A stretch of DNA of 64,000 bases from assembly GCA_965277805.1 (NCBI GenBank), contig OZ255842.1:480001-544000 (forward strand). Reading direction: 5' to 3'. The notes below the pieces were generated by a model that worked only from the letters and a program-made list of their open reading frames with translations, had not been told where the DNA came from and did not search any database. The translations under genes were made by a program, and so were the position numbers. The stretch comes from Candidatus Lustribacter sp. GTDB lineage: Bacteria; Vulcanimicrobiota; Vulcanimicrobiia; Vulcanimicrobiales; Vulcanimicrobiaceae. Positions 1 through 64,000 of this stretch are shown here, one piece after another (positions within the stretch are counted from its first letter, which is position 1; every line of letters starts with the position of its first letter).

Positions 1-2
1 TC

Positions 3-1163
3 TCGCTGATCGACCACGTCGCGCCGGCCAAAGATACGGCGACCGCGATCCAAGCGCAAACGCTGCGCAAGTGGGCCAAGCGGCAGAACATCCGCTTCCA
101 CGACATCGGCGACAACGGCATCTGCCACGTCATCATCCCCGAGAAGGGCTACGTGACGCCGGGCATGGTGATCGCCTGCGGCGACAGCCACACCGGCACG
201 CTCGGCGCGTTCGGCACGTTCGCGCTGGGCGTCGGTTCGACCGCGCAAGCCGGCGCGATGCTCGCGCAAGTGCTCGTGCTGCAGCGGCCCAAGGTGATGA
301 AGATCGAGATCACGGGCGAGCTCGCGCCCGACGTCACCGCGAAAGACCTGATCCTCACGATCATCAAGACGATCGGCTTCAAGGGCGGCACGGGCTACGC
401 GCTCGAGTACTGCGGTTCGGCGATCAGCAAGCTCTCGATGGACGGCCGCATGACCGTCTGCAATATGGCGATCGAAGCCGGCGCCACCGCGGGCGTGATC
501 GCGCCCGATGAGAAGACCGCGGCGTATCTCGCCGAGACGACGCTCAAGCCGACCAACTGGACCTCGCTGCAGCCCGATCCCGATGCGGAATACGATCGCG
601 TCGTGACGATCGACGGCGCATCGGTGCGACCGGTCGTGACGTGGGGAACGAACCCCGGCGAGAACTCGTCGATCGACGGCACCGTGCCGGCCGACGCGCA
701 CCCGGACTCGCTCGAATACATGGGCCTTACGCCCGGCACGCCGATGAAGAGCATCGAGATCGATCAAGCTTTCATCGGTTCGTGCACGAACTCGCGCATC
801 ACCGACCTGCGCGCCGCGGCCGACGTGCTGCGCGGCCGCAAGGTCACGGTACCGACGATCATCACCCCGGGTTCGGTCGGTGTGAAGCGCCAGGCCGAAC
901 GCGAAGGCTTGCACGACATCTTCCAAGATGCCGGCTGCTTGTGGACGCACTCGTCGTGCGGCCCGTGTCTTGGGATGTCGGTCGGCGTGATCGCTCCGCA
1001 AACGCGCGTGATCTCATCGACCAATCGCAATTTCCCCGGTCGCATGGGCGACGGCGGCCGCGTGCATCTGGCCTCTCCGCAAGTCGTGGCGGCATCGGCG
1101 ATCCTCGGACGGATCGCCTCGCCGAGCGACGTGCCGGCCGCGCGCGAAGCGGTGCCGGCATGA
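3..1163 (+). CDS. leuC: 3-isopropylmalate dehydratase large subunit (5'-partial)
   Basis: Frame is open from the window edge (SLIDHVAPAKD...). Aconitase-family motifs GDSHT, IGSCTN, CGPCLG, STNRNF. Coupled to leuD and leuB. Confidence 0.85.
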   Translation, partial: SLIDHVAPAKDTATAIQAQTLRKWAKRQNIRFHDIGDNGICHVIIPEKGYVTPGMVIACGDSHTGTLGAFGTFALGVGSTAQAGAMLAQVLVLQRPKVMKIEITGELAPDVTAKDLILTIIKTIGFKGGTGYALEYCGSAISKLSMDGRMTVCNMAIEAGATAGVIAPDEKTAAYLAETTLKPTNWTSLQPDPDAEYDRVVTIDGASVRPVVTWGTNPGENSSIDGTVPADAHPDSLEYMGLTPGTPMKSIEIDQAFIGSCTNSRITDLRAAADVLRGRKVTVPTIITPGSVGVKRQAEREGLHDIFQDAGCLWTHSSCGPCLGMSVGVIAPQTRVISSTNRNFPGRMGDGGRVHLASPQVVAASAILGRIASPSDVPAAREAVPA

Positions 1164-1690
1164 TCGTCAAGGGCCCCGTGCTGCCGATCCCGCACGCCAA
1201 CGTCGATACCGACCAGATCATTCCGGCCAAGCACCTCACCACGATCGATGAATCCGGCATGGGTGAATTCTGCTTCACCGGCATGACCAACGGCCGCAAG
1301 ATGCTCGACGAGCACCCCGGCGCGGTCGTGTGGGTCGCGGGGGAGAACGTCGGCTGCGGTTCGTCGCGCGAACACGCCGCGTGGGCGCTGCTCGGCGCCG
1401 GCATCAAGGCCGTGATCTCGCCGAGCTTCGCGCGCATCTTCCACGAGAACTGTTACATGAACGGGCTCGTGCCGGTGATCGTCGACGCGTCGCTGATCCC
1501 GCGCTTCGCCGCGGCCAAGACGATCACGATCGATGTCGAGAACGAAACCGTGCAAGCCGACGACGACGCGCCGATCAAATTCGAACTCGATCCGGCGCGT
1601 AAACCCTTCGTGCTCGGCGGCGGTTTCCTCAAGTACCTCAACTCCAAAATCCCGGAAATTCGCGCGTGGGAGGCCAAGCGCGCGTCATGA
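1160..1690 (+). CDS. leuD: 3-isopropylmalate dehydratase small subunit
   Basis: ATGA overlap with leuC. Motifs NVDTDQIIPA, GCGSSREHA, SFARIFHEN. Confidence 0.9.
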   Translation: MIVKGPVLPIPHANVDTDQIIPAKHLTTIDESGMGEFCFTGMTNGRKMLDEHPGAVVWVAGENVGCGSSREHAAWALLGAGIKAVISPSFARIFHENCYMNGLVPVIVDASLIPRFAAAKTITIDVENETVQADDDAPIKFELDPARKPFVLGGGFLKYLNSKIPEIRAWEAKRAS

Positions 1691-2760
1691 CGCAGATCGC
1701 GGTTCTTCCCGGTGACGGGATCGGTCCCGAAGTCACCGCGGCCGCCGTGCGCGTGCTCGACGCCGCGCACCCCGGACTGACGTTCGTCGAAGCGCCGATC
1801 GGCGCGAACGCGATCGCGAGCGTGGGCGAGCCGATGCCGGGCGAAACGGTCCGCATCTGCAGCGAAAGCGCCGCGATTCTCTTCGGTGCCGTCGGCGGTC
1901 CCGGCCACGATCATCTGCCGCCCGACAAACGCCCCGAAGCGGCGATCCTCGGCTTGCGCAAGCACTTCAATCTCTACGCGAACGTTCGCCCGGCGCGCGT
2001 GTTTCCGGGCATGGAGACGCGCTCGCCGCTACGCAGCGAACTCGTCGACGGAATGGACCTCGTGTTTATTCGCGAGCTGACCGGCGGCTTGTACTTCGGT
2101 GAGAAGACGCTCACGACGGAAGACGGTCACGAAACCGTGCGCGACGTGCTGATCTACCGCGATTACGAGATCGAGCGCGTCGCCCGCTTCGCGTTCGCGC
2201 TGGCGCGGATGCGCAGCAAGCGCCTCACCTCGGTCGACAAGAACAACGTGCTGCTCAGCTCGCAGCTCTGGCGGCGCATCGTCATCGACGTCGCCAAAGA
2301 TTTCCCCGACGTCAAACTCGAGCACATGCTGGTCGACAATGCGGCGATGCAGCTGGTGCGCGATCCGCGCACGTTTGACGTGATCGTTACCGAGAACATG
2401 TTCGGCGACATCCTCTCCGACGAGGCCGCAATGATCACGGGCACGATCGGCACCGCCTCGAGCGCCGCGCTCAACAGCGCGCCGGATGCGAACGGCTTCG
2501 GACTCTACGAACCGATCAGCGGAACGGCACCCGACATCGCCGGCAAAGGGCTCGCCAACCCGATCGGCGCGATTCTCTCGGCCGCGATGCTGGCGCGCTA
2601 TTCGCTCGGCGACGAAGCCGGCGCTGCAGCGATCGAACGCGCGGTGTCGGAAACGCTCGCCGAGGGACCGCGCACGCGCGATCTCGACGTCGCGAACGAC
2701 GCGTCAACCAACGCCGTTGCCGACGCGATCGTCGCGCGGATCAGCCGGGTCGCCGCCTAA
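1687..2760 (+). CDS. leuB: 3-isopropylmalate dehydrogenase
   Basis: ATGA overlap. LPGDGIGPEV, RELTGGLYFG, VDNAAMQLV, NMFGDILSDEAA, APDIAGKG. Confidence 0.88.
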   Translation: MTQIAVLPGDGIGPEVTAAAVRVLDAAHPGLTFVEAPIGANAIASVGEPMPGETVRICSESAAILFGAVGGPGHDHLPPDKRPEAAILGLRKHFNLYANVRPARVFPGMETRSPLRSELVDGMDLVFIRELTGGLYFGEKTLTTEDGHETVRDVLIYRDYEIERVARFAFALARMRSKRLTSVDKNNVLLSSQLWRRIVIDVAKDFPDVKLEHMLVDNAAMQLVRDPRTFDVIVTENMFGDILSDEAAMITGTIGTASSAALNSAPDANGFGLYEPISGTAPDIAGKGLANPIGAILSAAMLARYSLGDEAGAAAIERAVSETLAEGPRTRDLDVANDASTNAVADAIVARISRVAA

Positions 2761-2761
2761 G

Positions 2762-3250
2762 CTAGGTGCTCTGGGCGGCAGTAACGTGGTCCTCGTCGAG
2801 GAGCCACGTCCCGTTCGCCGCTTTGACCCACGTGAGTTCGTGCGTCGAGTAGTCGCGTTCGACGCCCGGCGCGCCCATCGGATCCGGGTTGTTGGCGCCG
2901 TAAAACCAGCGCTCAGCATCGACCGTTTCGCGCGCACCGGTATCGGTGAGGACCGTCGATTTGATCCGCTGGCTGTTGCCGCTCGGCGAGGAGGCGGTGA
3001 AATAGATCTTGCTCACCCCCGCGATGAACCCGGCGTAGTTGAGCTGCTTGCCGTTGGGCTGAATGACGTGGAACGTGTTGGTCGTAATACTGGAGAGCTT
3101 TGCCCCATCACCGTGGGAGATCGCATCGAAGTAGGCCGTCGTTTGCGCGCTGAGCGAATCCGGCGGACCGGCCGGCGCCGTTTGTGCGGCAGCCGCAACC
3201 GGGGCAGTTAGCGCAAGCGAGACGATCAGGGAGCCCAGAAGCCGATTCAT
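2762..3250 (-). CDS. Secreted NTF2/SnoaL-like (DUF4440-type) protein
   Basis: Sec signal peptide (MNRLLGSLIVSLALTAPVAAAA). YFDAISHGD helix and C-terminal WVKAANGTWLL strand pattern typical of NTF2-like folds. Confidence 0.55.
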   Translation of the reverse strand: MNRLLGSLIVSLALTAPVAAAAQTAPAGPPDSLSAQTTAYFDAISHGDGAKLSSITTNTFHVIQPNGKQLNYAGFIAGVSKIYFTASSPSGNSQRIKSTVLTDTGARETVDAERWFYGANNPDPMGAPGVERDYSTHELTWVKAANGTWLLDEDHVTAAQST

Positions 3251-3256
3251 AGCTCT

Positions 3257-3265
3257 AATATACCA
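3257..3265 (-). promoter_or_regulatory. Extended -10 promoter (TG-G-TATATT), probably leaderless transcript
   Basis: Minus strand reads TGGTATATT, then 6 nt, then the ATG at 3250. No SD. Confidence 0.5.
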
Positions 3266-4108
3266 TCAAAATCTGAAGCCGAATCTGAAGAAATCACCGC
3301 CCGCGACGGCGCTCGGCTGTGCTATACGCTTCACGAATCAGGACGGCCGGGGGCTCCGCGCCTGGCGCTGGTTCACTCGCTGGCGCTCGACCGCAGCATC
3401 TGGGACGGTGTGATCACGGCCCTGGGCGGGGCAGTCGATGTCCTGACATACGATTGCCGCGGACACGGTGCTTCGAGCAAACCCCCCGGACCGTACACGA
3501 CGGGCCTGTTTGCCGCCGATCTGCGCGACTTGCTCGCGGCCGCCGGATGGGAGCATGCCTTCGTCGCGGGCGCGTCGATGGGCGGCAGCGTTGCCTTGCA
3601 GTTCGCCGTGTCCTATCCTGAATTGCTGGACGGTCTCGGCCTGATCGACACGACCGCGTGGTACGGCCCCGACGCGCCGAAGAGCTGGCACGAGCGCGGC
3701 AGCAAAGCGATCGAAGACGGACTCGCGAGCCTCATCGCGTTTCAGCAGACGCGCTGGTTCAGCGACGCGTTCCGCGCCGATCGTCCTGATGTGGGCGAAC
3801 GTTTCGCGAAAGTTTTTCTCGCCAACGATCTGGCGGCGTACGCGGCCACGTGCGAGATGCTCGGCTCGTTCAACCTGACCGCGCAGCTCGGCACGATCAC
3901 CGCGCCGGTGGAGATTCTGGTCGGCGAAGAAGATTACGCGACGCCGCCCGAGATGGCGCGCGCGCTTGCAGCGGGCATCGCCGGCTCAAAAATGCAGATC
4001 GTTCCGAAGGCGCGGCATTTGACGCCGATTGAAATTCCCGAACGCGTTGCGGCGATGCTGCAAACGGTCATCGTGCGTAAAGGCGGATCCGTTGCAGACG
4101 GGCGGTGA
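3260..4108 (+). CDS. Alpha/beta hydrolase, PcaD (3-oxoadipate enol-lactonase)-like; start uncertain
   Basis: YDCRGHG, GASMGG nucleophile elbow, VGEED, RHL. Family-like N-terminus (ARDGARLCY...LVHSLALDRSIW) lies in frame upstream of the first canonical start (GTG 3410). Confidence 0.75.
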   Translation: MPSKSEAESEEITARDGARLCYTLHESGRPGAPRLALVHSLALDRSIWDGVITALGGAVDVLTYDCRGHGASSKPPGPYTTGLFAADLRDLLAAAGWEHAFVAGASMGGSVALQFAVSYPELLDGLGLIDTTAWYGPDAPKSWHERGSKAIEDGLASLIAFQQTRWFSDAFRADRPDVGERFAKVFLANDLAAYAATCEMLGSFNLTAQLGTITAPVEILVGEEDYATPPEMARALAAGIAGSKMQIVPKARHLTPIEIPERVAAMLQTVIVRKGGSVADGR

Positions 4109-4556
4109 GTTCACGGTCGCCGTTCCGCAAGAACGGGCCTTCGCATTCATCAGCGATCCATTCAAGATCGCGGCGTGCATCCCGGGCTGCAGCGATCTGC
4201 GCGAGGTTGCGCCCGGCAAATACGCGGCGAAGCTGTCGAACCGCGTTGGACCGATTTCGATTTCGTTCGACGTGTCGGTCGAGCTGACGAAAGTGGAGCC
4301 GCCGGCGGCGATCGACGCCGTCGTCAGCGGCAACGCGTCGGGTTTGGGCGGCCGCCTCACGGCGACGGCCACGGTGCGGCTCGCTGCGGTCGATGCAGCA
4401 CAAACGAAGGTCACCTACACCGTCGACTTGGGCTTAACCGGCAAGCTCGGCGGCATCGGGCAACCGGTGTTTCGCGCCAAGAGCGACGAGCTCAGCAAGA
4501 AATTCGGCGCCAACGTGCGCGCGGCGCTCGAATCTGGCGAGGCGGCTCGCACGTGA
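4092..4556 (+). CDS. CoxG/SRPBCC family protein
   Basis: DPFKIAACIPG, VGPI, LTGKLGGIG motifs. TTG start after AAAGGCGG. Confidence 0.8.
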   Translation: MQTGGEFTVAVPQERAFAFISDPFKIAACIPGCSDLREVAPGKYAAKLSNRVGPISISFDVSVELTKVEPPAAIDAVVSGNASGLGGRLTATATVRLAAVDAAQTKVTYTVDLGLTGKLGGIGQPVFRAKSDELSKKFGANVRAALESGEAART

Positions 4557-5425
4557 GTTTCGAGTTGCTGGAACCAGCCACGCTCGATGAAGCGCTGGCA
4601 CTGCTCGACCCCGACGACTTTGCGGTGCGCGCCGTCGCCGGCGGCACCGCGCTCTCGCTGATGGTGCAGTCACACATCTTCAAGCCGACGCGGCTGATCA
4701 GCCTGCGGCGTCTGAACGGCGAGCTGCGCGGCGTGCACGTCGAGGGCGACGGCAGCCTGCGCATCGGCGCGATGACGACGCTGACCGAACTCGAACGCTC
4801 GCCGGTGCTCGCCGTTTCGGAGCCGGTGCTTTCGCGCGCGCTGCACACGCTCTCAAACGTTCGCGTGCGAAACATCGCGACGATCGGCGGACATCTCGCG
4901 CACGGCGATCCGCACATGGACTTGCCGCCGATCCTGGTGACGCTCGGCGCGCGCGTGCGTGCGGTTTCGCCGCGCGGCGAGCGCTGGATCGACGCGGACG
5001 AACTGATCACCGGCTACTATGAGACCTCGCTTGCGGGTGACGAATTGATCGTCGAGGTCCTCGTGCCGGCGCAGCCGCCCGGCGCGCGCGCGGCGTACGC
5101 GAAGTTCACCGCGCTCTCGGCCGACGATTGGCCGGCCGTCGGCGTTGCGGTGTGGCTGCGGCGCGACGGCGAGAAGATCGTCGAAGCGCGGGTCGTCGTC
5201 GGCGGCGCGACCGATCATCCGACGCGGATGACGGCGGCCGAAGCGGCGCTGACCGGCAACGCCGCCGATGCGAAAGCGTTTGCGGCGGCCGGCGATGCAG
5301 CGGCCGGCGAGGTCCAACCGCTGGGCGATCTGCGCGGTTCCGGTCCCTATAAACGCGAGATGGTGCGCGTCCACGTTCGCCGCGCACTCGAGCGCGCCGC
5401 TCTGCCGTCCGAGGATCGCACGTGA
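4553..5425 (+). CDS. Xanthine-dehydrogenase-family molybdenum hydroxylase, FAD subunit
   Basis: GTGA overlap. EPATLDEA, AGGT, IGAMTT, VRNIATIGGHL, DLRGS. Confidence 0.9.
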   Translation: MSFELLEPATLDEALALLDPDDFAVRAVAGGTALSLMVQSHIFKPTRLISLRRLNGELRGVHVEGDGSLRIGAMTTLTELERSPVLAVSEPVLSRALHTLSNVRVRNIATIGGHLAHGDPHMDLPPILVTLGARVRAVSPRGERWIDADELITGYYETSLAGDELIVEVLVPAQPPGARAAYAKFTALSADDWPAVGVAVWLRRDGEKIVEARVVVGGATDHPTRMTAAEAALTGNAADAKAFAAAGDAAAGEVQPLGDLRGSGPYKREMVRVHVRRALERAALPSEDRT

Positions 5426-7776
5426 GAGAAACCGTCCGGCCGGCCCTGCCCAAACTGCGCGAGGTGTCGCGCTCGGTGCCGCGGCTCGAAGGCGTGCAGA
5501 AGGTCACCGGCGCGATTGAATACATCCATCATCTGCGGCTGCCCGGCATGCTCTATGGCAAGATCGTGCGCAGCACGGTTGCGCACGCGAAGATCGTTGC
5601 GATCGACGCGGCCGAGGCGCGCGCGCTGCCCGGCGTCCATGCCGTGATCACCGGCGAAGACGTGCTGAAAATCGTGCCGTCGCCGTACTACGGGCCGGCG
5701 TTCCACGATCAGCCGGTGCTCGCCATCGGCAAAGTGCACCACGTCGGCGAACCGGTTGCGGTCGTGCTCGCGACCGACCCGCACGTCGCCGAAGACGGCG
5801 CCGATCTGGTGGTCGTCGAGTACGACGAACTCGAGCCCGTGTTCGACGAAGTGAAAGCTGCGCAGCCCGGCGCGCCGATCGTGCATGACGAGCTGCAGCC
5901 GGCCGGCACCTTTGCCGACCTCAAGCACCTCAAGGGGAAGAAGGACACCAACATCGCGCTCGACGCCCAGGTGCGTCACGGTGACGTCGCGCGCGGCTTC
6001 GCGCTGGCGGATCACATCTTCGAGGACACGTTCAAGTCGGGCCAGGTGATGCACACGCCGCTCGAACCGTTCGTCTCGGTCGCCGAAACGCGCAGCGGCA
6101 AAGAGCTGACGATCCACACCGCCTCACAGAGCCCGTCGTTCGTGCGCATGGAAGTCGCGCGTCTGCTCGGCTGGCCCGAGAACAAAGTGCGCGTGCGCGC
6201 GGCGTTCCTCGGCGGCGGCTTCGGGGCCAAGCTCTACATCAAGCTCGAAGCGCTGGTGGCGGTGCTGGCCCTGATCGTGCGCCGTCCGGTACGCATCGCG
6301 CTCACGATGGAAGAGCAGTTCTACACGATCACCAAACACGGCACGACCGTGCACATGAAAACCGGCGTCATGAACGACGGCACGATCGTCGCGCGCGAGG
6401 TGGAGACGTGGTGGAACGGCGGCGCGTTCGCCGACATCGGTCCGCGCGTGACGCAGAAGTCCGGTTTCACCGCTGCCGGCCCCTACGACATCGAACACGT
6501 CTCGCTCGATTCGTATGCCGTGTATACGAACTTGCCGCCGGCCGGCGCGTTTCGCGGCTTCGGGATCCCGCAGCTCGTGTGGGCGTATGAGAGTCAGGCC
6601 GACATCATCGCGAGCAAGCTCGGCATGGATCCGGTGGAGTTCCGGCTGAAAAACGTGCTGCGCGACGGCGACGAACACGCCACCGGTACGGTGATGTCCA
6701 ACGCCGGCGTGGCGGAGTGCGTCGAGAGCGCGGCGCGCATGATCGGCTGGAATCAGCCGTTCGATCGCGGCAGCGGTGCGATTCGCCGCGGCCGCGGCAT
6801 TGCGGTCGGCATCAAGGCGTCGATCTCGCCGACCACGTCGGTCGCGCTCGTGACTGTTGCCGCCGACGGCAGCTGTACGCTAGCGATTTCGACCGTCGAC
6901 ATGGGGCAAGGCTCCGACACGGCGATGGCGCAGGTCGCCGCCGAAACGCTCGGCATTCGCACCGAGTCGGTCACGGTCGTGCATTCCGACACCGACACCA
7001 CGCCGTACGATATGGCGACGCTCGGTTCGCGTTCCACCTATCACATGGGCCACGCGGTGCGGCTCGCCGCCGACGATGCGCGCAACCAGCTGCTCGCGCT
7101 CGCGGCGACCTACCTCGACGTGCCGCCCGAGACGTGCGTCTGCGAAGACGGCGTGATCTCGACCAGCACCGGCAAATCGATGACGTTCAAGGAGCTCTTC
7201 GTCGCGCGCTTCGGCATGCAGGCGGGCAACGTCGTCGGCACCGGTTCGTTCGAACCGCCATACGCTAAGCCCGACATGACGACCGGCCAGTCGAGCAACG
7301 TCACGCCGTTCTGGATGATCGGCGCGACGGCGGTCGAGATCACGGTCGATACCGAAACCGGCCGCATCACGGTCGACAAGTGCGTAACTGCCGGTGACGT
7401 CGGACGCGCGATCAATCCCGCGATCGTCGAGCGTCAGCTCAATAGCGCGGCGATCATGGCGATCGGTTCGTCGATCGCCGAGGTGATGATCTTCGAAAAC
7501 GGTCAGGTCGTGAACGCGAGCCTCGCCGACTACAAGATCCCGAGCTTTCTCGATATTCCGGTGCACGTCGAAGCCGACTTGATCCAAGATCCGCATCCTA
7601 GCGCACCGTACGGCGCGAAAGGCGTCGGCGAATCCGGTTCGTTCGGACCGACGCCGGCGATCGCCAACGCCCTCGCCGACGCGACCGGCGTGCGCATCCG
7701 CGAGATGCCGCTGTTGCCTGAGCGCGTGCTGCGCGCGATTCACGAAGCGGCGGGCACGCCGTTGGGGAGCGAATAG
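5422..7776 (+). CDS. Xanthine-dehydrogenase-family molybdopterin subunit
   Basis: KVTG, GGGFGAK, AFRGFG, DMGQG, GSRS, GAKGVGE. AFRGFG is not the form I CoxL signature. Confidence 0.92.
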   Translation: MRETVRPALPKLREVSRSVPRLEGVQKVTGAIEYIHHLRLPGMLYGKIVRSTVAHAKIVAIDAAEARALPGVHAVITGEDVLKIVPSPYYGPAFHDQPVLAIGKVHHVGEPVAVVLATDPHVAEDGADLVVVEYDELEPVFDEVKAAQPGAPIVHDELQPAGTFADLKHLKGKKDTNIALDAQVRHGDVARGFALADHIFEDTFKSGQVMHTPLEPFVSVAETRSGKELTIHTASQSPSFVRMEVARLLGWPENKVRVRAAFLGGGFGAKLYIKLEALVAVLALIVRRPVRIALTMEEQFYTITKHGTTVHMKTGVMNDGTIVAREVETWWNGGAFADIGPRVTQKSGFTAAGPYDIEHVSLDSYAVYTNLPPAGAFRGFGIPQLVWAYESQADIIASKLGMDPVEFRLKNVLRDGDEHATGTVMSNAGVAECVESAARMIGWNQPFDRGSGAIRRGRGIAVGIKASISPTTSVALVTVAADGSCTLAISTVDMGQGSDTAMAQVAAETLGIRTESVTVVHSDTDTTPYDMATLGSRSTYHMGHAVRLAADDARNQLLALAATYLDVPPETCVCEDGVISTSTGKSMTFKELFVARFGMQAGNVVGTGSFEPPYAKPDMTTGQSSNVTPFWMIGATAVEITVDTETGRITVDKCVTAGDVGRAINPAIVERQLNSAAIMAIGSSIAEVMIFENGQVVNASLADYKIPSFLDIPVHVEADLIQDPHPSAPYGAKGVGESGSFGPTPAIANALADATGVRIREMPLLPERVLRAIHEAAGTPLGSE

Positions 7777-8264
7777 TGGACGGCCGCAAGACGATCCATT
7801 TCACGCTCAACGGGCGGCCGGCCGAAGCCGACGTCGCCCCGCATGAGAACCTGATCGAAGTGCTGCAACGCGATGAGTTCGGTTTGCACGGCGCTCGCGT
7901 CAGTTGCGGTCAGGGCTTATGCGGCTGCTGCACCGTGGCGATCGACGGCGTCGCGACCTCGGGCTGTTTGTTCCTCGCGCCGTTCGCCGATGGAACCACG
8001 ATCGAAACGGTCGAGAGCCTCGCGAACGGCGAGACGCTCAACCCGATCCAGACCGCGTTCATCGAGAACGCGGCGTTTCAGTGCGGTTTTTGCACGCCGG
8101 GCTTCATCATGATGACGCGCGAGCTGCTCGATCGCATTCCCGACCCCAGCGACGACGAGATCCGGCACTATCTGTCCGGGAATTTATGCCGCTGTGCTGC
8201 CTATCCCGAGATCCTCAATGCCGTGCGCGCCGCCGCGCGCGCGCGCGCCGCCACGAAAGCCTGA
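7776..8264 (+). CDS. Molybdenum hydroxylase (2Fe-2S) subunit
   Basis: CGQGLCGCCTV, QCGFCTPG, GNLCRC. Confidence 0.92.
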   Translation: MDGRKTIHFTLNGRPAEADVAPHENLIEVLQRDEFGLHGARVSCGQGLCGCCTVAIDGVATSGCLFLAPFADGTTIETVESLANGETLNPIQTAFIENAAFQCGFCTPGFIMMTRELLDRIPDPSDDEIRHYLSGNLCRCAAYPEILNAVRAAARARAATKA

Positions 8265-8266
8265 CT

Positions 8267-9649
8267 GTGCCGTACGCCGACTTCCGCGCATTCCTCGACG
8301 CCCTGCGAGCCGAGGGCGAGCTGATCGACATCGAACGGCCGGTGGAGCTGTATCTCGAAATCGGCAAGGCGCTGCGGCAAACGGCGGCGATCGGCGGACC
8401 GGCGCTCAACTTCAAAAACAACGGCACGGCCTTTCCGCTCGTCGGCGGTTTGTACAACACGCGCTCCAAAGCGCTGCTCGCGTTCGAGTCGACTGAGGCG
8501 GCGGTGTTCGAGAAAATTCTCAGCGGTCTGGCGAACCCGATCGCCCCGGTGATGACGAGCGGCAAAGCCCCGGCGCACGACGTCGTGCTCACCGGTGCCG
8601 GCGCCGATCTCACGAAGCTGCCGATTCCGACCTACAGCCCCGACGACGGCGGCCCGTTCATTACCCCCGGCATCGTGGTGAGCCGCGATCCCGAAACCGG
8701 CGTTCCCGATCTCGGGCACTATCGCTTTCAGATCATGAACGCGGGAGAGATGTCGTTTCTCGCGCAGCCGTTCCATCGTTTCGGTAAGCACATCGTCAAG
8801 GCGCGCAAGATGGGCATGACGCGCTATCCGGCGGCCGTCGTGTTCGGCGTCGATCCGATCCTTGCGTACACGTGCACGATTCAAGTACCCGACGGCACGA
8901 ACGACTACGAGATCGCCGGCGGCTTGCGCGGCGCGCCGGTCGAGCTCGTGCACGGACGCACGGTCGACCTCGACGTGCCGGCGCACAGCGAGATCGTCAT
9001 CGAGTTCGAGGTCGACCTCGCCAAAGACGTGCTGGAGGGCCCGCTCGGCGAATACACCGGCTACTACACGCCCTCGTCGATGAAGCCGCTCGCGCGCGTC
9101 ACGGCGATCACGCATCGCACCGGCGCGTACTGCCAGGCCCTGCTGACCGGCATTCCGCCGACCGAGAACCACATCCTCAAGCAGCTGCCGTTCGAAGCGT
9201 CGTTTTTCCAGATGATGAAGAAGTCGTTCCCGACGCTGCACAGCGTGTCGATCCCGCCGTCGGGCGGCGTCTCGTTCTCGATCGTGATGTCGCTCGCGCA
9301 GCGCTATGCCGGCGAAGCGCGTCATGCGATCTTGGCCGCGATGTCGACCAATCTGCGGCCGAAGATCGTGACCGTCGTCGACCCCGACATCAACGTCCAG
9401 AGTTCGGCCGAAGTCGAGTGGGCGGTGGCCTTTCGCGTGCAGCCGCGGCGCGACGTGATCATCGTCGACGATCTGCCCGCCGGACCGCTCGATCCGTCGG
9501 TCGACGACTCGGTGCCGCTCGAAGCCCGCACCGGATCGGCCATCGGCATCGATGCGACTCGGCCATTCGGCCAAGAATTTCAAAAGGTCGCCGACGTTCC
9601 GGGCTGGCAAGAGTACGACTTTCCCGAACTTCGCGCTCGTCACACCTAA
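8267..9649 (+). CDS. UbiD-family prFMN-dependent (de)carboxylase
   Basis: DLTKLPIP, DGGPFIT, GHYR, EGPLGEYTGYY, VVDPDI, LDPS, IGIDAT. Confidence 0.9.
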   Translation: MPYADFRAFLDALRAEGELIDIERPVELYLEIGKALRQTAAIGGPALNFKNNGTAFPLVGGLYNTRSKALLAFESTEAAVFEKILSGLANPIAPVMTSGKAPAHDVVLTGAGADLTKLPIPTYSPDDGGPFITPGIVVSRDPETGVPDLGHYRFQIMNAGEMSFLAQPFHRFGKHIVKARKMGMTRYPAAVVFGVDPILAYTCTIQVPDGTNDYEIAGGLRGAPVELVHGRTVDLDVPAHSEIVIEFEVDLAKDVLEGPLGEYTGYYTPSSMKPLARVTAITHRTGAYCQALLTGIPPTENHILKQLPFEASFFQMMKKSFPTLHSVSIPPSGGVSFSIVMSLAQRYAGEARHAILAAMSTNLRPKIVTVVDPDINVQSSAEVEWAVAFRVQPRRDVIIVDDLPAGPLDPSVDDSVPLEARTGSAIGIDATRPFGQEFQKVADVPGWQEYDFPELRARHT

Positions 9650-9659
9650 GGAGGATCTT

Positions 9660-10631
9660 ATGCCGATCTCGTCTCGTCGCGCATTCCTGGCCCGGTCCGC
9701 CGCCGCAGGCGCGGCAGCCGCGGCCTTCGGACCGCGGGCGGTTTCGGCACAATCCTCGCTCACGCTGAACATCGCGGCGATCCCGAGCGACATCGCGGGC
9801 AGCGCCTACTACGCCGCCGACAACGGCTTCTTCAAGAAGGCCGGCTTGGATGCGCAGTTTCTCGGTATCGCGAACGGCGCCGCGATCACGGCGGCGGTGC
9901 TCGGCGGTTCGGCCGACATCGGCTATTCGAACGTGATCTCGCTCGCGGCCGCGCATTCGAAGGGCCTGCCGATCACGATCTTGTTCCCGGCGAACCTGCA
10001 CGTGCACGAAGCGCCGACGGCCGGACTGCTGTCGGTGCTGAAGTCATCCCCGGTCACGAGCGCTAAGGATTTTGCCGGGAAAGTCATGGCGGTCAGCGGC
10101 ATCAACAACATCGCCGATCTCGCGCCGCGTCTGTGGATCGATAAGAACGGCGGCGATTCGAAGGCCGTGAAATCGGTGGAACTGCCGTTTTCCGAAATGA
10201 AGGCAGCGGTTGAGGCGGGCCGCATCGATGCGGCCGTGTGCGACACGACGAGCGATGCGGCGCTCGGCAAACCGGGCGACACGCTGCGCTTGATCGCGAG
10301 CACGTTCGATGCGGTATCGCCGCACTTCGCACCGTCGGTATGGTTTTCGACGACGGACTGGGTCAGCAAACACCCCGCGCAAGCCAAAGCGTTCATCGAG
10401 GGCATGCGGGAATCGGCGGCCTGGGCCGCCACGCACCATCGCGAATCGGCCGTCATTCTCTCGAAATACACGCACGTTACGCCCGAACAGATCAACGGGT
10501 TCCAGCGCACCACCTACGGCGAGCATCTCACGCCCGAACTCATTCAACCGAACATCGACGTCGCGGTGAAGTACGGCGTCCTCAAGACGTCGTTCCCGGT
10601 CTCCGAGATGATCTCGACCTTGGCGGGCTGA
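9660..10631 (+). CDS. ABC substrate-binding protein, SsuA/NMT1-THI5 type, Tat signal
   Basis: SD AAGGAGG, twin-arginine SRRAFL, GFFKKAGLD, GRIDA. Confidence 0.85.
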   Translation: MPISSRRAFLARSAAAGAAAAAFGPRAVSAQSSLTLNIAAIPSDIAGSAYYAADNGFFKKAGLDAQFLGIANGAAITAAVLGGSADIGYSNVISLAAAHSKGLPITILFPANLHVHEAPTAGLLSVLKSSPVTSAKDFAGKVMAVSGINNIADLAPRLWIDKNGGDSKAVKSVELPFSEMKAAVEAGRIDAAVCDTTSDAALGKPGDTLRLIASTFDAVSPHFAPSVWFSTTDWVSKHPAQAKAFIEGMRESAAWAATHHRESAVILSKYTHVTPEQINGFQRTTYGEHLTPELIQPNIDVAVKYGVLKTSFPVSEMISTLAG

Positions 10632-10728
10632 CGCAACAAATCTAGCCCAACGTACGCTCCCTTGGGCCGACGTTTCGCTCGCTTAATCGGCGGGCAACAC
10701 GTAGAAAATCCTATTGTTGGGGGGAGCT

Positions 10729-11316
10729 ATGAAAACGGAACACGAGCTCTACTCGCGGCCCGAAACGTGGGTTGCGTGGGGGGTTAATTGGAGCGCGGTT
10801 TGGGTCGGTGCGCTGGCAGCACTCACCTTCGCGCTGATCTTCGGATTGATCGGCACCGCCATCGGCGCGACGTCGGTCCAGAAATTCTCATCATTCACGA
10901 CGGTCTCGCGCATCGAAGTTGCGATGGTCATCTGTTCGGCGTTCTTCGCCTTCGTGATCGGCGGCTGGGCGGCCGGTAAAATCACCGGTGCCCGGCATTC
11001 GGAACGCACAATCTTGCACGGCGCGATCGCGTGGCTCGTCGCCACGCCCATGCTCGTAGCGATGCTCGCCGCGGGCGCGGGCAACGCGTTCGGCGGCTGG
11101 TACGGCGGCCTCGTCGTCTCGCCGTTCGGCGCTGCCGTCGCTGCCCCGGTGTCGACACCCGATGCGGTGCGTGCCACCGCGCTTTCCGCGCTCACCGCGC
11201 TACTCGTCGGATTGGTCGGCAGCGTCATCGGCGGCTGGATGGCCTCGGGTGAGCCCATGACCTTCACACACCACGCCAAACGCAACGCACACCTTGCGTC
11301 ACTGAAAGGAAACTAA
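10729..11316 (+). CDS. Four-TM membrane protein of unknown function
   Basis: SD GGGAG. VNWSAVWVGA start, GGWAAG, LHGAIAW and four hydrophobic segments. Confidence 0.75.
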   Translation: MKTEHELYSRPETWVAWGVNWSAVWVGALAALTFALIFGLIGTAIGATSVQKFSSFTTVSRIEVAMVICSAFFAFVIGGWAAGKITGARHSERTILHGAIAWLVATPMLVAMLAAGAGNAFGGWYGGLVVSPFGAAVAAPVSTPDAVRATALSALTALLVGLVGSVIGGWMASGEPMTFTHHAKRNAHLASLKGN

Positions 11317-11319
11317 GAC

Positions 11320-11400
11320 ATGCCGTTGATCATTCTGTGGCTGCTCGGAGCGCCGCTCGGACTCCTCATCATCCTCTTTATCCTCGGCATCGGCCGGTAG
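11320..11400 (+). CDS. 26-aa single-TM microprotein (MPLIILWLLGAPLGLLIILFILGIGR)
   Basis: AAAGGA SD at 11305-11310. ATG 3 nt after the upstream stop. GC3-rich codons, entirely hydrophobic. Absent from the ORF track. Confidence 0.7.
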   Translation: MPLIILWLLGAPLGLLIILFILGIGR

Positions 11401-11417
11401 GATTCGCTAGCGCCGAT

Positions 11418-11434
11418 AATTGAAGCGCACGATT
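11418..11434 (+). promoter_or_regulatory. Putative Ada box
   Basis: AATTGAAGCGCACGATT resembles the E. coli ada site AATTAAAGCGCAAGATT (recalled). Starts 57 nt upstream of the ada ATG. Confidence 0.6.
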
Positions 11435-11474
11435 CGGGTGGCGTCGAAGTAGCTGCTGCGAGCATCATGGGTTC

Positions 11475-12512
11475 ATGAACAGCAGTTACTACGACGCCCT
11501 CAGTCAGCGCGACCCGGCCTTCGACGGCGTTTTCTTGTACGCCGTCACCACCACGGGCGTCTTTTGCCGCCCCACCTGTAAGAGCCGCCGCCCGCTCGAA
11601 CGCAACGTCCGCTTCTTTGCGGATCCCGCGGCCGCGCGGGCAGCCGGTTTCCGGGCCTGCAAGCGCTGCCGTCCCGACGAGGCCACCTCCGATGCGCAGC
11701 CCGAATGGCTCGCGCAGGCGTGCCGCTTCTTGGAAGACGCCGAAGTTGCGCCGACGCTCGACGAACTCGCCGCGCACGTCGGCGTCAGCCGCGCGCACCT
11801 GCAGCGCAGTTTCACGCGTGCCGTCGGCGTTTCGCCGAAACGTTACGCCGCAACGCTGCGCGAAGAACGTCTGCGTACGTCACTGCGCAGCGGTGCCACC
11901 GTGAGCGAGGCGACGTACGCAAGCGGCTTCGGTTCGGGTTCGCGCGTGTACGACCCAGCGACGGTGCGGATCGGCATGACGCCGGCGAGCTACCGTCGCG
12001 GTGCATCGGGCCAGACCGTTGCCTACGGCATCGTCGCCTCGGTGCTCGGACCGGTGCTGGTCGCCGCAACGGAGCGCGGCATCTGTCACGTTGCCCTTGG
12101 CGACGACGCAGCTGCGCTCGAACGCGAGCTGCGCGCGTCGTTTCCTAAAGCGAATTTGGAGCGGGCCGACGACCGCGTCGAATCCGCGGCGTCGGCCTTG
12201 GTGCGTTATCTCGCGAACGAAGGGCCATGGCCGCAGCTTCCGCTCGACGTGCGCGCGACCGCGTTCCAAGCGCGCGTGTGGGAAGCGTTGACGCGCCTCG
12301 CGCCCGGCGCCACCACAACGTATGGCGAACTTGCCGCAGCGCTGGGCGATCCGCACGCAACGCGCGCCGTGGCGCGCGCGTGTTCCAGCAATCCGGTCGC
12401 GCTCTTGATTCCCTGTCATCGCGTGGTCGCGAAGAACGGCGAGTTGCGCGGCTATCGTTGGGGCCTCGAGCGCAAGAGCCGTCTGCTCGACATCGAACGC
12501 AGCGCTTCGTGA
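11475..12512 (+). CDS. ada: Bifunctional Ada regulator / O6-methylguanine-DNA methyltransferase
   Basis: Zn domain GVFCRPTC...RACKRC, AraC-type HTH, C-terminal PCHRV. Confidence 0.93.
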   Translation: MNSSYYDALSQRDPAFDGVFLYAVTTTGVFCRPTCKSRRPLERNVRFFADPAAARAAGFRACKRCRPDEATSDAQPEWLAQACRFLEDAEVAPTLDELAAHVGVSRAHLQRSFTRAVGVSPKRYAATLREERLRTSLRSGATVSEATYASGFGSGSRVYDPATVRIGMTPASYRRGASGQTVAYGIVASVLGPVLVAATERGICHVALGDDAAALERELRASFPKANLERADDRVESAASALVRYLANEGPWPQLPLDVRATAFQARVWEALTRLAPGATTTYGELAAALGDPHATRAVARACSSNPVALLIPCHRVVAKNGELRGYRWGLERKSRLLDIERSAS

Positions 12513-13180
12513 TCGATCCGGATGAGATGACCGCGCGTCTCGACGAACGTGGGTACGCGGTCGTGCCCGCGCTGTTGGATGCTGCGACCTGTGCCGAGCT
12601 CGTCGCGGAATACGACGACGGCGCGCTCTTCCGCAACACGGTCGTCATGCAGCGGCACGGATACGGACGCGGCGAGTACCGCTACTTCGGCTATCCGCTG
12701 CCGCCGCGCGTGCAGAGCTTGCGCGAATCGCTCTACGCGGCGCTCGTACCGGCGGCCAATGCGTGGTCGGACCGGCTCGGGTCGAAGGTGCGGTTTCCGG
12801 CCGAACTTTCGCTGATGCTCGACCTGTGCCACGATGCCGGCCAAGTGCGCCCGACCGCGCTGCTGCTCCGCTATCACGCGGGCGACTATAACGCGCTGCA
12901 CCAGGACATCTACGGTGAGGTCGCGTTTCCGCTGCAGGCGACGATCCTGCTCAGCGATCCGGCGACCTTCAGCGGCGGCGAATTCGTGCTGGTCGAGGCC
13001 AAGCCGCGCAAGCAGAGCGTCGCGCACGTGGTGCCGCTCGGGCTCGGCGACTGCATCGTGTTTCCGAACCGCCTGCGTCCCAATGCCGAGGGCGCGCGTT
13101 CGACATTCCGGCACGGGGTTGCCGAAGTGCTCAGCGGCACGCGCGTCACGCTCGGCATCATCCTTCACGACGCCCAATAG
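12509..13180 (+). CDS. 2OG-Fe(II) oxygenase (DUF2086/Oxygenase-NA type)
   Basis: GTGA overlap with ada. GRGEYRYF, YNALHQDIYGE (HxD), GGEFVL, RHGV...R. Confidence 0.8.
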   Translation: MIDPDEMTARLDERGYAVVPALLDAATCAELVAEYDDGALFRNTVVMQRHGYGRGEYRYFGYPLPPRVQSLRESLYAALVPAANAWSDRLGSKVRFPAELSLMLDLCHDAGQVRPTALLLRYHAGDYNALHQDIYGEVAFPLQATILLSDPATFSGGEFVLVEAKPRKQSVAHVVPLGLGDCIVFPNRLRPNAEGARSTFRHGVAEVLSGTRVTLGIILHDAQ

Positions 13181-13214
13181 AGGCGCCCCAGCCGCTCGGG
13201 TCCAAGGGCCGCTT

Positions 13215-14165
13215 ATGACGTTGCGCCGTTCTTGTGCGTTGCTCGTCCTCGCTCTCTCGCTCGCGGTGCCGGCCGGTGCGCAGAGCGCGCCGCCGCTCGT
13301 GACGATTCGCGTTGCGTCCAATGCGGCCGACGACGTGACGCCGATCCTCTATGCCCAGAAGACGGGGATGTTTGCCAAAGCCGGGCTCGACGTTCAGCTC
13401 GAGAAGATGAACAGCGGCGCCGCGGTGACGGCTGCCGTCGTGGGCGGCTCGATCGACATCGGCAAGTCGAGCCTCATTCCGCTGATCAACGCGCACGTTC
13501 ACGGCGTGCCGCTCGCGATCGTGGCGCCGGGCGAACTCTGGCTGACCGATGCGCCGATTTCCGGGATGGTCGTCAAGAAAGATGGGCCGGTCACCTCGGC
13601 GCGCGACCTCAACGGCAAAACCGTGGCGGTCGTCGCGCTCGGCGATCTCACCCACACGGGCGCCCGTGCGTGGATCGATAAGAACGGCGGCGACTCGAAG
13701 TCGATTCACTACTTGGAGCTGCCCAGCGCTACCGTGCTGGCCGCCCTCAACGACGGCCGCATCGACGGGGCCAACGTAAGCAATCCGATGTTCGCCCAGA
13801 TCGTCGCCTCAGGCCAGGTGCGCGTCATCGGCCATCCGTCGGATGCGATCGCCAAGCACTTTCTCGTAACGGCGTTCTTTGCCACGACGGATTATGCGGC
13901 GAAGAATGCGCCGGCCATCGCCAAATTCCAGCAAGTGCTGCGCGCAGCGGCGACGTATACCAACGCTCACCATGCGGAGACGGCCCCGATGACCGCTGCG
14001 TTCTACGGCATGGACCCGGCGGTGCTCAACGGCATGAACCGTTCGACCGTCGGTATGACGCTCGACGTACGCGACATCCAGCCGCTGATCGATACGGCGG
14101 CGAAGTACGGCGTGATCGCCGCACCGTTCGATGCCCGCCAACTCATCGCGACCGAAGCTCACTAG
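13215..14165 (+). CDS. ABC substrate-binding protein, SsuA/NMT1-THI5 type
   Basis: Signal peptide, GMFAKAGLDV, DLNGKTVAV, WIDKNGGD, AKYG. Confidence 0.85.
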   Translation: MTLRRSCALLVLALSLAVPAGAQSAPPLVTIRVASNAADDVTPILYAQKTGMFAKAGLDVQLEKMNSGAAVTAAVVGGSIDIGKSSLIPLINAHVHGVPLAIVAPGELWLTDAPISGMVVKKDGPVTSARDLNGKTVAVVALGDLTHTGARAWIDKNGGDSKSIHYLELPSATVLAALNDGRIDGANVSNPMFAQIVASGQVRVIGHPSDAIAKHFLVTAFFATTDYAAKNAPAIAKFQQVLRAAATYTNAHHAETAPMTAAFYGMDPAVLNGMNRSTVGMTLDVRDIQPLIDTAAKYGVIAAPFDARQLIATEAH

Positions 14166-14177
14166 GAGAACCTCGCC

Positions 14178-15386
14178 ATGGCAACCACGCAAGAGCAAAA
14201 CGACCGCCTGACGCAAGTTGGGCCGGGAACGCCGATGGGCAATCTCATGCGGCGCTATTGGCATCCGATCGCCGCCGCGATCGAGCTCGACGTGGATCCC
14301 GTGCGCAAGGTCCGTTTCTTCGGCGAGGACTTGACCCTCTATCGCTCCGAGGCCGGCGAATACGGTCTCGTCGAGGACCGCTGCGCGCACCGCTGCATGT
14401 CGCTCGAATTCGGCATTCCCGATGCCAAGGGGTTGCGCTGCGCCTATCACGGCTGGGTCTACGACAGCGCCGGCAAATGCGTCGAGCAGCCGTTTGAAGA
14501 TCGCGCGTTCCCCGAGGCCCGCTATCGCGATCGCATCAAGATCACAGCCTATCCGGTGCAAGAATTGGGCGGCCTGCTCTTCGCGTACTTCGGCCCCGAA
14601 CCGGCGCCGCTGCTGCCGCGCTGGGACCTGCTCGTGCGCACCGATCTCGACGTGGCGGTCGAAAAGCATCCGCTGCCGTGCAATTGGCTGCAGTGCATGG
14701 ACAACGCGGCCGATCCCGTGCACTTCGAGTTTCTGCACGCTGCATTCGGGAATTACACGCTGAAGAAGCTCGGCAAGCCGGCCGGGATGACGCAAGCGCG
14801 GCATTTGAAGATCGAGTTCGACCTCTTCCGTTACGGCATCATGAAGCGCCGGCTGCTCGAGGGCGCGCCGGAAGATTCCGATGAGTGGCGCGTCGGCCAT
14901 CCGCTGATTTTTCCGAACCTGCTCGCAGTCGGGAACGAAGGCACGTCGACCTTGCAGTACCGCATTCCGGTCGACGATACGCACACGCTGCAGATCGCGT
15001 ACCGCACCACCAAGCGCGAACCCGGCGCCGAGCCGAAAGCGATCACGGTCAAGTATTCGGAACTCTTCGACGGCGAGGGCAAGCTGGTCGCCGACACGAT
15101 TCCCAAGCAAGACATGACCGGCTGGGTCGGTCAAGGTCCGATTTCCGATCGCACGCGCGAACACCTCACCGCCAGCGACAAAGGCGTGATCTTGTACCAC
15201 AAGCTGCTGGTCGAGAACATGGATCGCGTCGAGCGCGGTGAGGACCCCATGGGCATTATCCGCGATCGCGCCGAGAACGAACCGATGGTCGACATTCGCC
15301 GCGAGAACGACGGCATGCGCACCTTCGAAGTGCGCTACGACAACTATTTCGAGCACATTCGCAAACTCGCCGACATCAAAGGGTGA
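14178..15386 (+). CDS. Rieske oxygenase large subunit (phthalate dioxygenase/LigX-type alpha3 family)
   Basis: SD AGGAG. VGPGTPMG..RRYW, CAH...CAYHGW Rieske ligands, DPVHFEFLH mononuclear Fe motif. Confidence 0.9.
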   Translation: MATTQEQNDRLTQVGPGTPMGNLMRRYWHPIAAAIELDVDPVRKVRFFGEDLTLYRSEAGEYGLVEDRCAHRCMSLEFGIPDAKGLRCAYHGWVYDSAGKCVEQPFEDRAFPEARYRDRIKITAYPVQELGGLLFAYFGPEPAPLLPRWDLLVRTDLDVAVEKHPLPCNWLQCMDNAADPVHFEFLHAAFGNYTLKKLGKPAGMTQARHLKIEFDLFRYGIMKRRLLEGAPEDSDEWRVGHPLIFPNLLAVGNEGTSTLQYRIPVDDTHTLQIAYRTTKREPGAEPKAITVKYSELFDGEGKLVADTIPKQDMTGWVGQGPISDRTREHLTASDKGVILYHKLLVENMDRVERGEDPMGIIRDRAENEPMVDIRRENDGMRTFEVRYDNYFEHIRKLADIKG

Positions 15387-15390
15387 CCTG

Positions 15391-16341
15391 TTGATCCCGA
15401 TAACCCGTAAGACGACGCTCGGTCTCATCGCCGCGGCGGCCGCCGCGCTGCCCGTGCGCGGCATGGCCCAAACCTCGCCCGTGCTGCGCGCTGGCGTCGA
15501 GTCGGGAGTCGAGGCGTTCTGCGAACTGCAGTACGGCGTCGAGTCGGGCGTGTTTGCGCGCGCCGGGCTGAACGTCGAGACGACGTCGTTCTCGTCGGCC
15601 GGACCGATCGCGGCAGCGCTCGCGGGCGGCGCGCTCGACGTCGGCACGGTCGACGGCATCTTGCTCGCCAACGCGGTGAACCGCGGCATCCCGCTCGTCG
15701 CGATTGCCGGCAGCGGGCTGTTCCGCGCGACCGAGCCGTCGAGCGGCTTGTGCGTGCTCACCTCGTCGCCGCTGCGCAATCCGAAGCAATTCGAAGGGCA
15801 GACGATTGCGGTCGGCACGCTCGCATCGCTGACGAGCATCTCGCTGCGCATGTGGCTTTCCCAGGGCGGCGTCGATCCGGCGAAGGTGCAGTTCGTCGAG
15901 ATGAAGTTCGGGGAGATGGCGGCCGCACTGCAGCGCGGGACGGTGGCCAGCGCCTACATGATCGAACCGATGATCACGCAGAACGTGGGCACGGTGAAGC
16001 TCGTCGCGACGCCGTACGCGGCGATCAAACCGGTGTTTCCGATCAGCCTCGTCGTCACGACGCGGGCGTGGCTCGCGCAGAACGATGCGCTCGCGCGCCG
16101 CTTCGTTGCCGCCACGTACGAGACCGCGCGCTGGGCGAATGCGAGCCGCGCGCAGACGGCCGTGCTGCTGGCCAAAGATGCGCAGCAAGACCTCAGCATC
16201 GTGCAGCGCATGCACCGCACGCAATTCGCAACGTCGCTCGACGTGCCGGCGATTCAGGCCGTGCTCGATGCGGCCGCCTCCAACAAGCTGATCGATCGTG
16301 CCACGAGCGCAACCGACCTGATCGCGCGTGTCTCCGCCTAG
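15391..16341 (+). CDS. ABC substrate-binding protein, SsuA/NMT1-THI5 type
   Basis: TRKTTL Tat-like leader, GVFARAGLNV, GGVDPAKVQFVEM. Confidence 0.8.
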   Translation: MIPITRKTTLGLIAAAAAALPVRGMAQTSPVLRAGVESGVEAFCELQYGVESGVFARAGLNVETTSFSSAGPIAAALAGGALDVGTVDGILLANAVNRGIPLVAIAGSGLFRATEPSSGLCVLTSSPLRNPKQFEGQTIAVGTLASLTSISLRMWLSQGGVDPAKVQFVEMKFGEMAAALQRGTVASAYMIEPMITQNVGTVKLVATPYAAIKPVFPISLVVTTRAWLAQNDALARRFVAATYETARWANASRAQTAVLLAKDAQQDLSIVQRMHRTQFATSLDVPAIQAVLDAAASNKLIDRATSATDLIARVSA

Positions 16342-17548
16342 CGCGGATCAACCGCTGCGCCTGGGCGTAGCCGGGCTTGGCGTGGCGAGCACACTGTTTT
16401 TGCCCGGCGTCGAATCGTATCCGAACGCGCGCATCGTGGCCGCCGCCGACCGCCGTCCGGCGGCGCTCGCCGCGTTTGCGGAACGCTATCGCGCCAACAC
16501 CTACGATTCGGTTGAGGCGCTGTGCAGCGATCCGGACGTCGACGTCGTCTGGATCGCGACGCCGAACCAGTTCCACTGCGAACACACGATCCTCGCGGCG
16601 GAACACAAGAAGCACGTCGTGTGCACGAAGCCGATGGCGCTGGGCGTCGATGAAGCGCGGCGCATGTGCGAAGCGGCGGAGCGCAACGGCGTGCAGCTGC
16701 TGTGCGGTCAGACGTGGAGCATGAGCCCCGACGTGCAAGCGATGTGGCGCGTCGTGACGTCGGGCGAACTCGGCGGCTTGATCGCGATCAACACGTGGCT
16801 CTCCACCGACTGGCTGCTCAAGCCGCGCATGCCCGAAGAACTCGATGAAGCGCTTGGCGGCGGCGTCGTCTACCGCCACGCACCGCACCTGATCGACACG
16901 GTGCGTTTGCTCGGTGGCGGGCGCCTGCGCAGCGTGCGCGGTTCGGTCGGCCGCTGGATGCCCGAACGCCCGTGTCCCGGAAATTTCTCCGCCTACCTGG
17001 AGTTCGAAGACGGCACACCGGGGACGATCGCCTACAACGGATACGGCTACTTCGACACCTCCGAACTCACGTGGGGCATCGGTAATCGGCTCTATACCGA
17101 CGACGAGCGCATCGGCGTACGCCGCGCGCTCAGGGCAGGCACGTTCGACAACGACGGTGCGAAAGAAGAGATGCGCTTCGGCGCCGCCCGCACCGTCGCG
17201 GCCAACACCGGGGGTACGCCGACGGTTGCGGGAACGCGCGCGCACATCGGCTGGTTCGGCATCACGGTTGCGAGTTGCGAGCGCGGTGACGTGCGCCAAT
17301 CACCCAACGGCCTCTACGTCTACGACGCGAACGGCCGCCGCGAAATCCCCGTCACCGGCGGCCGCGGCACCGGCATGCTCGAGATGCGCGAAATGTACGA
17401 GTGCCTCCACAACAACGTCCCCATCACCCACGACGGCCGCTGGGCCCTAGCCACCCTCGAAGTAGGCATGGCCATCCTAGCCTCAGGCGAGCAACGAAAA
17501 GAAATACTTCTCGAGCACCAGTGCGAGATCGCGCACGCGGTGAAATGA
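16328..17548 (+). CDS. Gfo/Idh/MocA oxidoreductase, cis-dihydrodiol dehydrogenase (OphB)-like
   Basis: GVAGLG, VWIATPNQFH, KPMA, GGGVVYRHAPHLID. Adjacent to a Rieske oxygenase. Confidence 0.8.
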   Translation: MSPPSADQPLRLGVAGLGVASTLFLPGVESYPNARIVAAADRRPAALAAFAERYRANTYDSVEALCSDPDVDVVWIATPNQFHCEHTILAAEHKKHVVCTKPMALGVDEARRMCEAAERNGVQLLCGQTWSMSPDVQAMWRVVTSGELGGLIAINTWLSTDWLLKPRMPEELDEALGGGVVYRHAPHLIDTVRLLGGGRLRSVRGSVGRWMPERPCPGNFSAYLEFEDGTPGTIAYNGYGYFDTSELTWGIGNRLYTDDERIGVRRALRAGTFDNDGAKEEMRFGAARTVAANTGGTPTVAGTRAHIGWFGITVASCERGDVRQSPNGLYVYDANGRREIPVTGGRGTGMLEMREMYECLHNNVPITHDGRWALATLEVGMAILASGEQRKEILLEHQCEIAHAVK

Positions 17549-17565
17549 ACGAAGAAAAAAAATGG

Positions 17566-17695
17566 TGTCATTCCGAGCGAAGTGCCGAAGGCACGTAGAC
17601 GAGGAACGAGCCACGATTCTCGCGGTCGCACGCTAAATGCTGAGACTATCTCGGATTCCTCGTCAGCGTCCGTTCGGCACTTGCTCGGAATGACA
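17566..17695. repeat. ~130-bp palindromic REP/MITE-like element
   Basis: Terminal arms TGTCATTCCGAGC(G)AAGTGCCGAA...TTCGGCACTTGCTCGGAATGACA plus inner GACGAGGAA/TTCCTCGTC pairing. TGG on both flanks. T8 tract follows on the minus strand. Confidence 0.8.
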
Positions 17696-18035
17696 TGGCA
17701 CACGCAATCCACCAAATGAGAAGCAACTGGAGAGGCACGCGTAGCCAGATCACCCACGCTGGTGCGACGGATGCGAAGTGGGCGGCTTCGATGGCCATGT
17801 AGATGTTGGCCGGCCACACGGCGATGAGGAGCGCGATGAGACCGATGGCGGCGGCCTTGCGAGTGGCGGGGATGAGGAGGCCGATGCCGCCGGCGAGTTC
17901 GGCGACGCCGCTGATTGCAACGAGCAGATCCGCATGGCCGAGTTGGGGTGGGATGATCGAGGTGAAGATTTCCGAATGTGTGATGTGCGCGGTGCCCGAG
18001 GTCAGGAACAGCGCTGCCGGCGCGCCGATGCGCAA
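17646..18035 (-). CDS. DoxX-family membrane protein (start uncertain)
   Basis: LFLTSGTAH, SGVAELAGGIGLLIP, VWPANIYMA, WLRVPLQ. Confidence 0.8.
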   Translation of the reverse strand: MRIGAPAALFLTSGTAHITHSEIFTSIIPPQLGHADLLVAISGVAELAGGIGLLIPATRKAAAIGLIALLIAVWPANIYMAIEAAHFASVAPAWVIWLRVPLQLLLIWWIACAMSFRASAERTLTRNPR

Positions 18036-18064
18036 GAGCCAGCGCAGGATCCGGGCGCCGGGGC

Positions 18065-18772
18065 TTAGTCGAAGAGCGATGGTGTTGCTATCGCGGTATC
18101 CGCAACCGGCTTGATCAGGGCTTCGTCGTCGAAGCGCGCGTTGCCGACGCGCGGTGCGACCGGGTTTGCGGTCCACCATTCCGGCGGGCTCGGCGTCAGC
18201 AACGCAAAGAGCGACTCCGAGTCGCGCTCGCCTTCTGCGAGCCATTCACGCGCGCGCTCGACGTCGAGAACGGCCGGCATGCGCGAATGGATCGTCGCCA
18301 TGAACGCGTTGGCCGGTTGCGTGACGATCGTCGCGCTGGTGAGCGTTTCATCGCCCGCCGGCGAGGTCCACACGTCCCACAGGCCGGCAAACACGAACGG
18401 CTCGTCGTCCGCGCGGTGAATCCACAGCGGCGTCTTGCCGCCGTCGGGGTCGGTACGCCATTCATAGAAGCCGTCGGCGAAGATCGCACAGCGGCGTGTG
18501 TGAAACGCGTCGCGATAGGTCGGCGCTTTGGCGATCGTCTCGATGCGCGCGTTGAAGGTCGAGAGCTTTACCGCCGACGGGTGCTCGGCGTGCGGCGGCA
18601 CGAGTCCCCAGCGCACCTCTTCGACGCTGCGGTCAGCATCGTTGAGGACGGCGACGATCGGCTGCGTCGGCGCGATGTTGAAGCGGCTACGCAGCGAGCG
18701 CGCGACGCTCTTGCTGCCGAGCGTCTTTGCGAGCGGCCAGGGCGGTTTGCGCAGTGTGAAACGGGCGCACAT
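18065..18772 (-). CDS. SOS response-associated peptidase (SRAP/HMCES/YedK family)
   Basis: N-terminal MCARF (catalytic Cys2), RFNIAPTQ, RWGLVP, NARIET, ADGFYEW, HSRMP. Confidence 0.92.
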   Translation of the reverse strand: MCARFTLRKPPWPLAKTLGSKSVARSLRSRFNIAPTQPIVAVLNDADRSVEEVRWGLVPPHAEHPSAVKLSTFNARIETIAKAPTYRDAFHTRRCAIFADGFYEWRTDPDGGKTPLWIHRADDEPFVFAGLWDVWTSPAGDETLTSATIVTQPANAFMATIHSRMPAVLDVERAREWLAEGERDSESLFALLTPSPPEWWTANPVAPRVGNARFDDEALIKPVADTAIATPSLFD

Positions 18773-19339
18773 TCACTTCGCGCCCTGCCACCGCCGGAAG
18801 AGGTCGTTGTCGATGTTGAATTGATCGAGCACCTTGCCGACCGTGTGGTTCACGACGTCTTCGATCGTCTTCGGCCGGGAGTACGTGCCCGGAACCGGCG
18901 GCAAGATGATCGCGCCGGCTTCGGCCGCACGCGTGAGGTTGCGCAGGTGGTTGACGTGCAGCGGCGTCTCACGCACCACCAGCACCAGCGTGCGGCGTTC
19001 CTTGAGGCAAACGTCGGCGGCGCGTACGAGCAGGTTGTCGTTGAGCGAGTAGGCGATCGCCGAGGCCGAGCGCATCGAGCACGGCACCACGATCATGCCG
19101 TCGGTCTTGAACGATCCCGACGAAATCGACGCAGCTAAGTTGCCGCTGTCGTGCAGCACGTCGGCGTAGGCTTCCAATTCGGGCGGCTTGACGTCGGTCT
19201 CGAGTTCGACCGTTTGTTTGGCCTGCGGTGAGATCACGAGGTGGACCTCGATGCCGCCGATCGCGCGCAGTGCCTTCAACGTTTGGATCGCATAGATGCT
19301 GCCGCTGGCACCCGACACACCGACGATGATTCTGCGCAT
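18773..19339 (-). CDS. ubiX: Flavin prenyltransferase
   Basis: IIVGVSGASG, ISSGSF, PCSM, RAADVCLKERR, RETPL, PPVP. Confidence 0.93.
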   Translation of the reverse strand: MRRIIVGVSGASGSIYAIQTLKALRAIGGIEVHLVISPQAKQTVELETDVKPPELEAYADVLHDSGNLAASISSGSFKTDGMIVVPCSMRSASAIAYSLNDNLLVRAADVCLKERRTLVLVVRETPLHVNHLRNLTRAAEAGAIILPPVPGTYSRPKTIEDVVNHTVGKVLDQFNIDNDLFRRWQGAK

Positions 19340-19394
19340 TACCGCACCGTTTCCGGGGCATGGACGCCGAACCTCCGGGGGGAAGGATCGGGCC

Positions 19395-20204
19395 ATGAAC
19401 GGCAACGGTTCCGGCGCCAAGACGGTCGCCGTCCTGGGGCTCGGCGAAGCCGGCTCGCTGCTGGCGCGCGACCTGGTCCGCGGCGGCGCCATCGTGCGCG
19501 GCTGGGATCCCGATTTTCACGGCGACCTGAGCGAGATTCCGCGCGCTGCAAGCGCCGCTGCCGCCGTCAGCGGCGCCGACGTCGTCATCTCGGTGAACTG
19601 GGCAACCGTCGCCGCCGATGTGGCGCGCGACGCGGTACCGCACCTGCATCGCGGGATGATCTACGCCGATCACAACACCTCGAGTCCGAAACTCAAGCAA
19701 GAACTCGCGGCGATCGTTGCGCCGAGCGGCGCAGCGTTCATCGACGTTGCGATGATGGCGCCGGTGCCGCCGCTCGGGATGCGCGTGGGGATGTTCATGG
19801 CCGGCGACGGCGCGGAAGAACTGGCCGCGTTCTACCGGCACTTCGGCACGCCGGTCGGATTCATCGGCACGAAGCCCGGCGAAGCGAACGCGCGCAAGTT
19901 GTGCCGTTCGGTGTTCTTCAAGGGCATGTCGTCGTCGATCTACGAAGCGCTCGAAGCGGCGCGCGCTGTCGGCGTTGAGGACTGGCTTCGTTCGGACATC
20001 ATCCGTACGCTGGTTGAAGCGGATGCATCGACGCTCGATCGCATCGTCGACGGCACGGAGAAGCACGCGGTCCGCCGCGCGCACGAGATGCGCGACGCCG
20101 AGGCGATGCTGCGCGAGCTGGGCACGCCGCTGACCATGGTGACGGCAACGGCCGAGTCGCTCGAACGGATCGCCGGCGAGAAGAAGGTCCCCGCGCACCG
20201 GTGA
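19395..20204 (+). CDS. NAD(P)-dependent oxidoreductase (6PGDH/HIBADH-like with DUF1932 C-terminus)
   Basis: LGLGEAG, DVAMMAPVPP, KLCRSVFFKG, HAVRRAHEM. Confidence 0.8.
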   Translation: MNGNGSGAKTVAVLGLGEAGSLLARDLVRGGAIVRGWDPDFHGDLSEIPRAASAAAAVSGADVVISVNWATVAADVARDAVPHLHRGMIYADHNTSSPKLKQELAAIVAPSGAAFIDVAMMAPVPPLGMRVGMFMAGDGAEELAAFYRHFGTPVGFIGTKPGEANARKLCRSVFFKGMSSSIYEALEAARAVGVEDWLRSDIIRTLVEADASTLDRIVDGTEKHAVRRAHEMRDAEAMLRELGTPLTMVTATAESLERIAGEKKVPAHR

Positions 20205-20995
20205 TGGGTGCACCGGCGATCGTCCTGCGGGACGTCGGCAAGGTTTTCGTGCGCGACGACGGCACGGCCGTCGCGGTGCTCGAGCACGTCAGCTTCGAAA
20301 TCGCCGCCGGCAGTTTCGTGTGCCTCGTCGGCCGCAGCGGCAGCGGCAAATCGACGATCCTCAACATGATCGCCGGATTGCTCGAACCCACGAGCGGAAC
20401 GATCGCCTTCGCCGACGGCGTCACCAAACGGCCGCGCCTCGACATCGGCTATCTGACGCAGAAGGAAACGCTGCTGCCATGGCGCGACCTGCTGCACAAC
20501 GTCGCGATGCCGCTCGAAGTGCGCGGCGTCGATAAAGCGCAACGCGAAGCGCGCGCCCGCGAGCTCATTCGCCGCGTCGGACTCACCGACGCGGAAAAAC
20601 GCTATCCGCGCGAGCTCTCGGGCGGCATGTCGCGACGCGCCTCGCTCGCGCGCATGCTGGCAAGCGACCCGGCCACGCTCTTGCTGGACGAGCCCTTCGG
20701 TGCGCTCGACGCGCAGCTGCGCGGCGACCTGCAAGCCGAGCTGCTGCAGCTCTGGCAGGGCAGCGGCAAGACGATCGTGTTCGTGACGCACGACATCGAC
20801 GAAGCGCTGCTGCTGGCCGATCGCGTGATCGCGCTGCAGTCCGGCGGCCGCATCGCGGTCGACGTCGAGCTGCCGCCGGCGCGGCCGCGCAGTCAGCGCG
20901 AAGTCCGCTTCGGCCCCGAGTTCATCGCGCTGCACGAGCGATTGCTCGACGCGCTCACCACCGACCCCGGCGCGCGCAGCGCCGCCGCCGTATGA
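20201..20995 (+). CDS. ABC transporter ATP-binding protein (NitT/TauT type)
   Basis: GRSGSGKST, LSGGM, LLLDEPFGALD, VTHD. Confidence 0.93.
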   Translation: MMGAPAIVLRDVGKVFVRDDGTAVAVLEHVSFEIAAGSFVCLVGRSGSGKSTILNMIAGLLEPTSGTIAFADGVTKRPRLDIGYLTQKETLLPWRDLLHNVAMPLEVRGVDKAQREARARELIRRVGLTDAEKRYPRELSGGMSRRASLARMLASDPATLLLDEPFGALDAQLRGDLQAELLQLWQGSGKTIVFVTHDIDEALLLADRVIALQSGGRIAVDVELPPARPRSQREVRFGPEFIALHERLLDALTTDPGARSAAAV

Positions 20996-21819
20996 ACGCG
21001 ACGCTCTCGGCGGTCGAATCGCGCCGCAACGTGCGCGCGCGCCACAACCTGCGCATCCTTCTCGCGCGCACCGCACTTTTCATCGCCGTCGTCGGATTGT
21101 GGCAGCTCGGCTCGAATCTCAACCTGATCGATGCCACCGTCGTGCCGAGCCCGCTCGCCATCGGCGCGAGCCTGTGGAAGATTACCCTCAACGGTCAGCT
21201 CGTCTTTCACTCGTGGATCACGATCCAGGAAACGATCGCGGGCTTCTTGATCGGCGCGATCGGCGGCATCGTCCTGGGCTTCGCGATCGGGCGTTATCCC
21301 GCGCTCGCCGAAGTGCTCGACCCGTTCATCCTGGCGATCTACAGCGTGCCCAAGGTCGCGCTCGCGCCCCTGTTCGTCGTCTGGTTCGGCATCGGCATCT
21401 TCATGAAGATCGTGCTGGCGGCGGTGACGGTGCTGTTCATCGTGTTCTTCAACACCCTGGCCGGCGTGCGCAACGTCGATCGCGACCTGGTTGACGCCGT
21501 CTGGCTCATGGGCGCCAAACCGCGCGACGTACTCTTCAAAGTGCTGGTGCCCTCGGCGATGAGCTGGGCCCTCACGGGCGTGCGCATCTCGATTCCCTAC
21601 GCGCTGATCGGTGCGATCATCGGCGAGCTGATCGCCTCGAACCGCGGGATCGGCTACCTGATCTCATCGGCCGCTTCGGCTTACGATACGGCGGGCGTCT
21701 TCGCCGCGCTCATCGTATTAACGGTGCTGGCGATGCTACTCAACGCCGTCGTCGACGAGATCGACCGCCGCCTTTCCAAGTGGAAAGTCGACGCTTCCGT
21801 GAGCATACGAGGAACGTAA
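20992..21819 (+). CDS. ABC transporter permease (NitT/TauT type)
   Basis: PKVALAPLFVVWFGIG, EAA-like loop, GELIASNRGIG. Confidence 0.92.
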   Translation: MNATLSAVESRRNVRARHNLRILLARTALFIAVVGLWQLGSNLNLIDATVVPSPLAIGASLWKITLNGQLVFHSWITIQETIAGFLIGAIGGIVLGFAIGRYPALAEVLDPFILAIYSVPKVALAPLFVVWFGIGIFMKIVLAAVTVLFIVFFNTLAGVRNVDRDLVDAVWLMGAKPRDVLFKVLVPSAMSWALTGVRISIPYALIGAIIGELIASNRGIGYLISSAASAYDTAGVFAALIVLTVLAMLLNAVVDEIDRRLSKWKVDASVSIRGT

Positions 21820-21822
21820 CCC

Positions 21823-22860
21823 ATGCAAGTCACGCGCAAACACGCCCTTACCGCGCTGGGCGGCGCCGCTACGGCGGTCGCGTTCCCGGCGATCGTGCGC
21901 TCGGCAACGCAGTCGCTGCAGGTCGGGCAAATCGGCAATTCGGTCGCCTTCTTCCCGGTCTTCGCGGCCGACAAGCTGGGCTATTACAAGGATGCCGGCC
22001 TCGACGTCACGGCGACTTCGTTCTCCACCGGGACGCTCGTCGGCACGGCGGTCACCTCCAACAGCATCGATATCGGCAACTCGGTGATCACCGACGTCTT
22101 CGCGCTGCTCAAGGCAAACCGGCCGGTGAAGCTGATCGGCTCGCTCTGCGACGCATACTACATCGACATCGTCGCTTCGAATCAGTTCCTCGCTGCCACC
22201 AAGCTGACGCGCGCGAGCAGCCTTGCCGACAAAATCAACGGGCTCAAGGGCAAGCGCGTGGGCATCACCGGACCGGGTTCGGGAACGCAAGCGCTGGTCG
22301 ATTATATCTTCCGCCTGCAAGGGCTCGACTCGACGCGCGACGTCGAACTCGTAAACGTCGGCGCCGATCAAAGTGCCGTGCTGCAAACGATGAAAACGGG
22401 ACGCATCGATGCGGTGTCCTTCGCCTGGCCGATGACGATGATCGCCGAGGCGAACAACATCGGCAAAGGGTTCATCGTGCCGGCGGCCGGCGACGTGCCC
22501 TCGATGCGCGATCAAGTGCAAGGCGTGATCTACGCGAAGCCCGACGTCATCGCGAAACGGCAGGATGCCGTCGTCGCATACGTGCACGCGATCGCGCGCG
22601 CCGAAACCTATATCCACCAAAACACGAACCAGGCGCGCGGCTTGCTCAAGCAGTACGACGGCGCGCTAAGCGATCCCGCGATCGAGGCGTTGCTGGCGGC
22701 CTATGTTCCGGCGCTGCCGCATCAAGCCGATATTGCGGCCAACAGCTACGAGAAAGCCCTGCAATTCCACCGCTTGACCGGCTTTGCCGGCCCGGCGGGC
22801 AACACGTTCCCCGAGGTCGTCGACTCGACGACCATGCTGAAAGCGACCCGCCGCTCATGA
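21823..22860 (+). CDS. ABC substrate-binding protein, SsuA/NMT1-THI5 type
   Basis: TRKHAL leader, GYYKDAGLDV, LKGKRVGITGPGS, GRIDA. Confidence 0.87.
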   Translation: MQVTRKHALTALGGAATAVAFPAIVRSATQSLQVGQIGNSVAFFPVFAADKLGYYKDAGLDVTATSFSTGTLVGTAVTSNSIDIGNSVITDVFALLKANRPVKLIGSLCDAYYIDIVASNQFLAATKLTRASSLADKINGLKGKRVGITGPGSGTQALVDYIFRLQGLDSTRDVELVNVGADQSAVLQTMKTGRIDAVSFAWPMTMIAEANNIGKGFIVPAAGDVPSMRDQVQGVIYAKPDVIAKRQDAVVAYVHAIARAETYIHQNTNQARGLLKQYDGALSDPAIEALLAAYVPALPHQADIAANSYEKALQFHRLTGFAGPAGNTFPEVVDSTTMLKATRRS

Positions 22861-23756
22861 AACTTTGCCGCTTTGGAGAAAACCGCTACGGGGTCGTCCG
22901 CGACGGCCAGGTCTACGACGTCACCGAACGCGTTGCGAAGGCGGTCGTTGCCGCACCGCTGCAGCGCGGCGACGCCGCGATCGTGAACCTCGAGGCGATC
23001 GTGCGCCTCGTTGAGGGCGCGAAGCTCGGCGAGCCCGTGGGCGCCGCCGACAACACGAAATTCTTAGCGCCGGTGATCAATCCGACGAAGATCGTCTGCG
23101 CGCCGGTGAACTACGAAGCGCACATTGCCGAATCGGAAGCCGATCCCGGCATTACGTTCAACCACGCGGTCGCGCGCATCGATAAAGCCGGCCTGTTTCT
23201 CAAGGCATCGAGCGCGCTCATCGGTCCGAGCGAGGGCGTGGCCGTGCGCTTCTCCGACCGCCGAACCGATCACGAGATCGAACTCGGCGTGGTCATCGGC
23301 CGCGAGTGCCGCAACGTTTCGGAGAAAGACGCGCTCGACGTCGTGGCCGGCTACGCGATCGCGCTCGACATGACCGTGCGCGGCACGGAAGACCGCAGCT
23401 TCCGCAAGTCGATCGATTCGTACGCCGTCCTCGGTCCGTGGCTCGTGACGCCGGACGAACTGCCCGAACCCGACAGCGTCGACTTTTCGCTCAAGGTCAA
23501 CGGCGAAGTGCGTCAACAGTCCAACACGCGCCACCTGATCTTCAAGACGCGCAAGCTGATCGCGTGGGCGTCGAACTGGTACACACTCTATCCGGGCGAC
23601 ATCATCATGACGGGAACGCCCGAAGGCGTCAGCCCGGTCGCTCCGGGCGACGTGATGGATTGCGAGATGCAGTATATCGGCAAGATGCGCGTGGACGTGC
23701 GCGCCGCGGCGGTGTACACGAGCGACAGCCACGCATCGGAAGTGCTGGTGGGATGA
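22857..23756 (+). CDS. Fumarylacetoacetate hydrolase family protein
   Basis: KIVCAPVNY, FLKASS, DHEIELGVVIG, LGPWLVT, LYPGDIIMTGTPEGV. Confidence 0.9.
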   Translation: MKLCRFGENRYGVVRDGQVYDVTERVAKAVVAAPLQRGDAAIVNLEAIVRLVEGAKLGEPVGAADNTKFLAPVINPTKIVCAPVNYEAHIAESEADPGITFNHAVARIDKAGLFLKASSALIGPSEGVAVRFSDRRTDHEIELGVVIGRECRNVSEKDALDVVAGYAIALDMTVRGTEDRSFRKSIDSYAVLGPWLVTPDELPEPDSVDFSLKVNGEVRQQSNTRHLIFKTRKLIAWASNWYTLYPGDIIMTGTPEGVSPVAPGDVMDCEMQYIGKMRVDVRAAAVYTSDSHASEVLVG

Positions 23757-24958
23757 CCGCCGACCGCGTCATCGTCGCCGGCGGCGGCCCCGTCGGGCTG
23801 ATGACGGCGCTCGGGCTCGCGCATGCCGGCGTGCCGGTGCTGCTCGTCGAGCAAGAGCCGGCGCTCACCGTCGATTTGCGCGCCGGCTCGTACCATCCGC
23901 CGACGCTCGAAGCGATGGCGCCCTACGGCATCACCGATCGCATGCTCGAGCGCGGCATCAAGGTGCGTCACTGGCAGATCCGCGATCGCAAGAATCCGGC
24001 CTGGGTAGCCAACTGGGATCTCGGCCTGATCGCCGATCTTACGCCCTATCCGTACCGCCTGCACCTCGAGCAGCACCGGCTTACGCCGATCATTCTCGAT
24101 TTCTTGCGCCGCGAGCCGTTGGCGGAAGTGCAGTTCAACGCGCGCTTCGTCGACGTCGAGCAAACGGCTGACGGCGTGCGCGTGAGCTACGAACACAACG
24201 GCGAACCGGCGGTTGCCGAGGGTGCGTATCTGATCGGCGCCGACGGCGGCCGCAGCAACGTGCGCAAGGCGATCGCGATGCCCTTCGAGGGTTTCACTTG
24301 GGACGAGCGCTTCATGGTGATCAGCACCTCGTTCGATTTTCAAACGCGCGGCTACGCCAAGAACGTCTACCTTGCCGACCCCGATCAGTGGGCAACGCTC
24401 TTCCAAATGCCCGGCGACGTCACGCCGTATTGGCGCATCGTGATCCCGACCGACATCAACACCCCCGAGGACGTCATCGCGGCACCAGACGCGGTCGAGG
24501 CGTGGCTGCAAAACTTCGAACCGCGCGATGAGCCCTACGAGGTGCTTTACAACAGCTTTTATCGCGTGCACCAGCGCGTGGCGCAGAACTTCCGTAGCGG
24601 TCGCGTGCTCTTAGCCGGCGATGCCGCGCATCTGAACAACCCGCTCGGCGCGTTCGGGCTCAACAGCGGCATCCAAGACGCAGCCAACCTGATCCCGAAA
24701 CTCGCCGCCGTCTGGCACGGCACGGCGCCGGATACGCTGCTCGACGTCTACGATCGCCAGCGGCACACCGCCACGGTCGAGCACGTCCAGGCGAACTCGA
24801 TCGCCAACAAACGCACGATGGAAGAGCGCGACCCCGCCTTACGCAAGGCCCACTTCGAAGAACTCGTCCACACGGCCGAAACCCCCGAACTCGCGCGCCG
24901 CTTCCTCATCAACTCCTCAATGATCGCCGCCGTCCAACGCGCCGCCGAAGTCGCCTAG
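23753..24958 (+). CDS. FAD-dependent aromatic monooxygenase (MhpA/PheA-like)
   Basis: GGGPVG, IGADGGRS, GRVLLAGDAAH, GLNSGIQDA. Confidence 0.88.
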   Translation: MTADRVIVAGGGPVGLMTALGLAHAGVPVLLVEQEPALTVDLRAGSYHPPTLEAMAPYGITDRMLERGIKVRHWQIRDRKNPAWVANWDLGLIADLTPYPYRLHLEQHRLTPIILDFLRREPLAEVQFNARFVDVEQTADGVRVSYEHNGEPAVAEGAYLIGADGGRSNVRKAIAMPFEGFTWDERFMVISTSFDFQTRGYAKNVYLADPDQWATLFQMPGDVTPYWRIVIPTDINTPEDVIAAPDAVEAWLQNFEPRDEPYEVLYNSFYRVHQRVAQNFRSGRVLLAGDAAHLNNPLGAFGLNSGIQDAANLIPKLAAVWHGTAPDTLLDVYDRQRHTATVEHVQANSIANKRTMEERDPALRKAHFEELVHTAETPELARRFLINSSMIAAVQRAAEVA

Positions 24959-24962
24959 CTCA

Positions 24963-24975
24963 GCTCGGGATGACA
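24963..24975 (+). repeat. Remnant arm of the 17566-17695 palindromic element
   Basis: GCTCGGGATGACA versus GCTCGGAATGACA (12/13), in a 20-bp convergent intergenic gap. Confidence 0.5.
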
Positions 24976-24978
24976 GAC

Positions 24979-25578
24979 CTACGGGTCGGTGGTTAGTTTG
25001 TAGTCGTTGAATGTGGCGTGGGCGGTGACGTGATAGCCGGGCACTTGAATGTCGGCGTCTTCGCTTTGCGGGACCGGGTAGCCGTTGATCTCGATCGGGT
25101 TGACGTCGACTTGAATCGCGCCGCCGTTCACGTACGACCATTTGACCTGACGTAATCCGTCCTGATCGATTTCGGCGTGCACGCCGCGCACGTGGCCGTC
25201 GGTCCGGTCCTTCATTTCGAGGATCGAACGCGTGCCGTTCTGCATCAAGCTGACGACATCGTAGGTCGCCGGCCACGTGACCGGTTCCAACGGATCCATC
25301 TTGATATTTTCGAAGCCCTTACCGAACCACGGCACGTTGCGAAAATGGACCGAGTAGAGATTCGGCCGTTCGTATTTGCCGGTGCCTTCCAGGTGGACGC
25401 CGATGTACGGAAAGGTCCGTAACTTGAAGTCGACGTGAAGATCAAAGGTATAGGAACGCACCGCGGACGTGCGGGCGCCGGTCATCGCAAAGACGCGGGC
25501 AGCCTCGTCGGGTGGTCCCTCTGCTAAGAGGACAACCGACGCCAGAAGCGCGGCAATCCCCCGGAAGACGGGGCCCAT
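24979..25578 (-). CDS. Hypothetical secreted beta-rich protein
   Basis: Signal-peptide-like N-terminus, natural composition, fills the gap. No motif recognised. Confidence 0.65.
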   Translation of the reverse strand: MGPVFRGIAALLASVVLLAEGPPDEAARVFAMTGARTSAVRSYTFDLHVDFKLRTFPYIGVHLEGTGKYERPNLYSVHFRNVPWFGKGFENIKMDPLEPVTWPATYDVVSLMQNGTRSILEMKDRTDGHVRGVHAEIDQDGLRQVKWSYVNGGAIQVDVNPIEINGYPVPQSEDADIQVPGYHVTAHATFNDYKLTTDP

Positions 25579-25678
25579 TGAGGCTCGGTTTCGTCGGAAG
25601 GCACAGCGTCCCTCGACGACGTAAATCGCACCAGGAACACTGAAACAACATTTTGTTGGCTAAACAGAGGGCAATTTC

Positions 25679-25897
25679 GTGTCCGACTTGTTCAATCAGA
25701 CTCGCCCCGGGCAGGCCTACGCACCCGAAGTGACCGCTTTCGGCGACGCGCTCGAGGCCGTAATGGCCGACGGCACCCACGATCTGGCCGGGATCGCGGC
25801 CGGGCTCAACGCGCGCCACGTCGCCGCCGGCGGCCGGTCGGACTGGACGCCCGAGACCCTCAGCGCCTATTTCGCCGAGCTGGCGAACGCGCGGTAA
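25679..25897 (+). CDS. Small recombinase-like HTH domain protein associated with Rieske oxygenases
   Basis: FGDALE...HDLAGIAAGLNA...WTPE pattern. AGAGGG SD. Directly upstream of the Rieske gene. Confidence 0.7.
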   Translation: MSDLFNQTRPGQAYAPEVTAFGDALEAVMADGTHDLAGIAAGLNARHVAAGGRSDWTPETLSAYFAELANAR

Positions 25898-25910
25898 GGA
25901 GCGCTCCGCA

Positions 25911-26984
25911 ATGCACACGATTTTCGATATCGCCGCTAAGCGGCCGCTCGCGATGTTGATGAAGGATCGTTGGGAAGACCAGATAGCCAATGAGGGCTTC
26001 CGCGGCTATTGGTATCCGCTCACCGCCTCGCGCAACGTCGGCACGGACCCGCTTGCGGTCGACCGGATGGGCGAACGCATCGCGCTGTGGCGCGACGCCG
26101 CGGGTAGCATACACGCGCAAGAAGACCGCTGTCCGCATCGCGGCGCGCGGCTCTCGCAAGGCCGGGTCAACGGCAGCACGATCGTGTGTCCGTATCACGG
26201 TATCTCGCTCGACGGCGACGGCCGCATCGTGAGCGTTCCGGCGTTGCCCGGCTGTCCGATCGAAGGCCGCCTCGCGCTGCGCACCTATGCGGTGGAAGAA
26301 ATCGCGGGCGCGATCTTCGCCTACTTCCCAACGCCCGCCGGTGAAGCGCCGCGGCCGTTCGACCCGCCGGCGGAGTTCACCGATCCGGCCTGGTCGCACT
26401 TCGTGTGCGAAACGTCCTGGAACACCAACTACCGTTACGCGATCGAGAACGTCATCGACCCGATGCACGGGCCGTATCTGCACGGCGATTCGCACACGAT
26501 GACGGTCGGCGCGAAGGACGACGTCATGGTGATCACCGACACCGACCACGGCTTCCGCGTCTCGCGCAAACTTCAGAAGGACGTAGCCTTCGACTGGACC
26601 GAGTTCGGCGAAACCGGCGGCCTCTGGATGCGGCTCGACATCCCCTATCCGGTGAAGAACGGACCGGGCGGCCCGTTTCGCGTGATCGGCTTCGCGACGC
26701 CGATCGACGAACGTCACGCGCAAATCTTTTTCTGGCGGCTGCGTAAGGTGAGCGGCTGGGAGCGCGATCTCTGGCGCTTCCTGTACCGCGAACGGCTCGA
26801 AGCGCGCCATTACGCGGTGCTCGAACAAGACCGCCTCGTGCTCGAAGGCATGGCCGACGACGCGCGCGAGCACGAGATCCTCTATCAGCACGACGTCGGC
26901 ATCACGCGCCTGCGCCGCCGTTTCAAAGCGATCGCGCGCGAACAGATCCAAGCGGTCACGGATCGCGTCGCGGTCGAAGCGTGA
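25911..26984 (+). CDS. Rieske oxygenase large subunit (VanA/TsaM-like)
   Basis: CPHRGARLS...CPYHG, ENVIDPMHGPYLH, LEQDR. SD AAGGAG. Confidence 0.9.
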   Translation: MHTIFDIAAKRPLAMLMKDRWEDQIANEGFRGYWYPLTASRNVGTDPLAVDRMGERIALWRDAAGSIHAQEDRCPHRGARLSQGRVNGSTIVCPYHGISLDGDGRIVSVPALPGCPIEGRLALRTYAVEEIAGAIFAYFPTPAGEAPRPFDPPAEFTDPAWSHFVCETSWNTNYRYAIENVIDPMHGPYLHGDSHTMTVGAKDDVMVITDTDHGFRVSRKLQKDVAFDWTEFGETGGLWMRLDIPYPVKNGPGGPFRVIGFATPIDERHAQIFFWRLRKVSGWERDLWRFLYRERLEARHYAVLEQDRLVLEGMADDAREHEILYQHDVGITRLRRRFKAIAREQIQAVTDRVAVEA

Positions 26985-27796
26985 ACGCCGAACCCGCGGA
27001 TAACACACCCGACGCGCGCTACAGCGTCCACTCGCTCGAACTGGGCCTGCGCATCTTGGAGAGCTTCGATCGCGATGCCGTCGACGAGATGAGCTTGAGC
27101 GAAATGGCGCGGCGCATCGGCGTGTCGCGTTCGTCCGCGTTCCGGCTCGTGCACACGCTGCAGCGTTTGGGTTATCTCGAGCGCGAAGACGAAACGAAAA
27201 ACTACCGGCTGGGCGCGCGGGTGATGTCGCTCGGCTATTCGTTCCTGGCCTCGAAGGACATCGCCGAATTGGCGCGTCCCAACCTGCAGCGCTTGCGCTC
27301 GGAGACGCATTGCTCCACGCATCTGGGCATCCTCGACGGCGCCGAGGTGATCTACATCGCGCGCTTCGCCGCGCACAAGCCGGTCAGCGCGATGATCGCA
27401 GTTGGAGCACGCGTGCCGGCGCACGCGACGACGATGGGCCGCATCATGCTCGCCTACAAACCGGTCGCGTACGTGCAGGAACACTTCAGCGGGCGGCCGC
27501 TGGCGAAATTCAGCGAGAGCACGCCGTTGACGTCCGACGCGCTCATCGCAATGCTGGCCGAGGATCGCAAGCGCGGCTACGTGATCAGCCACTCGAACTT
27601 CGAAGCCGGCATCGCCAGCATCGCGGCGCCGATTTTCGATGCCAAGGGCGAGGTCGTGGGCGCGATCAACGTGTCGACGCCGGAGAACGCGATCGACCGC
27701 GGCGCGTTCGACACGGCCGTTTGCGACGCGCTGCGGGCGGCCGCGCGCCGCATCTCGGAACTCTCGGGCTATCGCGAGGCGGCGGCCGTTTCGTGA
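26981..27796 (+). CDS. IclR-family transcriptional regulator
   Basis: SLELGLRIL, HTH, VGARVPAHATTMGR, SIAAPI. Confidence 0.92.
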   Translation: MNAEPADNTPDARYSVHSLELGLRILESFDRDAVDEMSLSEMARRIGVSRSSAFRLVHTLQRLGYLEREDETKNYRLGARVMSLGYSFLASKDIAELARPNLQRLRSETHCSTHLGILDGAEVIYIARFAAHKPVSAMIAVGARVPAHATTMGRIMLAYKPVAYVQEHFSGRPLAKFSESTPLTSDALIAMLAEDRKRGYVISHSNFEAGIASIAAPIFDAKGEVVGAINVSTPENAIDRGAFDTAVCDALRAAARRISELSGYREAAAVS

Positions 27797-28587
27797 ATCT
27801 CGAACTGTCGGGCCGCGCGGCGGTCGTCACCGGCGGAACGTCCGGCATCGGCCTGAGCGCCGTGCGCCGTTTGCTCGATGAGGGCATGTCGGTGGCGTTT
27901 TGCGCGCGCGATGCGGCACGCGTCGAAGCGATAAGCGCGGAACTCGCCCGCGGCGCCGGCGATCGCGTGCTGGGTGTCGTTGCCGACGTGCTCGACGTCA
28001 CGGCCCTCGATGCATTTCGCGCCGCGGTGGAAGCGCGTTTCGGCCGGCTCGACGTGCTCGTGCACAATGCCGGGCGCTCGCGCCTCGCCGGATTCGACGC
28101 CGTCGGCGACGCCGACTGGACGGAAGAACTCGAGCTGAAATTCTTCGGCTTGTTGCGCCCGACGCGCGCGTTCTTGCCGCTGTTGCGCAAGTCGGATGCC
28201 GCCAGCATGGTGTACGTGTCGTCGCTGCTCGCGAAGCAGCCCGAGCCGACCCTCATCGCCACCAGCGCCGCGCGCGGCGGCGCGCTCAACCTCGCCAAAT
28301 CGATGTCGTTTGAGTTCGCGCCCGCGATTCGCGTCAACTCGATCTTGCTCGGAGTGATCGACACCGGCCAGTGGGAAAAGCGCCTCGCCGCGCGCCGCGC
28401 CGCCGGCGATACGATCGAGCGCGATGCCTACATTGCCGAGCTCGCGCACGAGCGCGGCATTCCCCTCGGCCGGATCGGCCGCCCCGAAGAGGTCGCGGCG
28501 GCCATCGCCTTTCTTGCCTCCCCGCTGTGCGGCTTCATGACCGGGTCGGTCATAGAAATTTCGGGTGGTTTCAGCCACTATGTCTGA
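27793..28587 (+). CDS. SDR oxidoreductase with atypical active site
   Basis: TGGTSGIG, HNAG, IPLGRIGRPEEVA. TSAAR in place of YxxxK. Confidence 0.85.
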   Translation: MNLELSGRAAVVTGGTSGIGLSAVRRLLDEGMSVAFCARDAARVEAISAELARGAGDRVLGVVADVLDVTALDAFRAAVEARFGRLDVLVHNAGRSRLAGFDAVGDADWTEELELKFFGLLRPTRAFLPLLRKSDAASMVYVSSLLAKQPEPTLIATSAARGGALNLAKSMSFEFAPAIRVNSILLGVIDTGQWEKRLAARRAAGDTIERDAYIAELAHERGIPLGRIGRPEEVAAAIAFLASPLCGFMTGSVIEISGGFSHYV

Positions 28588-30238
28588 ACGCGTGATCGCC
28601 GGCGACGTCATCGCCGCATTTCTCGAGGCCGCCGGCGTGCGGGCCGCCTTCGGCGTGATCAGCATCCACAACATGCCGATTCTCGACGCGATCATGCGGC
28701 GCGGCGTCATTCGCTGCGTTCCCGCGCGCGGTGAGGCCGGCGCCGTCAACATGGCCGATGCGTACGCACGCGTGCGCGGCGGAATCGGCGTCGCGTTCAC
28801 GAGCACCGGAACCGCCGCCGGCAATGCCTGCGGCGCGATGGTCGAAGCGCTGACGGCGGGCACACCATTACTGCACATTACCGGGCAAATCGACGTGCCG
28901 TTCCTCGATCGCGAACGCAGTTACATCCACGAAGCGAAAGACCAGCTCGCGATGCTGCGCGCGGTGTCGAAGCGCGCGTTTCGCGTGTGGTCGGCGGAAA
29001 CGTTGCTCGGCACGCTGCGGGAAGCGGCGGCGGTGGCGCTGACGCCTCCCATGGGACCGGTCAGCATCGAGATCCCGATCGACGTGCAAGGCGCCGCGAT
29101 GGAGATGCCGCCGTTCGACGAGCTGTTGCCGCTGCCGCCGGCCGAGCTGACGCTCGATATCCGCTCGCTCGAGGCGCTGGCGCACGAATTGCGCGGCGCG
29201 AAACGCCCGTTGCTGTGGCTGGGCGGCGGCGCTCGCGGCGCGTCCGTGCCGGTGCGCGCGCTGGCCGAAATGGGCTGGGGCGTGGTGAGCAGCGCCGCCG
29301 GCCGCGGCGTGCTGCCCGAAGATCATCCGGCGTCGCTCGGTTCATACACGTCGGCGCCCGCAGTTGAAGCGCTGTATCAAACCTGCGATGCGATGATCGT
29401 GGTCGGCTCGCGCTTGCGCGGCAACGAGACGCTGCGCTGGAATCTGCGCCTGCCCGAGCGGCTCTACCAGATCGACGCCGATCCGACGATGCGCGACCGC
29501 TCGTATCCGGTGAAGCGTTTTGTCACGGGCGATGCCGCGGTTGCGCTGACGGAACTCGTCGAGCTGGTCGGCAGCGACATGAAGATCGACCTCACGTTCC
29601 GCGCCGACGTGCGCTCCGCTCGTACCGAAGCGAACGAGGAGTTACGGCGGACGCTCGGGCCGTACGAAGACGTCGTGCATACGCTCGGCGACTGGATGCC
29701 CGCCAACGCGCTGTGGGTGCGCGACGTGACCGTTTCAAACAGCTCGTGGGGCAACCGGTACCTGCCGCTGCGCGGACCGCGCGACGGCGTGCACGCGATG
29801 GGCGGCGGGATCGGTCAAGGCTTGCCGATGGCGATCGGTGCCGCCTTGGCGGCCGGCGATCGCAAGACGGTGCTGCTCGCGGGCGACGGCGGATTGCAGC
29901 TTTCGTTCGGCGAGTTCGTCACGCTCGTGCAAGAGAACGCCGACGTGCTGACGATCGTGATGAACGACCGTGGTTACGGCGTGATCCGCAACATCCAAGA
30001 CGTTTCCTTCGGCGGCCGCAAGGTGCTGGCCGACTTGCACACGCCGGATTTCCAGGCGTTCGCGAAATCGATCGGCCTCACGAGCGCGAAGGCCGGCGAC
30101 CTGCCGTCGTTTCACGCGGCGCTGGAAACGTTGGGCAACCGCAAAGGTCCGGCGTTGCTCGAAATCGACATGCTCGCGTTCGGCACGTATGCGTCGGCGT
30201 TCGCCGGGCCGCCCGTACGCGAGAGCGCGCCGGCGTGA
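28580..30238 (+). CDS. Thiamine-diphosphate-dependent enzyme (acetolactate synthase-like family)
   Basis: FGVISIHN, RGEAGAVNMADAYAR, GDGG...ND ThDP motif. Confidence 0.88.
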   Translation: MSERVIAGDVIAAFLEAAGVRAAFGVISIHNMPILDAIMRRGVIRCVPARGEAGAVNMADAYARVRGGIGVAFTSTGTAAGNACGAMVEALTAGTPLLHITGQIDVPFLDRERSYIHEAKDQLAMLRAVSKRAFRVWSAETLLGTLREAAAVALTPPMGPVSIEIPIDVQGAAMEMPPFDELLPLPPAELTLDIRSLEALAHELRGAKRPLLWLGGGARGASVPVRALAEMGWGVVSSAAGRGVLPEDHPASLGSYTSAPAVEALYQTCDAMIVVGSRLRGNETLRWNLRLPERLYQIDADPTMRDRSYPVKRFVTGDAAVALTELVELVGSDMKIDLTFRADVRSARTEANEELRRTLGPYEDVVHTLGDWMPANALWVRDVTVSNSSWGNRYLPLRGPRDGVHAMGGGIGQGLPMAIGAALAAGDRKTVLLAGDGGLQLSFGEFVTLVQENADVLTIVMNDRGYGVIRNIQDVSFGGRKVLADLHTPDFQAFAKSIGLTSAKAGDLPSFHAALETLGNRKGPALLEIDMLAFGTYASAFAGPPVRESAPA

Positions 30239-31722
30239 CGACGGCCGCGGCCGCGCTGCAACCGATCTTCATCGGCGGCGCGTGGCGTTTGGGTCGCGGC
30301 GCGCCGGTGGTCTCGGTGAATCCGGTCGACGGTTCGGTGAACGCGACCTTTGCCGGTGCCGATGCAACCGACGTAGCCGAAGCCGTCGAACGCGGCGTGG
30401 CCGCGATGGCCGATCCGGCGTGGCGCAAGCTGCTGCCGCACGAACGCGCGCGTATCTTGCGCCGCATCGGCGACGGTCTCGCCGCCGAAACGGAGTCGCT
30501 CGCGCTCTTGCAGTTGCGCGATAACGGCAAACCGCTCTACGAAACGCGCGGCCTCGTCATCAGCGCTGCGAACACGTTTCAGTTTTTCGCCGCGGCGCTC
30601 GAGACGCTCGAATCGGAAGTCACACCCGCACGCGGCACGTTCCTCACGATGACGACCTATCAGCCGCTGGGCGTGATCGGTGCGATCACGCCGTGGAACT
30701 CGCCGATTGCGAGCGAGGCGCAGAAGGTCGCGCCGGCACTCGCGGCCGGCTGCGCCGTCGTGCTCAAGCCCTCCGAGCTCACGCCGCTGCTCGCGCTCGA
30801 ATTCGGCCGCATCGCACAAGCTGCCGGCTTGCCCGACGGATTGCTCAGCGTCGTGCCGGGGACGGGCAGCGTCGCCGGCGCCGCGCTGGTCGCGCATCCG
30901 GACGTGCGGAAGATCTCGTTCACCGGCGGCACCGAGACGGGCCGCGCGATCGCACGCGTGGCGGCGGAGAAACTGATGCCGGTCACGCTCGAACTCGGCG
31001 GCAAGTCGCCGACGATCGTGTTTGCCGATGCCGATCTCGACGTTGCGATCAACGGCGTGCTCTTCGGTATCTTCAGCTCGCAAGGTCAGAGCTGCATCGC
31101 CGGCTCGCGCCTCTTCGTCGAGCGCTCGATCTACGCGAGCTTCGTCGAACGGCTGGTCGCGCGGGCGAAGCAGCTGCAGGTCGGCGATCCGCTCGATCCG
31201 CGCACGCATCTCGGCCCGCTGATCTCGGAGGCGCAGCGCGCGAAGGTCGAGGCGTACGTCGAGCTCGCGCGCAGCGAAGGCGGCCGCGTCCTCTGCGGCG
31301 GCCGGCGTCCCGAGGGCGAGGCGTTCGCGCGCGGGACGTTTTACGAGCCGACGATCATCGACGGGCTCTCCAATCGCTCGCGCGTGTGTCGGGAAGAGAT
31401 CTTCGGTCCGGTCCTCGCGGTGCTGCCCTTCGAGTCGGAAGCCGACGTCATCGCGCAAGCCAACGATACGGTCTACGGGCTCGCCTGCGGCATCTGGACG
31501 GGCGACTACAAGCGAGCGTGGCGCGTCGGCACGGCGATCGCCGCGGGCACGCTGTGGGTCAACACCTACAAGCAGTTCAGCATCTCGACCCCGTTCGCGG
31601 GCGCGAAAGCGAGCGGGCTCGGCGTCGAGAAAGGCCGCACCGGCATCCGGAGCTACCAGCAGGAACAAAGCGTCTACTGGGGCCTCGACGAAACTCCCAA
31701 CCCGTGGGCAAATGTTCCATAG
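30235..31722 (+). CDS. Aldehyde dehydrogenase
   Basis: ITPWN, KPSE, FTGGTETG, LELGGKSP, GQSCIAG, EEIFGPV. Confidence 0.93.
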   Translation: MTTAAAALQPIFIGGAWRLGRGAPVVSVNPVDGSVNATFAGADATDVAEAVERGVAAMADPAWRKLLPHERARILRRIGDGLAAETESLALLQLRDNGKPLYETRGLVISAANTFQFFAAALETLESEVTPARGTFLTMTTYQPLGVIGAITPWNSPIASEAQKVAPALAAGCAVVLKPSELTPLLALEFGRIAQAAGLPDGLLSVVPGTGSVAGAALVAHPDVRKISFTGGTETGRAIARVAAEKLMPVTLELGGKSPTIVFADADLDVAINGVLFGIFSSQGQSCIAGSRLFVERSIYASFVERLVARAKQLQVGDPLDPRTHLGPLISEAQRAKVEAYVELARSEGGRVLCGGRRPEGEAFARGTFYEPTIIDGLSNRSRVCREEIFGPVLAVLPFESEADVIAQANDTVYGLACGIWTGDYKRAWRVGTAIAAGTLWVNTYKQFSISTPFAGAKASGLGVEKGRTGIRSYQQEQSVYWGLDETPNPWANVP

Positions 31723-31829
31723 GATGGAATCCCGCGCGCGATAGCAAGGAGCGCTCGGGGGCCGGTCCAACATTTCAGAGAAAGAACAGGTACTGCCGTC
31801 GACGACGGCAGCGTTGAGGGGAGTATCAG

Positions 31830-32840
31830 ATGGCTCGCGTGGTTGGTGCATTCGGTGTCTCGCATGGTCCGTTGTTGACGACGCCGCCGCAAGAGTGGCA
31901 TCAGCGCGCCGCCTACGACCGGCGGAATCCACGCCATGCCTACCGTGGCGCCTACTACGATTTCCCCGCGCTGCTCCAGGCTCGCGGTAAGGATTTCAGC
32001 GATCAGCTGGACCTCGATCTGAAGACCAAGCGCTACAACGCCTGTCAAGCGGCGGTCGCCGAAGTGGCAAAGCGCTACGCCGCCTGCGGCGCCAACGCGG
32101 CGATCATCCTCGGCAACGATCAGCGCGAGGTGTTCAAGGACGACTTCACCCCGGCGTTCCTCGTGTACGCGGGCAAAGAAATCCAGAACATTCATCCGGA
32201 TGAAGAAGAGACCGAGCGCCTCGGCACGATGGGTCTCGCCGTCGCGCTGCCGGGTCACGTTCCGCCGGGCGGCGCCGTCTATCCGGGTGCGCCGAAGATT
32301 GCCGAAGCGATCGTCGATGCGCTGATGGACCGTGAGTTCGATGTCTCGGTTTCCTATGAGCTGCCGGAGTACAAAGGGCATGCGCACGGAATTCCGCACG
32401 CCTTCGGGTTTATTTTCCGGCGCATCATGAACGACAACCCGCCGCCGACCGTGCCGATCTTCATGAACGTGGGCGAGGCCCGCAATCAGCCGCGCTTGCC
32501 GCGCATGATCAAGTTCGGCCACGCGATCAAAGAAGCGATCGACGCATTGCCAGACGATCTCAACATCGCGATCTTCTCATCGGGCGGGTTCACGCACTTC
32601 ACGATCGACGAAGAGTTCGATCACGCCGTGATGGCCGCGATGAAGCAAGGCGACGAGGACGCGCTGCTCAAGTTCCCCGAGTCGTGGTTCTGGGGCAACA
32701 CGTGCGAGACGAAGAGCTGGTACCCGATGGTGGCGGCGATGAACGACTACGGCCGGAAGATGGACATCATCGATTACGTGCCATGCTACCGTTCCGAAGC
32801 CGGTACGGGTCAGGGCATGATCTTCGCTAGCTGGAACTAA
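31830..32840 (+). CDS. LigB-superfamily extradiol dioxygenase, LigZ-like
   Basis: SHGP, ILGNDQ, PHAFGF, SGGFTHF, YVPCYRSEAGTG match my recollection of Sphingobium LigZ. Confidence 0.8.
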   Translation: MARVVGAFGVSHGPLLTTPPQEWHQRAAYDRRNPRHAYRGAYYDFPALLQARGKDFSDQLDLDLKTKRYNACQAAVAEVAKRYAACGANAAIILGNDQREVFKDDFTPAFLVYAGKEIQNIHPDEEETERLGTMGLAVALPGHVPPGGAVYPGAPKIAEAIVDALMDREFDVSVSYELPEYKGHAHGIPHAFGFIFRRIMNDNPPPTVPIFMNVGEARNQPRLPRMIKFGHAIKEAIDALPDDLNIAIFSSGGFTHFTIDEEFDHAVMAAMKQGDEDALLKFPESWFWGNTCETKSWYPMVAAMNDYGRKMDIIDYVPCYRSEAGTGQGMIFASWN

Positions 32841-34147
32841 TGCTCACCGAGGAACGCAACCGGCTCTTGGGCCAGACCAGCGCGGGGACGCCGATGGGCG
32901 ACCTGCTGCGCCGGTACTGGATGCCGATCGCCGGCGTGAGCGAGCTCGAGAAGAATCCGATCAAGCAAGTGCGCTTGATGGGCGAAGACCTCGTGCTCTA
33001 TCGCGATCTCGGCGGGAAATTCGGCTTGGTCGACCGCCACTGTCCGCACCGCCGCGCCGACCTCTCGTACGGCTTCGTCGAGGAGTGCGGGCTGCGCTGC
33101 AATTACCACGGCTGGCTCTTCGACAACGACGGACGCACGCTCGAGCAGCCGTTCGAAGACGTCGCGAATCCCGATGCGCACTATCGCGACAAGGTGCGCG
33201 TCAAAGCGTATCCGGTCGAAGCGAAGGCCGGTCTGTTGTGGGCCTATCTCGGGCCGCTCCCCGCACCGCTCGTGCCGAACTACGAGCCGTTCTTGTGGGA
33301 GAACGGGTTCGCGCAGATCGTCATCTCCGAAGTTCCGTGTAACTGGTTCCAAGGTCAAGAGAACTCGATCGATCCGGTGCACTTCGAGTGGATGCACCGC
33401 AACTGGAGCATCCGGCTGCGCGGCGAGACCGGGCCGTACGCGCCGCGCCATCTCAAGATCGCGTTCGATGAGTTCGAGTGGGGCCACACCTACCGGCGCG
33501 TCACCGAAGACGCCGGCGAAGACGATCCGTTGTGGACCGTCGGCCGCGTGTGCCTGTGGCCGAACGCGCTCTTCACCGGCAGCCACTTCGAGTGGCGCGT
33601 GCCGATCGACGACGAGAACATGCTCAGCGTGACGTGGCATTTCAGCCGCGTGCCGAACGAACGCGAACCGTACGTGCAAGGCACGATTCCGACGTGGCAC
33701 GGCCCGGTCAAGGATGCCCTCACCGGTAAGTGGATCACGAGCCACGTCATGAACCAGGACTTCGTTGCCTGGCTGGGTCAGGGCGCGCTCGCCGACCGCA
33801 CCAAAGAGCATCTCGGAACGAGCGACCGCGGCGTGATCATGATCCGCAAGCGCTACCTGGACGACATCGAGGCCATCGCGCGCGGCGAGGATCCGAAAGC
33901 GATCGTGCGCGATCCCGCGGTCAATCGCCGCATCGATCTTCCGATCGTCAACAAAGACGTCTTCATCAACGGGCTGCCGGCGAGCCAGTACGCGAACAAG
34001 GTCAACAGCGTCGTCGCGCGCAGCTACATCTTCCAGGTCGGTCAACCCGACGAGGTGCGGCACGCGTGGGAAGACGCGATGGGCTTCGAACGCGAAGAAC
34101 CCAAGGGCGGCGTGCTCGAACTGCTATCGGCTACCCGTAGAGCCTAA
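32840..34147 (+). CDS. Rieske O-demethylase, LigXa (5,5'-dehydrodivanillate O-demethylase)-like
   Basis: CPHRRAD...CNYHGW, QGQENSIDPVHFEWMH, RLRGETGPY, WITSHVMNQDFVAW match recalled LigXa blocks. Confidence 0.85.
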   Translation: MLTEERNRLLGQTSAGTPMGDLLRRYWMPIAGVSELEKNPIKQVRLMGEDLVLYRDLGGKFGLVDRHCPHRRADLSYGFVEECGLRCNYHGWLFDNDGRTLEQPFEDVANPDAHYRDKVRVKAYPVEAKAGLLWAYLGPLPAPLVPNYEPFLWENGFAQIVISEVPCNWFQGQENSIDPVHFEWMHRNWSIRLRGETGPYAPRHLKIAFDEFEWGHTYRRVTEDAGEDDPLWTVGRVCLWPNALFTGSHFEWRVPIDDENMLSVTWHFSRVPNEREPYVQGTIPTWHGPVKDALTGKWITSHVMNQDFVAWLGQGALADRTKEHLGTSDRGVIMIRKRYLDDIEAIARGEDPKAIVRDPAVNRRIDLPIVNKDVFINGLPASQYANKVNSVVARSYIFQVGQPDEVRHAWEDAMGFEREEPKGGVLELLSATRRA

Positions 34148-36157
34148 CCCCGCGTAGTCGACGACGCTGCCGGGCCCGCGCTTCTTGGCGGTCACCAGCG
34201 CGTCGTGCGCCAGCGAGAAGATCGCGTCCAGATCGGGCGCATCGTCGGGCGCAACCGCCATGCCGATGCTGGTGGTGAGCCCGATGAACTCCTTGCCGTG
34301 GCGGTCGCCGGTCGAGAACGGTTGCGAGAACGCCGTGAGAAATTCGTGCGCGCGCAGCTCGGCGGCCGCGCGGGTCTTCGGGTTGGGCACGAAGATCGCG
34401 AAGACGTCGCCGCCGATGCGTCCGGCGAACTCTTTGCCGCGCGTTCGCGCCCGCAGCGAGGCGGCGACCTCGACCAGCAGCGCATCGCCGATCATGTGAC
34501 CGTACGTCGCATTGATCGTGCGGAAACCGTTGATGTCGACGAGCACGAGAGCGTAGCGATCGCTCTTCGTCTCCAGGTTGGTCATCCGCGCCTGCGAGCG
34601 AAACTGCGAACGGTTGAGCAGCCCGGTGAGCACGTCGTGGCTTTGCTGATACTGGATGCGGTCGAACTGCCAATTTTGCTGCAAGTGATTGGCGAAAAAC
34701 GACGCCAGGACGTCGACATACGCCAGGTCTTGGTTGCCGAAGGGCTTCGAAGGTGGATGATTCGATGCAAAGGCCAGCGCGTGCGTCGTCCCGCCGGCGG
34801 CGAATGTGGTGGCGATGTAGGAGCGCCAGCGCGCGGATTTCCCGAGCGCCCCGGCGAGAGCGTCGAGTTCGCGCTCGTCCCAGCACCGCGCGGAGCCTTC
34901 GTTGCCGATCAATCGGCCGACGATCGTGTCGGCGAGCGGAATCGTGCTCCCGAGACTCCATCGATCGCGCGAAGCCGCGTCGACGAACGGCGCGTTGATG
35001 ATCGCTTCGACCACCAGCTCGTCACCGTCGATCCGCAGAAGCGCACCGAAGTATTCTTGGCCGCGCCGGATCGAAGCCGAGCCTTGGCGCAGCATCGCGA
35101 GGAGCAGCTCCTGCTCTTTCAAGCGCGGGTTGTTCACGATACCTGAAAGCGCTTCGAGCCGCTCGGCGTGCTCGCGCGAACGTTCCTCGGCATCGCGCAG
35201 CACCGCTTCGAGCGCGTCGACTTGGAGCTGATGCGCGAAGAACGCGCCGATCAACTCGACGTAGGCGAAATCTTCGCTCGCGAACGGCTCGGCGGTAACC
35301 TTGGATGACGCGAACGTGAGCGAGTACGTTTTATCGCCGACAAAAAATTGTGTGGCCAGCACGCTCCGCCACCCCAACCTGTGGGAACGCTGCGCGCCGG
35401 GGTCCTCGAGGAGGAGGTCGCTCCAGGCGCGCGTGCGGCCGGCCTGCAACTGGTTGACCGTGCCCGCCGCCGCCACCGGCCGGCGACTGCCGACCTCGGG
35501 TGTGAGCGTCGCCGTGCTCGTGCTTGCGACCGCAACCGCAACGACCTCGTTGGATTCGATCCGGCCCAGCAGCGCGCAGAACGGTTCGCCCGGACGAATC
35601 GCTTCGGCGGACTGCTGCAGCATCGCGGCGATCACTTCCTCGGCGTTCAAGGACGGATTGTTCGCGATCGTCCACAACGTCTCGAGCCGGCGCGCTTGCC
35701 GGCGTGCACGTTCCTCCGATTCGACCAGCGACTGCTCGAGTTCTTCGACGTGCAGGGCCAGCAGTTTGTGTGCGTCGCGCAATGCCAGCATCGTCGTGAG
35801 GCGCGCTTTGAGCTCGTCCCGGAAGATCGGCTTGCCAACGAAGTCGTTCGCTCCCGCGATCAGCACCTCGGTGCGCATACCCGCGTCGGAATCGCCCGTT
35901 ACGATGATGATCGGGACGTCGTGATGGCGCGGATCGGCGCGCAACAGGCGCGTCATCTCGAGGCCGTTGGGAGCAATCATGTGAAGGTCGAGCACGAAGC
36001 AGTCGGCATCGTGGTCCGCGCACCACGCGAGACATTCCAGCGACGAGCTGAATGGGTGCACGATCGCGCCGGGCAGCCCTTCGATTGCGTCGCGCAGCAC
36101 GAACAGCGATGTGGCGCTATCGTCAACTACGACTACGTTGTGAACCAATCGCGGCAT
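34124..36157 (-). CDS. Receiver + two GAF-like repeats + GGDEF-domain protein (GGDVF variant)
   Basis: VVDD, LDLHM, GANDFVGKP. Duplicated central module. HDVLTGLLNR, INATYGHMIGD, RIGGDVF. Confidence 0.85.
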   Translation of the reverse strand: MPRLVHNVVVVDDSATSLFVLRDAIEGLPGAIVHPFSSSLECLAWCADHDADCFVLDLHMIAPNGLEMTRLLRADPRHHDVPIIIVTGDSDAGMRTEVLIAGANDFVGKPIFRDELKARLTTMLALRDAHKLLALHVEELEQSLVESEERARRQARRLETLWTIANNPSLNAEEVIAAMLQQSAEAIRPGEPFCALLGRIESNEVVAVAVASTSTATLTPEVGSRRPVAAAGTVNQLQAGRTRAWSDLLLEDPGAQRSHRLGWRSVLATQFFVGDKTYSLTFASSKVTAEPFASEDFAYVELIGAFFAHQLQVDALEAVLRDAEERSREHAERLEALSGIVNNPRLKEQELLLAMLRQGSASIRRGQEYFGALLRIDGDELVVEAIINAPFVDAASRDRWSLGSTIPLADTIVGRLIGNEGSARCWDERELDALAGALGKSARWRSYIATTFAAGGTTHALAFASNHPPSKPFGNQDLAYVDVLASFFANHLQQNWQFDRIQYQQSHDVLTGLLNRSQFRSQARMTNLETKSDRYALVLVDINGFRTINATYGHMIGDALLVEVAASLRARTRGKEFAGRIGGDVFAIFVPNPKTRAAAELRAHEFLTAFSQPFSTGDRHGKEFIGLTTSIGMAVAPDDAPDLDAIFSLAHDALVTAKKRGPGSVVDYAGLGSTGSR

Positions 36158-36260
36158 CAGCGCACCCTTTCGCTGCCGTTCGCTCTCTACAAGGTTCGAA
36201 ACAAGCGCGGGAAATCCGCTCGCGGGCGGGTTTCGCAGCCGCGTCCGGAAATCCAGCGGA

Positions 36261-37694
36261 ATGCCCGCGGCCTCCCTTCGCACGAAGACGTTTCTCCCAT
36301 GGCTCGTTGCGGTTGCCTTTTTCATGCAAGCGCTCGACACGACAATTCTGAATACCGCGGTGCCGGTCGTGTCGAAGGCGCTGGACGTATCCCCGTTGGC
36401 GATGCGCGCCGTATTAGCCAGCTACGCGTTGAGTTTGGCCGTCTTCATTCCGATCAGCGGCTGGATGGCCGATCGTTTCGGAACGCGAGCGGTTTTCGCG
36501 TGGGCGATCGGCTTGTTCACGCTGGCGTCGGTGCTGTGCGGTTTCTGCAGCAATATCCATCTGCTCGTTGCTTGCCGCGTGCTGCAAGGCTGCGGCGGCG
36601 CGATGATGGTTCCCGTTGGGCGACTCACGCTCGTGCGGACGTTCGCAAAATCCGAACTCGTCGGGGCAATGAGTTTCGTTGCGATTCCTTCGCTGATCGG
36701 GCCGATGCTCGGACCGGTGGCCGGCGGTCTGATCGTGGCCTATCTCAGTTGGCGGTTTATCTTTTTTTTGAATCTGCCGATCGGCATCATCGGGTTGATT
36801 TTCGTCTTCATGTATCTGCCCGACTATCGTGAGAAGAAGACGCATCCGCTCGATTTTGTGGGGCTGATTCTGTTCGGCTCCGGGATTTCGCTGCTCTCGT
36901 ACGTGCTGGAAGTCTTTGACGATCACACGCTGGCGATGGGCGATATTCTGTGGCTCTCGGCGCTGTCGATCCTGTTGATCGTCGGCTACGGTCTGTATTC
37001 CGCCCGCGCGGCATACCCGTTGCTCGATTTGACGCTCTTTCGCATCCGCACGTTCACCGCGGCCGTGAGCGGCGGCTTTTTCACGCGGCTGGGTATGGGC
37101 GGCGTGCCGTTCTTATTGCCGCTGTTGTATCAGGTTGGCCTCGGGTTCACGCCGGTGCAATCGGGCCTGATGATCATGCCGCAATCCATTGCGTCGCTCG
37201 CGACGAAGTTCGTTCTGCCGCGCATTTTGAATACGGTCGGCTACCGCGCGGTGCTGATCTCCAACACGGTGATCACGGGCGGCATGATCATGCTGTTCGC
37301 AACGATCGTTCCCGGTACGCCCGTATGGATGATCGTGGGGATCGCCCTTTGTTACGGCGCTTTCCAGTCGCTGCAACTGACGAGCATGAACACGCTGGTC
37401 TACGCCGACATCCCCTCGGCCAAAGCCAGCAACGCCAGTTCGATCGCGAGCACGCTGCAGCAGCTCTCGATCAGCTTCGGCGTTGCGGCGGCCGGCCTGA
37501 CCACGGCATTTTTCATCCCGGCCGACGTGCGTTCGAACCCGCTCCTGTTCATCAACGGCGTGCACAAGGCGTTCCTCGTGCTCGGCGCCTTCACCGTGCT
37601 ATCGACGGTCGTGTTCCGGCGCTTACGCAAGGGCGACGGCGACGCCATCGGCCATAGCAGCAGCGAGACCAGCGAGGTCGCGGTCGCGTCTTAG
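36261..37694 (+). CDS. MFS transporter, DHA2 (EmrB/QacA, HsrA-like)
   Basis: FMQALDTTILNTA, GWMADRFG, RVLQGCGGAMM, FFLNLPIG. Confidence 0.9.
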   Translation: MPAASLRTKTFLPWLVAVAFFMQALDTTILNTAVPVVSKALDVSPLAMRAVLASYALSLAVFIPISGWMADRFGTRAVFAWAIGLFTLASVLCGFCSNIHLLVACRVLQGCGGAMMVPVGRLTLVRTFAKSELVGAMSFVAIPSLIGPMLGPVAGGLIVAYLSWRFIFFLNLPIGIIGLIFVFMYLPDYREKKTHPLDFVGLILFGSGISLLSYVLEVFDDHTLAMGDILWLSALSILLIVGYGLYSARAAYPLLDLTLFRIRTFTAAVSGGFFTRLGMGGVPFLLPLLYQVGLGFTPVQSGLMIMPQSIASLATKFVLPRILNTVGYRAVLISNTVITGGMIMLFATIVPGTPVWMIVGIALCYGAFQSLQLTSMNTLVYADIPSAKASNASSIASTLQQLSISFGVAAAGLTTAFFIPADVRSNPLLFINGVHKAFLVLGAFTVLSTVVFRRLRKGDGDAIGHSSSETSEVAVAS

Positions 37695-39550
37695 GGGTAC
37701 TGCTCGACGCCGATGTCGCTGTCGCCGCTGAGCGTGCCGGCGACAAGGATGGAGCCGGAATATCCGGGCGAGAGGAAGATCGGTCGCGTCGCATCGAGCG
37801 AGCTGACGTCGATCGCCGGATCGATCACCGAGTTCGAGACCGGATCGTAGGCGATGACGCGCGACGTCGGTCCGTTCTTGACCACGATGTAGCAGCGTCC
37901 GTCGGTGCCGACGGCAACATCGTAGGCATCGGTTTGCGCTCCGCCTGCGCCGATGGTGCCGAACGCGAGCTGATCGGACAACGACGCGAGCGTCGCGACC
38001 TTGGTCGCCGTGACCGCGTATAACGAGTAGATCTCGAGTGCTTTACCGGCACCATACGCAACCGCGTACGCGCCGGCGGCGTTGCCGGCGACGACCGAGC
38101 CGGTGTAGCCGGGATCGACCGATGCCTGCGCAATGGGCCCGGAGAGGATATGATTGCTTACGACGTTGGAGTTCATCACGCCGATGCCGCCCGAATTGGA
38201 ATATCCGGCATACACGTAGGGTGAGATTCCGACGGCGACGCTATGCGGGAAGTACGGCAGCGTCAGGACCTGGGTCCTCACCGACGGCTGACCCGTGAGC
38301 CAAATTATTTGGTCGACGTTCCCGGTCGTTGAATCATCGGTTTCTGCGGCGTACACCTGGCCTGGAATGACCGTCTGATCGGTGGAGGTGAACGCAACGA
38401 CGTTGTGCGTAATCGGGCTGCCGGTGTTGTACTCGCTGTTCAGATAGGCGGTCGGGCTGAAGGCCCATTGCCCGGGACCGTTGCCTTGGTCGATCCACGA
38501 TGCCATAATGTAGCCCGAACCCGGGGTCTGGTACGCCGGATAGAGATTGAAACTCGAGTAGCCCACCTCAGGCCAAGCCGTCGCGTTGTTGTACGATGCC
38601 TCGGCGATGTTATCTTGACCGAAGGAGATGCTACAGCAATAGCCGACCGCGTAAACGGTGTCGAAATCGTTGCCGGAGATGCTGGTGACGCTGCTCGCGG
38701 AGAGCGAGCCGTTCGAGTGCCATGTTGAGAACACGGACGGTGCGTACGAACGCTGCGCATAGATCGGCGCGTCCGTGGCATTTGAAAGCCTCGCGTACGT
38801 TGACGTGCCGATGGTCGCGGCCCCGTTCGGGCAGAAGTACAGGGGTGACGCTGCGGTCCAGTTCGGGAACGATGTCGCCGTCGGCGAGCACGAGGGTGAG
38901 CTGGAGAACGCGCCGTTGACCGTGCCGACCGCGGTCAGGGTAAGGGTGATCGGGTTGCCGCTTTGATCGACGAGCGGCTCGCTGCCGGTAATCGCGGCCC
39001 CGCCGTTATCACTGTAGCTCTGCGTCAGTTGCACGGCAGTGGTCGAGCCCGCGGGAATGAGTGGGACCGTAAAGCTCATCGATGCCGGCACCGGGTCGAG
39101 GACGATCAACGGTACCGCATTCGTCTGGCCTTCGGTGATCGTCGCGGGTGTGGGGTTCGAGCCGATGGCGAGCGTATCGGCGTTCGCGTCCTCGAGCGTA
39201 ATCGTGAACGTGACGCTGCCGGCAGGCGAGCCTACCGGAACCGTGCATGCACGGCTGTTGTCCGGTTCGGTGACGCAGTCCGCTGCGAGCTGCGGGTTGC
39301 TCGTGACGCTTTGCGACATCGTGTTGACCGCCATGACGCTGAGCTGCGTTGCGGCCGGCGAGATGAACGCCGGTTTGCGTTTGATCGCCGACGCCTTGCG
39401 CGCCGGGATCGTGAACTTCAACGTTGCCGTTGCCTGCGGCGCGATTGCCGTCGTCTGGGAACTCGGCGCGGGCAACGGGGCGTGGGAGCCTGAGCCGCCG
39501 CAAGCGCAGAGCGCACAAGCCAAGAACAGCGCCGCACAAGAGGCTCTCAT
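37691..39550 (-). CDS. Large hypothetical lipoprotein / surface protein
   Basis: Lipobox-like ALCACGGSG. S/T/P-rich linker. Beta-strand-rich body. Confidence 0.7.
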   Translation of the reverse strand: MRASCAALFLACALCACGGSGSHAPLPAPSSQTTAIAPQATATLKFTIPARKASAIKRKPAFISPAATQLSVMAVNTMSQSVTSNPQLAADCVTEPDNSRACTVPVGSPAGSVTFTITLEDANADTLAIGSNPTPATITEGQTNAVPLIVLDPVPASMSFTVPLIPAGSTTAVQLTQSYSDNGGAAITGSEPLVDQSGNPITLTLTAVGTVNGAFSSSPSCSPTATSFPNWTAASPLYFCPNGAATIGTSTYARLSNATDAPIYAQRSYAPSVFSTWHSNGSLSASSVTSISGNDFDTVYAVGYCCSISFGQDNIAEASYNNATAWPEVGYSSFNLYPAYQTPGSGYIMASWIDQGNGPGQWAFSPTAYLNSEYNTGSPITHNVVAFTSTDQTVIPGQVYAAETDDSTTGNVDQIIWLTGQPSVRTQVLTLPYFPHSVAVGISPYVYAGYSNSGGIGVMNSNVVSNHILSGPIAQASVDPGYTGSVVAGNAAGAYAVAYGAGKALEIYSLYAVTATKVATLASLSDQLAFGTIGAGGAQTDAYDVAVGTDGRCYIVVKNGPTSRVIAYDPVSNSVIDPAIDVSSLDATRPIFLSPGYSGSILVAGTLSGDSDIGVEQYP

Positions 39551-39612
39551 AGGCGGCAAATTAGGCAACTTCGGCGCCGCTTCCCTCGAAGTCCGGCCAG
39601 GTGTGCGCCAAG

Positions 39613-40785
39613 CTATTTTTCCAGCGGATCCCTCACGTGCGGATAGGTGGCGATGGGCGTATTCTGGAGCGTGCCGTTGACCTTCTCGACGCGCCGGATG
39701 TCGATGTTTTGGATGAGATCCCGCGTTTGCGGGTCGATCTCAATCGGACCCCGCGGACTTTCGAATTTCAATGCCTTCACGAGCGCCATCGTCTTATCGG
39801 GATCGAGGATTCCGTTTTGGGCGGCGGTGACTTTGTAGATGGCCTGCAGTGCATCGTAGGTGGCAACGTCGTAAAAATCGGGCGCCGGGATGGCCGGATC
39901 GGCGTCGTGCATGCCGCGTTTGAAATCGGAGTTAAGCTTCGAGTTATGCACGACCGTGTAGTTGGCCGCGCTGTAGATGCCGAGCGCATCATCGCCCAGC
40001 GCCGGTAACGCCAACTCGTTGGTCTCGATGCCGGCGAGCAGCTTTATGCCGGTCTGAGCGCCCCCCGAAGCATGCCATTGTTTGATGAACGGGGTGCCCT
40101 GCGAGATGAGGAAGATGAAGACGGCCTGCGGTTTCGCTTCGCGGATATGCTGGATCGACGCCGAGAAATCCGTCGTGTCGACCGGTACGCCTTCATCGCC
40201 GGCGATCTTGCCGCCGCCGGCCGTGAACGCCGTTTTGAAACTCGTCGCCGAGTCGATGCCCGGGCCGAAGTTGAGGTAGAGCATGTAGACGTTCTTGAGG
40301 TTGTTCTTGAGCGCCCAGTCGGCGAGCGGATAAATCAGCTGTCCTTGAGCGAAGGCGTAACGCGACGTGTATGGGTTGCCTTCGAGAATGCCGTAGCCGC
40401 CGTTGACGAAGAACGTCGGTTTCTTAGCCGCCGTCGACACCGCACCCAGCGCCTTTTCGTTCGGTGCATAAATCGAGCCCATGAGGAAGTCGACGTGGTC
40501 GCTGACGATCAGCTCTTGGGCGAGACGTTGTGCGTTCTCGGGCGAGAGGCCGCCGTCATCGCGAATGATGACGTCGAGCTTCCGGCCGGCTACCGAGTCG
40601 CCGTGTGCTTTGATGAAGGCCGCGATGGCCGCTTTTGCGGCTTCGCCTTGCTCCGTGAACGGGCGCGAGAACGTCGAGACGAACCCGACGCGCAGCGGTG
40701 GCTGGTCGGCTCCGGCACCGTGCGGTACGTTGAGTGCGGCAAATACGCCGATGGATAGTGCGGTTGCTGCTAGGAGGCGATTCAT
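39613..40785 (-). CDS. ABC substrate-binding protein, LivJ/branched-chain (type 1) family
   Basis: VAGRKLDVIIRDD, AQELIVSDHVD, FESPRGPIEID. Signal peptide. Confidence 0.85.
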   Translation of the reverse strand: MNRLLAATALSIGVFAALNVPHGAGADQPPLRVGFVSTFSRPFTEQGEAAKAAIAAFIKAHGDSVAGRKLDVIIRDDGGLSPENAQRLAQELIVSDHVDFLMGSIYAPNEKALGAVSTAAKKPTFFVNGGYGILEGNPYTSRYAFAQGQLIYPLADWALKNNLKNVYMLYLNFGPGIDSATSFKTAFTAGGGKIAGDEGVPVDTTDFSASIQHIREAKPQAVFIFLISQGTPFIKQWHASGGAQTGIKLLAGIETNELALPALGDDALGIYSAANYTVVHNSKLNSDFKRGMHDADPAIPAPDFYDVATYDALQAIYKVTAAQNGILDPDKTMALVKALKFESPRGPIEIDPQTRDLIQNIDIRRVEKVNGTLQNTPIATYPHVRDPLEK

Positions 40786-40828
40786 CGTGGAGGTCGCCGT
40801 TCGCCGCACCGTTGAACCGTACATTGCA

Positions 40829-41947
40829 ATGATTTCGAGTTGGCGTGACGACCCGCGTCAAGCAACGCATCCGCTCTTCAACGAGAACGCACTCAAATTG
40901 GGATTGTTCGGACTGAACGCGGGCACCCAGGCGATGACTGTCGCGCCCGGCCAGTACGTTGCCGATTGGGATCGCTGTTCCGAGATCGTCGGAATCGCCG
41001 GTGGGCTCGGTCTGGAAGCGATGGTCTCGCTGGTCAGCTGGGGTGCAAAACCCGAACTCGAACCGTTCGCGTGGGCGACCGGCCTCGGCGCGCTGCACCC
41101 CGGCCCGGCGTTCGTTTCGACGATGCACGTGCAGCTGAACCATCCGACGTTCGTAGCGAAAGCGTCGGCGACCGTGCAGGCCGTGACGCACGGCCGCTTC
41201 GCGCTCAACATCGTCGCCGGCACAAATCCGGATACGTTTCGGGCGTTCGGCGCGGCGATGGAAGATCACGAAACGCGCTACGCGCACGCCGCGGAGTTCA
41301 TGGATTTGCTGAAACGTCTTTGGACGGAAGAGGCACCGTTCGATTTTAGCGGCCGTTTCTACCAGATCCCCAAGGCGGTATCGTTGCCCCGGCCGAGCTT
41401 TGGCTTGCCGCCGATCATGAATGCCGGCACATCCGATCGCGGGCAGCACTTCGCCGCGAAATATGCCGACTTGGTGTTTACGCACGTCGAAACGGACATG
41501 GACGATGCGCGCGTCCAACTCGCGGCGATCAAGGGACTCGCGCGCCGCGAATACGGCCGCGAGGTGCAAGTCTGGACGCACGGCTACGTGGTGGTTCGCG
41601 ACACGCAAGCCGAGGCCGATGCCTTTCTGCAGTACTACGCGGTCGACCACGCGGATACCGAACGGGTCGCGCGCTGGGTGAAGACGCTCGGCGAGAACGC
41701 GCAATCACAATCCGCGGCCGAAAAGTGGAAAGTCGCGCGCAATTGGGCCGCCGGGGGCGGGGTCGACCTCGTCGGAACACCCGAAAGTATCACGGAAAAA
41801 TTGCAGGCGCTCTCGCGCGCCGGGCTCGACGGCATCTTGCTCAAGTCGATCGAACCGGAGTTCATGCTCGAACGGTTCGGCCGCGACGTTTTGCCTCGCC
41901 TCGAGCAGGCCGGTCTGCGAAAACCGAGTAAGGCGCTACCCAGCTAG
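40829..41947 (+). CDS. Luciferase-like (LLM) flavin-dependent monooxygenase
   Basis: KLGLFGLN, HPTFVAK, GRFALNIVAG, FDFSGRFY, MNAGTSDRG, LVGTPE. Confidence 0.85.
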   Translation: MISSWRDDPRQATHPLFNENALKLGLFGLNAGTQAMTVAPGQYVADWDRCSEIVGIAGGLGLEAMVSLVSWGAKPELEPFAWATGLGALHPGPAFVSTMHVQLNHPTFVAKASATVQAVTHGRFALNIVAGTNPDTFRAFGAAMEDHETRYAHAAEFMDLLKRLWTEEAPFDFSGRFYQIPKAVSLPRPSFGLPPIMNAGTSDRGQHFAAKYADLVFTHVETDMDDARVQLAAIKGLARREYGREVQVWTHGYVVVRDTQAEADAFLQYYAVDHADTERVARWVKTLGENAQSQSAAEKWKVARNWAAGGGVDLVGTPESITEKLQALSRAGLDGILLKSIEPEFMLERFGRDVLPRLEQAGLRKPSKALPS

Positions 41948-41971
41948 CAGATGCTTCGCGAGGTGACATCC

Positions 41972-43570
41972 ATGCGGTCATTCCGTTCTGCCGCCAAAGT
42001 CGTGTTCGCCGCCGCGCTCTTTGCGCTGCCGGTGCTGGGAGTGGCGCCGAGTCAGCCGACCGTGGTGACGACCGACGGTCCCATCGCGGGCTTTCACCGT
42101 GACGGCGTGGTCCAGTTTCGCGGCATCCCGTATGCCGCGCCGCCGGTGGGCAATCTGCGCTGGCGTCCGCCGCAGCCGCATGCGAAGTGGACCGAGACCT
42201 TGGATGCCGTTTCATTCGGTGATACGTGCGTGCAGAATCAGCCCGGGCTCTTCGCGAAGCCGAGCCTCACCGAGAACTGCCTCTTCCTCAACATCTATAC
42301 GCCCGCGAACTACGCGACGAAGCCCGATCACCGCGGCGTGCTCGTGTGGTTCTACGGCGGCGCGATGACGGCCGGCGAGAGCAACGACTACGACGGCACC
42401 AAACTCGCCAAGATGGGCAACACCGTCGTCGTCACGGTCAACTTTCGCGTCGGCTTCTTAGGGTTTTTTGCGCAGCCGGCGCTGGATGCTGAAGGTCACG
42501 ACTTCGGCAACTACGGAACGATGGATCAGCAGTTCGCGCTGCGCTGGATCCAGCGCAACATCGCGAAGTTCGGCGGCGATCCCAAACGCGTGACGATCTT
42601 CGGTCAATCCGGCGGCGCGACGGCGGTCATGACCGATCTCGTTTCTCCGACCGCGGCCGGGCTCTTCCAACGGCTGATCAACGAAAGCGGAACGCACATC
42701 ACCGCCACGCCGCTCCCGGCGGCCGAAGCGCGCGGCGCGGCACTCGTCACCAAAGCGGGCTGCGCGCAGGCGCCGGACGTGATGCAGTGCATGCGCGCGC
42801 TGACGCCGTTGCAAATCCTCTCGCTCGGATTGCCGACGCCGAACTTCTTCGTGCTCGACGGCCACATCATCACCGGCGACCCCTACGAGCAGTACAAGAC
42901 CGGCAAGTTCAACCACGTGCCGATCATCACCGGTCTCGTTGCAGACGAACAGGCGTTCTTCTTGCCCGAGATCTCGGGCGGGCCGCCGGTTCCGCTGACG
43001 GTGTCCGACTTGAGCGACTTCGTCAATTCGTTCGGTGTGGACAACGCGGCTGGGATCAACAAGGTCTATCCGCTGGAGTCGTACCCGAGTCCGAGCGAAG
43101 CCGACATCGCGATTGCCGAAGGCTCGAAGGCCTGCATCGCGCGCACGTTCGATCGCGAGTGGTCGCAGTACGTGCCCGTGTATGCGTACCGCTTCGACGA
43201 CGAAACGGCGCCGTCGTACTTTCCGCCCGTCAGTTATCCGACGCGCGCGTTCCACACCTCGGAGCTGGAGTATCTGTTCGTGCTCTTCCACGGCGGCCAG
43301 GGCACGCCGCATCCGCTGAACGCGGCGCAAACGCATCTCTCCGACCAAATGGTCGCGTACTGGTCGACATTTGCGCGTACCGGCAATCCCAACAACCCGA
43401 TGGACCCGGTCTGGCAGCCGTATTCGGCGGCAGCGGACAACGTGCTCTCGCTGCGTCAGCCGAAGCCGCAGATGATGACCGGTTACGGATCGCAGAATAA
43501 CCTGCCCCACCACATGCACAACGCGTGTTCGTTCTGGGATCAGATCCCGTTGAGTGGCGCCCGTGGTTAA
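41972..43570 (+). CDS. Secreted type-B carboxylesterase
   Basis: FRGIPYAAPPVGNLRW, ENCLFLNIY, FGGDPKRVTIFGQSGG, FARTGNP. Signal peptide. Confidence 0.9.
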   Translation: MRSFRSAAKVVFAAALFALPVLGVAPSQPTVVTTDGPIAGFHRDGVVQFRGIPYAAPPVGNLRWRPPQPHAKWTETLDAVSFGDTCVQNQPGLFAKPSLTENCLFLNIYTPANYATKPDHRGVLVWFYGGAMTAGESNDYDGTKLAKMGNTVVVTVNFRVGFLGFFAQPALDAEGHDFGNYGTMDQQFALRWIQRNIAKFGGDPKRVTIFGQSGGATAVMTDLVSPTAAGLFQRLINESGTHITATPLPAAEARGAALVTKAGCAQAPDVMQCMRALTPLQILSLGLPTPNFFVLDGHIITGDPYEQYKTGKFNHVPIITGLVADEQAFFLPEISGGPPVPLTVSDLSDFVNSFGVDNAAGINKVYPLESYPSPSEADIAIAEGSKACIARTFDREWSQYVPVYAYRFDDETAPSYFPPVSYPTRAFHTSELEYLFVLFHGGQGTPHPLNAAQTHLSDQMVAYWSTFARTGNPNNPMDPVWQPYSAAADNVLSLRQPKPQMMTGYGSQNNLPHHMHNACSFWDQIPLSGARG

Positions 43571-44522
43571 TGATTTGTTTCACACGCTGTTTGCGGCAAG
43601 CGCGTTGCTCGCCGTGCCGTTCTCGATGACACCACGGATGACGGCCGCAGACACTCCGGCCGTCATCCGCATCGAAACCTCCGACTACGATCTCTCGGCG
43701 GAGCCATACTACGGCGTCGCTGCCGGAATTTTCGCCCGGCACGGCATCACCCTGCGGTTTCTTCCGGCCGTCGAGGGCGGGGCGAACATGATTCGCGATG
43801 TCGCGGGAAACAAAGCGGACATCGGATTTTCCAACTTGATCTCGATCGCGCGTGCGGTCCAATCCGGAGCGGCGATCGTCCTGATCGCGCCGGCCGGTCT
43901 CTACCGGCGGAAAGATCCGGTGAACGCGATCGTGGTTTCGCCCAACTCATCGATCCGCTCGGCCAAAGACCTCAACGGGAAGAACATCTCGAGTCCCTCG
44001 GGCGCGGGCAGCGCCGGCGCGCTCGCGCCGGCCGCGTGGATCGATCTAAACGGCGGCGATTCGACGTCGGTGCATTTCGTCACAGGTATCGCACCGATGG
44101 ATTTGCCGGCGGCGCTCAACGCCGGCACCGTGGCGGCCGGTGAGGTCGGCGATCCGCAACTGACGCTCTTGCGTCAGCGCGGCGACGTGCGTGTGCTCGC
44201 TGCCCCGTTCGACGCCGAAGGCGACAATTATCTGCTCGCAGGCTTCGTCGCTTCGAAGGCCTGGGTGGCGGCGAATCCCGCTGCCGCGCGTGGCTTCGTT
44301 GCGGCGATGAAGGAGACGGCGCGTTGGGCGAACGCGCATCGCACTCAAACGGGCCGGCTTCTTGCCGCGCGCCTCAAACTTACGCCGGCGGTTACTGAAG
44401 CGATGTCACGGACGAAATACGCCATAACGTTGACTGCCGAAACGATTCAGCCGCCGCTCGATATCGCCGCGAAGTACGGCATCATCAAGCCGATGAAAGC
44501 GAACGAATTGCTGCATCCATGA
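43554..44522 (+). CDS. ABC substrate-binding protein, SsuA/NMT1-THI5 type (start uncertain)
   Basis: GIFARHGI, DLNGK, WIDLNGGD, AKYGII. Confidence 0.8.
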   Translation: MAPVVNDLFHTLFAASALLAVPFSMTPRMTAADTPAVIRIETSDYDLSAEPYYGVAAGIFARHGITLRFLPAVEGGANMIRDVAGNKADIGFSNLISIARAVQSGAAIVLIAPAGLYRRKDPVNAIVVSPNSSIRSAKDLNGKNISSPSGAGSAGALAPAAWIDLNGGDSTSVHFVTGIAPMDLPAALNAGTVAAGEVGDPQLTLLRQRGDVRVLAAPFDAEGDNYLLAGFVASKAWVAANPAAARGFVAAMKETARWANAHRTQTGRLLAARLKLTPAVTEAMSRTKYAITLTAETIQPPLDIAAKYGIIKPMKANELLHP

Positions 44523-45286
44523 ACGCGGTGGGGCTCGTGGCCGTCGCTGCCGCCGGCGGCATTGCAGCGGCGATCAATTCGGCCGCCGGCGGCGGCAGCT
44601 TCATCTCGTTTCCGACGCTGGTGTTCCTCGGCGTGCCGCCGATCACGGCCAATGCGACGAACACGACCGCGATGTGGATCGGGCAAGCCGGCAGCATTCA
44701 CGGCTTCCGCGAGAACATGCTACGGCCGACGCCGCGTTTCATCGCGGCCATGGCCGTGTCGGTGATCGGCGGAATTCTCGGCGCGGTGATCTTGCTGCAC
44801 ACGCCGCAGCGCGCGTTCGATATCATCATTCCGTGGCTGCTGCTCTTCGCGACCATCATGTTCGCGATCAGCCCGTGGGTGCTCAAGCTCGCCAATCACC
44901 CGGGCGGCGTGACCGACGTCTCGTGGGCAAGCACGGTGCCGCTGTTCATCGTCGCGTTGTACGGCGGCTTCTTCGGCGGCGGCCAGGGCATCGTGCTGCT
45001 GGCGTACTTCGCTCTGATCGGCATGACCGACTTGCCGAAAATGAACGGCTTGAAGTCCGTGCTCGCGTTTATCAACAACGGCGTGCCCGTGATTCCCTTC
45101 GTGTTCGCCCGGGCGATCGCGTGGGACGTGGCGGCCGCGATGTGCCTGGGCGCGATCGCCGGCGGCTATTACGGCGCTCGCTTGACGCGCACGCTGCCGC
45201 CCCAGGTGATGCGGCGCGCGATCGTCGTGCTCGGGTTTATCGCGAGCGCCGCATTCTTCTGGCGCGCGCTCGCAGGCCCGCGCTGA
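44519..45286 (+). CDS. TauE/SafE family membrane exporter
   Basis: AGGGSFISFP, ANATNT, YGGFFGGG, GGYYGA. Confidence 0.87.
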   Translation: MNAVGLVAVAAAGGIAAAINSAAGGGSFISFPTLVFLGVPPITANATNTTAMWIGQAGSIHGFRENMLRPTPRFIAAMAVSVIGGILGAVILLHTPQRAFDIIIPWLLLFATIMFAISPWVLKLANHPGGVTDVSWASTVPLFIVALYGGFFGGGQGIVLLAYFALIGMTDLPKMNGLKSVLAFINNGVPVIPFVFARAIAWDVAAAMCLGAIAGGYYGARLTRTLPPQVMRRAIVVLGFIASAAFFWRALAGPR

Positions 45287-45308
45287 GCACCGCGCGTAAC
45301 GGATAGTC

Positions 45309-46265
45309 ATGAAACGTTCGGCCGCACTCTTGGCGCTGGGCGGCGCCGTCGCACTTCCCCATCGGGCCCGCGCTCAGAGCCTGACGAAGATCCGGTGTGC
45401 TCAACCGCCGGGTACGGCTTCCGCGATCATCGTTTACGCGCAGAACTCGGGGATTTTCAAGAAATACGGCTTGGACGTCGAGATCGTGAAGATGAACAGC
45501 GGCGCGGCAATCATCGCGGCGCTCGCCGGCGGTTCGGTCGACGTCGGCAACGGCAGCACGTTTTCGGTGGTCACGGCGTACGCGCACGGCATCCCGATGC
45601 AAATCGTTGCGGGCGGTCCCGTGTACCAGCCGTCGGCAACGGTGCCGTACGGCATGATCTTGGTAGGCAAGAATTCGCCGCTGAAGACCGCGGCGGATTT
45701 GAACGGCAAGACGTTCGGCCTCTCCGTTGCGAAAGGCGATCTTAACTCGGTGACGTCGCAAGCGTGGGTCGAGCAGCACGGCGGTGATTGGTCGACCGTC
45801 AAGGTGCTCGAGCTGCCGCAGGATACGATGGTTGCGGCGATCGACGCCGGCCGGATCGATGCGTTCACGATCCAGAGCCCCGGCACCGCAATCGCGCTCT
45901 CGAGCGGAAAACTCCGCACGTTCGGCCGGCCGTACGACGCGGTCGGACGCCAATTCAGCATTGCCGCCTGGTATGCGCTGAGCAAGTGGTCGACGGATAA
46001 TCCGCAAACGGCGCGAGCCTTCGCGCAAGCCGTCGGCGAGTCATCACGCTACGCCAACAGCCACGGCCCGCAGATCATGCCCGTCATGGCGCAGTTTGCG
46101 GGCGTCGATACGTCGGTGCTCGAAGCGGCGGCGCGCGCGCCGTTTACCGATCGCGCCGATCCGCCCGATTTTCAGGCGATCATCGATCTCGAAGTGAAGT
46201 ATAAGGTGATCGATCACGGCTTCGACGCCAAAGACTTCATCTCGCCCATCGCGATGAGGCGCTAA
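45309..46265 (+). CDS. ABC substrate-binding protein, SsuA/NMT1-THI5 type
   Basis: GIFKKYGLDV, MNSGAA, DLNGK, GRIDA. Confidence 0.85.
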   Translation: MKRSAALLALGGAVALPHRARAQSLTKIRCAQPPGTASAIIVYAQNSGIFKKYGLDVEIVKMNSGAAIIAALAGGSVDVGNGSTFSVVTAYAHGIPMQIVAGGPVYQPSATVPYGMILVGKNSPLKTAADLNGKTFGLSVAKGDLNSVTSQAWVEQHGGDWSTVKVLELPQDTMVAAIDAGRIDAFTIQSPGTAIALSSGKLRTFGRPYDAVGRQFSIAAWYALSKWSTDNPQTARAFAQAVGESSRYANSHGPQIMPVMAQFAGVDTSVLEAAARAPFTDRADPPDFQAIIDLEVKYKVIDHGFDAKDFISPIAMRR

Positions 46266-46279
46266 GGCACGTTCCCGTA

Positions 46280-47143
46280 ATGGAACACGGGCGTTTCGCG
46301 TACAGCGCGATCGCCGATCGTCCGCGCCGGCGCTGGCCAAACGGTGCGCGGCTGGCGCTCTGGGTGATACCGAACATCGAGTACCTCCGCTTCGATCAAC
46401 TCTTGCGGTCATCGTCGCCGCGTGCCGTTGCGCCGGACATGATCACGTATGCGTCGTACGACTACGGCAACCGGGCCGGCATCTGGCGCATCATGGCGCT
46501 GCTCGACCAGTTCAACATTCAGGCCACGGTCGCGCTCAACGGCGACGTATGCGACGTGTATCCGGCCATCATCCGCGAAGGCAGCCGCCGCTGGTGGGAA
46601 TGGATGGGACACGGTGCTACCATCAGCCGGGGACTGAGCGGCCTCGCTGATTCCGAGGAACGTTCGCTGATCGCGCAGACGCTGGCGAAGATCGAAGCGG
46701 CGACCGGGATCCGTCCGCGCGGCTGGCTCGGACCGGCGCTCGCCGAGAACGCACGAACGCCCGATCTCCTCAAGGAGGCGGGTATCGACTACGTCGCCGA
46801 TTGGGTCAACGACGATCAGCCGTACGCGCTGCAGACCACGCACGGCGAACTGCATTCCGTGCCGTACTCGACGGCAATCAACGATATGGCGGCGTTTCCC
46901 GTGCATTCGCCGGTGGAGTTTTTACGCATGATCAAAGATCAGTTCGACACCCTCTACGGCGAGGCGGCCGAGACGGCCAAGGTGATGGCGATTTCGTTGC
47001 ATCCCGGGAAGATCGGCGTTCCGCACCGCATCCGCTATCTCGCCGAAGCGTTGGGTTACATCGACGGCCACGAGAGCATCTGGTGGGCGACCGGCAGCGA
47101 GATACTCGATGCCTACCGGCAAGCCGGCGGGGAGCGTTCCTGA
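46280..47143 (+). CDS. Polysaccharide-deacetylase family amidohydrolase (PuuE-like)
   Basis: WPNGARLALWVIPNIE, DYGNRAGIWR, PRGWLGP, DWVNDDQP, ISLHP. Confidence 0.85.
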   Translation: MEHGRFAYSAIADRPRRRWPNGARLALWVIPNIEYLRFDQLLRSSSPRAVAPDMITYASYDYGNRAGIWRIMALLDQFNIQATVALNGDVCDVYPAIIREGSRRWWEWMGHGATISRGLSGLADSEERSLIAQTLAKIEAATGIRPRGWLGPALAENARTPDLLKEAGIDYVADWVNDDQPYALQTTHGELHSVPYSTAINDMAAFPVHSPVEFLRMIKDQFDTLYGEAAETAKVMAISLHPGKIGVPHRIRYLAEALGYIDGHESIWWATGSEILDAYRQAGGERS

Positions 47144-47838
47144 TGCCGCGCGTTTGGGATGCGTTTCTCACACCGCAAGATCGGCTCGTCGATGTAGGAC
47201 GCTCGCGCGGACGGTTCGGTTTCGGCGAACGCCCGGCGCTGCTGCTCGTCGATCTCTATCGCGCGGTCTTCGGCGATGCGCCGGTGGCCTTGCCCGACGC
47301 GATGCGCGAGTGGCCGAGTTCGTGTGGGCTCGCTGCGTGGGAAGCCATCCCGCATATTCAGCGCCTCCTCGCGGCGGCGCGCGGTGCCAAGATTCCGGTG
47401 TTCTATTCCACCGACATGAACATGCACGACACGCCGCTCGCGCCGTGGTCACGCTCGCGGCTGCGCGGTGCGGTTGCGCCGGAGGGCCCGGAGATGGCCG
47501 CCCGCCGCTTGCGGATGAACGAGATCATCGATGAGGTCGCGCCGCTGCCGGGCGAGCTCGTCATCGCGAAGGCTGCGCCGAGCGTGTTTTCGGGCACGCC
47601 GCTGTTGGGGCAGCTGGTTGCGCGCCGGGTCGACACGCTCGTCGTTTGCGGCGAGAGCACCAGCGGTTGCGTTCGCGCGACCGTGGTCGACGGCTGCACG
47701 CAGCGCTTCAACATGATCGTCGCCGAAGAGTGCACCTTCGACCGCACGCAGGCCTCGCACGCCGTCAACTTGTTCGATATGAACCAAAAGTACGCCGACG
47801 TCGTACCGCTCGACGAGATCATCGCACACCTGAAATGA
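47143..47838 (+). CDS. Isochorismatase/cysteine hydrolase (maleamate amidohydrolase-like)
   Basis: GFGERPALLLVD, KAAPSVFSGT, GESTSGCVRATVVD, KYADV. Confidence 0.85.
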   Translation: MPRVWDAFLTPQDRLVDVGRSRGRFGFGERPALLLVDLYRAVFGDAPVALPDAMREWPSSCGLAAWEAIPHIQRLLAAARGAKIPVFYSTDMNMHDTPLAPWSRSRLRGAVAPEGPEMAARRLRMNEIIDEVAPLPGELVIAKAAPSVFSGTPLLGQLVARRVDTLVVCGESTSGCVRATVVDGCTQRFNMIVAEECTFDRTQASHAVNLFDMNQKYADVVPLDEIIAHLK

Positions 47839-48755
47839 AAATTGACGTTCACCACCACGTGGCCCCGGATTTCTGGCTCGCGCTCCCCGGCGGAACGCCG
47901 GACGAGGCGCGCGTGTTTCGCGACTGGACCGTTGCGCGCGCGATCGAGGAGATGGACCGCGACGGCGTCGCCACCGTATACGCATCGTTGCCCCTTTCGG
48001 GGAGCCGCTTCGACGATCGCGCGGCCGCGCGCAAGCTGACGCGCCGCTGCAACGAGTACATGGCGCAGCTGCGCCGCGAGCATCCGGGGCGCTTCGGGAT
48101 GTTCGCGCTGCTGCCGATGCCGGACATCGAAGGAACGCTGGCCGAGATCGCCTACGCCTACGATGAGCTCAACGCCGACGGGATCGGCTTGCTGACGAGT
48201 TACGGCGACGGGTGGCTCGGTGACCCGCGCTTCGATCCGGTGTTCGACGAACTGAATCGCCGCAAGGCCGTGGTCTTCACGCATCCGGTCAGCAACGCGG
48301 CGTGCACGCACCGTCAGGATTGGCTGGGCCCGGCGCCGATCGACTACGCGACCGATACGACGCGCGCGATCGCCGAGTACGTCTTCAAGGGCGCTTCTCA
48401 ACGTTTTCCAAACGTGCGCATGATTTTCTCGCACGCCGGCGGGACGATGCCCTACCTCGTGCAGCGCTTCATCAACGGCGGCAACGGCAAGTTCAAAGAG
48501 ATCACGCCCCACGGCTTTCTCGCCGAGGCGGAAAAGATGTACTACGATACCGCCCAAGTGGCGAGTCGCGGCACGATGCTGGCGTTGCAAACCGTCATCC
48601 CCGATTCAAACATCCTCTTCGGTTCCGACTACCCGTACCGCACCTGCGGCTGGACCGCCGACCTGCTTACGGCCGGCAACGCCTTCGATGCCCAAGGCTT
48701 GCAGGCAGTCTTCCACGACAACGCCGCCCGATTGCTGGGGTCGCCGAAGTCGTAG
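47835..48755 (+). CDS. Amidohydrolase-2 family (ACMSD-like) decarboxylase/hydrolase
   Basis: IDVHHH, VFTHP, SHAGGTMP, LFGSDYP. Confidence 0.87.
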   Translation: MKIDVHHHVAPDFWLALPGGTPDEARVFRDWTVARAIEEMDRDGVATVYASLPLSGSRFDDRAAARKLTRRCNEYMAQLRREHPGRFGMFALLPMPDIEGTLAEIAYAYDELNADGIGLLTSYGDGWLGDPRFDPVFDELNRRKAVVFTHPVSNAACTHRQDWLGPAPIDYATDTTRAIAEYVFKGASQRFPNVRMIFSHAGGTMPYLVQRFINGGNGKFKEITPHGFLAEAEKMYYDTAQVASRGTMLALQTVIPDSNILFGSDYPYRTCGWTADLLTAGNAFDAQGLQAVFHDNAARLLGSPKS

Positions 48756-49886
48756 ATGACGCGACTGGCGCTCGGCACGCAGAATCGGCTCAAGCTGGGC
48801 ATCTTCTCGGCAAATCTGTCCTCCGGAATGAACGCCACGCTCGTTCCGGAGCGGTGGCAGGCAACGTGGGATGAGAACCGGCGTCTCGCGCAACTCGCGG
48901 ACGAACGCGGCTTGGAATTCATCATCCCGCTGGCACGGTGGCGCGGTCTCGGCGGCGCGACGAACTACCAGGACTGGGGCTTCGAAACGTTGACCTGGGC
49001 GTCGGCGCTGCTCGCGTGCACGAAACGGGTCCACGTCTTCGGCACGGTGCACGTGATGCTGTTTCATCCGGTCGTCGCCGCGAAGATGATGATCACGGCC
49101 GACCATGTCGGGCACGGGCGCTTCGGCGTCAACCTCGTCGTCGGCCCGGGCAAAGCGCAGATGCCGATGTTCGGTATCGCCGTACCGGAACACGACGACC
49201 GCTACGTGCTCGCCCAGGAGTGGCTCGATATCGTCCGCGGCTTATGGCGCAATCCCGACGACTTCGACTTCGACGGTACCTACTTTCAACTCAAGGAACT
49301 GCACGCGTCGCCCGGGCCGTACGGTTCGGCCGAACCGCTGTTTCTCAACGCCGGCGCGTCGGGCGTGGGCCAAGACTTCGCGGTGCGGAATTCGGATGCG
49401 TTTTTCACCTCGGTGAAGAACTCTTCGTTCGACGAAGCCACCGGGATCGTGACGCCCGATATTCCGGTTGTCGCCGGCATCGTTCGCAGCGTGCGGGCGC
49501 GCGCGGCGGCGATCGGCCGCGACATCGGCGTGTATACGAACGTTAACGTTATTTGCCGGCCGACGCACAAAGAAGCAATCGACTACTATCGCTACGCGCT
49601 GGAAGAGAACGGCGATTGGCCGGCGATCGACAACGAGATACACGGGCGAACCGGAATCACCGCCGATCCATCGTCGCCGGAATATCTCGACCGGCGCCGG
49701 CGCCAGATCCGGCAATTTCCGGTGATCGGCGATCCCGACCGCGTTGCTCAGTTGCTCGCCACGCTCAACGAGATCGGTTTCGACGGCCTCGGCTTAACGA
49801 TGGTCAACTACCTCGACGAACTCCCCTATATCTGCGACGAAATACTCCCCCGCCTCGAACGCGCCGGTCTCCGCAGGCCGTTATAG
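48756..49886 (+). CDS. Luciferase-like (LLM) flavin-dependent monooxygenase
   Basis: KLGIFSAN, PLARWRG, FETLTWA, HPVVAAK, GRFGVN, NAGASGVG. Confidence 0.88.
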   Translation: MTRLALGTQNRLKLGIFSANLSSGMNATLVPERWQATWDENRRLAQLADERGLEFIIPLARWRGLGGATNYQDWGFETLTWASALLACTKRVHVFGTVHVMLFHPVVAAKMMITADHVGHGRFGVNLVVGPGKAQMPMFGIAVPEHDDRYVLAQEWLDIVRGLWRNPDDFDFDGTYFQLKELHASPGPYGSAEPLFLNAGASGVGQDFAVRNSDAFFTSVKNSSFDEATGIVTPDIPVVAGIVRSVRARAAAIGRDIGVYTNVNVICRPTHKEAIDYYRYALEENGDWPAIDNEIHGRTGITADPSSPEYLDRRRRQIRQFPVIGDPDRVAQLLATLNEIGFDGLGLTMVNYLDELPYICDEILPRLERAGLRRPL

Positions 49887-51065
49887 CGGCGAGCCGCCGA
49901 ATTTGCTGATCGCTACCCAGGTGTCTTTGGGGACGTCCCAGCGGACCATGACGAGGTTTTGCGAGGCGGTAAGGCCGCGCTGATCGCCGCTGCGGAAATC
50001 GTACATGCCGCAGGCGCCGGCATAGCCGTGCAGGTTGCTCATGTAGTCTTTGAGCTGCCCGGCGGTTGCGTTGGGCCCGAGTTTCTTCAAGCCGTTGATG
50101 ATGATCTGGGCGGGATCCCAGCCGTTCGCTTCGGAGATGTCGGCGCGAATGCCGGCGGCCTTGAAGGCGTCGACGAATTGCCGCACGGCATTTTTCACCT
50201 GACCGTTGGGCAACGTATCCAAAACGATGTTGGGCGGCGCGGCCGAGATCAGCTCGCGCGGGAGGATGGCGGCGAACTGCTTCATCTCGGGATAGATGTC
50301 GTTGCCCGCCGATACCGCGACCGGAATGTCGAGTCCGGCATCGCGAATGGAGCGGAAGACCGTGCCGATCGGCGTCCCCGTCCCCCACGCGATCATGACT
50401 TGCGCGCCCGAAGCTTTGATCCGCGCGATCTGTGCCGCGACGCTCAGGTCGGTGACGTTGTAATGCTCGCGTGCGACGAGGCTGAGGTCCTTGTTGTCGG
50501 GCTGCGCCAAGGTCGCGTCGATCGCCGCTTCGCCGACCTGTCCGCTCGAATCGGTCGACGTCAGCATCGCGATGCGCCTGAGGCCGTGCGCGCGAAAATA
50601 ACGCGCGTCGACGCCGATCGAATCGGCGCTCGAGACTTGATACGTAAACATGTACGATCCGCGCTCGGGCTGCATGCCGGCCGAGAAGCAGTATACCAGC
50701 GGTCCGTTGCGGACCAGCGGCGCGAGCGCGCTGCAACCGGCCGAGAGGGTGGGTCCAAAAATGACTTGGACCTTGTTCGCGATGAGGCCGTTGGCTAACG
50801 TGAGCGCCGTTTGCGCGTTGGATCCGTCGTCCTGGATGATGACCTTCACGGGCCGGCCCGCGATGCCGCCGGTTTTGTTGACCGCATCCGCCGCTTGAAG
50901 CATCCCGCTCTGTTCCGCGGTGCCGAGGAACGCGCCGGAACCGGTCAACGATAAGATCGCGTTGAGCTCGATCGGCTCGCCGGCGGCGATGGAGCGCTCC
51001 GGCAGCCACGATGCGGCGAGAAGAACGGCGAGGACGATTGCGAGCAGCAGCTTAGCGGGTTTCAT
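49881..51065 (-). CDS. ABC substrate-binding protein, LivJ/branched-chain (type 1) family
   Basis: SD AAGGAG. LSLTGSGAFLG, NKTGGIAGRPV..DD. Confidence 0.87.
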   Translation of the reverse strand: MKPAKLLLAIVLAVLLAASWLPERSIAAGEPIELNAILSLTGSGAFLGTAEQSGMLQAADAVNKTGGIAGRPVKVIIQDDGSNAQTALTLANGLIANKVQVIFGPTLSAGCSALAPLVRNGPLVYCFSAGMQPERGSYMFTYQVSSADSIGVDARYFRAHGLRRIAMLTSTDSSGQVGEAAIDATLAQPDNKDLSLVAREHYNVTDLSVAAQIARIKASGAQVMIAWGTGTPIGTVFRSIRDAGLDIPVAVSAGNDIYPEMKQFAAILPRELISAAPPNIVLDTLPNGQVKNAVRQFVDAFKAAGIRADISEANGWDPAQIIINGLKKLGPNATAGQLKDYMSNLHGYAGACGMYDFRSGDQRGLTASQNLVMVRWDVPKDTWVAISKFGGSPL

Positions 51066-51074
51066 GCGCACTCC

Positions 51075-51281
51075 TTAGTTCGGTGGGCCCGACATTTGCG
51101 CGAAGTGGAAGAAGTAGTTGAACGACCAGCCGAGGACGGCGCCGCTCACGAGCGCGCCGGCGATCGTAGCCGGCACGACGATGCGTTTGGGATGATCGGC
51201 CATCAGCGAGCCGCCCAGCATGATGATGCACCCGGCTCCGACGATGAAGCCGGTGACGAACAGGACGGGGTCGATCGGCAT
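51075..51281 (-). CDS. 68-aa two-TM hypothetical protein
   Basis: Two hydrophobic helices. Co-oriented and tightly spaced in the operon. Confidence 0.6.
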   Translation of the reverse strand: MPIDPVLFVTGFIVGAGCIIMLGGSLMADHPKRIVVPATIAGALVSGAVLGWSFNYFFHFAQMSGPPN

Positions 51282-51297
51282 AGGGCCTTGATGCGCC

Positions 51298-52047
51298 CTA
51301 CTGCATCACCATTCCGCCGTCGACGACGATCGTTTGGCCCGTGATGTACGTTGCGTCGGGCGAGCAGAGAAAGGCGACGGCGCCGGCGATGTCGTTCGGG
51401 GTTTGGTCGTACTTGAGGGCGCGGCGCGAACGGTAGTCGTTCCAGCGCGCTTCGGGCACGCCGCCGGTGGCCTCGACTTCGATCAGTCCCGGTGCGATTG
51501 CGTTCACCGTCACGCGATCCGGCCCGAGTTCGTTTGCGATCGAGCGCGTCATCGCGATGATCGCGCCCTTCGTGGCGACGTAGTGCAGCAGGCGCGAGGC
51601 TCCCCAGAGCGCCGTATCGGAGGCCATGTTCACGATCGCGCCGCCGCCGGCCGCGACCAGCAGCGGACCAAATTGTTTGCACGCGAGCCACGTGCCCTTG
51701 ACGTTCACGCGAAAGAGCCGCTCCCACTCTGCTTCCGGAATTTCGTCGTACGCTTTTCCGCCGACCGAGTTTGCAATGGCAGCATTGTTCACGAGCGCAT
51801 CGATGCGGCCGCACTCGGCGACGTGTTTCGCTAATGCGGCCAGCGACGCGGCATCGGCGATATCGGTTTGCACGAACGATGCCGACAAACCGCTGCCTTC
51901 GATCGCGGCTGCGGCTCCGGCACCGAGGGCGGGGTCGAGTTCGGCGATCACGACGTGCCGGCCGCCGGCGGCTAGCCGCTCGGCAATCGCGCGCCCGAGG
52001 CCGCGTCCGGCACCGGTGACGACGGCGATGCGGCGTTCATCCATCAC
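51298..52047 (-). CDS. Classical SDR oxidoreductase
   Basis: [35 protein letters not shown]. Confidence 0.92.
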
Positions 52048-52946
52048 ACCGTTGCCGCTTCGTGCCCGGCATCCGGCACGCCGGCCATGGCCGCGCGGAT
52101 TTCAGCGCTCGGCGGACCGGCGGTACCCCACAGGTCCATCGCTGCGGGCGTGCGTTGCCAAACTTGCGGCTCCCAAGTTGCTTCGTCGGCGATCTCGATG
52201 CCGTCGGCAATGAGTTCGACGACATAGCCCGATGGTTCGACGAAGTAGTTGAACACTTGCGAGCCGGGACCGTGGCGCCCGGTTCCCCACATCAACGGAG
52301 CACCGAACGTGCGCACGCGCCCCTGAGCGCGAAAGAGCTCGTCGATCGAGCCCATCGTCCACGACGTATGATTGTACGCCGCGTGCGGTGCGGCGTTGAA
52401 CGCGATCGAGTGATGCTCGGGATTGCAGCGCAGGAACGACATCTGATGTTCGCTCCAGTCGGAGATCTTGAACCCCAGCACGTCGTGGTAGAATGCCGTC
52501 ACGCGGTCGATGTCCGGGGTGTTGACCACGATGTGCGCGAGCTTCTGCGGCACGGGACCGCGCGCGGCCGACGGCCCCGTGGCGACGCCGGCGGAGACTT
52601 CGATGCAGCGGTTGTCCGGGTCGAGGAATTGAAAGCCATAGCCGCCGCCGGGCGTGGAAAGATGGTGCGGGGAGGCGATCGTCGGGATGCCGTCGCGATC
52701 GAGATCCCGCGCGGCGGCGTCGACGTCGTGTTCGGTGGCGAGACCGAACGCAATGCGATCGATGCGGCGCTCGGGTCCGGGAACCAGCGTCAACTGGAAG
52801 GGTTCGTCGAGCTGCGTCTGCAGATACGCGCGCCCGTGATGATCGGCACCGGTGTCGCGCAGACCCCAGGCTTCGGTGAAGAATGCCTTCGAACGTTCGA
52901 ACTCCGGCGTTGCGATCGCGACGTAACGCAGGTGGGTGATGTTCAT
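52044..52946 (-). CDS. VOC-family (type I extradiol) dioxygenase
   Basis: Two VOC domains. [29 protein letters not shown]...YFVEPSG..VE. Confidence 0.85.
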
Positions 52947-53752
52947 GTGGACTGATCTCCCGGCGCCGTATCGGAACGCCAGCCGTAGGCTTGAGAAAGT
53001 TCGAGCGCCGTTTCGCGCACGGCCGGGACGACGACATCGTCGACGTTCGCCGTGGTGAGCGATTCCGCTGCCGCTGACACGTTGATGGCGGCGATCGTCT
53101 CGCCCGCGCTGTTGCGAATCGGCGCCGCGACGGACCGGATGCCGAACTCAAATTCTTGATTGGAGGTTGCGTAACCGCGATGCCGGATCTGCGCGATCTC
53201 GGCGAGGAACGCGCGCTTGTCGGCCAGGGTGTGGTCGGTGTAGCTTTCGAGCGGGTTGGCGATCAGCCATTCGGTGATCCAGGCATCGCTCTTGGCGGCG
53301 AGCAGCGTCTTGCCCATCGCAGTCGCGTGCGCGGGCAAGCGCGAACCGACGTGGATCGCGCTCGACAGCAGCGCCCGCGACGCGGCCCGGCCGACGTACA
53401 CCACATCTCTGCCGTCGAGTATTCCGACGTGTGCCGAGCCGTTGGTGCGATCGCGCAGACGTTCCAAATACGGCTGCGCAAGTTCGGGCAGTTGCAGGTT
53501 GGCGAGCGCCGAGAAGCCGATCTCCAGCACCTTCGGCGTGAGCTCGTACCGCTTGGTCACCGCATCGCGGCGCAGATAGCCGAGCGATTCAAGCGTGTGC
53601 AGAAAGCGGAACGGTTCGGTGCGGCGCCAGCCGAGTTGCCGCGCCACGTCGCCGAGCGAGAGCGTCGGGTGTTCGCGATCGAAGCAGCGCAGCACGTCGA
53701 GCCCGCGCATCAAACCGCCGACGAGATAGCGGTCGTCGCCGGCCACCATCAC
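52943..53752 (-). CDS. IclR-family transcriptional regulator (PcaR-like)
   Basis: RGLDVL, HTH, VGSRLPAHATAMGK, SVAAPI. Confidence 0.92.
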   Translation of the reverse strand: MMVAGDDRYLVGGLMRGLDVLRCFDREHPTLSLGDVARQLGWRRTEPFRFLHTLESLGYLRRDAVTKRYELTPKVLEIGFSALANLQLPELAQPYLERLRDRTNGSAHVGILDGRDVVYVGRAASRALLSSAIHVGSRLPAHATAMGKTLLAAKSDAWITEWLIANPLESYTDHTLADKRAFLAEIAQIRHRGYATSNQEFEFGIRSVAAPIRNSAGETIAAINVSAAAESLTTANVDDVVVPAVRETALELSQAYGWRSDTAPGDQST

Positions 53753-55311
53753 GCGCCCACCCATAGGCTTTGCGTGAGACGGCGCAGCATCGCGAGGGCG
53801 CTGAGCGGCGCCAACGCGCTCGTCTTCGGGTTTTCCGGACTCGGCAAGTTGTCGAGCCGCACGGTGAAGGTGCCGAAGTCGCCGTTCGCTTCGATCTCGT
53901 GTGTGTTGGTCGTCGACGCCGGATCGGCGACGACGCTCACGCTCACCGCAACGCCGTCGCCGGCCAGTGCGAGTACGGCGGCAACGTTGACGTTGCTCGG
54001 GAAACCGCGCACTGCATCGGCGACGCTGCCCTCGAAAATCGTGGTGGCCGCGGTCAACGCATCGAGGTCGATGCCGTGCTCGACGACGTGCGGCGCACCG
54101 GCCAGACCGCGCGGCGGTTTGGTCGTGCGCAGACGCAGGCTGCGCAAGCCGCCGAGCGCGCCCGCGCGAATGCCGTCGATGCCCGCAATCGCACCCGACG
54201 GGACGAGGATGCGCCGTCCGTGCGCGCGTGCAACGGCGCGCAACTCGGCCACGAACGCCGCATCGACGAGCGCGCCGGCGCTCAGCACCATGACGTCGGC
54301 ACCGCTCGCGAGCCAGCCGGCGGCGTAACGTCGCACGACGGCCGGACCGGCTGCTTCGATCACGAGTGCGGCGTGCTCGGGCAACCGTTCCAAATCGGCG
54401 AAGGCGAGCGCGGATTGACGACGCGCATACACGTCGACGCGCTCGGCTTCGGCGTCGAGCCGGCCGATCGCGGTGACGCGGGCCATGCCGCCGCTGCCGC
54501 GCGCGATGCCGTCGATCAGCACCGTTGCAATAGCGCCCGCGCCGGCGACGGCGACGCGCACGACGCGCGCGGGAAGTTCCACCGCATCGATGAACGTGCG
54601 GACGGCCGCGGCGAACTCATCAGGACGTTCGATGTTCGGTGCGTGACCGGCGTCCGCGATCGTGGCGAGCCGCGCATCGGGGATACGTTCGGCGATCGTT
54701 TGCGAGAGCGAGAGGCCGACGACGCTGTCGTGTTCGCCACACACGATCAGCGCCGGTACGGCGATCGCGTCGAGCCACGGCAGCGCGTCGGTGGCGGCGA
54801 TGATATCGGTGACGTAACGGTAGCCCGCCGGGCGCGCGCGGCGCATGTTGCGTGCGATTTCTTCCAGCACGTCGGCGGCTGCATTCGGCCCGGCGATCTC
54901 GCCCGCGCGTTCGCCGGCGCGCGCTTGCAGCTCGGCCGCCAGCGCATAACGCCCCTCGACCCAGCGCGCGCGTTCGTCCGGCGCCAGCGTGTTGCGGCCG
55001 AGGGTGGTGTCGGAGAGCACGAGGGAGCGGACGAGGTGCGGATGGCGGCGTGCCAGCGCGAGCGCGGCGAGGGCGCCGAAGGAGACGCCCACCACGTGGG
55101 CCGGTTCGCGATCGAGCAGCGTCGCGAGATCGTCGGCCACCGCGTCGAGCGAGGGCGGCCCGGCCGGGTCGGGCGAGTCGCCATAACCGCGCAGGTCGGG
55201 GGCGATCAGCGCGTAGTCGCCGGCGAGGCGGTCGATTTGGCGCTGCCATGACGTGGCGGAGGAGCCGATCCCGTGGAGGAGCAGAACCGTGGGCCCGGTG
55301 CCGGCCCGCAC
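53749..55311 (-). CDS. Fusion: alpha/beta hydrolase + aspartate-dehydrogenase (NadX)-like domain
   Basis: N-half LLHGIG, DLRGYG, GVSFG, AGHAPNIE. C-half GAGAIA, EAAG, SGAIAGIDG, TKPP, FPSNVNVAA, NTHEI, NPKTS. One uninterrupted frame. Confidence 0.85.
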   Translation of the reverse strand: MRAGTGPTVLLLHGIGSSATSWQRQIDRLAGDYALIAPDLRGYGDSPDPAGPPSLDAVADDLATLLDREPAHVVGVSFGALAALALARRHPHLVRSLVLSDTTLGRNTLAPDERARWVEGRYALAAELQARAGERAGEIAGPNAAADVLEEIARNMRRARPAGYRYVTDIIAATDALPWLDAIAVPALIVCGEHDSVVGLSLSQTIAERIPDARLATIADAGHAPNIERPDEFAAAVRTFIDAVELPARVVRVAVAGAGAIATVLIDGIARGSGGMARVTAIGRLDAEAERVDVYARRQSALAFADLERLPEHAALVIEAAGPAVVRRYAAGWLASGADVMVLSAGALVDAAFVAELRAVARAHGRRILVPSGAIAGIDGIRAGALGGLRSLRLRTTKPPRGLAGAPHVVEHGIDLDALTAATTIFEGSVADAVRGFPSNVNVAAVLALAGDGVAVSVSVVADPASTTNTHEIEANGDFGTFTVRLDNLPSPENPKTSALAPLSALAMLRRLTQSLWVGA

Positions 55312-55342
55312 CGCGTTGAGCGCTTCCAGCGTTGGCGTGACG

Positions 55343-55391
55343 TGTCTCCTATACGAAACAGGTTTTCAAATACGAACTACTCTGTTATACT
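55343..55391. promoter_or_regulatory. Divergent promoter region with putative operator(s) and extended -10
   Basis: Imperfect palindrome TGTCTCCTATACGAAACA (14/18 self-complementary). Second ATACGAA-containing box at 55362-55377. TG-T-TATACT at 55383-55391. Confidence 0.5.
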
Positions 55392-55425
55392 CTGGGCGAG
55401 TTCGCTACGTCAAGGGAGATCCGCC

Positions 55426-56349
55426 GTGCCCAACGCCGACCACGCCCGCATCGGACGCTACCTCGAAAAGTCTTGGGATTGGGACGCCTTTCCGGCCAAT
55501 TCCGGCTACCCGGAACTAGAGCGCGCGCAGATGCGCTACATCGGGGCCGGCGGCTCGCCGAAGACCGACGACCGCAGCACGCTGCCGCCCGGCGCGTTCA
55601 CGTGCAGCCTGATCTTCCAAGAGCCGGGCCGCAAAGCGTCGACGCACCATCACAAGATCGAAGAGCTGTTCTTCGTGCACCGCGGCAACCTCACGATGTC
55701 GTGGCAGTTCGGTGATGAGGTCGTCGATTTCGTTGTCGGTCCCGGCGATGCGGTGCTCAACCCGACGAGCCGGCCGCACGGTTTTCGCAATGACGGCACC
55801 GAGGACTGCATCATGCAGATCATGGTCGCCACCGCCGCGCCGATGAACCCGACGTACACCGATCATCCGGCCGAACACGCGGTGAGTCCGCTGCGTCCGG
55901 CCGCGCCGGAGAAACGCGCCGAGTATCTACAAGAAGTGGAACGTTATCTCTCGCGCGCATCGGCGGTGACGCCGCAGATCGCCACGGTGGAAGGCGGCAC
56001 GTTCACGGCATCGCCGTACGTGATGTCGGCGGCGGCGGGCGGTCTCGTTACGCCGACGCACTTCACCTACGCCGTCGACACGCTCACGCGCGGCGCGGCG
56101 ACCCCGGCGTACTCGCTGGCGGTCGAAGAAGCGTTCATGATGCTCGACGGCGTGCTCGACGTGGAGACGTTCGACGCGGCCGGTAACGCGACGGTCGCGC
56201 GCATCGGTCCGCGCGATCTCGCGCTGATCCCGGCGGGGACGAAACATCGGTTGGTCAACCGCGACGCCGCGACCGCGCGTTTCGGTGCGATCGCGGGTTC
56301 GAAAGACGCCGTGCCGATCGCATGGCGCGAGGCGGTCGCGGCGCGCTGA
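55426..56349 (+). CDS. Bicupin protein
   Basis: SD AAGGGAG. Domain 1 THHHKIEE...PHGFRN retains metal ligands. Domain 2 (VEEAF...KHRLVN) lacks the first His pair. Confidence 0.8.
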   Translation: MPNADHARIGRYLEKSWDWDAFPANSGYPELERAQMRYIGAGGSPKTDDRSTLPPGAFTCSLIFQEPGRKASTHHHKIEELFFVHRGNLTMSWQFGDEVVDFVVGPGDAVLNPTSRPHGFRNDGTEDCIMQIMVATAAPMNPTYTDHPAEHAVSPLRPAAPEKRAEYLQEVERYLSRASAVTPQIATVEGGTFTASPYVMSAAAGGLVTPTHFTYAVDTLTRGAATPAYSLAVEEAFMMLDGVLDVETFDAAGNATVARIGPRDLALIPAGTKHRLVNRDAATARFGAIAGSKDAVPIAWREAVAAR

Positions 56350-56387
56350 GACAGGTTCCCGGCGCCGCCGCGCGCTAAGAGGCCGCG

Positions 56388-57554
56388 GTGGACGTGCATG
56401 CCGGTGTTCTGACCGCCATCGCAATACTCGGCGTGGCGCTGCTCGTCGGCGTGGCTGCCGAACGGCTGCGCATTCCGTATATCGTTGCGCTGCTCGTCGT
56501 GACGCTGCCGTTACCGCCGTTGCAGTCGGACGAACACTTCGCGGAGGCGTTTCTGGTCGTGCTGCTGCCGACGCTGGTCTTCGATGCGGCCTGGAATCTC
56601 AACGTCGCTGAGTTGCTGATCGCCTGGCGGGCGATCGCGTGGATGGCCGTGCCGGGCGTGCTCATCACGATCGGCGCGGTCGGCGGCGGCCTCGCGCTGC
56701 TCGGCATCTTGCCGATCGTCCCCGCGCTGCTGCTCGGCGCGATCGTTGCCCCAACCGATCCGATCGCCGTGATCGCAACGTTCAAACGTTTGCAGGTGCC
56801 GGCGGAACTGGCCGTCACCGTCGAGGGCGAATCGCTCTTCAACGACGGCGTTGCGGTGGTGATGTACACGGCGTTCGCGCTGGCACTCGAGCACGGCACG
56901 CCGGTCGCGCCGCTCACGCTCGCCTGGAACGTCGTGGCGGTCTCAATCGGCGGCGGGGCGATCGGGGTCGCCGTCGCCGGCATCGCGTACCTCATCGTGC
57001 GCTGGACGCTCGATCGCGATCTGCACGTGATCGGCAGCCTGCTGGTGGCGTACGGTGCGTACATGGGCGCAGAAGAGCTGCACGTCTCGGGTATATTCGC
57101 CGCGCTCTGCGGCGGCATCGCGTATCGCTGGTTCGAACACCGGACCAACGACGACGCGATCGTCGAACACGTCCATACGTTCTGGACCATCGCGGCGTTC
57201 TTCGCCAACACGATCGTCTTCATGCTGGTCGGTGCGCGCATCGAAATCGGGCGCGTGCTCGCGCATCCGTCGATCGTGTTCGGGACGCTCGTGCTGGTGC
57301 TCGTGTCGCGACTGGCCGTCGTATACGGCGGCCTGCCGTTCCTCGGCGTGCCGCAGCGGGCGTGGCAGCACGTGATCGCGCTCTCGGGGATTCGCGGCGG
57401 CATCTCGCTTGCGCTCGCGCTCTCGCTCCCGGCCGCGCTGCCGTTTCGCGACGACATCGTCGATGCGGTCTACGGCGTGGTCGCGGTAACGATCCTCGTG
57501 CAGGGTTTGGCGCTCGCACCGATCATGCGCCGTCTGCAGTTGGAGCCGGCGTGA
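56388..57554 (+). CDS. CPA1 family Na+/H+ antiporter
   Basis: LLPTLVFDAA, APTDPIAV, EGESLFNDG, HVSG, GIRG. Confidence 0.9.
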   Translation: MDVHAGVLTAIAILGVALLVGVAAERLRIPYIVALLVVTLPLPPLQSDEHFAEAFLVVLLPTLVFDAAWNLNVAELLIAWRAIAWMAVPGVLITIGAVGGGLALLGILPIVPALLLGAIVAPTDPIAVIATFKRLQVPAELAVTVEGESLFNDGVAVVMYTAFALALEHGTPVAPLTLAWNVVAVSIGGGAIGVAVAGIAYLIVRWTLDRDLHVIGSLLVAYGAYMGAEELHVSGIFAALCGGIAYRWFEHRTNDDAIVEHVHTFWTIAAFFANTIVFMLVGARIEIGRVLAHPSIVFGTLVLVLVSRLAVVYGGLPFLGVPQRAWQHVIALSGIRGGISLALALSLPAALPFRDDIVDAVYGVVAVTILVQGLALAPIMRRLQLEPA

Positions 57555-58564
57555 GCGAGCTGCACGTCGCCGTCGATGCCCGCTTTGCCGTGCTCGACCA
57601 GCGCGGCATCGGACGTTATACGCGCGCGCTGATCGCGCAGTTCGTTGCGCGGCCCGGCGTGCGCTTGTCGTTCGTCGCACCCGGCTTATTCGCGCCGCGG
57701 CGGCGGATTGCCGCGATACTCGGCGTTGAACGCAGCCGCGTCGTTTCGGCGGTGCCGGCGGATGCGGACGTGCTGTGGAGCCCGTCGAACGGTACCGACC
57801 TCGTCACCAGCGTGCCGTGCGTGACGACCGTGCACGACGTCGTTCCGTTCATGTTTCCGGCCGAAGGCTTCAAGGTGCGCGAAGCGGAGCAAGGGCCGTT
57901 GCGGCGGACGGCGCAGCGCGCGCGCACGATCATCGCCGATTCACGCTACATCGCGGGCGAGATCGCGCTGCGCATGAAGGTCGAGCCCGAACGCATCGCG
58001 GTCGCGCCGCTCGGCGTGACCGAACCGTTCGTTGCCGCGGGTGAACGCGGCACGCTCGACGACGGCCGGCAGTACGTGCTGCACGTCGGCGCGCACGACA
58101 TGCGCAAGAACGTGCGCACGCTCGTGGCGGCGTGGCAAGCGGCGTTTCCAACCGCCGACGTTGCGCTCGCCTTCACGCGCAAGCCCGAGATTCTGCCGCC
58201 CGGTGCGGTGGTGGTCGACGCACCGTCGGACGAGCGGCTGGCGGCGTTTTATCGCGGCGCGTTGTTCGTCGCGGTGCCGTCGCTCGATGAAGGCTTCGGC
58301 TTGCCGCTGCTCGAGGCAATGGCGTGCGGCGCGCCGGCCGTTGCCTCGAAGGTTGCCGCGCTGCCGGAAGTCGGCGGCGATGCGCCGGCGTGGGTCGACG
58401 ATCCCGACGATGTCGACAAGTGGGCGTTCACGTTTCGCGGGCTGACGCGGCAGCCCGAACTCTTGGCGACGCTGGCGGAACGCGGTCCGGCGCAAGCGGC
58501 GAAGTTCACCTGGGCGCGTTGCGCCGATCTCACGCTCGCCGCGCTGCAGCGGCTGCCCGCATGA
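57551..58564 (+). CDS. GT4 glycosyltransferase
   Basis: GIGRY, TVHDV, RKN, PSLDEGFGLPLLEAMACG. Confidence 0.9.
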   Translation: MSELHVAVDARFAVLDQRGIGRYTRALIAQFVARPGVRLSFVAPGLFAPRRRIAAILGVERSRVVSAVPADADVLWSPSNGTDLVTSVPCVTTVHDVVPFMFPAEGFKVREAEQGPLRRTAQRARTIIADSRYIAGEIALRMKVEPERIAVAPLGVTEPFVAAGERGTLDDGRQYVLHVGAHDMRKNVRTLVAAWQAAFPTADVALAFTRKPEILPPGAVVVDAPSDERLAAFYRGALFVAVPSLDEGFGLPLLEAMACGAPAVASKVAALPEVGGDAPAWVDDPDDVDKWAFTFRGLTRQPELLATLAERGPAQAAKFTWARCADLTLAALQRLPA

Positions 58565-59532
58565 CGGCGCGCCTGCACGTCGCGGTCGACATGACGAATC
58601 TCAAGGGCGACTGGCGCGGCATCACGCGCTACGTGCGCGCGGTGTTCCCGCGCCTGTCCGCCCGCGATGACGTGCGCCTGACCAAGGTCAACCCCCGCTG
58701 GTTCGGTTACCACGTTCCGCGCAGCGCCGACGTGGTGTGGCATCCGGCCAACGGCACGTTCTTCGATTCGCGCGCGCCGTCGGTCGTGACGATTCACGAC
58801 GCGGTCCCGTTCCGCTTTGCCGCGGACGATGACAAGAAGCGCGCGAACGAGCAGGGCCCGTTCTTGCGCTCGGCCGCAACCGCTGCGGCGATCATCGTCG
58901 ACTCGCAGTTCACCTCGCGCGAAGTCGGCACATTTTTGGGAGTAACGGCGGAGCGGCTCAACGTCGTTTCGCTGGGCGTCACGGCGCCGTTCACCGCCGG
59001 CGGCACGCGCGGCAGGCTGCCCGACGGACGGCCCTACGTGCTGCACGTCGGCGCGCACGACCCGCGCAAGAACGTGCCCACGCTGATCGCTGCCTGGCAA
59101 GCGGCATTTCCCGCAGCTGAGGTGGCGCTCGCCTTTACGCGTAAGCCCGGCGTGCTGCCGCACGGCGCGGTCGTGCTGGATGCGCCGTCGGACGAACGGC
59201 TGGCGGAATTTTACCGCGGCGCGTTGGTCGTCGCGGTACCCTCACTCGATGAGGGTTTCGGCTTGCCGCTGCTCGAGGCGCTGGGCTGCGGGTGCGCGGT
59301 CGTTGCATCGCGCGTCGCCGCGTTGCCGGAAGTCGGCGGTCAAGCGTGCGCGTGGGTCGACGATCCGCGCGACGTTGCGGCGTGGGCCGAGGCGCTGCGC
59401 GTGCTAGCCCAAGACGAACCGGTGCGCCGTCAGCTCGCGAGCTTGGCGTTCGAACGCGCCGCGCTGTTCTCGTGGGACCGCTGTGCGGCAAAGACGTACA
59501 ACGTGCTAGCCGCGGCTGCGCTCCAGCGCTAA
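58561..59532 (+). CDS. GT4 glycosyltransferase (tandem paralogue)
   Basis: GITRY, TIHDA, PRKN, PSLDEGFGLPLLEALGCG. Confidence 0.9.
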   Translation: MTARLHVAVDMTNLKGDWRGITRYVRAVFPRLSARDDVRLTKVNPRWFGYHVPRSADVVWHPANGTFFDSRAPSVVTIHDAVPFRFAADDDKKRANEQGPFLRSAATAAAIIVDSQFTSREVGTFLGVTAERLNVVSLGVTAPFTAGGTRGRLPDGRPYVLHVGAHDPRKNVPTLIAAWQAAFPAAEVALAFTRKPGVLPHGAVVLDAPSDERLAEFYRGALVVAVPSLDEGFGLPLLEALGCGCAVVASRVAALPEVGGQACAWVDDPRDVAAWAEALRVLAQDEPVRRQLASLAFERAALFSWDRCAAKTYNVLAAAALQR

Positions 59533-60480
59533 TCTGATGCGCGGATGGGCCGCGACGACGTCGGGATAGTCGCCCAGCGCGCGCGCGATGTACGTGCGCT
59601 CGTGCGGGTTGTCGCTCTGGATCGTGCGCAAGACGTCGCGTTCGAGTTGCGCGCTGTCAGGCGGTGCGGCGGAAATGCGTGCACCCTGCGCGCGAAACGC
59701 CGCCACGTCTTTGACGCAGAAATAGTTCACGCAGACGCGTCCCTGCAGCGCTTGCGGATCGATCGGGTAGAAGCTCGTCGGCCGCAGCGGCCGCTTCGAG
59801 CGCACGCCGAAGAGATGATAGCCCAGCCGCGTGAGCGCAGTCGCGAGCGACGTGGGTGTTTCGCCGAACCAGTGCAGACAGTGGCCGTTCGACTCGATGA
59901 ACAGCGCCGGAGCATCGGGCCCGGAGAGCAATCGCTGCGCGCCCGCGATGGCTTGGAGTTCGGCACCCTCGATGTCCATCTTGATGAAGCCGACCGGCTG
60001 CGCTTCGGGCGTGCGCAGGAGCCACGTATCCAGGTCGATCGCTTCAACGCTCGTCACCGTGCCGTTTGAGATGGGGTCGCCGCCGGCGACAATGTGACCC
60101 TCGGGTCCGGCCGAGATGAATTGCAGCGTTCCCGCGCGATCGCTGACGGCGGCCTCGACGATCGTCCAGCGATCGAAGCCGTTGGCGTCGCGTGCCGCGC
60201 GCAGCAGCGCCGCATTGGCCGGCGACGCCTCGAAGCTGACCACGCGATGACCGCGGCTGCGAAAATACGCCGACGCGAGGCCGACGTGCGCTCCGACGTC
60301 CAGCACGCTTGTCCCCGGCGGAACGAACGGCGCCACGTCGCGAAATTCGAGGAAGACCGATGGATCGCGCTGCCTGATTGAATTGCTGATCGAGTCGGTC
60401 GCGTCGTCGGCGGCGAGCACGACGACGTTCCGGCCTTCGATGCTATACCGTTGGAGGATCGTGCCGGGGAAACGCGTCAT
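59506..60480 (-). CDS. FkbM-family methyltransferase
   Basis: LDVGAHVG, SFEASP, AAVSD, FIKMDIEGAE. Confidence 0.87.
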   Translation of the reverse strand: MTRFPGTILQRYSIEGRNVVVLAADDATDSISNSIRQRDPSVFLEFRDVAPFVPPGTSVLDVGAHVGLASAYFRSRGHRVVSFEASPANAALLRAARDANGFDRWTIVEAAVSDRAGTLQFISAGPEGHIVAGGDPISNGTVTSVEAIDLDTWLLRTPEAQPVGFIKMDIEGAELQAIAGAQRLLSGPDAPALFIESNGHCLHWFGETPTSLATALTRLGYHLFGVRSKRPLRPTSFYPIDPQALQGRVCVNYFCVKDVAAFRAQGARISAAPPDSAQLERDVLRTIQSDNPHERTYIARALGDYPDVVAAHPRIRLALERSRG

Positions 60481-60500
60481 ACCGGGGTACTTCTACAACA

Positions 60501-61835
60501 ATGAAACCGATCCACTGCGTCGCCCTCTTCGCGCTCTGCGCAATGGTCGCGGGTTCCGGCGGCCGCCTGGCGGCGCAAACGTCCGATATCAGTCTGCTCG
60601 ATCTGGTGGAAACCGAGTTCGGCTATACGACGATCAGCGACCAGTATCAACAGCCGGTTGCGCCGCAACGATTGCTCGACGGCGCGCGCGTAGGCCTCGT
60701 TGCCTATCTGCGTTCGCGCGGGATCGCGCAGCCGAACGTCGGCGTCATGCATGCGCACCCCGATGGTCGCGGCGCCGTGCCCGCCATCGAGCAGCAGATC
60801 GGTCTCGCGATCCAACGTTACGGCACGCGTGTCAGCGCGCTCGCGCTCGTCTACGCCGCGATTCGCGGCGAGGTCGCGGCGCTGAACGATCCGTACTCGG
60901 TGTTCTTCACGGCCAAAGACGTGAAGGGCTTCAGCGCGGCGATCGACGGCACGGCATTCGGCGGCATCGGCGTGCAGCTGGCATACGACGATGCGACCAA
61001 GCAATGGCGCGCGGATACCGTCTTCGACGGAAGTCCGGCGGCCAAGGCGGGCCTGCTGGCGGGCGACGTGCTCGCCTCCGTCGACGGCACGAGCCTCAGC
61101 GGTCTCGACAACGCGCACATCGAGGCGCTCTTGCGCGGTGCGATCGGGTCGACCGTGCACCTCGCGATCGTTCGTAACGGTGCCCCGCTGGCTGCGCCGC
61201 TGACGATCGTGCGCGCTGCGGTCACGCCGCCCGACGTGACGCAGCGGCTCTTGCCCGGCGGCGTGGGCTACGTGGCACTGCGTTCGTTTTCGCAAGACGC
61301 GGGCACGAAAGTGCGCGACGCGCTGCTGGCGCTCGCGAAGCTAGGTGCGCGCGCGTACGTCTTCGATTTGCGCGGCAATGGCGGCGGCTATGAGAGCGCG
61401 GCCGTGCACGTGGCGTCGGCGTTCATTGCCGACGGGCCGATCGTGGCCAACGCGGGGCGCGACGGCAAACGGCGCGTGTCGGATGCCGACGGCAATGCCG
61501 TGCCCAAGCTGCCGCTCGCGGTGCTGGCCGATCACGATTCGGCCTCGGGAGCGGAGCTCGTGGCGGGCGCGATTCAGGATCGGCACGCCGGCACGCTGAT
61601 CGGAACGCGCACGTTCGGCAAAGGCCTCGCGCAGACGATGTTTCAGTTGCCCGACGGATCGGCCATCAAGTTGACGACGGCGCGCTACTATACCGCCGGC
61701 GGACGGTTCATCGACAAGATCGGATTGCAGCCCGATATTCCCGTCGATGAGCCGGCCGGCTCGCAGCCGGGCGTCCCGGGAGCGGATCCGCAGCTCGACC
61801 GCGCGCTGGAATTGCTCCTGCGGCCTGGTGTATGA
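60501..61835 (+). CDS. S41 carboxyl-terminal processing peptidase
   Basis: DPYS, GGIG, PDZ, DLRGNGGG, SASGAE, TFGKG, KLTTARY. Confidence 0.9.
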   Translation: MKPIHCVALFALCAMVAGSGGRLAAQTSDISLLDLVETEFGYTTISDQYQQPVAPQRLLDGARVGLVAYLRSRGIAQPNVGVMHAHPDGRGAVPAIEQQIGLAIQRYGTRVSALALVYAAIRGEVAALNDPYSVFFTAKDVKGFSAAIDGTAFGGIGVQLAYDDATKQWRADTVFDGSPAAKAGLLAGDVLASVDGTSLSGLDNAHIEALLRGAIGSTVHLAIVRNGAPLAAPLTIVRAAVTPPDVTQRLLPGGVGYVALRSFSQDAGTKVRDALLALAKLGARAYVFDLRGNGGGYESAAVHVASAFIADGPIVANAGRDGKRRVSDADGNAVPKLPLAVLADHDSASGAELVAGAIQDRHAGTLIGTRTFGKGLAQTMFQLPDGSAIKLTTARYYTAGGRFIDKIGLQPDIPVDEPAGSQPGVPGADPQLDRALELLLRPGV

Positions 61836-61842
61836 TAGGCGG

Positions 61843-62712
61843 ATGACCACGCCAGCCGCGTCTCGAGGCGCAGACTTCGTCCTCACGCTTTCGTGCGCCG
61901 ACATCGTCGGCATCGTGCACGCCGTTTCGGGCTTCCTCGTCGAACACGGCTGCAACATCGTCGACAGCGCGCAGTTCGGCGATCCGGATACGCAGCGGTT
62001 CTTCATGCGGGTGGCGTTCGCGTCCGGCGACGCGCTGGTGGGCGAGCTGCAAACGGCATTCGCGCCGGTCGGGCAACGCTTCGATATGGCCTACGAGATC
62101 CGCGACTTGAGCGTGAAGCCGCGCGTCGCGATTATGGTCTCGCGGTACGGACACTGCCTGAACGATCTGCTCTTCCGCTACGGCTCGGGCGATCTGCAGG
62201 TCGAGATCCCTGCCATCATTTCGAATCACCAAGATTTCGCCGGCCTCGCCGCGTCCTACGAGATCCCGTTCCACTACATTCCGGTATCGGCGGAAACCGC
62301 GCCGGCTGCTGAAGCGCAGCTACTCGAAATTCTCGAGCGCGAACGAGTGGATCTGCTCGTGCTCGCGCGCTACATGCGTATTCTCTCCGACGCCACGTGC
62401 CGGCGTTTGACCGGACGCGCGATCAATATCCACCATTCGTTTTTGCCGAGCTTCAAGGGTGCGAACCCCTACGCGCAGGCCTATGCGCGGGGCGTGAAGC
62501 TGATCGGTGCCACTGCCCACTACGTCACGAGCGACCTCGACGAAGGCCCGATCATCGAGCAGGACGTCGAGCGCGTCGATCACGCCTCGTCGGTGGCCGA
62601 TTTCGTCGCGATCGGGCGTGATATCGAGAGCCGCGTGCTGGCGCGTGCGGTGAAGTTCCACGTCGCCCAGCGCGTGCTGCCGAACGGCCCGCGGACCGTC
62701 GTCTTCCGCTAG
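61843..62712 (+). CDS. purU: Formyltetrahydrofolate deformylase
   Basis: ACT domain (GIVHAVS, FFMR), HCLNDLL, LARYM, INIHHSFLPSFKGA, GPIIEQ. Confidence 0.93.
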   Translation: MTTPAASRGADFVLTLSCADIVGIVHAVSGFLVEHGCNIVDSAQFGDPDTQRFFMRVAFASGDALVGELQTAFAPVGQRFDMAYEIRDLSVKPRVAIMVSRYGHCLNDLLFRYGSGDLQVEIPAIISNHQDFAGLAASYEIPFHYIPVSAETAPAAEAQLLEILERERVDLLVLARYMRILSDATCRRLTGRAINIHHSFLPSFKGANPYAQAYARGVKLIGATAHYVTSDLDEGPIIEQDVERVDHASSVADFVAIGRDIESRVLARAVKFHVAQRVLPNGPRTVVFR

Positions 62713-62731
62713 AATGGGTAAAAGCACCGGT

Positions 62732-63078
62732 ATGAAGCGCTGCGCACTGGTCCTCTCGATTCTCATCGCCGCTGCGACGGCCGTCCCAGCCGTTGCTCAG
62801 ACGGCCCGCCCGACGCCGACGTCGCCGGCCAACTATGCCAAGGTTCACCACGTCTCGACCCTCACGAATCCGGGCAGTCAGCGGAACAAGGTGCTCCCGA
62901 TGAACGGCGCCGGCTGCACGAGCGGGGTGATGGCGAACCGCGCCCAGTTGGCGGTCAACCCGATCAACGGTCAGGCGCAGGCCGCGCCGATCGTCTCGAT
63001 CCCGCTCACCAAAGGCGGCGGCAGCATAGCCGACGCCACGACGCGGGAGCAGCAAGCACACGCCTGCGCCCATACGCG

Positions 63079-63082
<4 letters not shown>
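62732..63082 (+). CDS. Small secreted hypothetical protein
   Basis: Signal peptide MKRCALVLSILIAAATAVPAVA. Two Cys in the mature part. Confidence 0.6.
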
Positions 63083-63999
<917 letters not shown>

Positions 64000-64000
64000 G

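Follow-up and report, generated by a model that had tools for sequence, protein, structure and literature searches.

The gene at 53749..55311 on the minus strand of the window, a 64,000-nucleotide stretch of a soil bacterium's genome (genome G000, C1:480001-544000), appears from its sequence to encode a genuine two-domain enzyme, in which an alpha/beta-hydrolase runs directly into a dehydrogenase domain of the aspartate dehydrogenase (AspDH, or NadX) family. This fusion is an unpublished domain architecture built from known families, and full-text literature searches found no description of it. The gene is predicted to be the first of an operon under IclR-type (PcaR-type) control, in the order fusion, IclR regulator, VOC extradiol dioxygenase and SDR. 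Our preferred reading, to which we give about an even chance, is that this operon serves the breakdown of an aromatic or N-heteroaromatic compound and that the AspDH half acts after ring cleavage, its main job being other than feeding quinolinate synthase.

A first-pass annotation had described one 520-residue frame with a hydrolase and a NadX-type domain. Pfam matches bear this out, on the minus strand, and the motifs it named, GVSFG (at Ser77), AGH (at His223) and the joint FIDAVELPARVVRVAVAG (residues 240-257, nucleotides 54541-54594), are all present. A plus-strand reading of the same interval is ruled out by in-frame stops. The frame extends from a GTG at 55311 to the stop at 53751-53749. 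Relative to this GTG, most homologues carry an upstream extension of about 12 residues (MPETVAPQAALHTV...) at the N-terminus; the stretch upstream is open as far as the TGA at 55368-55366 and contains no ATG, GTG or TTG. The real start may be GTG 55311 or CTG 55329.

The N-terminal half (residues 1-245; 54577..55311, minus strand) matches the Pfam models Abhydrolase_1 over residues 7-230 (102.7 bits, cut-off 25.8) and Abhydrolase_6 (91.7 bits, cut-off 26.3), and its nearest structures are the esterase TtEst (4uhc) and PcaD (2xua). Ser77 (55081-55083), Asp195 (54727-54729) and His223 (54643-54645) are the same in all 27 aligned homologues, and we infer from this family alignment that they form a catalytic triad, with which this half would act as an esterase- or lactonase-like serine hydrolase.

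The C-terminal half (residues 248-520; 53752..54570, minus strand) would be an NAD(P)-dependent dehydrogenase of the aspartate dehydrogenase family. It matches NAD_binding_3 over residues 257-371 (59.1 bits, cut-off 24) and Asp_DH_C (PF01958) over residues 420-506 (104.4 bits, cut-off 27) in Pfam, and just passes the NadX equivalog TIGR03855 (210.7 bits, cut-off 206.55); its scores on PRK13304 (245, cut-off 267) and PRK13302 (199.5, cut-off 253) are both below threshold. The pocket was compared through conservation counts made in this analysis. The position of the catalytic histidine, which we take to be His193 in T. maritima numbering and which work on the T. maritima enzyme reportedly found essential for AspDH, is occupied by His471 (53899-53901) in the window's protein and by histidine in 40 and glutamine in 13 of the 53 fused-family sequences, as compared with histidine in 217 of 226 stand-alone AspDHs and in all 33 nad-linked ones. 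The dinucleotide motif (GAGAIA, 54526-54543) follows the pattern GxGxxA, as do those of 52 of the 53 fused-family sequences, where 196 of 206 stand-alone AspDHs have GxGxxG; this pattern hints at the use of NADPH and hence, again as a hint, at a reduction. Arg395 is specific to the fused family, and the AspDH motifs are otherwise canonical. AspDH forms dimers, and by analogy the fused protein is probably dimeric.

At the joint (FIDAVELPARVVRV, residues 240-253; 54553..54594, minus strand), the last hydrolase helix passes without any linker into the first Rossmann strand, and the AF2 pLDDT values across the residue blocks 231-260 are 94, 94 and 89. Read support at this point, called for in the first-pass annotation, comes from contigs rebuilt from public reads that cross the joint without indels: record 1 of X1 spans 53500-54797 and record 19 of X3 spans 54469-55371, neither showing a differing letter or a gap, X1, X2 and X3 being one sample and possibly the genome assembly's own. 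No indel rows occur in X1-X3. A contig of X2 breaks at 54553/54555 and leaves the joint unbridged, which is not evidence against it. A soil metatranscriptome (X5), whose library may contain DNA, holds six short pieces, one of 151 nt being identical over 55179-55329.

Beyond the window, 53 of 82 proteins returned by a database search carry the hydrolase domain together with PF01958, at 62-93% identity and lengths of 457-543 aa. Both halves are under purifying selection, with pairwise dN/dS among G000 and its relatives G766 and G771 of 0.11-0.14 in the hydrolase part and 0.09-0.12 in the AspDH part. A misassembled frame, or a stop codon lost very recently and only in G000, could find some footing in two damaged copies of the gene, one (L014/G770) broken by four single-base insertions, of which one lies at the joint, and the other (G769) split over frames. 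Both copies, however, come from few-contig assemblies and show several frame breaks with no single clean stop, and intact fused frames stand in G000, G766, G771 and G145 as well as in the 53 database proteins, which are of many sources. With the rebuilt contigs also bridging the joint, we regard such an origin of the frame as extremely improbable.

Next to the fusion lie, all on the minus strand, a regulator of the IclR family, PcaR/PcaU/PobR-like (52943..53764; assigned by Pfam, with 254.9 bits on TIGR02431, under its cut-off of 284.75), a two-domain VOC-type extradiol dioxygenase (52044..52946) whose best solved relative is 3b59 (203.7 bits), and an SDR oxidoreductase (51298..52047), the last two assigned by domain models. 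The overlaps of 16, 4 and 4 nt along the fusion, IclR, dioxygenase and SDR genes indicate a single transcript. Divergent from the fusion, a gene for a bicupin of 307 aa (55426..56349, plus strand) begins at GTG 55426, preceded by the ribosome-binding site AAGGGAGA (55412-55419), and an alignment of six genus loci reveals a conserved intergenic motif (55348..55390, minus strand), containing a TTCGTAT direct repeat and GAAAAC..GTTTC, as a candidate operator or promoter. The arrangement of bicupin and divergent fusion-IclR-dioxygenase is kept in the window, G145 (65% identity), G766 and G771, and the bicupin adjoins the hydrolase gene in all eight genus loci (the window and seven relatives, L160 being a second view of G769's L156). 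The His/Glu metal motif of the bicupin is present in the N-terminal cupin only, and the protein-cluster atlas places it in "cupin domain-containing protein" clusters only. A flavonol or depside role drawn from the bicupin was set aside as too thin, the PDB matches being weak (E >= 4.5e-4; quercetinase, E ~0.004). The hydrolase, dioxygenase, SDR, IclR regulator and bicupin all score under every equivalog cut-off.

On the preferred, catabolic reading, the dehydrogenase step would be placed downstream of ring cleavage, and the C-terminal half would interconvert a 2-amino/2-imino dicarboxylate (L-aspartate/iminoaspartate or a close analogue) and its 2-oxo acid; we infer the substrate, the direction and any hand-over between the two active sites. 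It is also conceivable, if decidedly unlikely, that the fusion serves to channel a labile, nitrogen-containing product of ring fission. The hydrolase would then take an N-acyl, ester or lactone precursor supplied by the dioxygenases nearby and free from it an enamine or imine dicarboxylate resembling iminoaspartate/aminofumarate or aminomuconate, and the AspDH domain would immediately reduce this dicarboxylate with NADPH to a stable L-amino acid. If so, the enzyme would be a bacterial counterpart of the animal 2-aminomuconate reductase, with a different active-site solution, and in the Gln-for-His subgroup the chemistry would have changed once more.

The fusion is rare. It is present in one Eremiobacterota genus, with the locus in 8 of 8 genomes and in 0 of 340 genomes from 77 sister genera. 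In two of the eight (G767 and G768), the hydrolase stands alone, ending three residues past the joint (...GVE) with the SDR directly next, and the AspDH, IclR and dioxygenase are missing all three together, which could be one contiguous deletion; in the hydrolase tree, this stand-alone state is a secondary loss from fused ancestors. The hydrolase thus works without the dehydrogenase, the dehydrogenase travels with the dioxygenase and not with the hydrolase, and coupling of the halves is therefore not obligatory.

Three further fused 50%-identity clusters were found among 1.84 billion representatives. The other fused proteins, P0084 (524 aa), P0085 (538 aa) and P0101 (Roseibium sp. SCP14, WP_352940068.1, 532 aa), are 44%, 41% and 34% identical to the window's protein, respectively, and share with it the order of N-terminal hydrolase and C-terminal AspDH, the serine nucleophile motif and the histidine; the AspDH domain of P0101, which bears the database name "aspartate dehydrogenase", branches far from the window's family. 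Fusions of an alpha/beta-hydrolase with AspDH have arisen or been lost at least four times on the AspDH tree, and these separate places favour functional coupling. A chance weld of neighbouring genes, through stop-codon loss or an insertion at the hydrolase C-terminus, would instead leave two halves that act on separate compounds and hand nothing over, the AspDH half being a generic L-aspartate/oxaloacetate plus NH4+ enzyme for nitrogen or carbon balance. The joint does fall where the stand-alone hydrolase naturally ends, and the halves are found alone in close relatives, in the AspDH-only P0086 (64% identity), the hydrolase-only P0087 (65%) and the P0088 cluster besides G767/G768. Other metagenomic loci show only a loose proximity, with an alpha/beta-hydrolase about 2.1 kb from AspDH in five loci and 4.4 kb in one, and in L142 a gamma-glutamyltranspeptidase gene of opposite orientation lies between the two. 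A search of 401 sampled Alphaproteobacteria with the fused Roseibium protein gave 0 matches spanning both halves and no adjacent hydrolase and AspDH among the matches listed. Nevertheless, an identical N-to-C arrangement is seen in at least four places of the AspDH tree, including the distant Roseibium lineage, the fused state has lasted to identities as low as 62% under constraint on both halves, and the linker-free junction is confidently predicted in the structural model. We consider a chance weld somewhat unlikely. The Rosetta-stone coupling proposed in the first-pass annotation gains from the conserved fusion, the catabolic-looking operon and the at least four origins or losses, and is weakened by the lone hydrolase of G767/G768 and by the lack of a confident nadB in the genome. 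Relatives with two genes, which the same annotation had named as a sign against the fusion, were found to the extent of a hydrolase alone in two of eight genus genomes, against the intact fusion in G000, G766, G771 and G145.

Searching genome contigs with the window's protein returned one family member (L014) and 20 unrelated hydrolases. A match in Achromobacter (L018) reaches to residue 305, with no fused frame in its ORF list, and a 558-aa frame (L039, G205) was rejected as a fusion, being an over-extended frame on a stand-alone AspDH beside a TPP enzyme. One of the 401 Alphaproteobacteria (G445) showed a match to the hydrolase half only, and 13 records of the plasmid collection were matched, 0 of them covering both halves. 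A metagenome search with P0089, the closest AspDH that stands alone, yielded a single 1-kb contig (L132) and a locus at 66% identity (L074), P0089's own contigs being poorly recovered. L074, the nearest stand-alone AspDH with long flanks, has a two-component system, a creatininase-family gene and an outer-membrane protein as neighbours, a gene context unrelated to the window's operon.

As had been observed at the outset, nadA and nadC are missing near the fusion; both lie outside the window, at G000 C1:1365037-1366736, about 830 kb away, where they adjoin an NrtR-like regulator. In a NadX phylogeny, which had likewise been proposed, 33 nadA/nadC-adjacent metagenomic AspDH genes fall on one side of a branch with an SH-aLRT of 91, and all 10 fused rows lie outside that group, both as placed in a quick tree; the fused domain does not group with the nad-linked enzymes. 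The C-terminal domain could still be a NadX after all, making iminoaspartate for NadA in a genome that lacks a canonical L-aspartate oxidase, with the fusion incidental or serving a second job. No nadB over the NCBIfam cut-off was found in G000 or five relatives, which, together with the narrow pass on TIGR03855, makes an NAD role possible; the window's protein also has His471 and all family motifs, and NadA was found in 6 of 6 genomes checked. The best nadB-model match in G000 is SdhA (734 bits on TIGR01812), and the argument that nadB is present and NadX therefore unneeded was rejected, since that 403-bit match lies beside SdhB and the other matches are under the cut-off. The next match is an ambiguous flavoprotein (281 bits, cut-off 452.75), which stands alone with no Fe-S partner beside it. 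This two-match pattern recurs in four of the five relatives at E <= 1e-60, none over the cut-off, with a flavoprotein counterpart of 284-289 bits in those four of five; the fifth, G767 (77% complete), has no match. This SdhA/NadB-like protein is plausibly a divergent NadB, which speaks against the NadX reading.

The spread of AspDH genes can be read in either direction. Only the fusion is present in G145, G766 and G771, only a stand-alone AspDH in G768, and both in G000, a complementary distribution that also fits a need for one AspDH in every genome; G767, which is only 77% complete, has neither. In G145, the sole AspDH has glutamine for the catalytic histidine, yet nadA is kept, and another source of iminoaspartate must therefore exist there. 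Given also its place outside the nadA/nadC-linked clade and far from those genes, we find it unlikely that the domain serves as a NadX. The non-NAD role put forward earlier thus agrees with the position outside the nad-linked clade and with the exchange of His for Gln in 13 of 53 sequences, but is held in check by the want of a nadB over the cut-off and by the TIGR03855 pass.

Genes of the AspDH family routinely receive the annotation "aspartate dehydrogenase / NadX" and are taken to serve NAD synthesis, and the fused database proteins bear that name. The catabolic reading would offer a testable bacterial case of the family in another role, a conserved fusion in an apparently aromatic-catabolic operon, supported by a subgroup with a swapped catalytic histidine and by a position outside the nadA-linked clade. 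It comes just as the animal homologue has reportedly been reassigned to tryptophan catabolism. The case also bears on NAD synthesis in an Eremiobacterota genus in which nadA and nadC are present and no nadB is recognisable by the curated model. If the halves prove unrelated, it would caution against taking every fusion as a Rosetta stone.

Among known systems, PcaD (3-oxoadipate enol-lactonase) is the best-scoring named family for the hydrolase half, which fails its equivalog (TIGR02427, 134.6 bits, cut-off 255.85). The fused forms PcaDC and PcaCD (NF051488 and NF051487; 136.5 and 127.7 bits, cut-offs 390 and 430) set an example of a PcaD-like hydrolase joined to an enzyme of the same pathway with a PcaR-type regulator, but there the partner is a decarboxylase, whereas here it is a dehydrogenase. 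Of the meta-cleavage-product hydrolases, the hydrolase half fails HsaD (NF045632, 53.9 bits, cut-off 400), and the CumD structure ranks 33rd against the window's protein, with a target-normalised TM-score of 0.66.

The dehydrogenase half shares the two-domain fold of NadX (T. maritima TM1643, PDB 1j5p/1h2h; A. fulgidus, PDB 2dc1), with phmmer E values of 2e-30 to 1e-29 and Foldseek target-normalised TM-scores of 0.82-0.85 against these structures, and the motifs GxGxx[GA], EAA, PSGAIxGxD, KPP, FPxNxNVAA, NxHE and NPKTS. Unlike NadX, it is fused to a hydrolase, away from nadA/nadC and outside the nad-linked clade, with GxGxxA in place of GxGxxG, Arg395 present and, in 13 of the 53 family sequences, Gln instead of the catalytic His. 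Li et al. are said to have described, in 2011, mesophilic "non-NadB type" AspDHs that are stand-alone proteins of about 27 kDa. Such enzymes from P. aeruginosa PAO1 and R. eutropha JMP134 are cited by PMC5554190 and, as far as their citation titles tell, resemble the window's domain as family members with no obvious role in NAD synthesis. Human ASPDH is reported in a preprint (10.64898/2026.06.05.730449) to be a 2-aminomuconate reductase of tryptophan catabolism that reduces an unstable enamine formed by ring cleavage, an earlier instance of an AspDH homologue whose substrate is an enamine from ring fission. With these two precedents, the non-NAD role that the first-pass annotation put forward for the family is not in itself new. 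The preprint places the catalytic histidine of human ASPDH two residues upstream of the AspDH position. The corresponding residue 469 is Asn in 53 of 53 fused-family sequences, in which the histidine, if present, is at the canonical position, and on this comparison the window's protein is therefore not a metazoan-type ASPDH/AMR.

Positions 53749-55311 of the window hold one open frame on the minus strand, with a GTG start at 55311, a stop at 53751-53749 and 520 encoded residues; a plus-strand reading of the interval is ruled out by stops. The single 520-residue frame combining a hydrolase with a NadX-type domain, as described in the first-pass annotation, therefore stands, with its strand now set to minus. 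Pfam places Abhydrolase_1 at residues 7-230 (102.7 bits, cut-off 25.8), NAD_binding_3 at 257-371 (59.1 bits, cut-off 24) and Asp_DH_C at 420-506 (104.4 bits, cut-off 27). Among the NCBIfam models, the aspartate dehydrogenase (AspDH) half marginally passes the NadX equivalog TIGR03855 (210.7 bits versus 206.55) and falls below PRK13304 (AspDH; 245 bits versus 267), and the best named match of the hydrolase half, PcaD (TIGR02427), lies far below its cut-off (134.6 bits versus 255.85). The joint, FIDAVELPARVVRV at nt 54553-54594, is without a linker: in an AlphaFold2 model (mean pLDDT 86.9, pTM 0.79), the first Rossmann strand directly continues the last hydrolase helix, and 10-residue blocks across residues 231-260 have pLDDT values of 94, 94 and 89. 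Foldseek recovers the halves separately, matching the AspDH half to A. fulgidus AspDH (2dc1; target-normalised TM-score 0.85) and the hydrolase half to a Thermogutta esterase (4uhc/4uhd; 0.78-0.79) and to PcaD (2xua; 0.75). Upstream of the GTG start, the open frame at 55312-55368 resembles the N-terminus of longer homologues and contains no ATG, GTG or TTG; a CTG at 55329 occupies the position of a TTG in G766, another genome of the genus, and a conserved AGGAGA lies at 55345-55350.

Read support across the junction, a check proposed in the first-pass annotation, is provided by contigs reassembled from the public reads of a single sample, perhaps the assembly's own: one record from run X1 spans 53500-54797 and one from run X3 spans 54469-55371 (records 1 and 19, respectively), each with 0 differences and 0 gaps, and no indels are listed. 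The contigs rebuilt from a further run, X2, break at 54553/54555. The hydrolase domain and PF01958 occur together in 53 of 82 protein matches (62-93% identity, 457-543 aa, several sources), and an alignment of 27 of these fused proteins shows no variation at Ser77, Asp195, His223 or the Rossmann glycines. Among the window's genome, G766 and G771, pairwise dN/dS lies at 0.11-0.14 in the hydrolase half and at 0.09-0.12 in the AspDH half; comparison with G145 gives 0.32-0.43, with dS close to saturation. The fused gene is real and old in its genus, and both of its halves are functional. The copy in G770 is in pieces, with four single-base insertions, one exactly at the domain joint (L014 8001-9564), and that in G769 (L156/L160) is broken across frames. 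These copies may be pseudogenes; because both assemblies consist of few contigs with several breaks each, we read them as probable assembly indels. Annotation pipelines would split the L014, L156/L160 and L157 (G770) copies into two or more genes.

The locus is present in 8/8 genomes of the window's genus and in 0/340 other genomes of the family (348 genomes, 78 genera); in a phylum sample it occurs in 2 of 201 genomes, both from the genus. No match spans both halves in 401 Alphaproteobacteria (G445 included) or in the 13 plasmid records matched, and the nearest named record is a Candidatus Eremiobacteraeota MAG at 96% DNA identity. Among 1.84 billion representatives at 50% identity there are four full-length fused clusters: the family to which the window's protein belongs, P0084 (44% identity, 524 aa), P0085 (41%, 538 aa) and P0101, which is Roseibium sp. 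SCP14 WP_352940068.1 (34%, 532 aa), named 'aspartate dehydrogenase'. A 160-domain AspDH tree includes 19 fused rows, which require five state changes, at least four of them forced by well-supported branches. The window's family forms a clade with the AspDH-only cluster P0086 (SH-aLRT 100), P0084 and P0085 are interspersed with stand-alone forms in one 35-row clade, and P0101 lies far from the other fused rows.

Two genomes of the genus, G767 and G768, encode the hydrolase as a separate gene, 80-84% identical to the window's, ending three residues past ...GVE, precisely at the fusion joint. There an SDR gene lies directly 3' of the hydrolase and the bicupin gene is still upstream; AspDH, IclR and dioxygenase genes are absent from the locus, and no fused-AspDH orthologue was found elsewhere in G767 (77% complete) or G768 (97% complete). 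A dioxygenase 62-64% identical is present in a different context. This gene content therefore defines a constant core of bicupin, hydrolase and SDR and a dispensable block of AspDH, IclR and dioxygenase. In a quick hydrolase tree with some long branches, the G767/G768 proteins and the hydrolase-only P0087 and P0088 cluster are nested within the fused clade, so the stand-alone state is probably derived; fused proteins with Gln at the catalytic His position branch first. The first-pass annotation took the fusion as a Rosetta stone for linked function. The hydrolase standing alone in G767 and G768, with AspDH lost, speaks against that reading in its simple form, and a joining of the two halves by chance retains substantial weight; the independent recurrence of fusions nevertheless argues for some functional tie between alpha/beta-hydrolases and the AspDH branch that holds the fusion. 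Among stand-alone AspDH genes, an alpha/beta-hydrolase is found nearby in only six related metagenomic loci, 2.1-4.4 kb off, and at one of them (L142) the two are separated by a gamma-glutamyltranspeptidase gene in the opposite orientation.

Downstream of the fusion, three minus-strand genes follow with overlaps of 16, 4 and 4 nt: a PcaR/PcaU/PobR-like IclR regulator (254.9 bits, cut-off 284.75), a two-domain VOC extradiol dioxygenase (best solved relative the uncharacterised 3b59, 203.7 bits) and an SDR. None of the fusion's neighbours reaches an NCBIfam equivalog cut-off. Divergent from the fusion is a bicupin (GTG start at 55426) with a metal motif in its N-terminal cupin only. The spacer of about 100 nt between them carries a motif at 55348-55390, conserved in six genus loci; it comprises two TTCGTAT repeats and GAAAAC..GTTTC, and is retained in G767 and G768, both without an IclR gene in the operon. 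The order bicupin, then fusion-IclR-dioxygenase, is common to the window, G145, G766 and G771. In G145 an ABC transporter is inserted ahead of the SDR, and upstream of the bicupin (L038 5114-9147) lie genes for an NMT1-type binding protein, an FAD_binding_3 aromatic-hydroxylase-like monooxygenase, and Amdase/maleate-isomerase-family and PEP-mutase/isocitrate-lyase-family proteins, which may hint at the substrate class of the pathway. Separately, a plus-strand run at 40850-49886 of the window has a gene content suggestive of N-heterocycle or ester breakdown (two luciferase-like monooxygenases, a type-B carboxylesterase, two NMT1-type binding proteins, a TauE exporter, a polysaccharide-deacetylase-family protein, an isochorismatase-family hydrolase and an Amidohydro_2 protein); it has no synteny with the G145 locus.

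The absence of nadA and nadC beside the fusion, remarked in the first-pass annotation, is confirmed: the two adjoin each other about 830 kb away, near an NrtR-like regulator (C1:1364367-1368236), and NadA is found in this genome and in 5/5 relatives checked. No nadB above the NCBIfam cut-off occurs in the genus genomes searched. A 403-bit match to the nadB model is SdhA (734 bits on TIGR01812, SdhB adjoining). The next flavoprotein (C1:5438605-5443185) scores 281 bits for nadB, 355 for TfrA and 334 for sdhA, all below cut-off; it is stand-alone, with no Fe-S partner adjoining, between a MocR-type regulator and a UbiD-like gene, and 4/5 relatives have a counterpart matching the nadB model at 284-289 bits. 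It may be a divergent NadB (L-aspartate oxidase). The window's genome also has a stand-alone AspDH paralogue (C1:2236223-2239486; 44% identical, PRK13302 357 bits versus 253) in a non-nadA context, with a GntR regulator on one side and, on the other, an RraA/HMG-aldolase-like gene and then an acyl-CoA-dehydrogenase-like gene; its orthologue is found only in G768 (81% identity), and in G145, G766 and G771 the fusion is the sole AspDH gene. Because of this nadB and AspDH gene content, with NadA kept, a NadX role in NAD synthesis stays in play and carries substantial weight.

Several observations weigh against it. Of 79 metagenomic AspDH loci, 33 have nadA or nadC no more than 1.5 kb away, 14 plainly lack such linkage and 32 are on sequences too short to judge; in the NadX phylogeny, a quick tree, all 33 nad-linked enzymes fall on one side of a branch and all 10 fused rows outside (SH-aLRT 91). 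The catalytic His position is His in 33/33 nad-linked and 217/226 stand-alone enzymes but Gln in 13/53 fused-family members, including the sole AspDH gene of G145, and the cofactor motif is GxGxxA in 52/53 fused sequences versus GxGxxG in 196/206 stand-alone ones. The loss of the domain from G767 and G768 also speaks against a NadX role. As a side observation, in a second metagenomic AspDH clade of 20-odd soil sequences, gamma-glutamyltranspeptidase, alpha/beta-hydrolase and TPP-enzyme genes recur nearby, as at L142, and in G205 (L039) a TPP enzyme lies directly upstream of a stand-alone AspDH.

The non-NAD role proposed in the first-pass annotation is thus favoured by clade, His position, cofactor motif and loss, with the NadX alternative keeping its weight; gene setting and phylogeny together point to a fusion that would serve catabolism rather than dedicated NAD synthesis. 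A full-text literature search found no description of the hydrolase-AspDH architecture, and the fused proteins stand in public databases as 'aspartate dehydrogenase'. That AspDH-family enzymes can serve outside NAD synthesis is not in itself new; the novelty is an architecture built from known families. Most economically, the AspDH half would act on an aspartate-like amino or imino dicarboxylate arising downstream of ring cleavage. More boldly, the hydrolase could pass a labile enamine directly to the AspDH half. Such a hand-over would echo the animal 2-aminomuconate reductase, as reported in a preprint (10.64898/2026.06.05.730449); the hallmark of the animal enzyme given there is a His two residues upstream of the AspDH position, whereas the fused family has Asn469 in 53/53 members.
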